A stretch of 63,946 nt of DNA, filler included, from Collodictyon triciliatum (lineage: Eukaryota), in the NCBI GenBank assembly GCA_043381765.1. It is 7 parts of 7 records of this genome, joined end to end, with 100 filler letters (N's around TTAATTAATTAA, not from the genome) between each part and the next. Parts side by side here need not be neighbours in the genome. Positions count along the whole stretch, not along the records: positions 10,098 to 20,085 come from JBHJMP010002838.1; 6 more parts are not named here. One strand, 5' to 3'. Position 1 is the stretch's first letter, and the number at the start of each line of letters is the position of its first letter. This document shows positions 1-63,946 of the stretch, piece by piece. Under the pieces are notes generated by a model. It saw only the letters and a list, made by a program, of their open reading frames with translations, searched no databases and was not told the origin of the DNA. Both the position numbers and the translations under genes were made by a program.

Positions 1-1114
1 TCCTCGTATACCTTACCGCCATTCTGGGTGGTCAGTAAAATGCCCAGGGCTGGCGAGTTTGATGTATTTAGCAAAATAGTCCGCCAAACAGGGACATGGA
101 TGTGCCCGTGGAGGAACATCAGCAAGCTCCCGAAAAGCTCTCAGTCGCTCCTCTACGCAATGCAGCACACAAAGAGAATTAAAATTGAAGCATTTTTTCC
201 AGGTATTCATACCTTCTTGTTTATTCTTTGTAGATGTAAATGGAATTGTCCCTCTTTCTTCTTTTTAAGAAAAAAAAAAAGGAAAAATAGTGTGTGAAAG
301 AGAAAATACAATCATGATGATTTTCCGTCATAATTTAGCTACAAAAAACGACGATGCTGTGGTATCATCTCCAACGGAAAAATCAAGCGCCTTATCTATC
401 TCCAATACCTTTACGGCCTTCCACTTTAGTGGAGACAAACTGGAACCAATTACAACAGATCTGTCTGATACACCCAAAAAACGCGGTCGAGGGCGACCGT
501 GTAGACGTCTGATTGTGAATGATGCTCATCGCACTTTTTTCTTTGGAGAAGTATCCTCATGTCCTATCCCTTCCTCATCGGCATATAGAGAGAGCCCGCC
601 TCAATCCCCTGGACAAGAGCACCTTCAAAATTGCCTCGAGGCCTCAGAGCCTACAAACTCAAAGGTAAACCATGAACAAACCCCGCACAAGAGGCCAAAG
701 ATAGAGAAAAGATCCACAAAACCTGTTGATGGTAATCTCCCAAAACCAGATGCAAACTCATCCACAGAAACGAATTATTGCTTGGATCTATTTGATATTG
801 ATACCATCCCGGATAAAGACAATGAAGCTAAGGACAACCCAACAGCCAAACGCGAGCCTCTATTATCCGAGACCCGTCGTCTATCATTCAGCAGTGTTAC
901 GTCTCTGGAGCCAGATCAAGACGATGACCTCGCCACAGGGCAAAATAACTCATTACCAAGTCCTTTTGTGTTGAAAACAACACCATTGTCATCCCCTATT
1001 GATTCCTCCACGAAAGAAAAGAGCGATATCCTTGACTTGTCACCACACCAATGCTATCCTGATAATTCCCACGAGTTACAGCTTTTTCCGGGCATTGAGA
1101 ATCCTCGATGGTAG
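1..1114 (+). CDS. 5'-partial uncharacterised S/P-rich protein with an AT-hook-like motif
   Basis: Open frame from the window start to a GT donor near 203, AG acceptor near 338, then a long exon to TAG at 1114 containing KKRGRGRP. No family recognised. Confidence 0.5.
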
Positions 1115-2103
1115 GAGTTTTGTGTGCCTTTCTTCAATAATGGAGCATCTTCGTCAAAAATCTCTCCCCTTGGTATATTACCGAATTCTCGGGTGCCTGG
1201 CCGTCGAAAATGAATCTTGGAATATTCAGCGTCGATCTCTCATGATTCCCTTTTATCAAGCCACAACATGGAGAAGAAAAAACTGTTTATTATGTGTTCG
1301 TGTGTCCTTCGAAAATAACTCAACATTATGTTATCTCTGATGCTCTTCTTTGGGGGTGTTCGAAGCACACCCAGCCCCAAAAAAAATAATCTCAAACAAA
1401 AATCTGATATAGGTCTCTTTTGATTTTGTCACCCTTTAATTATTTTTTTCTTCAGATTAACCCCCCTAATCACATGATTTGCTTGCCATTCTTTTCGACA
1501 ACATCTGTTCGTCCCTAATCCCTACCTCCACAAATTATTTTTTTTGTGTGTCTGTTCCCACATAGCTTCAACAACACTTTTTCCCCTCTTTGTTTCCCAA
1601 TTGGAAAACCTTGCCAAGCCATAACTTTAAGATATATCTATAATGAATAAAGAAGATGAAGAAAAAAAACAATATGCAATACCTGCATATTAATCAACTC
1701 AAAAGACTCTCAATTTAGTCATATATCGTATCATAGAATTAGATTAATATAAATAGACTTTATCGGCAATAGTAGAGACCGGAGAATAATTGAGATGAGG
1801 GAAAAGGTGGCTTAGAGAGAACCTTGTTCTTATTGGGTAGTCAGCCGCGCATCATCGTTTGTGTTATTTTTCTTGTATGGAATTAAAGTTCGGAATCATT
1901 CAAAGGTTACACCACTTTTGCTATCCGTTTTTTCCCTTTTTCTCTGGGAATAAATCTCATAGCAGCCACAAGAGTTAGCTACGACTCAACGCCATGGGTC
2001 TGTGCTTTTGCGTATCACGACATCGTATTGGTTGTGGTTGGTTTAAGTTCTAACTTCAAACAAAAGAGTCTCCCGGTCAGTTTACATGTTCGGATAGTAA
2101 CAT

Positions 2104-5100
2104 TTAGCCAGTCCTTTCCTTCTTTTTTAGGATGTTAAGTTGTTGTTGGTAACCAGACACTTTGTCTGGTTCTGTAGACTTTGTGTATAAGTCGATGAGT
2201 GCATTGAGCATATCCATTTCGCATTCGATATCTTGAATCTTTCGAGCATAACCAAGAGCGGATTCATATCTATGGGCTGCTTCTCTCCACTTTCCTGTCT
2301 CTTCCATGGCAGCTGCTATTAATGAAGCAAGTTGGTATCTATATTTGTTGTATTGGATTTCAGCTTCCCTGGCCAAAGGCTGTGATTCAGTACTGGCTTT
2401 TTCTCGCTTCTCAATCCATCTAATACACATATCAGAGTACTCCATCGCTCGGGTTATGTATCTCAGTGACTTGTAACATTGAGCCATGCGAACATATATT
2501 TCGGGTGACTCTATTTCTGACGTATACATACGAAGAAGATTGTCATATGCTTCCAAGGCGACCTTGTACTCCCCAAGAGACTGTAATGCAGCCCCAAGTG
2601 ATTCGAGCGATTTCATAATTTTCGGTATATCCTTGTATTCTAGTGCCATTTGTAAGGATAATCTTCCGTAGACTGCAGCTTGGGGGTACTTTGATGCCAG
2701 ATTGTAGCCCTGTGTCATGTACAAAAGTAGTCGCATAGTGACCTTCACTTTGTCTGTGATGCACAATGTTCCCATGCGCTCTAAGAAATCCAAGGTGAAA
2801 CGAATAGATGTTTCTCCATCATTGGTGTTTATAGCTAGTTTGGTTTCAATTTTAATTTAATTTAATTTTTTGTTTTTAGTATAAAAAAATCGTTTATGTA
2901 ATTCTCTATTGAAAGTACTCAAGGAATTTGCTCAATGGCGATGAATGAGGGAGTGGGAAAAGTAAGCATCAAACCTCAAGTACAATTAAAAGGGGCGAAA
3001 AGAAAAAAAATTCACCATGTTCGATGTGCTGGAATTGTTGGAGACAAAAATGACTATCTTTGACATAACTTTTCGTGCCATACAGTTTCATTTTTTCTAA
3101 CATTTCGAACTGCTTCCTAGAAACTCCTCCTGGCTGAGGCGAATTTCTCTCTGTGGTGCTTGACTGGTTCAGAGGGTCAGTCATTTTATTTCCAGGCTCA
3201 GAGAAAGGAAATTCAACACTCTCTCCAACCATCTCACTCATTCCAAGGTTACCCGCAGATTTTGGGTGCTGTTTAGAGCCTGATATTGGCGGAAGTATCA
3301 TAGGGCCATGTTCGATTCCATTCGTAGGAACTGTTGCCGCTCGTGCCCGTTGGCTTACAGTAAGCGGGCCCGGTTTCCTGGCTGAGCGAGCACTTGCGTG
3401 TGTCTTATCAATAGGAATATCCGTCAATGGACGCCCAGATGGTGAAACAGGTGTCCCACTCTCGTTTGCATTATGCTGCCTCCAGAAATCTTCACGCTTA
3501 TCGAGATAAACAAGTCCGACCTGCGCTAATTTCTGAATCCCACCCTTCTTTAATGGGTCTATATGTATGCAAAAAAAAGAGTCCATAAAGATACATTAGT
3601 CATGGGACCATGCATTCAATTAAACTTTGTATGAGTTTAAACAAACAGACGATTTCGTTTCATGTATGTTTTTTTTTTCTGGTAATAATAATAATATATA
3701 TGTCAAATATACCAATCTCTTTGGCAAGTAGTTCCAGGTACATTTTATCTGTTGAAAGCTTGCCGAGTACTCTCCTACTGCTGCGAGATTTTTCTGTACT
3801 ATGCCATTCATATTCGTGGTTGATGACAGGCGCTGTCCTGACTCGAGAGCTCCTCGGTTTTACTTCAGAGAGCGGCTGTTCTTGCTGTCCTGGTTTCTTT
3901 AGTGTTGGCGTCGAACATACAGACCCTGCTTGCTTTACCTGGGGAATCAATCCCTTTCTAGATCTTATGGACTCATCGCCAAGCACAGATCTCTTTGGGA
4001 GAGAAGAGTTTGGGTGTGACTCTTTGCTCTTCTCTGAGTCATCTATATTAGACACGTATGAAAAAGACCTGAGCTATATGAGCTACCGAGGTGTATATTT
4101 TCTTTAGATTGTAGAAATTATAGAAAAGGAAAGGAAAAAAGGAAAATAAAAAAATTGGAAACGGAAGTCTTCATATATGTTTTGTTTCGCTCAATTTTGT
4201 TCCATTGAGTTATGTGGTTGGATGAGGAATTCATACAAATAGCTTCTTCAATAGCTTCTTGACTCTTTTGGATACCAAGACGGAATTCCTCCATATCAGG
4301 GCGCACTCTAGCACCTCGATGATAGAACACCAAAGCCATTTCGAAATCACCAGCGAAGAAGTGGGCCTCAGCCTTTTGCAGAATTGCCTGGGTCATCGAA
4401 TAGATGAGTGCTTTTTATAATAAAAAAAAATAAATAGAACGGTCATCTTCAAAATGAAACCGGATATTGAATCGACAATAGTGGCAGAATATTACTCGAA
4501 AATATGATTTATCTGACTCTAATGCCCTATTGGCATCTTTGATTGAAAGATCGCTCCTTCCCAGCAGCATATTGCATCGTGAGCGTAGGACTAACATCAG
4601 GCGGTCTCCTGGCTTGATTTCCATGGCCTGTAATTCAAAAAAAAAATGATCCATTGCGTGATGTTTCATGTTTACATATAGCTCCGATTATTTTTACTTC
4701 GTGCGTTGCTATACTTATTAGTTTTTTTTTTTTCAACTATTGAAGAGTTTTTTTCTTTATTCTATACAAGGGAAGGATAACTATTGATAAATGGTATGAA
4801 GTTTGTGCAACTCTATTAGTATACATAATATAATGTTGAGACATTTAGTTCATTTTGTCTGCTCTTGTTTTTTGTTTCTTTGTTATTTCTTGTTTTTTCT
4901 TGTTTTTTTCTTGTTTTTTTCTTGTTTTTTTCTTGTTTTTTTTCTTGTTTTTTTCATGTTTTTTTTAGGTTTTTTTGGTTTGTTTTCTGTTTTCTGTTTT
5001 CTGTTTTCTATTTTCTATTTTCTATTTTCTATTTTCTATTTTCTGTTTTCTGTTTTCTGTTTTCTGTTTTCTGTTTTCTGTTTTCTGTTTTCTGTTTTCT

Positions 5101-5337
5101 GTTTTCTGTTTTCGAACCCCCTAATTCAGCCCTCACCTTATTGAAAGAAAGGATGGCGCGCTCGTAATCGCCCTGCTTCATGAGGTGCTCCCCTTCTGTT
5201 GACAGTGACGCAAAGTTCAGTGCTAGTGTAGTTTGATTAACATTGGTTGTTTTGTGCTCCTCATTGCCCATCGAGTTTGCTCGGCTCATGGTCGGCTGGA
5301 AAAAGAAAGACCGTTGAGGCTTCTCGGCTTCGCCCAT
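2104..5337 (-). CDS. TTC25: Outer dynein arm docking TPR protein TTC25/ODAD4 (6 exons)
   Basis: Hand-spliced through GT-AG introns: EGEHLMKQGDYERAILSFNK|AMEIKPGDRLMLVLRSRC...|AILQKAEAHFFAGDFEMALVFYHRGARVRPDMEEFRLGIQKSQEAI, then DKMYLE...YLDKREDFWRQ and C-terminal TPRs. These motifs are characteristic of TTC25. Confidence 0.88.
4983..5112. repeat. (TTTTCTG/A)n intronic tandem repeat
   Basis: Direct reading; in intron 1 of TTC25. Confidence 0.9.
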
Positions 5338-6437
5338 CTTGCGGGCCTGCTTGAGACTGGCGCGAGTTTTTCAGAAGGCTGTGCAGGATTATTGTCAGTG
5401 GCCAAGAAGTAAGGTGACTGCGAAAAGCAGGTTTTTATGAACACACGGCTCGACTCTCATATCCTGCACTGAGCCTCGCATCTGGGTGAGGATATGAACG
5501 CCCCGGGTCACTCAGTCACGATCACAAAGTATTCGAAATCAAGGCGTGTTGTGTGGAGCTGGTTCATACTTCAGGAAAAAGGTGATTGATGCTGCATCCA
5601 TACTGGCGTGAAGAATCCGTTATAATATATTACATTAATGTTATTATATATATACTTATATTCGTCATATTAATCGATTATAATCATTCAGACTGTATCG
5701 ATGCACCAAAATATATATTTTCCATGATTGATTATATGATAAGTGGAATCACATTTTCCACAAAAGCGGCCGGAAGGGAATTTTTATGTTCACAACGGTC
5801 GAAGTGAGCAGCACAGAGCTTTTTCTAAATATGTCGAATTTAATATAATGTTCATAGAACATGTACACATATGCGAAGTGCTTTCCAACCATAATTCCAC
5901 AAATAGATAAACGCAATTGGAATGTGTTCAACGCGACCCACCTCTGTCGCACACGGGAAAATTACCACTAAGTCCCGCCTTGGGCTGGTGCAAGGGACTT
6001 CTTTTCTTAACACTTCAACAATCATCCAGAAAACCTGCATCGGAAAATATCTCTGCCAAGGATGCAACGCGAGCAAGGCTTTTCGAATACCTAACATTCA
6101 GGTGCAACATGCCCTCTAGGATGCATTGACCACGCCGTGGAAACGGCTCCGCGTCAAAAGCTGTGCGACACAATTTCATTCCTTTAATATCTGGGCGAGC
6201 TCCTGATTTCCGCTATTTGCTGTTGCTAGTGATGGATTCATGGATGTGAGTGCTCCAACGCATTTGTTTCCCTTTAATACCCGTAGTAGCATGATTGAGC
6301 AGGGTGGAATTTAATCGGGGGCTGGGTAAGTACGCTATCGGCAGTGGTGGCTTGATATTCTTGATGTTTTAAGAGGTGACTACGAGGTATACACTAGAAC
6401 TCGTATTGGGAACCGCATCATATATTATGAAAATTAT

Positions 6438-7014
6438 TTAATTGTGGCTTGCGGGGACCTCCACATTTTCCTTTGGTGCCACGCTTGTGGGATGTAATTC
6501 CAAGGTATCGATTCGGGAGGATAGGTGAACTTTTGTCTTGGTGCGGTATGATTCACGAACATTGCAATATTCGACCTATTTCAAAAGAAAACAGAGTAAC
6601 GTATTGGGCTCAGTAATCCATTAGCGCATCATTAGATTAGTAAAGCAGTCGATTATTCTTCTATTGAGACATTCTATGGTTTGATGAAATCATTGAACCA
6701 TTGAGGTTAGAGTATCCACAACATAGTTTATAGGGTAAGTAAATAAATAGAATGACAGCATACTTCAATCCCTGACAGTAGGACTTTGTTGAGTTTGAGA
6801 CAGACATCTGCCATCAAGTTCGAAACGAACTCTAAATACAAATGTTTATAGTTATCAAATATCCTCAAAGTTCAGTAAGTACATACAGAAAATGATAGCA
6901 TATGGGTTTCGAATGTTTTGTATATATTAAACCTGATTTCCCCTCAAACTGTATTTCTCCATGTATGAACGGTGGCCTTTTTGTGTGGAATGCTCCGACA
7001 CTCCAATTTAATGT
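6438..7014 (-). CDS. 3' fragment (3 exons) of a mu-homology-domain protein (adaptor medium-subunit-like, divergent)
   Basis: Exons 7014-6933, 6831-6764 and 6575-6438 give TLNWSVGAFHTKRPPFIHGEIQFEGKSEFVSNLMADVCLKLNKVLLSGIEVEYCNVRESYRTKTKVHLSSRIDTLELHP...*, resembling the LxWxxG...P.l.G.i...lSGl.V C-terminal pattern of AP-3 mu. The 5' part is lost in the N gap. Confidence 0.5.
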
Positions 7015-7569
7015 CTATCAAAAACAAGTCAGAGTTTGATAGCATANNNNNNNNNNNNNNNNNNNNNNNNNNNNNNNNNNNNNNNNNNNNNNNNNNNNNN
7101 NNNNNNNNNNNNNNNNNNNNNNNNNNNNNNNNNNNNNNNNNNNNNNNNNNNNNNNNNNNNNNNNNNNNNNNNNNNNNNNNNNNNNNNNNNNNNNNNNNNN
7201 NNNNNNNNNNNNNNNNNNNNNNNNNNNNNNNNNNNNNNNNNNNNNNNNNNNNNNNNNNNNNNNNNNNNNNNNNNNNNNNNNNNNNNNNNNNNNNNNNNNN
7301 NNNNNNNNNNNNNNNNNNNNNNNNNNNNNNNNNNNNNNNNNNNNNNNNNNNNNNNNNNNNNNNNNNNNNNNNNNNNNNNNNNNNNNNNNNNNNNNNNNNN
7401 NNNNNNNNNNNNNNNNNNNNNNNNNNNNNNNNNNNNNNNNNNNNNNNNNNNNNNNNNNNNNNNNNNNNNNNNNNNNNNNNNNNNNNNNNTTCGATAAATA
7501 CTTTCTTTTCAGATACTCCATCCCCTATTTGTCATGTTCCATCTAACAAAACACCCACATAATTTATAG

Positions 7570-9664
7570 GTTCAAAGGAAAGGTTCGAAATAGACACATA
7601 CCAAAATATCAACTAGAGACATTTATCAAGGAGCTTATGAATGCCAGGTCGACTGCACCGCCAGAAGATGCTGTGCTTCCAGTGAGTTATTACTCCCAAA
7701 AAAAAAAAAAACAATTACGCATTCATAATTTAAAAAATCACCATTTGCATACATTTTTTTTAAAAAAAAAAAACCTAGAGCTCGTATTTGAGAGTAGCAT
7801 TACGATTATATATTACATGAGAAACATGGTTGAAAGCTTTCCATGAATATTCATTCACCAACTTAATGGGATTTAGTTTGAAGAATATCTTTACCTATTT
7901 CTCCAAAAGAAATTTGGAATTCAATCTATGATTGCTGAATGGGGCTACAGCTTGTTGGATTCCTTGAAACGCTTTGATTACGATGCAGACTGCGAAATAT
8001 TACTAAAAATACTCTTAGGTTGTGATTTTTCTTTCTACCTTTCTTTTTAAATGCAACCGTCCAAACAAAATTCCTTGAGAACATTAGTCAGTTGTTTTAC
8101 AGGTGTTTCTCATGTCTTAAAAAACATAGGAGAGACGGGAGAAGATGTTTACTTTGAACAACAAAAAATGCTGGACAAACTTCACAAAACTTTCATCAAA
8201 ACCGATACAGAGCTCAATTCAGGGAAGGTCACTGGCTCACTGGGAAAAGCAGACATAAGGTCACCAAGATTTGAGCTTTGAATTAATTTTTTTGAATGAA
8301 CTCGATTGTGTACCTTCTGAAATTAAAATCAATCTTTCTGACCAAACAGATCTGTTATAAAGAAATTCTTTTCCTCCAAGGCAGATGAAGACTTATCCGG
8401 TCTTCTGAAGGTATAAAATCTTGAGCGATATTGTTGTAGCATGCTAGTACATATTGAGCTACTCTGAGTATATGATACCAGGAACCATTTTAACCAAAAT
8501 TTATATTTTGAGGAAAGAAGATTTAAAAAATATGACTTTGCCATGCTCTTAAAAAAAATACGAATGTGTTTAAAACAAAAATTAAAATATAACAAAGGCC
8601 CTTGAAGAGGATGCCCAAGGCCCAATAGTTGAATACGACAAGCTATTCTTAGAAAACAGAGAGGGCGACCAAGTATACTTAGTTTCATTTTTTTTTTAAA
8701 AAAAAAAATCAACCATCTTAGTTGGAGGCATATTATCGTAGATATGGTTTGTATATTAGGGTGCATTCCTTGAAGAAATACGCGACCAATATCTCAAAGA
8801 ACGCACAGCATATTTAAAGGATATTGAGGTTTGTGATATTTGAAATTCTCTCTGTATCTTGTGTTTTTTTTTTCGGCATCTGGTTTATTTAATTAGACTA
8901 CTCTCATCAAATAGGATGCCCTTCGAGAAAACTCCATCGACGGAACTGTCACTGTTGCAGGCGCGAGGACTGCATTCATGGCAACCGATCCGAAAAAACC
9001 AAAGACAGACCTAAACGAACTATTGTGTCGTTCTTTCAAAATACGGGAAGTCACACAGGATTCTGATAGCGTGTCATTGAGTATTGAAGATGTCATGAAA
9101 GTGGGTCTACATAGCATTTTCTCGACTTCCATTCTTTTATTATACACAATATTACGGGATTCTTTCTTGTATGCCGCTCATTTCATTAAAACTGCACGCA
9201 CAAAACTGAAGAATATAAAAGAACTTTTCCAAAAAATAAAATGGAAATTAATGACACTCATTTGACCCTATATTAGAATATTCGATTTGGTGTTTTGAAG
9301 AGACTAGCAAAGAAGGATGCCAGCAAGAAGAAGGGTCGTCCAGTCACAAACGCACGATGTAATATTTCATGTCCTTTAGAATGTACTTGTCAAAAAAAAA
9401 AACAAAAAAAAAACACACAATCACCTTGTTACTTCGAATCATTTTCATGAAAACATTCATGAATATTATTATCAACACAATTGCATTTCACCTTAAGATG
9501 CCGGTGGAAATGTGGACCAACCTAGCGTGTCGTATGAAGTACTACCAGCAGGAGCTGAAGCAGGAGTTGCGTATGTGTACACTATGTAAATTTGATAGAT
9601 TATTTATGCCCATGTTTGCTCATTTATTTATTTTTACAGGAGTGGTGATGAAGGGGCAAAGTAA
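7570..9664 (+). CDS. TSNAXIP1: 5'-partial translin-associated factor X-interacting protein 1-like (10 exons)
   Basis: Spliced exons give FKGKVRNRHIPK..., FLQKKFGIQSMIAEWGYSLLDSLKRFDYDADCEILLKILLGETGEDVY and YDKLFLENREGDQGAFLEEIRDQYLKER, typical TSNAXIP1 motifs. TAA at 9662-9664. Confidence 0.85.
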
Positions 9665-9890
9665 ACTTGAATCAGGATTTGGAGTCCTATGCTGTCTGGC
9701 CAGTCTCGTCGTTGTTTATCTCTCGTGCTTTCTCTTAGCCTCATTATTTCTCGAATCCACAAGCTTAATTGCCAAAGATGTAGCACACAATTCCAATGTA
9801 AATTCATCCTTTGTCTCTCAATCGCCACATTAAATGTGTTCTCATTTATCCCCTGCATTCTGTCGCATATTCAATCTGGCTTCGCCTGCA

Positions 9891-9997
9891 ACATACATAC
9901 ATACATACATACATACATACATACATACATACATACATACATACATACATACATACATACATACATACATACATACATACATACATACATACATACA
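9891..9997. repeat. (ACAT)n microsatellite
   Basis: Direct reading; scaffold end. Confidence 0.95.
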
Positions 9998-10097
9998 NNN
10001 NNNNNNNNNNNNNNNNNNNNNNNNNNNNNNNNNNNNNNNNNTTAATTAATTAANNNNNNNNNNNNNNNNNNNNNNNNNNNNNNNNNNNNNNNNNNNN
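9998..10097. other. Artificial scaffold spacer N44-TTAATTAATTAA-N44 (also at 20086-20185, 30156-30255, 40220-40319, 50284-50383, 60343-60442)
   Basis: Six identical 100-nt spacers carrying stops in all six frames, separating pieces of non-increasing length. Confidence 0.97.
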
Positions 10098-10188
<91 letters not shown>

Positions 10189-10190
10189 TT
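10098..10190. repeat. (CTTT)n microsatellite
   Basis: Direct reading; scaffold start. Confidence 0.95.
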
Positions 10191-10291
10191 TCTCTTATGA
10201 ACTCTATGTTGGGTGCGAGAGCCCCTCGCTTATATAACTTCCCGAAACTACAATACATACATCCCACATACTGTTCATGATTTGTCTGCGC

Positions 10292-10994
10292 AGTTGTTGT
10301 TGACCTTCCAGAAAGTGGAGTCCAGCCCAAAGTCTCGCACATGGCCAGGAATAAAATACACGACGGTTGCTATCCAATCCAAGAAAACAACTCCCATCCG
10401 GCTTTGGTAGATACTGGTGGATGGGAATTAATCTACAAGGAAATGGTGATTTTACTGCATGTTCTCTTCACCACCTTAGTATCCAATTAAAAAAATTATT
10501 AGTTTTGTCTCTCAAATCATCCCATCTGTACACTAAATCATGAAGCTTTGCTTTTCTTTTGGATAGCATGGACAAAATTCCTCCGATTAAATACTCTCAT
10601 CTTGTCTCTAGATGATGATGAATCCTTTTCACTATTGTCGTTCATTCATCAAACCGACTAAAAAATACACCATGATTCAAACGTTTTATCTGGATTTTCC
10701 CCTTCTAATAGTATTTTTTTCTCTCATTTGAATATGTCCTGAACACAGACGCATCACACAATCAACAGCCACGGCGCTCTTGGGATGCAAGTGGAAGGAA
10801 AGCGTGTTCAAATCCCCAAAATACGGACACGAAACTCAACCCACATGTCGAACACATCGGCAACGCCTTCGCCGACAACAAAGAGTGATGTGGAGGACAA
10901 CTTTAATCTTTCACCGGGCTCGGCAAGTGAATTGCCTGCCCCGGAAAATCCTGTGCTTCTTAGTAAGCAGACTGAAAAGTCTGGGAATGTTTGA
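10292..10994 (+). CDS. 3' fragment of an unknown gene
   Basis: Two GC-richer exon-like blocks with AG/GT ends (about 10292-10445 and 10749-10994), the last ending in TGA. Frame of the first is ambiguous. Confidence 0.3.
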
Positions 10995-11620
10995 GCAAGA
11001 ATGTCCTCTGTCAATACTTCCTTTTTTTCTTTCTCTCTCTTAGGAATGATTTCTTTTTATTGTTTTTTCTATTCAGGGGTTTCGTTTCGAATTGCGTCGT
11101 GTCTCAGTTCTGTTGTTTTCTCTTTCTCTGTCTCTCTTATTTTTCTTTCTTTTAGATTTTCTTATATGTATGAATTGTGATGGTGGTGACAGTCAATTAT
11201 TTTTAAAAGGTTTTTTTTTTGAGAAAAACAAACGGTTTTCATTTCATCCAAAGAATAAATGATGGATGATTACAGAAATATTTGTAACAATATGATTGTT
11301 GGTAAGTTCGTGGCTCCAGTAACCATGAAAAGGAGCGCCAAGCGGCCAAGGTGGTAAAATACTTTATTTATTTTCCATGTATTATATCAAAAGTAAGACA
11401 CTACGACAGTGGAATTCAAAAGGAAGAAAAGAACATGACTGTTGAGTGAGGATGGGAGAGATGAAAACAGACGAAGACATTTTATTAATCCTTTTTTTTT
11501 TAAAAAAAAAAAGCAAACGAAGACAGTGCTGCGGATGACACTTGCAATTAGAAAGGAGTGCACACGAGGGGAGTGAGTATAGAGCACAAAGAAAACAAAT
11601 GTTTGGAACAAAGTGGCAAA

Positions 11621-14600
11621 TCACCGACGGATGATAACCTCCGGTTCTGGGGCGTTTCTGGGTGATTGGGGCAGCGGAGCAATCTGATTGTTTGCCATTC
11701 GACTGGGAGCTAGAATCGAAATAGATGAGTGCGAACGTATCTAGTTTATATATGTTAAATCGCACAAAGAAGTGGGATACAACGAATGAATATGTGAGAG
11801 GATAGGGCGATGGACAGTTCGATGCATTCGTGAAAAAAATCAAAGAAATAAAAATAAAAAACCGCAAAAGTGTGATGTATGTGTCTTACGCCGTGAATAT
11901 TGCACATTCGAATTGCGCGCCAGTTTAATGAGTTTCATCACATCATCTGTGAGACTTTCTTGCATCCGAAGTAATTCTGTATTGGTTGCGTCGGAATGAA
12001 TCCACGTAATGGTGCAATTTATTTGTAGAGAAAAATGCATTCGATGTGAGAAAAATAAACAAGTGACAAAGTTTCGCGGTGCAAGAAGTTGAAGCAACAA
12101 ACCTTCTCTTCTCTTCTTGGAAAATGGACTCAGAATCATGAGCTGGGTAATGTTATTAGTAAGTTTGATAGCGGTCTAGGACACTAATCAGAGAATCTCG
12201 ATTGAAACACACGAACAAAAGGACATATTCTAAACACTTACTAATGGAGGCAAAGATTTCAAGTATCTCATGCATCTTTCATTCACTTTGACCGTCATAA
12301 ATGAAAAGAAAGGAAGGCCAACCAAAACAACGAATGGCCAGACCCATCTAATAATTCGGCAATACTTAGAGGCCACTTCGAAAACAGACAATGACGTACA
12401 ATTATAGTTGACTTACTTGAAAGGCCCGTCACAGTAAATAGCGACAAACACAAAGCTTAGACCCGTATATATCAAGTATAAGATAGGTAAAACAGCAAAA
12501 CTGACAATTAATTTGTAACTAGCAACCTAATGTACGATAAGTTTTATTTTATCACAAATATTCTCTTGTGTTCTTTTTTAAAAAAGAAATCAGAGAAATA
12601 ATAGAAGATCGGTAACGTTCCTATTTTAAATCATATGTGCCCGAGTATTTTACAAATGTATATACCACATCTTTTCCCTCTATCTTGACATTCGAATTTG
12701 CTTTTGCCTGTTTCATTTCGCGAACTGCAAATGAGCCAATATATTAAGAGAGTAAGAAATAGGTGGAGGTATATGAAGAAGAAAAGTATGTGCAACTTTC
12801 AATTTAAATCCTTAGAAAAGAAAAAAGAAAAAAAAGAAGAGTATATGAATAATTCAAAGAAAAATCAAAGCAGAACCCGACAATACTTGACATGCATAGG
12901 CTGCAGGCGCATTGATTAATAGACCAGGAAAAGCCAATAACAACATCAGAATTATACTTCCCAATCTAATCAAGAAAATGTTATTTCAAGCATTATATTT
13001 CTGACGAAATTACGAGGTTTTCGAAAGAAAAAGGTCTTAACTTCCTTTGTGTGCTCCAAAAAAAAAAGGCTTTCAATAAATAGTAAAAAGGGAATACGAT
13101 TGCTATTATATATTATCTACAACATGCAGGTTACTGTTCTTATCAACGCTCTGGATACCACTTACTATCGAATATGGAATATCATATTTATAATAATTTT
13201 GAAGTAAAAAAAGAAAATCACCTCTCAACATTTATTAGAAGAAAGTCGATGCTAATTGTCATACTTTTTGTCTTTTTTTGCTTTGTTTTTAAATTAAAAG
13301 GGAGATAGTCACCTAAAAAGAATGAGTGGAACAGCTACAAAATAGGATGTTGCGAAGTGTTTAACTTGTTCCTGCTTCAAACCATATGCCTGGAGTTTTT
13401 TGTGGTAGTCAAGTAGTCTATTTTGGCGACATATTTGCGATGAGATAAGAAGGACGTATCGATTAAAAAAAAAATGCTTATTTTAAAAATAATATAAAAA
13501 GAGGGAGAGGAGGAAGAACCATATACCAGAAGACTATGAACCTGTTTTTCAAAAGACCAAACTCAGGATTTATATTATTGCTTTTGAACACATATGATAG
13601 TTGCCTCAACAGCTAGTGAATATATCATTAGCACACCAAAAATCAGATCTAGTTTCATTTCCAAAGAGATAACTTCTTTATACGCCCCAGCGCTCCAGAC
13701 TTACCAGGGCTCTTTCTGCTGGCGTGGTCCTCGTTCCAGATTCGTTCTAAATCAAAACATAGCCAAAACATATAAAAATTATGATTGGTCATGATTACAT
13801 TTTAAAACAGAAGAATAATATGCAAGGAAGAAGATATGGATATATCCTAGTAAATCAAGTTTCTGACTCATATCAACGTATTGGCTACCTGATATAATCT
13901 ACGTGCGAGATGAAATGCAGACAACTCAGCATAAGACGAAGTGGTCAGGGTAACAGCCTCCAATGCCTGTTTTATAGTGGATAAAAATTCTCTAGATGCA
14001 GATAAATAATCTGATTAATGATAAATAAGAACGAAATATATACGATTTTTTTTCCTTTATTCGATTCTACGAAATATATGCGATAATTGAATATTATGAC
14101 CAAGAAAGTAATTATAATCACAACTACCGGTATGCTTTCCTTCTATCCGTTCGATAAAGCTCCATAAGTTCATCTTCGGGAGTAACGATGATGGGAGAAC
14201 CGAATTCGATGACAACCTTCAAAAAATAAAGATTATATGAAAGTGTAATTTATAATTTTGATATACGTATACATTTCGACAAAATCTGCGACTTTATTGG
14301 GGAAAAAAACTTGTTTTTTTTTCTTTTTACTTTATTTTCTTCTATTGGAAGGGTACCTGGCTTCTGAACCGATGCCCCTCAAAATATGTGAATCCACAGG
14401 GCACAACAACTGAGTCGCGCTGGTATTTATGGACAAATCCAAGAGACATAACCGCTATGCCAACTTTGAGAGGTAACAACTCCTGCAATATAGGTGATGC
14501 TTCTGGTTACATGTTTTCTTCGGATACAGGATAGTTTTTAATCGCATGGGTCACTTTTTTGTGATTTTTTTAAAATATCCACCAGCAATAAGGATACTAA

Positions 14601-15688
14601 TAACAATAAGTATATAAAAATACTCATGATAATACTGATGGCAATAACCATAATAATCATAATTAGTTTTGATTAAGAAATATTACATTAGTATATATAG
14701 TTAAAAGCGACATAATATCGTTGAGAATTTTGGCAAATGATTTGTTTTTTAACATACCGGTCGATCGTGCGAGCCGCCCTGACATATTATCGAGTGACGA
14801 TACCATTCATGCAATTTTCAAGCAGGATTAGCAATTAGAATAATGGTATGAAAATAATTGCATTATACCGAATAAGTTATGAACAATGTTATGAGAGCTG
14901 CGATGAATTTATTGATTATGTATAGCACACTACATACCTCTGGGAATATTCCGATGCAACCGTCTGCGTCTAAACACTTCCAAACGGCATCAAACAGTTT
15001 CGATTGGTCAACTTTTTTTGTTACCTTGTAGGGAAGATTTGATATTTGCATTTCACACTCTTCCTCAAGGACGGCTTCGGTATCTGACAGTACCTCGCTA
15101 ATCTGAAATTGTTGGGTTATTTCATGAGGATTATTTGGCGGATATATTGATTAGAGTTATCTTGATTTTTTTTCTGAGGGAAATATTGCCTTCAGAGGTA
15201 AATCTGCTGCTGCAACCATTAGACTCCAACCCGGCCCAGCCTCGGTGGTAAATCGCGTCTCAATCCCAATTAGCTTTTTCCCAACAACACTAATCAGCCC
15301 TATTATATGTATATGCATATAACATTTCTTCATTAAATACTCCTGATTCAATCAATATACAAAAACAAACAAAAACAAATAACAAATAATAAATAACAAA
15401 AACAAAAACAAAAGCAAAAACAAAAACAAAAACAAAACAACCCATCTTAACATGAATTGATTAATCTAGACTGATCTCCTTTGAATTGAATAAAGGGAAA
15501 TGTATAGGCTAATCTCAAGATGGCGAAATGTATATATGGAGACAAGAGAATATGGAAGAAGAGTGCTACCTGACCCTCGCTGTGCACGATCTTGTGGACG
15601 AACAACCGGCAAGGCTCGCATCTGTCTTCCGAACCAACCTAAGAATTTTCTTCGCATGGTTTTGTCAGCTGCAACGAAGCTGATTGGG
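11621..15688 (-). CDS. Glycerol-3-phosphate/dihydroxyacetone-phosphate acyltransferase, GPT2/SCT1 type, 5'-partial
   Basis: Spliced motifs ALPVVRPQD, PKVDQS-like TKKVDQSKLF, GIFPE|GGSHDRP|ELLPLKVGIAVM, VVPCGFTYFEGHRFRS, VVIEFGSP and NSNVKIEGKDV|VASYKLIV followed by TM helices. Includes a 21-nt exon at 14758-14778. The 5' end lies in the gap 15980-16546. Confidence 0.88.
14047..14068 (-). mobile_element. 22-nt ultra-truncated retroelement 3' end in an acyltransferase intron
   Basis: Reverse complement AGAATCGAATAAAGG(A)7, flanked by ACGAAATATAT(A/G)CGAT direct repeats at 14031-14046 and 14069-14084 (15/16 identical). Confidence 0.8.
15479..15502 (+). mobile_element. Old, degenerate truncated copy of the same retroelement 3' end
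   Basis: CTTTGAATTGAATAAAGGGAAA matches CTTTGAATCGAATAAAGGAAAA at 20/22. Flanks TCTAGACTGATCTC (15465-15478) and TATAGGCTAATCTC (15503-15516) match at 11/14. Confidence 0.55.
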
Positions 15689-15866
15689 CTGTAGTTGTAA
15701 TTCGTAAAAAAAAAAAAATCGTAAATAATCGTATACCAAGTTAAGTTTATGTACTTTTTCTTTAAATAAAAGGTATTTTGTGTGGGACAATACCTCAAAA
15801 ACTAAAAGAAAGAATTAGTTCTTATGATATAAATGAAGATGAAAATAAAGACTATGACTAAGACTG

Positions 15867-15979
15867 TGATTATGATTATGATTATGATTATGATTATGAT
15901 TATGATTATGATTATGATTATGATTATGATTATGATTATGATTATGATTATGATTATGATTATGATTATGATTATGATT
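15867..15979. repeat. (TGATTA)n microsatellite
   Basis: Direct reading; runs into an N gap. Confidence 0.95.
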
Positions 15980-16564
15980 NNNNNNNNNNNNNNNNNNNNN
16001 NNNNNNNNNNNNNNNNNNNNNNNNNNNNNNNNNNNNNNNNNNNNNNNNNNNNNNNNNNNNNNNNNNNNNNNNNNNNNNNNNNNNNNNNNNNNNNNNNNNN
16101 NNNNNNNNNNNNNNNNNNNNNNNNNNNNNNNNNNNNNNNNNNNNNNNNNNNNNNNNNNNNNNNNNNNNNNNNNNNNNNNNNNNNNNNNNNNNNNNNNNNN
16201 NNNNNNNNNNNNNNNNNNNNNNNNNNNNNNNNNNNNNNNNNNNNNNNNNNNNNNNNNNNNNNNNNNNNNNNNNNNNNNNNNNNNNNNNNNNNNNNNNNNN
16301 NNNNNNNNNNNNNNNNNNNNNNNNNNNNNNNNNNNNNNNNNNNNNNNNNNNNNNNNNNNNNNNNNNNNNNNNNNNNNNNNNNNNNNNNNNNNNNNNNNNN
16401 NNNNNNNNNNNNNNNNNNNNNNNNNNNNNNNNNNNNNNNNNNNNNNNNNNNNNNNNNNNNNNNNNNNNNNNNNNNNNNNNNNNNNNNNNNNNNNNNNNNN
16501 NNNNNNNNNNNNNNNNNNNNNNNNNNNNNNNNNNNNNNNNNNNNNNAAAAAAAAAAAAAAAAAG

Positions 16565-16632
<68 letters not shown>

Positions 16633-17020
16633 TCAACTGTGGTATTAATACCTCTATATTATATAGGTATTAACACCACATCAACTAAAAACATTTTTCT
16701 CTTTTTTTTCTTTTTCTGCTATTTTATATTATTGGGGGAGGGGTCAGAATTGTGTGGCTGGGCGAAGACTTAGAGTATATCCGCGACCTTTTGGGACTTT
16801 CCACCAGGTCAGCTAGATAGTAAAGAAAAGAGTAGAAAAGAAAAGTAAGGAAAGAATAGAAATGACCTTTAAAAGTTATTCTGCAGCCGCAAAGATCACA
16901 GGCATAGGATTGGAGCTGGATTAATGCGTGTGCAATGTTGCTATTCTTCTGGAATTTATAATATTTCATGACTCATCTCAGCTGATCGGCGATTCAAAGA
17001 AGTACTCATCATTTTAATCC

Positions 17021-17277
17021 TTCTTTATATGATTTTAAGTGCAGCGAGGTTATGCCATACAAAGGGTCGAGATGGGTGCGCACGGCAGAGTGCAAACGCG
17101 AGTAGGGGAAGATACTACTGTGGAGAGGCTAGCACTGGAAAGAAATCAGTGATAGCGAGTTGGTCAGGTGGGCGTCTCAACTGGTTGATTGACTGCGTGG
17201 GTAGCAGCGGTTGGATATGCTGTGGGAGATATCGCACGACACATTCCCATTGATAAGGTAATTCTTGGGTAATTTTT
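17021..17277 (-). mobile_element. Diverged, longer 3' fragment of the retroelement (ORF end plus 3' UTR)
   Basis: 17038-17186 is 134/149 identical to the reverse complement of 17305-17453 without indels. Decayed tail at 17021-17037. The open frame KITQELPYQW...RRPPDQLAITDFFPVLASPQ* ends at 17115. 5' boundary and TSD are uncertain. Confidence 0.7.
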
Positions 17278-17304
17278 TAGAAGCCATTATAGATTATTTG
17301 CCCT

Positions 17305-17477
17305 AACCAGTTGGGACACCCACCTGACCAGCTCGCTACCACTGATTTCTTTCCAGTGCTACCCTCTCCACGGTAGTGTCTTCTCCTACTCGCGTTTGCT
17401 CTCTCCCATGCGCTCCCATCCCGCCCCTTTGTATGGCATAACCTCGCTACACTTTGAATCGAATAAAGGAAAAAAAA
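17305..17477 (+). mobile_element. 173-nt 5'-truncated non-LTR retroelement copy with poly(A) and perfect 16-bp TSD
   Basis: ATAGATTATTTGCCCT at 17289-17304 and 17478-17493. The insert ends TTTGAATCGAATAAAGG(A)8, with AATAAA at 17462-17467. Confidence 0.85.
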
Positions 17478-17859
17478 ATAGATTATTTGCCCTGCCGCTT
17501 TACCTGGATTAAAAAATATTTAAATTACAGAAATAGAAGTAAATTATGTACCCAATTTTATCCATATTTGGCGTATTCCATGATTAACTCTCTTTTTTTC
17601 AGTTTCCACGGTACTTTGTCGGTTGCGCTATTTTTTCTATAAAAACCATCAAGCCCTTTGTGGGCAAGCCCTTCTGGCACCCTGGCGAAAGGGACGGTCA
17701 TCAGTAAACAAAAAACAAAAAACAACACAAAGAAACAAAAAGAGAGAAAAAAACAGGAGGAAAAACCACAATCAAACCTGGGCATGAGGGGTGCAAGAAA
17801 ATGTTCTGTGAAGTTCATATACCCTTTTACTTTCAATAGTTTCCCTGACATAGTGGATC

Positions 17860-19501
17860 ATGTCTGACGAGCTTGAAGAAAAAAGAGAAGCGAAGGAGCT
17901 AGTAGCTAAAAATGAAGTTCATGAGAATAGTGGAGAGATAATTGAAGAAAAAAAGAGTGTAAGACGGCAGAAGATTTCAAAATCCCAGCACTTGTACTAC
18001 GAAGATATTGAAATGTATTGTTTGCCCCGTGAAGTTGGGCGCTCAAAAGATTTGCGCAGCTTAGAGGTTCATCATGCTGCATTAGAGTTCCCCCTTGAAG
18101 TGCTCAAACTAACCCGCCTCGAAAGGATTGTTTTCCACCATAACGAAATATCATCGATACCGCTTTCCATAACGAATCTGAAAAGACTATACCACTTACA
18201 AATATCGACGAATCATCTTAGCATGATTCCACCATACATATCTACCCTAGTCAGGCTCGAACATATCGATTTCTCCTATAACCAAATACGTTGTATCCCA
18301 AGAGAGATATCTGCCCTGGACTGCCTTACCTATCTCAACTTAGCCGAAAATTGTTTGTCAAATATCTCTATCGGAATATCGTCGCTGACCTCTCTTGAAT
18401 ATCTTAATCTTGCCCTGAATCATTTACAACACCTTACACCAGCGATATCGGCACTGAAATCCCTTACTTACCTCACCATCGAGGGAAATCAGGCAACAAT
18501 TTTAAATCTACTTACGCAATTCCTCGCTGCACTCTGAATCGAATAAAGGAAAAAAAATAATCTACTTACTAAATTAAATGATTATCCCTTACATTTTTTT
18601 CAAATGACATACAGATTACCCGCATTCCCCCTCACGTCACGAATCTGGACAACATCAGGACTTTTGTATTGTGCGAGTCCCTGGGAGTCAATAGCGTGCC
18701 TCGTTTACTTATGGAAAAATTTTGCTTTTCAAGATACTCAGAACCTGGAAAAGAAAGGGCTAAGAAGCTCATGAAACTCCTTGAACCCTTCAACACGGTA
18801 ATTCGAACCATCACAAACAATTTAAAATTCAACTCATCCACCGACTTCATGGATTAGATTGAGCCACCGATCAGGAGGAGATGGACACCCACCAGTGCGC
18901 AAATCAAGTTCAAAACACTTAGCCTACATAAAATGAAGCTCACTTCTTTACCGGAAAATATTTCCAAATTGACCAATCTTACCTACTTGGACATCAGTGG
19001 AAACAAGGTATGTTGGTCTTTCCAGATAATATTGAAACTTTACAAAATAAATCAAAACAGCATAAAAAGAAAGAAAAGAAAGCTTATCTCTACGGTTTAG
19101 TTCCGAGATTTCCCCGAATACATATGTGCCATTCCATCCATTGTGGGTTTAGATATATCAAACAATAAGGTATATTCTGAATTTTGACATTTTTATGAAA
19201 CATTGTTCGTTATGCATGCGTATATTGACTTGTAACGGCTCAGCTCACGATTGTTCCCGAATCGATCACCCGGCTCCAAAGTCTTAAGCTGTTGGACCTG
19301 TCCAACAATAAGGTATTTCAGCAGAATTTTAATGCTTGAAACGGCATCATGAAGTTATGTAATCATAAATTGGTACAGATATTCAAGCTGCCTGAGTTCA
19401 AGGAGCCAACCGAAGAGACAAGCTTGACCCCGATACTCGATGAGATCTCCCCAGACTGTGGAGATAGTGGGAAGAAAAGACAGCGATTAAGTGGACACTA
19501 G
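17860..19501 (+). CDS. Leucine-rich repeat protein (23-aa LxxLxLxxNxL repeats), 6 exons
   Basis: Exon 17860-18492, GC-AG intron 18493-18614, further GT-AG introns, TAG at 19499-19501. Repeats such as LTSLEYLNLALNHLQHLTPAISA. Confidence 0.85.
18516..18558 (+). mobile_element. 43-nt truncated retroelement 3' end in intron 1 of the LRR gene
   Basis: GCAATTCCTCGCTGCACTCTGAATCGAATAAAGG(A)8T, flanked by AATCTACTTAC at 18505-18515 and 18559-18569. Matches the tail of the 17305 copy. Confidence 0.82.
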
Positions 19502-19986
19502 AGGAAGGAAATGATCTCACACGACGTATGGATTCCTCACAAAAGATTGATAAATTTACGAATCACAAATCATGCCGTATTTTCCCCGATACGCGAATTG
19601 TTAGAGGATGATTGGTTGGTATCACGGGTGTGTTTCTTATTTTGAATGACTGTTTTTCATGGAACGAGACAAAATGACAGCGAGATTCATTTAATCATCA
19701 GGAATGGTTCTGGAAAATAAGAAGAAAGTAACGAGAAATAGAGCTAATGACCCTGATACCCGTCATTTTTTTTTTAATTTTTCGATTACCAGGCGGTTGT
19801 CATTTTTTGCAGTCGTTCGCTAGTAAAGGAGACAGCCCATTCGTTATAAAAATAGGGTTTACTATGAATGGCTTAACAACCTGTAGAGAAAGGATTGCAA
19901 GAGGAGCTTGCTAGGTTGAACTCTGCTATACACGTGACCAGAGCGGAAAATACGTGTACTTGATTATTGTAAATTACAAAAATGTC

Positions 19987-20085
19987 TTGTTTGTTTGTTT
20001 GTTTGTTTGTTTGTTTGTTTGTTTGTTTGTTTGTTTGTTTGTTTGTTTGTTTGTTTGTTTGTTTGTTTGTTTGTTTGTTTGTTTG
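19987..20085. repeat. (TTTG)n microsatellite
   Basis: Direct reading; scaffold end. Confidence 0.95.
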
Positions 20086-20843
20086 NNNNNNNNNNNNNNN
20101 NNNNNNNNNNNNNNNNNNNNNNNNNNNNNTTAATTAATTAANNNNNNNNNNNNNNNNNNNNNNNNNNNNNNNNNNNNNNNNNNNNTTTTGTCTTTGGTTT
20201 TTTTTTTTTTTTTTTTTTTTTCGTTCTTTTTTTCCGGGCTCTTTGCTAGAAAATAAACCATCAAGATAAATGCAGACAAATGGCCAAACGGCGGTGTGTG
20301 GGTGATTTAGGAAAATATATCATAGGGTGGCGACAGAGTGACATGTATATTTTTTTTTCATATATCCAATTCCAGGCAACAAGGTGACATGTGTTGGGTG
20401 CCCTCATCGCGAGCAAACTTTTTAACAATCGAAAGTTTGGTATATCACTTATAGTTAGAAATATTAAATGCTGTTCAAGTCTATCGAATGTGACTGAAAA
20501 AAAAGTTAAAATTGTATAAAATCCATATTTACCTATCTCCTTTTATATGAAAAAATAAGCATTTCTGGAATATTGAATGAGGCATTTGATATTCAGTGTC
20601 ACTTTCGCCCAAGAATCTAATCTTGCTGTGGAATGAAACACAACCTTTGCGAAGCCTTTTCTTTTTAACATCCACCCAGAGACACAGAGAAGAGAAAAGA
20701 AAAGAAAGAGCGCAGGCCCGATCGTGCACCGGCCTTTCTCAGTCTTCTTTCACTGTCCTCATTTCCGCAGCAACACCGGCAAATGATCTCTAAAAGCCTC
20801 CTTCCACGTAGCTGTTTCACTGGAGGTCTCAAACAGTCGTGCG

Positions 20844-23060
20844 ATGGAGAGACTCAACTTCTTGACGAGCCTGTTCCCTTCGTTTGGTGAGTCATTTCTA
20901 TTGACCGATGCTTTGTTGAGTAAGGGATGCAGTTTGATTTGATTTCTTTCTCTTTCTTTCTTCCTTCCTTTATCCTCCTTTTCTTTTTATTTTATCCATT
21001 TACTGCAATCGATCGCAAATTAGTTGGCCTCTTTATCACACAACAACAGTGTTTTATTTTCTCGGTTAATATTTTTCAGCTTAACCCATATCCCGCACAA
21101 CAGCATAAGCTTTTTTTCTTTTCGGAATGAAACACTAACATGAAGCAAAATCTAGTCAATTTCTTGGCTTCTGGGCTCGATGTGGACGCCAATTCAAGCG
21201 GGACAGGTATGGGCTGTGTTCTCTTTACTTTCCTCTTTCATTTGAGAAGTTTTATCTACCTTCTCTTTTAATAATTTCTCGTAGACCAACCAATTTTTTG
21301 TATGTTTTTACTTTTAACAAGTAGATAATGGAATACATGCTTTGAAGCCAACATAATATATAGAATGAACGAACGTGCAATCTATCATTTAGTACCCCTA
21401 TTTGATGTTGCCAATCCATGTAAATATATTTTTCCATCAAACTTAAAAAAAAAACCTCACAAGAATTCAATCGCTTCATCGACTCGTTCAAAAAGAACTA
21501 CGGCTCAACCTGCCCGCTCTTCTTCTCCGGAAACTTTAAGCAAGCCCAAGACCAAGCCAAGCGAGACTTTAAGTTCCTGATTGTATATCTTCACTCCTCC
21601 CAGCACGCCAACACAGACATTTTCTGCAGGTGAATAGCTCAGAATTCTGAAATTGGCTGCATCGTTATCTTTATCATTAAAGTGTGAATGACCTTTACAG
21701 AAATGTTCTGGCCACCGAACGTATTGCAAATTTTTTCGATGAAAACTTCATTTGCTGGGGTGGAGATATTCGCCATTCGGAAGCTTTCCAGGTCTCCAAT
21801 TTTCTTCAAGTCACCACATACCCATTTATTGCAGTAATGAGCGACCATTTTCAGCCAAACCTCATCGATTGTGTTGAAGGTATAATCGAATATGTGTATC
21901 TTCTTTTAAAATAAAGAAAAGGAGAAAAGAGGAGAAATTATAGAATGAATCAACAACTTTGAAGATGAATCTTTAATAGCCTCGGTATCCTGTTTATCTC
22001 CATATCATATGCATTTGAAAACTCTTAATGTAAATATCTTCCTTATTACATTAAGATCGACTCTCACTTGCTTCCGTTTTTTCCGTCAGGCATGATTTCG
22101 ACTGACGACTTGGTTGATAAGCTGTCAAAAATCACACAAGATCAAGGCGCCATATTTGTCACCTTAAGACTTGAACAGTATGTTTCCAAACAAATCATAT
22201 CACCTTTATACTAAATGAGCGATTGGTATATTTCCTCGAAGACGATAATCGTTAATTAATTTGGATTCGTAGCACCTGACTATATCGCAACTCGATTCAA
22301 ACTACTAAAAAAAAAAAAAGCTTCTGGACACATAATTTCCATACTAATGTTTTAGAGAGGGTCGCGAGGCAGATAGAAGAATCAGGGAAGAACAGGAAGC
22401 CATCTACCAAGAATCTTTGCGGTATGACGAAGAGCAGGTCATTTAACTTCTTATCTGTTCACGTGCGTAGCAGGCACACAAAAAAAAAAAAAACATATTT
22501 AACTTCGTACCTGAATAGAGAGTATATTGCGTTCTAAATGAATGCAAGAAAGAAATATGGAGGTTTAATTGGTGATATTTGGATATAGGAGGAACTCCGC
22601 CGAGCAGAAGAGAGAAAGAAAGAAGAGTACGCCCGTATGATTGAGGATAAGAAAAGGAACATGCCAGCAGAGCCACCAGCCGGACATAACACAACCAGCA
22701 TTGCCTTCAGACTTCCCGATGGACGACGCATCAACCGCAGATTTCTTCGTGCAGACCATGTCGAGGTTTTATATTTATCAATTGCAACACCCACTTCCAC
22801 AAACTCTTTTTCTTAGACGCGAGATATTGTCTTGAAATTCCATTTCATTCATTTCTGTACCACTATCGGGTGGTGATGCTTCGGCGAATCCTGGATTTTT
22901 GGTGTAGGTGCTGTACGACTTCATCCTTGTGCAAGAGGTCATGGCAAAGTTCAAGCTTGTCACCAGCTACCCAAGGAGAGACCTGCAAGATATGACTCTC
23001 ACATTGGAAGAAGCGGGGTTGTGTCCCCAAGCCGCCCTTTTCTTAGAAGAAGTCCTGTAA
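20844..23060 (+). CDS. UAS-UBX domain p97/Cdc48 adaptor (FAF2/UBXD8, plant PUX10-like), 8 exons
   Basis: YGSTCPLFFSGNFKQAQDQAKRDFKFLIVYLHS...FCRNVL, NFICWGGD, REEQEAIYQESL, and UBX motifs FRLPDGRRINRRF, LVTSYPRR, TLEEAGLCPQAALF*. Confidence 0.88.
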
Positions 23061-23954
23061 CAAGCAAGCAAAAGAATAAAGCGAGTCCAATCACAGACGC
23101 ACTGGTTTACAGCTTCCATCAGACATCTTCATCTCGCAAGAAAAGAAAATACCTGTGCCTTTTGGCCACGTTTTCCCCATCGGCATATTTTATTTTTTTG
23201 TTATAGGTTTTGACAAATCTTCTCGTCACAAAAAGTACGAGAGTGGCGGTAGAAGAAGGATTGCATCGGTTATACCGACGCCAAGTGCGTGACGTCATCG
23301 CAATCACTCCAGACCTCATCAGTCTCACTTTATTCCACATTAGGGATATCAGATGTGGTACGGTATCCATCTGCTGACGTCCACATCTGTCGCCACTTGG
23401 CTGATATGGCTTACAAATGAGGATTCTCTCACTGAATGTTCCACCCGGTGACCCTATTCCACGAAAGCAATCCAATTTGCAACGTTCTCGCCACGCGGTT
23501 TTTGCGTGAAGCAAACGAATGCGATCTCCGTAAAAGCGGCAAAAACAAAAACAGTCGCTTTGTGCTGGAAATCAGATCGTTTGTCGGTTGCCTTTTCTTC
23601 GCTGGCTGTGCTGTCCTTTTTTTCTTTTTCTTTCTTTTTCTTTCTTTTTCTTTCTTTTTCTTTCTTTCATTTTCATTTTTCAATTTCTTTCTGTCCTTTT
23701 TTTCTTTCTCTTCTTTCTTTTTCTTTTCTTTTTCTTTGTTGTACACCTCGTTGTATTTTTTTCACAAATAAAAAAAATTTTTTTGTACCTGATTGTAATA
23801 AAAAAATTTTTTAGCGTGTTTTGATATCAACATGTAATTTATATTATGTATATATCATTATCACGTCTGAACTTTTCATCACTTCTTTCTTTTCACTGTA
23901 TGTCCTCGCGGGCTTTTATTTCTTTATTTATTTATATTTCTACAATGCAGTTAA

Positions 23955-26900
23955 ATGGAAAAACCTGCGCCTATGCAAGCCAGCTCACCCGCCCTGCCTC
24001 CAAACGCTTCGCCCTTCACTCGCTCGATTCGCCGTTCCACTTCATTTAGCTTAAACCCCATCCAGGAACAGTGCGTTTTGCTCTTGTTTTCTTTCTTTCC
24101 TGTTGGTGATTTTTCCTATAAGTACCTCATAAAAGGCTCTTCTTTTTTCTTTTTCGTAAAGTGGCCCGTCCCCAGCACCAAGCGAAGACCCCATTCTGGA
24201 GGCTGCGGTCTCCGAGTAATTTTTTTCTATTTATCCTGTCACTTCGTCAATGGATAACATTTTTCTTTTTCGTCATTTTCACTTTTTCGTCTCTTTCGTC
24301 TTTTCTTCTTTTTCGTCTTTTTCGTATTTCTCATCTTTCTCGTCTATCTCATCTTTTTCCTCTTTTTCCTCTTTCTCATCTTTTTCATCTTTTTCATCTC
24401 CTTCGTCTTTTTCGTCTTTTTCGTCTTTTTCGTCTTTTTCGTCTTTTTCGTCTTTTTCGTCTTTTTCGTCGAATTCGATTTTTAATCTTTTCTTCTGCTA
24501 ATCCTGATGCCCATAAAAACGACCCATTCAGATCTGACCCTACAGAAAGCAGCTCAGTTTCTGTGAGCGGACCCGACACGCGCCCTCCATCTCGTTCGTT
24601 TTATAGTCTGCCTTCATCCACATCGATCTCCAATCTGGCCGATGCGAACATTCCGCCCGGTTCAGCTAATCCCAACAACCGATACCGCCAAGTACGCCGG
24701 TTGTCTGTCCAATTCCAAAGCAATACTGACATTACTAAAGCTGGACACGAGCCGCAAGCGGAGTTGGACTTGATTGAGATGCAAGAGTTTCTGCAAAAGA
24801 TGTTAGAGGAGCAGGATATGTTTGTGGAGTCCAAGAAGAAGTGATATTTTAATCACGTTCGTTATCATCACCCCTCCTTTTCTTGTCTTTTTTTTTAGGG
24901 AGGTATGCTTTTCATGACTAAAAACCATGCCGCTGCCCCTTAGTATTAATGTGTCTGTGGAAAAAGCTCTGCAACTATTGATTGACGACTATGAGACCAA
25001 TATTCATATTATGAGATTGAAGCTCGAGCCAGAACTTAAAAGATTATCTGAAATTGTGATGAATGAGGTTTGAATTGTTTTAGTTTTTCATATTTTTGTG
25101 CATTATTTGAAAGAAGTTATTAAAATCAAATTCATTCATTCATTTAGATTGAGATTTACATGAGAATAAAAGACCAGCACCACAACACCCTGTCAAAAAT
25201 AAGAAATGCGATCTCATTTATTCACAACCAAACATCAATCAAAACAAAAGTCATTATGGGAAAAGGTAAGAAATTTGTCATCTTCGGACTGCGATTTCTG
25301 TTGCGATTTCTTTTTTTTTCTTTACACTTTTTCTTCGTGCACCCGCGTTGCTATTCCATCATCGCAGTGTTCCATACATGCTTTCTTTTTTCTTAATATC
25401 GCCATTTGCCAGATGGAGAGGATGACAGTTCACACGATGAGAAAAGTGACCCTGCCATTCAGGCCATGATAGCAGTATGTAGAAAAATACGTCACTGATT
25501 TATTATCTTTTTTTTTTTTTTATTCCTCCCTAGATTTCTCCCTCTAGTTTTTTTTATGAAATTTTCATCTTAGGATTTGAAAGAAAAGAATCAGAAACTT
25601 CAACTACAACTTGAAATTGTTACTGGCCTTCGTGAGAGAGAGGCTCGAGAAAAGTCAAGAGTGACTGTTTTAAATGCCAAATTATCCACTGAGGTACTTC
25701 ATGAAGACAGATTGTATCTGTAAATTATCATTATTTCCCATAATTATGTGCTGTGTCTCTTACATAGCTTAATCGTATCGTTTATCGCATAACTATTTTA
25801 TTCCGCGATTTACTGGATGACGCATTTATTTTTAAATTGAAGGTCGACAATCTAAAGACAAATTTGGAAGTTGAACTGTCTCACTCAAAGGCATTACGTA
25901 TATTGCTTCATTCACTTATTCAACAGAGCCACTCTAACCGGATACACAGCAGTTTTTCTAACCCTTTTTTATATCATTTCTACTGCGCCACTTTTCCAGA
26001 GACACAACTTGATGAGATGACAGAAACTTGCAAGGCTTTGAAAAAACGCATTAAAATGGTTTATTTTTAAGTGGAAAGCTCATCTGAAATTAACTTTTTG
26101 TATCCAAAAAAAAATTCAAATGGATTCTTTTAATTTTAAGGATTTGATATGTATGCTGTTTTTTGAAAATAAAAATATAATATGCTATTAAAATAGGAAA
26201 TCAAATCGCGGGCGCGCGAGACGTTCTCTTTAAGCGACGTCGAAACAATCCCACGGTCAACAAGTCACCATGATTTCGGCTCATCTCAGCTCCCTTCAGT
26301 TTCTCCACTGATTGAAGCCCTTGCAAGGTCAACCACCATACCTGAGGTACTTTCCATCTAGCAATCGTATACATCTGCCAAAAGGTCACTAGATATATGA
26401 AATTTGATTTCTCTGTCGTTAAATATCCTTCGAAACTCATGTTTGTAGAAGCTTGTCCAAGTACACGCAAAGAATAAGTCCATGGGAGAGGGATACTCCC
26501 CACTGTTGCAACAAACTCCAAAAATGACCGTAATTTTCTGTTCTACTATCAAAGTCCATTTTTTTCCTATTGAATTCTACCTTTGAATATTTTTTTACGG
26601 TTTTTTTTTTATTCTTCCTTTCAACTTTTGTGCATTTACGGTTTTTATGATAGAATCCATTCGAATGTTCATATATGTATGTTTTGGTTGGTAATCTAGT
26701 GGCCGATCAAGCTTTACTGATTAATTTTTTCTCTGGTAGAAATTCAGCCTTCCAGTGAAATCCATCACACCGTCCATGAAAAGCAAAAAGGAACCAGATT
26801 CTTTTGCATTGGGCACTATAAAAAGCTCCGGAACCATGACGTCGATATCAGAGGCTGCGCCGTATGTAGATTTCCTAGTAACTTACAGCTACCACTGGTT

Positions 26901-29900
26901 TATCTTTTTTTTTATCTTTTTTTATCTTTTTTTATNNNNNNNNNNNNNNNNNNNNNNNNNNNNNNNNNNNNNNNNNNNNNNNNNNNNNNNNNNNNNNNNN
27001 NNNNNNNNNNNNNNNNNNNNNNNNNNNNNNNNNNNNNNNNNNNNNNNNNNNNNNNNNNNNNNNNNNNNNNNNNNNNNNNNNNNNNNNNNNNNNNNNNNNN
27101 NNNNNNNNNNNNNNNNNNNNNNNNNNNNNNNNNNNNNNNNNNNNNNNNNNNNNNNNNNNNNNNNNNNNNNNNNNNNNNNNNNNNNNNNNNNNNNNNNNNN
27201 NNNNNNNNNNNNNNNNNNNNNNNNNNNNNNNNNNNNNNNNNNNNNNNNNNNNNNNNNNNNNNNNNNNNNNNNNNNNNNNNNNNNNNNNNNNNNNNNNNNN
27301 NNNNNNNNNNNNNNNNNNNNNNNNNNNNNNNNNNNNNNNNNNNNNNNNNNNNNNNNNNNNNNNNNNNNNNNNNNNNNNNNNNNNNNNNNNNNNNNNNNNN
27401 NNNNNNNNNNNNNNNNNNNNNNNNNNNNNNNNNNNNNNNNNNNNNNNNNNNNNNNNNNNNNNNNNNNNNNNNNNNNNNNNNNNNNNNNNNNNNNNNNNCG
27501 ATGTGGCTACACAACCTGCATGTTTTCAAGAGACCGACATCGTACGCAGTACTAAATGCTCCTGGGCAATGGCTGCGTGAGAAACCCAATACAAAAACGA
27601 AAGCAAAGTTTTCATAACTATATATTCTCATGTGTTCTCTTTTTCTCTCTCTCTAAATAATGTAGTCCAACTTACACACGGGCAGTCAGATATGTATGAG
27701 AATCTTCGGGAACTGAGTCAGAAGATGACCTCTGCGAACGAATACTTAGTCCAGGTTTCCGTTCCATATCACGGTTGTGTCATATCAATAGGATTGTGTG
27801 AGACAACTAACTATGTCCTTCTGATGGCTGCATGTTGTAGTTATGCTCGTTTATCATGGGTGTTGAACAAAAATTATTTTCACTTTAGCAAAAGTATTTG
27901 TCATGGATACATCTTGCGGATAATGTATTCCATTCATACCTAAGAATATCGCAGACTGTCAAGAGAGAAGTACATATCATAGACAATAGCATAGAGATGC
28001 ACCAGTCATATTAATTTCAAAAGCTGTGCTTGATTTCTAGATAGTCGCAACCTTAATCATTTCCTGTATCCGAATAATGCACAGCTGACCGACCCGAGTT
28101 CACAGGTCATTTGGGTGTTTTATGACATGGCCAACCTCTATCTCGAGATGGGTATGGCGCAACAATATCGCTGAATTTGCATCTGAGATTCACATACATA
28201 AACAATGACTCTCTAATATTTGGAAAAACATGATATAATAATGTCCTTTGTTAAGATTTTGAAATTAACTCGACGTGATTTTCTTTTTTAAAATAAAAAA
28301 AATTATTCAGGAAATCACGAAAGCCCGTCAATAATTTTGAAGAAGGCTGAAATCATTCTGACCCATTATTTTGGTGGTGATGCTGATGAGCTTAAATACC
28401 TCATATCAAACGCTCTGGCTTATGAATATTACACGTTAGCTTCCCTTTTAAAAAAAAAATGAAACAAAAAGGAAAAAAAAAGAAAGTTTAAATGGAAACA
28501 TAATTTGTAACTAAGGTAATTTATTCTCCTTCTATCTGGTTTTAGAATTCCCTTTATATAGAGTAATTATTCATTATAAACTGGTGCAGGAAAGAGAAAT
28601 TAACCAACTGTCTCACCCAACTCCAAAAATCATACAGAATGATAACAGATAAGGTTCCTTTTGTTGGGACATAGATTTATATTGAAACTTCTCTGATTTA
28701 TATTATTTTTCTTAATCGAAGTTTTCTTTTCATTTTTTTTTAAAAAAAAAAAAAGGTACTCAAAAAGTATTTATTACCAAATCTCTAAACAAACCCATAT
28801 CCCAAATACTTGAAGAATACGTCGAAGTTATTTGAGACACATATGAGGATGTCTTGCGTCCTGACACATATGCGAAAGTAATTCTTTCATATTTTTAATA
28901 GTCTGACTATATTTGTCTAAAAGAAATGACTCTAATAAACTCTTGGTTGTTTTCTTTTTTGTTTTTGTTTTTGTTTTTGTTTTTGTTTTTGTTTTTGTTT
29001 TTGTTTTTGTTTTTGTTTTTACAATTATCAAAATTTATTATGTGTTTGTTTAAATAATAGTCGTATATTTATCCAGTCACACCGAAGCACTTCATCATCT
29101 GATGATAGCACGGCAGTATGTGGAAGTATTGAAGCCTGAAAATACAAGGGGCAGTGGGTCATCACTTCATTTTCTGTTTCAGTAACAATTAAATAGAAGA
29201 ATATATTTATTGATTTATTTTCAAATTTCGCAGAAGTCACATTCGAGGAAGCGAAGCAAAGAGTGAATTCCATCGGGCGGCTTGAAGAGCCTATGACCAA
29301 ACCTGAGTGCTTCGCCCTTCTGCATTACAATCTATCTGTTGGTCATGTATGTCTACACAAGGCACATTTGATCCTTTGTCGCTATTTTTTGGATTCTATT
29401 GTGACACTTATTCATTTAGTTCCACAGCAAAGACCATTCTGCATGTCAAAAGTCGCTTGAGTTGCTTCATAAGTCTATTGTAAGCCATCCAAGAGAGAGA
29501 GAAAGAAAAAAGGACGGAAATATAAATGTTCTCTCTGTTGCTTCCTTTTCTTTGCTGTGGCTATAACTGTGTTTTTTCAATAATGTAGCCATTTTGTTTT
29601 ATATGTTTTTGTTATGTTTATTATGTACATTTGTTGCCACACTTAATCCTATGATTCAAATCTATCTTCCAAAGCCGCGCGAAGCAGAATCAACGACTCC
29701 GTTTTTCGCTAAAATCACACAACACGCGGAGGCTTTGGATATTCTCGTCAAGGTAATGGAATGACTTGCTTCTTTCTTCGATGATAAATAAAGTATTATT
29801 TCTTTCCCTTTTTTTAAAAAAAAAAAGTAGGGATAGAGAAGTAGATAAAAACGATTGAATGTAGAAGTAGCACTAGTTTGATGTATGGGAAAGTAACCAT

Positions 29901-30017
29901 CAGAATAGAGGATAAAATGACTTTTCTTTTCAGCAATTTGCCTCCTCAGAAAGTTCGAACGCTTCGTCGGATGATGGAGAAAGCCTCGCTCATAATCACA
30001 TACGAGCAACTGATGTA
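23955..30017 (+). CDS. Uncharacterised multi-exon protein: S/P-rich N-terminus, coiled coil and TPR-like helical C-terminus (spans an internal N gap; could be two genes)
   Basis: Chain of phase-compatible GT-AG exons from ATG 23955 (e.g. DLKEKNQKLQLQLEIV, VFYDMANLYLEMG, HTEALHHLMIARQ, FALLHYNLSV). The last exons and stop are uncertain. Confidence 0.55.
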
Positions 30018-30802
30018 AACACCGCATTACATTTCCTTTCTTTTTTTTCTCTCTTTTTTATCTCTCTTTTTTTATCTCTCTTTTTTTATCTCTCTTTTTT
30101 TATCTCTCTTTTTTTATCTCTCTTTTTTTATCTCTCTTTTTTTATCTCTCTTTTTNNNNNNNNNNNNNNNNNNNNNNNNNNNNNNNNNNNNNNNNNNNNT
30201 TAATTAATTAANNNNNNNNNNNNNNNNNNNNNNNNNNNNNNNNNNNNNNNNNNNNCACACACACACACACACACACACAAACAAACAATTACACCACACA
30301 TCACACACAATTTTTGTATCTGGTCGCTGTCACATGATTCAGGACTGAGGTGGCAAATCATCCAAGATTGGCCAAGTAACAACCATTTTCAGTAAAGCCA
30401 ACGGAAAATAAGATATTTCTCTCTTTGATTAGTTGTTGCCTTCGCTCTCAATATACTGTTGAATAGAAACCAGAAACAAAAATAAGAATAAAAATAAAAT
30501 AATAGCAATAATAATAGTACTGATAATAGCAACAACAAAATGGATTGTTGGATTGAATGCACCCTTGTTGCTATTCGAATGGTTGTCAATTTACACACCT
30601 GGCCCGCGCTCCCTGGCTAAATTCAATCAATGATTTAAGTATCACAACCAGCAAAACCAATAATAGAATGAGACATGAGATCAAAATTTTCATAATTCCA
30701 ACGCTAAAGAATAGAAGAGAAAAGAGTTGAAAATAGAGAGGTAATGCTAGTCCTTGTGTTATATTTCGAAAAAAACCAATGTTTGGCTGGGGTCGCAAAC
30801 GT

Positions 30803-31219
30803 TTATGGCCCTAACTTCTCTGCTTGCTGGGATGGAGTTCGTTGGGGTTTTCCACCATGCTTCCCGTGGCCAGGCTTCGAAAACCCTTGGTAGTAGATGG
30901 CACCAAAAACCATGGATGTTCCTACCCATTGCCAGAAAGAAAGCGGGTGCACAAAGATGATGCATGAAAAGAGGATACTCAAAAATTGCCGAGTGGTCAT
31001 GACTGTGGCATATATCAATGCACCAAACTCTTTAATCGTGTAAGTAATACAAAATTGCCCAATCACAGCAGAAAAAGAAAGGGTTGCTATATCATGCATG
31101 ATTTCAGGATGGCGAAGGAGAAAGCCTAGCGCGTCCCAGAGCTGACCAGACACCATAATTCCTTCGTGGATTGATGTCGATTCAATATCATATGTCGGTA
31201 TGTTAAGAATTAATGACAA

Positions 31220-31294
<75 letters not shown>

Positions 31295-33021
31295 AAAATA
31301 ACTGAGACGGAGAAAAAGGCATCAGCCCGGAGGAATATTCTTACCAAGGAGACTGATGATACCAGAGCAAAGATTAACATACATCATTTGATTGTATGTT
31401 GACATCGAATAGCTGCTGAACAGCTTGGACTGAAATGTGCTTGTGAAGCCATCGAATCCAAGGTACCTTTGTGAGGTAATATATATTAAGTAGTGTCTGT
31501 CATGACCCGACTTCTGCATGGTGTGATCATTTCAAAAAGAAAAAAAGGCAAGCAAAAGAAGAAAGAGCTAACATTTATTTGAAATTTTACCCTCCCATCA
31601 GCATGATTCCAAAGAGTGTTGTTGCATTATCTCCTTCTGCGGAACCTTCCGTGAGATTCTGTTGCAAAAGATAAGAAGAGTAATTTAAACTTGGAAATAA
31701 CCACTTTTAGTACATTTGGTGGTTTGTATAATATACAAGTGTTAGTGATAGAGCCATAGTAATGACATATGCTCGGCGTCTCACAAATTGATTTTTTCCC
31801 TCTATATATCAACAAGACAATATGAAAAAAATAAATAAAAGGGTATAGGAGGGCACTTTCAATGCGAGAGAGAAAAATATAGATTAGTTTGTGGAATAAT
31901 TTGGTGAAGAGGCAGGCGTACCCCAGTAAGTAGGAAAAGAGTGCTGCCTAGGGTGACACAACCAGCAACAGCATAATCATCCATCGAATATGATTTGTTG
32001 TCAATAAAGCGACCCCAAATCATGACGGGGATCATCTTTGCACACTTACCGAGTGTCTGAGTTGGAAAGTTGACATACTTGAGAGCCTCGTATTGGCACG
32101 TTGTGGCGGTTACGTTAGAGAGGGAGACCATGAAATACTTGTAGAGCGGGGCCGAATTAACCAGTGACTCGCGCATGTACAAAAGTACTATGGCTGCTGC
32201 CAGACAAGCAGCCAGGCGGTTGTTTAGAACAAGAAAGACCGAATAGCGAAAACGCTCCGGATTATCGATACCATATGGTTTCGTCATGATTTTCTCTTGC
32301 AGGTAGCCATATAACATAAGCGAGCCTACACCACATTGTTATGCATAGTTTTTTCAAGCTCTATGCTCCCGAGTAAACTTTATGAAGAAAAATATGAAGA
32401 CAACATGATGAAATAATACTAATAATACTAATAATACTAATAATACTAATAATACTAATAATACTAATAATACTAATAATACTAATAATACTAATAATAC
32501 TAATAATATTAATAATACTAATATTAATAATACTAATACTAATAATACTAATAATAATAAAATCATATCCAGAAAAATTAACGTAAATTCTCTATCTGAG
32601 AATAATGATCGGGTATTGTGGGATCACTTTTTTTTCTTATCACCCAAGGAAAGAAGAGTAGGCTGAAGACAAGAGATATCACATCACAACGGGACAGAGA
32701 AGGCGACCCCGACTTAATAATAATAACATCGATAATGATAATGATAATAATGGCAATGATAATACTGATAATACTTCTATTAGAATCATTAAAAATAGTG
32801 ACGACTAAAAGCTAAAGGACACCAGGAAACCAAACTGTACCAATAATGCCAGCGATGCAAAGGATCAGCCGAACCATGCGCCGATCGAGGGACAAGCCGG
32901 GAGCCACGGTGGGGAGGGAAACCTTTGGGCTTTGATTGTGGGTCTCTGCAGAGTCACTGGCGTATGGGGAGGAGGTCCCGCCTTTCTTTTCTGGCGCGAT
33001 GGATATGCGATGGCTCGCCAT
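30803..33021 (-). CDS. UAA-family nucleotide-sugar/PAPS transporter (SLC35B2 / plant UTr2-like), 5 exons
   Basis: YGYLQEKIMTKPY, FLVLNNR, CQYEALKYVNFPTQTLGKCAKMIPVMIWG, YLGFDGFTSTFQSKLF, GQFCITYTIKEFGAL...MTTRQFLSI. Confidence 0.92.
31218..31294. repeat. (AAAT)n intronic microsatellite
   Basis: Direct reading. Confidence 0.95.
32412..32560. repeat. (AATAATACT)n intronic tandem repeat
   Basis: Direct reading. Confidence 0.9.
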
Positions 33022-33150
33022 TGTTTGGCCAGACGAGAGCAGGATCTGCGGGACTCGGGCCTTTATTGTATGCGAGACAATAAGCTGCGGTTGGCTTGGG
33101 AGTCTCAATCATTTCTTTTCTTTGAAAGATGGGTATGTGTGCGCACAAAG

Positions 33151-33254
33151 GAAAAGAAAAGAAAAGAAAAGAAAAGAAAAGAAAAGAAAAGAAAAGAAAA
33201 GAAAAGAAAAGAAAAGAAAAGAAAAGAAAAGAAAAGAAAAGAAAAGAAAAGAAA
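33151..33254. repeat. (GAAAA)n microsatellite
   Basis: Direct reading; upstream of the transporter gene. Confidence 0.95.
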
Positions 33255-33790
33255 GACAGGGAGGAAGTGCCCAAGAAGAGACATGGGGTGGATGCGAAGG
33301 GACAGCGAGGTGATTGTCCGAGCGCCGGCGCCTTTGCTTCGTTGTGTTGGTTGGTCGGGCGACTCGACACAATTTTCTCCCCATAGTTTAACACACAAGT
33401 CTTTCTTCGTAAACTATATTTCTATGAATAGTATGTTTAATCTACTTGTTTCGGAAGAGGGTGCAACAGCCTTGTACTTCCTTGTTGCTGTTGTTTGACC
33501 GTACTCCATATTCTCTCTCGCGCGAACGCGGTATGTGAACATGAGAACTGTCCTACCCGATTGAAGCATATTATATAAATGAAAAACGGGATTGCAGATA
33601 AAATTGTTTTCTATATGTATAAAATAAGGCTCAAGAGGCATACTCTTGGGGCATGCAAGACACAGAAGGGGCTCTGTCAGATATCTAGCCACCTTGGGAG
33701 TTCGGCCACCAGATTAATCCGTATCGCGCATGCAAATCACAGATATGTCACAGTTGTTAAATGAAAATTTTGTTTCGTTCAGCCTTTATC

Positions 33791-36247
33791 ATGAGGTGGG
33801 AATATCTCTCATTACTTTTGTTTCTTGGATTTTCGGCAACACGGGGCGGGGAAAATGGCGAATGCAGCCTTGCAGACCCTTGTCCAAATGGGTGAGTGAA
33901 TGTAAACGCTTGAATTGCATCTCTCTTATTTCATGTACTGACCATATTATTCTGTTCAATTTTTTTATTCCAATTAATTTCCGTTTATTACAGTCATACT
34001 TTCGTATCAAGCATACAAGTATATCGATGTATTTTTTTTTTGGTACCCGCAAATATACTCAGATGATGCTATACCAATGCGCCGGACTTTATCCAGTTTT
34101 ATTTCAGATGAAATGATCATTGAAAATGAGTGTAACAAATATGATATTTTTATTTCGTCAAAGCCAGTAAGAAAAAATTAAAAAAGCAACATAGTCGACC
34201 AAAATGGATTTTTCTGACACATATGTAGATTATGTTGCAGTAAATGGGGTTATTGTGGGAGTGGTATCCCGTATTGTGGGTTCAAGGTTTTCTCATCTCC
34301 TTCACCAAGCCCAACCAAAGAGTTGCAAACTCTTGTACAAAGTCGAGCCCAACAACAATCCGCTTCAAATACGGTCAATAATCCGGTTCTTACAAAGTAT
34401 ATTTCCATGAATCAGAATACGAAATAATCTCACAGAAACTGTACCCACTAATGTTGATTCACTCAGAACTATGGAAAGACTCAGATCAAATTCACCTCAA
34501 CGCCAGGAATCAACATCAAGAACACCACATAAAGCTCCAGGGACGTGTGGAAATGGATTATGCGACGGAAAGGTATGGTTTTCATGGTAATGCTGCTTTC
34601 GAAAGTAATGGTACGAAAAGCAGCAACCCTTCGAGGCTTGCCATGCAAAGCTATGGCTGTCTTTGGTTTGAAAATTCTCAAGAAGTTTTCGTGAACAACA
34701 GGAAACATGCTCAAATTGCATAACTGATTGTGGGCGCTGCTCTCCCTACTCTATGATGTCCACTTGTTTGAAGCCCGGTGTTTTTCACTTTACATTTGAC
34801 GATGGCCCATCGGTCTACACAAATCAGCTTCTTGACATCTTGAAAAAGGAGGGGATAAAGGTGATTAATTCCTTGGTCCGCTTTGCTCTAACAAACAAAC
34901 AAACAAACAAACAAACAAACAAACAAACAAACAAACAAACAAACAAACAAACAAACAAACAAACAAACAAACAAACAAACAAAACAAAACAACGTACGAA
35001 AGCCCTCAAAATTATGCAGATTTTCTTTAATATGGTTATTGTAGGCAACGTTTTTTGTTTTGGGCTTATATCTCGAGTCTCGCTACGACCCAAATGGTCT
35101 GGATAATAAATTTTTAAATTGCATTCTATTTTACATGATAAAGGAAATATGCGATTGAAATCACAAATATCCCCTTTTCTTCCATCAACAGGCGACTTTG
35201 CTGCAGTTCTAAATCGTATAAAGAAGGAAGGGCATTATCTTGGAAACCACTCATATGGGCACCCATGGATGTCCACATTAGACGAGCAATCTATCAAGTA
35301 ATTCTCATTTGATAAATCAAACCAAGAAAATAGATCCCTTCTATATCTGTACTCTTGATAACAGCGGTAAATTTAAAATAGATTTGCGGATTAGTAATTA
35401 TTCCCTAGGTGCAATCTGATTTAAAAATTTGCATAGAAATCAAATTTTGGACAATGAAATAGCATTGAAGAGCATCGGCTTAAAGTTTACAAAGCCCCGA
35501 GTTTTCAGACTTCCTTATTTCGATTATGACGAAAGGGTACTCAACATCGTCAATCAGATGGGATACACGTATGGACCGTAATTAAGATTTGTTAAATTCA
35601 TGTGTAAACTTTACTATGGCTGATTTATTTATTTGTTCCCCCCCCCCCTCTGGTATGCAACATACTGCTGATTAGACACTAATTATTTTAGGGCGTTATT
35701 TGTAAATGTGGATACGAAGGATTACCTTCATCAAGCTGACCCGAACACTATATCGACCAATGTGCAATACAGCCTTCCTGTGTAAGTCACATTAAACTAT
35801 CATGTAGTGGTTCAAGGTTATACTTGAGTTGATGTCTATTAGAATTCAATCGGTGAGTATCGTTTGTTTGGTTTTCAATTTTTATTGGTAAGAGAATGGG
35901 AATACCATGATACCTGAATTAACAGAGAAGTAAATTAAAGTGGACAAAAGCTCTAAGTTTAAAGTTTGGCACGATTGATTTTTTTTCTTTTGCGATTAGT
36001 TGATGCTCACAAAATATCTGACAGAGTCTTAATTAATCACCTACCCTTCCAAAAAATAAACATAAAAAGCTCGGATGGAAGGACCTCTGCCATTAGTCTG
36101 CAGCATGACTCGCTTTCGTGGTCAGTACAAAAAGTATCTGAAATCGCTCAAATAGTTCGAGGAAAAGGCTACAAAATTGTAGATTTTGATGAATGTATGA
36201 TGATCACACGGAAAAACTCTACTTCCACGAACAACGCAATCCCATAG
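33791..36247 (+). CDS. Secreted CBM18 (hevein) + Cys-rich module + CE4 polysaccharide (chitin) deacetylase, 9 exons
   Basis: Signal-like MRWEYLSLLLFLGFSATRG; ECSLADPCPNG|LCCSKWGYCGSGIPYCG; CGNGLCDGK|ETCSNCITDCGRC; NodB motifs TFDDGP, NHSYGHP, FRLPY, DTKDY, LQHD. Confidence 0.9.
34890..34983. repeat. (AAAC)n intronic microsatellite
   Basis: Direct reading. Confidence 0.95.
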
Positions 36248-36417
36248 GATATTTTACCATACAGGCATGCAATACATACGATCGGAATTCCTATAATCTC
36301 AAAACATAAATGAAAGAGGACAAGTTCTCGCGAAATCGACTTTTGATTTGCCTTCATTTATTGTATTTCAAAATGATGGATTTGCAGAGAATCAAGCTTC
36401 ACGGCTTTTTTTTTTTT

Positions 36418-63938: not shown

Positions 63939-63946
63939 ACACACAC
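63853..63946. repeat. (AC)n microsatellite
   Basis: Direct reading; window end. Confidence 0.95.

Follow-up and report, generated by a model that had tools for sequence, protein, structure and literature searches.

What causes the 5' truncation of LINEs is an open question, and the genome of Collodictyon triciliatum preserves thousands of natural end-points that can be read to the base. The question arises at 14031-18569 of the window, the whole 63,946-nt stretch that was analysed, in the part derived from JBHJMP010002838.1. A sequence-only reading of this locus had described five inserts sharing one 3' end. All five sites are indeed pieces of one L1-type LINE (family A) and come from its 3' tip, but the exact 14-mer 3' end was found in only three of the five, and the end of copy 3 has diverged. 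These copies, and two further tips in the window, are as follows (TSD, target-site duplication; rungs are the length classes described below).

14031..14046, minus strand: 3' TSD of copy 1; 16 bp, with 15/16 identity to its partner at 14069-14084
14047..14068, minus strand: copy 1, family A tip; 14 nt of element, one untemplated A at the 5' junction, and A7
15479..15502, plus strand: copy 2, aged 18-nt tip, first rung; 1 substitution, tail decayed
17023..17249, minus strand: copy 3, older, 227 nt; 89.9% identical to the copy in L031, 3' end diverged
17289..17304, plus strand: 5' TSD of copy 4; 16 bp, a perfect match to its partner at 17478-17493
17305..17477, plus strand: copy 4; 165 nt of element, then A8
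18505..18521, plus strand: 5' TSD of copy 5; 17 bp, with 15/17 identity to its partner at 18559-18575
18522..18558, plus strand: copy 5, 28-nt tip (18522-18549), second rung; tail A8T
26600..26632 (approximate), minus strand: tip of sister family B; ~24 nt and an A tail between short direct repeats
61150..61184 (approximate), plus strand, another scaffold: probable aged family A tip; ~20 nt and an A tail, with a 12/13-bp flanking repeat

Target duplications of 14-17 bp flank four of the five copies, where four sets of 11-16 bp had been proposed. For copy 2, the 11/14 match of the flanks (15465-15478 and 15503-15516) stands as first read. Copy 3, initially given as at least 165 nt from 17021, is a piece of the element but covers 17023-17249; an A tail and a TSD were looked for at this copy and neither was found. 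Copy 5 had been taken for a 43-nt insert with an 11-bp TSD, and is better described as 28 nt plus tail between the 17-bp TSDs. It appears to lie in a GC-AG intron (18493-18614), predicted from the reading frame, of a leucine-rich-repeat gene. Copy 4 is 97.1% identical to a long copy and contains the final 24 codons of ORF2, the stop codon TAG (17374-17376) and a ~93-nt 3' UTR that terminates in AATAAAGG, with A8 after it. Copies 3 and 4 form an inverted pair; twin-priming inversion was rejected as their origin because they share a 3' segment yet differ by ~10%. The proposal that the insertions differ in age is borne out by TSD mismatches of 0, 1, 2 and 3, and by identities of 97% vs 90% to one long copy. 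The copies are best explained as dead-on-arrival insertions of a LINE of ~6 kb.

The shared motif is not a chance one, because a search of the assembly returned 1,419 exact 19-mers genome-wide vs 0 for the reversed control. In total, 4,704 family A tips were counted (control 20), one per 16 kb. The suggestion that the window contains an insertion hotspot is not supported: four tips were observed and 3.8 expected, uniform placement alone predicts ~14 genome-wide clusters of four within 4.5 kb, and measured clustering of tips was only 2-4-fold. Around the first 30 unselected loci, the flanking sequence contained no secondary exact copies, with ~1.5 expected, which argues against clustering at exact-match stringency. 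The accompanying statement that the other scaffolds lack copies was only partly right, given the probable aged family A copy and the sister-family tip listed above. Exact copies ending within 22 nt numbered ~960, as against roughly 80-150 first-look candidates for the element's internal parts. Unrelated A-tailed inserts were also sought de novo in 600 kb of sequence with a bias towards family A loci, which gave 121 candidates, 84 of them family A; 22 of the other 37 were dropped as low-complexity, and the remaining 15 included one family B tip and two of no known source. The stretch was partly present in 20 of the 21 sequencing runs listed, and half of its words were in none.

Extension in the 5' direction, as the sequence-only reading had recommended, led from the tips into long copies that reach both the RT and the endonuclease coding regions. 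Together with the A tails and TSDs, this supports target-primed insertion by a LINE; it also rejects a processed pseudogene of a host mRNA, whose 3' end this sequence is not. The predicted domain order is APE, RT, zinc. The APE endonuclease lies N-terminal to the RT (Pfam Exo_endo_phos, E 2.5e-12, in a 308-aa piece of copy L095), the RT matched RVT_1 (E 3.4e-17), and the C-terminal zinc-binding motif matched zf-RVT (E 1.6e-7). The best solved-structure match of the RT was human L1 ORF2p (E 3e-17, 65.9 bits over 259 aa), vs 3e-9 and 39.6 bits for R2. A HMMER search with the RT piece gave 11,077 homologs, and a word-indexed search with it among longer proteins gave none at E <= 0.001; the nearest full-length ORF2-like proteins were 32-35% identical and carried no names. 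Many copies have in common ~2 kb upstream of ORF2 with open stretches, from which a 171-aa piece had no Pfam match and only unnamed look-alikes at 0.92. Every family A copy seen carried stops, frameshifts or contig breaks, and one family B copy had ~750 open codons followed by a gap.

One hundred first-listed family A copies served as an unselected sample, and all 100 could be called. Each ended in an unusually short run of 5-15 A (mode 7-8), the search pattern itself having demanded at least five. A TSD was called in 62 copies (50 of them 15-18 bp); of these 62, 49 have T at position -1 and 42 have T at -2. The target is T|A-like, mostly TT|AA, and about seven A's are copied. With its APE domain, an RT closest to L1, the zinc motif, poly(A) and TSDs, family A can be assigned by these sequence features to the L1-type non-LTR retrotransposons. 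Tx1-type LINEs insert into one fixed target sequence. The 62 called TSDs were unrelated beyond T|A, which rejects a site-specific LINE of that type; the Tx1 type is named as target-specific in PMC3472496. A SINE with a tRNA-, 7SL- or 5S-derived head was likewise rejected, as the copies had no Rfam match (a scan of 13500-19500 gave one chance match, away from them), their 5' ends vary and their sequence is the LINE's own tip.

The truncation proved even more extreme than had been guessed. In the unselected sample, 73 of 100 copies kept <=22 nt of element (mode 18) and 89 kept <=50 nt, leaving 11 above 50 nt. Ends fell at 16-19 nt in 60 copies and at 23-25 nt in none, so that most insertions comprise 16-19 nt of the element and about 25-27 nt overall; 5' ends of the 18-nt class spread across 14-22 nt. 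Exact genome counts of nested 3' patterns (the last 12, 14, 17, 20, 23, 26 and 30 nt, each with A5) were 1608, 1419, 1230, 471, 349, 319 and 255. Per-base retention was 0.73 across 17-20, 0.97 across 23-26 and 0.95 across 26-30, and the second drop in retention had a P of 7e-6 vs the 0.97 background. Among longer family A copies (80 of the 349 matching 23 nt) the stop rate peaked at 28 (11 of 69 at risk) and 36 (4/40) and was 0 at 39-40. Family B (72 of 962 copies) had stop peaks at 22-23, 33-34 and 42, the 22-23 rung being low (stop rate 0.06-0.07), and its best period was 11 (p 0.001-0.004, period scan included). For B1 copies genome-wide, stops rose from 13/205 at 41 to 36/192 at 42 (p 2e-4). 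The sampled copies came from low-numbered contigs, and in them the second rung is stronger than genome-wide. The distance from TSD to TSD, an alignment-free measure, reproduced the same peaks.

End-points are not random: in both families they gather at fixed distances, and lengths on steps of ~10 bases may show how such elements are shortened during insertion. Three models can be set directly against each other: helically phased joining, a road-block on the RNA, and a template trimmed beforehand.

We favour the first, giving it slightly under an even chance: target-primed insertion would usually finish inside the first few turns of the helix, at positions in phase with it. The APE domain would nick the target and the RT would prime near the start of the poly(A). 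During cDNA synthesis ORF2p would still grip the RNA at its 3' end and the target at both of its ends, and the growing cDNA could be joined early to the upstream target end. If each turn of the RNA:cDNA hybrid offered one favoured point for joining, a ladder of ~9-11 nt would result, its phase and height set by the family, and escape into processive synthesis would be the minority outcome, as in the 11 of 100 family A copies above 50 nt. The stricter statement, that 5' truncation is quantised by cDNA-target joining once per turn, is put forward more tentatively; such joining would lead two families with unrelated tips each to leave a ladder of ~10 nt, with first rungs outnumbering all long copies. 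Short and longer copies have junctions of like type (extra nucleotides in 12/42 vs 11/44, p 0.81), pointing to one process. Against a ladder, each family has just three rungs and the third of A is weak; best-fit periods are 8-9 for A and 11 for B, with spacings in A of 10 and then 8; the phases of A and B lie ~5 nt apart, unexplained by tails (median 7 vs 8 A); and part of the 33-34 peak of B comes from a sub-family ending in a C-run. Body and tail length showed just a weak negative correlation (rho -0.29, p 0.065, n=41), which does not establish a strict ruler measured from the site of priming.

It is rather unlikely, yet deserves weight, that the RT instead stalls at 3' UTR RNA structure or a protein-bound site, as in stem-loop recognition by stringent-type LINEs, so that family-specific obstacles only seem periodic. 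A hairpin with its 3' base between -18 and -21 can form in family A, peaks are sharper by body length than by total length, and the tips of families A and C are alike over the last ~15 nt despite ORF2 DNA only ~65% identical. Human L1 ORF2p binds a stem-loop and ~15 nt of single-stranded RNA at its C-terminal segment, and unpairing of the stem shortened products (PMC10830416); some plant L1s retain a 3' stem-loop (PMC3472496). The tips nevertheless fold no better than shuffled sequence (z about 0), 58 long copies lacked compensatory changes, with just one wobble-compatible A/G variant, and the main stop of family B, at 42, lies in a stretch predicted to be unpaired or weakly paired. The R2 RT is reportedly not slowed by structure (PMC13000458). 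A fixed 18-nt hairpin as sole cause was rejected, with a fold energy of -0.3 kcal/mol (z about 0) and the stops at 28 and 36 and those of family B left unexplained.

Full reverse transcription of templates already shortened by the host, through 5'->3' cutting or trimming to footprints of ORF2p, ORF1p or poly(A)-binding factors in ~10-nt steps, or as 25-27-nt small RNAs, is improbable. It would suit the sharp lower edge (47 matches at 10 nt, with true 10-nt inserts in 3 of 12 inspected), the 25-27 nt of body plus tail in 27 of 41 short copies, and untemplated 5' nucleotides at ~27% of junctions vs 14.6% in truncated human L1 (PMC2912911). Copies of the 18-nt class, however, showed no excess of extra nucleotides over longer copies, family B has a median body of 34 nt and no 26-nt class, and by reading the sequences the six peaks had no common cut-site sequence. 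It is very unlikely that the 18-nt unit is a micro-SINE in its own right, or that selection and assembly acted on ordinary random truncation by purging or collapsing long copies. Long copies do often lie at contig ends or gaps (6/100 unselected, 14/80 longer copies) in an assembly of 14,576 contigs, but broken ones keep their 3' tips and entered the counts, and the troughs at 23-25 and 39-40 nt would be produced by neither selection nor assembly. The tip matches the LINE end exactly, its 5' ends range over 14-22 nt and it has no Rfam match, and a promoter would presumably not fit in 18 nt.

Early, helically phased joining has a partial analogy in the internal eliminated sequences (IESs) of Paramecium and Blepharisma, whose lengths peak every 10-11 bp, which is ascribed to helical geometry in a complex of both ends (PMC9942856). 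The likeness is one of analogy only: IESs are excised by a transposase, whereas here the insertions are A-tailed and TSD-flanked and a ladder would arise at insertion. The stringent-type LINEs LINE1-1_ZM and L1-1_CR, as described in PMC3472496, resemble family A in priming near the element body, a possible 3' hairpin and a terminal motif that is alike in families A and C; unlike them, the tips here neither folded better than shuffled sequence nor showed covariation, the B tip is unrelated and purine-rich, and no SINE partner was seen. Near-empty target-primed insertions also exist at NF1, as poly(A)-only or severely truncated L1-driven events, with six insertions clustered in 1.5 kb (PMC3219598). 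In contrast to the single poly(T) case there, tips here make up the majority of insertions, in thousands of copies of set length. No paper describing a tip-dominated or periodic truncation pattern was found, as judged from search results alone, with most subscription papers outside their scope. Human LINE-1 shares the APE-RT-zinc order, AATAAA adjoining the poly(A), the T|A target, blunt, microhomology and extra-nucleotide junctions, and a similar TSD peak (16-17 here vs 14-16; PMC2912911). The present element differs in its tail of ~7 A, in having 89 of 100 copies at <=50 nt and in its discrete stops ~10 nt apart. The survey of truncated human L1 applied a lower limit of 50 bp (PMC2912911), so a class of short tips could not have appeared there, and the usual length floors of repeat annotation would miss most insertion events in the C. 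triciliatum genome. If general, quantised truncation would be a built-in step of target-primed insertion, invisible to surveys with such a 50-bp floor.

The five places that had been read as one family are each a piece of one and the same element, the parent LINE of family A. The window comprises seven scaffolds of ~10 kb each, joined by linkers, and the cluster lies on G000:C2838, a contig of a 75.4 Mb assembly (14,576 contigs) of a eukaryote with introns. The features are as follows.

14047-14068, copy 1: 14 nt of element, preceded by an extra A and followed by A7; 16-bp flanking repeats, matching at 15/16.
15479-15502, copy 2: an aged 18-nt tip (short 3'-end piece); flanking repeats matching at 11/14.
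17023-17249, copy 3: a piece with a diverged 3' end; a TSD was looked for here and none was found.
17305-17477, copy 4: 165 nt of element and A8; a perfect 16-bp flanking repeat.
18522-18558, copy 5: 28 nt plus tail as best reading; 17-bp flanking repeats, matching at 15/17.
18493-18614 (+): putative GC-AG intron in a leucine-rich-repeat gene, holding copy 5.

The 3' end claimed to be common to all five is an exact 14-mer in three of them, but not in the other two. The intron is proposed because the frame that encodes the leucine-rich repeats (Pfam LRR_8, E 9e-18) resumes in phase on its other side. The window also holds two intron-free open frames with many hydrophobic stretches, of 600 aa (48251-50053 (-)) and 634 aa (61655-63559 (-)); a Pfam search of both gave no match.

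Going 5', copies elsewhere take in a zinc motif, then RT, then APE endonuclease, and enter an ORF1-like region; overlapping copies pieced together give an element of ~6 kb. The 5' extension proposed in the sequence-only reading thus arrived at RT and endonuclease, but a single complete copy was not seen. Pfam matches were RVT_1, zf-RVT and Exo_endo_phos, the closest relative with a solved structure is human L1 ORF2p, and the closest full-length proteins (32–35% identity) are unnamed. Judged by the sequence features tested, the element is an L1-type LINE. It has two sister families in the same genome. Family B has ~66% DNA identity and a purine-rich tip unrelated to that of A; one of its loci, L274 (G000:C5561:2920-5167), carries ~750 open codons, spanning endonuclease and most of RT, before an assembly gap. 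In family C (L275, G000:C3382), ORF2 DNA is ~65% identical to A and the last ~15 nt are similar. The motif Q-x-x-I-x-D-F/Y-F closes ORF2 in all three families (window 17305-17376 (+); L031, L274, L275), and its codons are present in copies 3 and 4; we take it to resemble a PCNA-binding PIP box. Long copies (L124-L130 and L132, L135, L137, L145, L148) form two groups with common upstream DNA (1.7 kb or more in one, 0.9 kb or more in the other, 85–95% identity), probably segmental duplications with the LINE or alternative 5' regions. Upstream in one group is a 368-aa open frame resembling a multi-pass membrane protein.

A motif search across the assembly revealed abundant further copies: 1,419 exact matches to a 19-mer (control 0), and 4,704 to a 17-mer at a tolerance of two mismatches (control 20), or one per 16 kb. 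The cluster had been suggested to mark an insertion hotspot, a claim that is not borne out. The window holds four tips as compared with 3.8 expected; four inside 4.5 kb at one fixed place has P 2e-4, but ~14 such clusters are expected genome-wide if placement is uniform. Tip placement is nevertheless patchy, by 2–4-fold, without this being a special site. Among the first 100 places listed, gaps of up to 1 kb numbered 7 (1.9 expected) and of up to 2 kb, 10 (3.7 expected). The flanks of family A loci (82 kb) held 13 further tips and those of family B loci (82 kb) 10, against ~5 expected in each; the family A flanks contained no further exact 19-mers.

Family A lengths were called in the first 100 of the 1,419 exact 19-mer places, all of which were fetched. 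Element length was 14–22 nt in 73 copies, 16–19 nt in 60, 23–25 nt in none and at most 50 nt in 89; six ended at a contig edge or gap. TSDs, mostly 15–18 bp at T|A sites, were called in 62 (54 by a stricter rule), and the median tail was 7 A. Genome-wide counts of nested patterns agree with these lengths: the last 12, 14, 17, 20, 23, 26 and 30 nt matched 1608, 1419, 1230, 471, 349, 319 and 255 times, a per-base retention of 0.94, 0.95, 0.73, 0.91, 0.97 and 0.95 between successive patterns. A low shoulder at 12–13 nt was judged by eye (~6/10), and 10-nt inserts were rare (3 of 12 inspected). The shortest tip seen, L183 of family A, has 6 nt + A6 within a perfect 17-bp TSD. Two other A-tailed inserts, L003 (51 nt) and L187 (13 nt), have TSDs of 16–18 bp and no exact match to any of the three LINE tips; they are possibly trans-mobilised RNAs or other families.

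Family A stops, read from 80 of the 349 copies with a 23-nt match, most of them drawn by contig order, peaked at 28 nt and more weakly at 36, with a period of 8 (p 0.001–0.011). The family B tip has 962 exact matches. In 72 copies taken in contig order, lengths (median 34, at most 50 nt in 64) peaked at 22–23, 33–34 and 42 nt, with a period of 11 (p 0.001–0.004); both tests cover the scan of periods 7–14. The peaks recur when only the distance between TSD copies is measured, and B1 copies genome-wide stop at 41 in 13/205 and at 42 in 36/192. A C-run sub-family swells one family B peak.

The hallmarks of TPRT are present, with short tails, and ends are non-random, ~8–11 nt apart in two families. 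Short and longer copies have like junctions, so a single process is likely. As the cause of the stops we tentatively favour early joining, in which ORF2p would still grip the cDNA and the upstream end of the target when the two are joined, with the helical turn of the hybrid setting the phase. PCNA tethering of ORF2 via the putative PIP box could be relevant to such phasing. Against it, there are only three rungs (preferred stop lengths) per family, the periods of A and B are unequal, we cannot explain a ~5-nt phase offset between families, and one family B peak is due in part to the C-run sub-family.

A road-block to RT at a protein-held 3' structure seems less likely. It would be consistent with the L1 ORF2p structure, in which ~15 nt of the RNA is single-stranded and a stem lies at the C-terminal segment (PMC10830416), and a possible hairpin base lies at -18 to -21, but predicted folds are no better than shuffles. 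Trimming of RNA templates before reverse transcription is more doubtful still: it accounts for the sharp lower length edge but not for the extra nucleotides, which are equally frequent in short and longer copies.

LINE truncation is already known, as are single insertions of poly(A) alone and locally clustered insertions, the last two being documented in one report (PMC3219598). Among the papers listed by our literature search, none was on tip-dominated or periodic truncation. One human survey left out inserts <50 bp (PMC2912911), and an in vitro study of R2 observed no preferred truncation sites (PMC13000458). For helically phased early joining, the spacing of LINE stops has an analogy in the 10–11-bp periodicity of ciliate IES lengths (PMC9942856).
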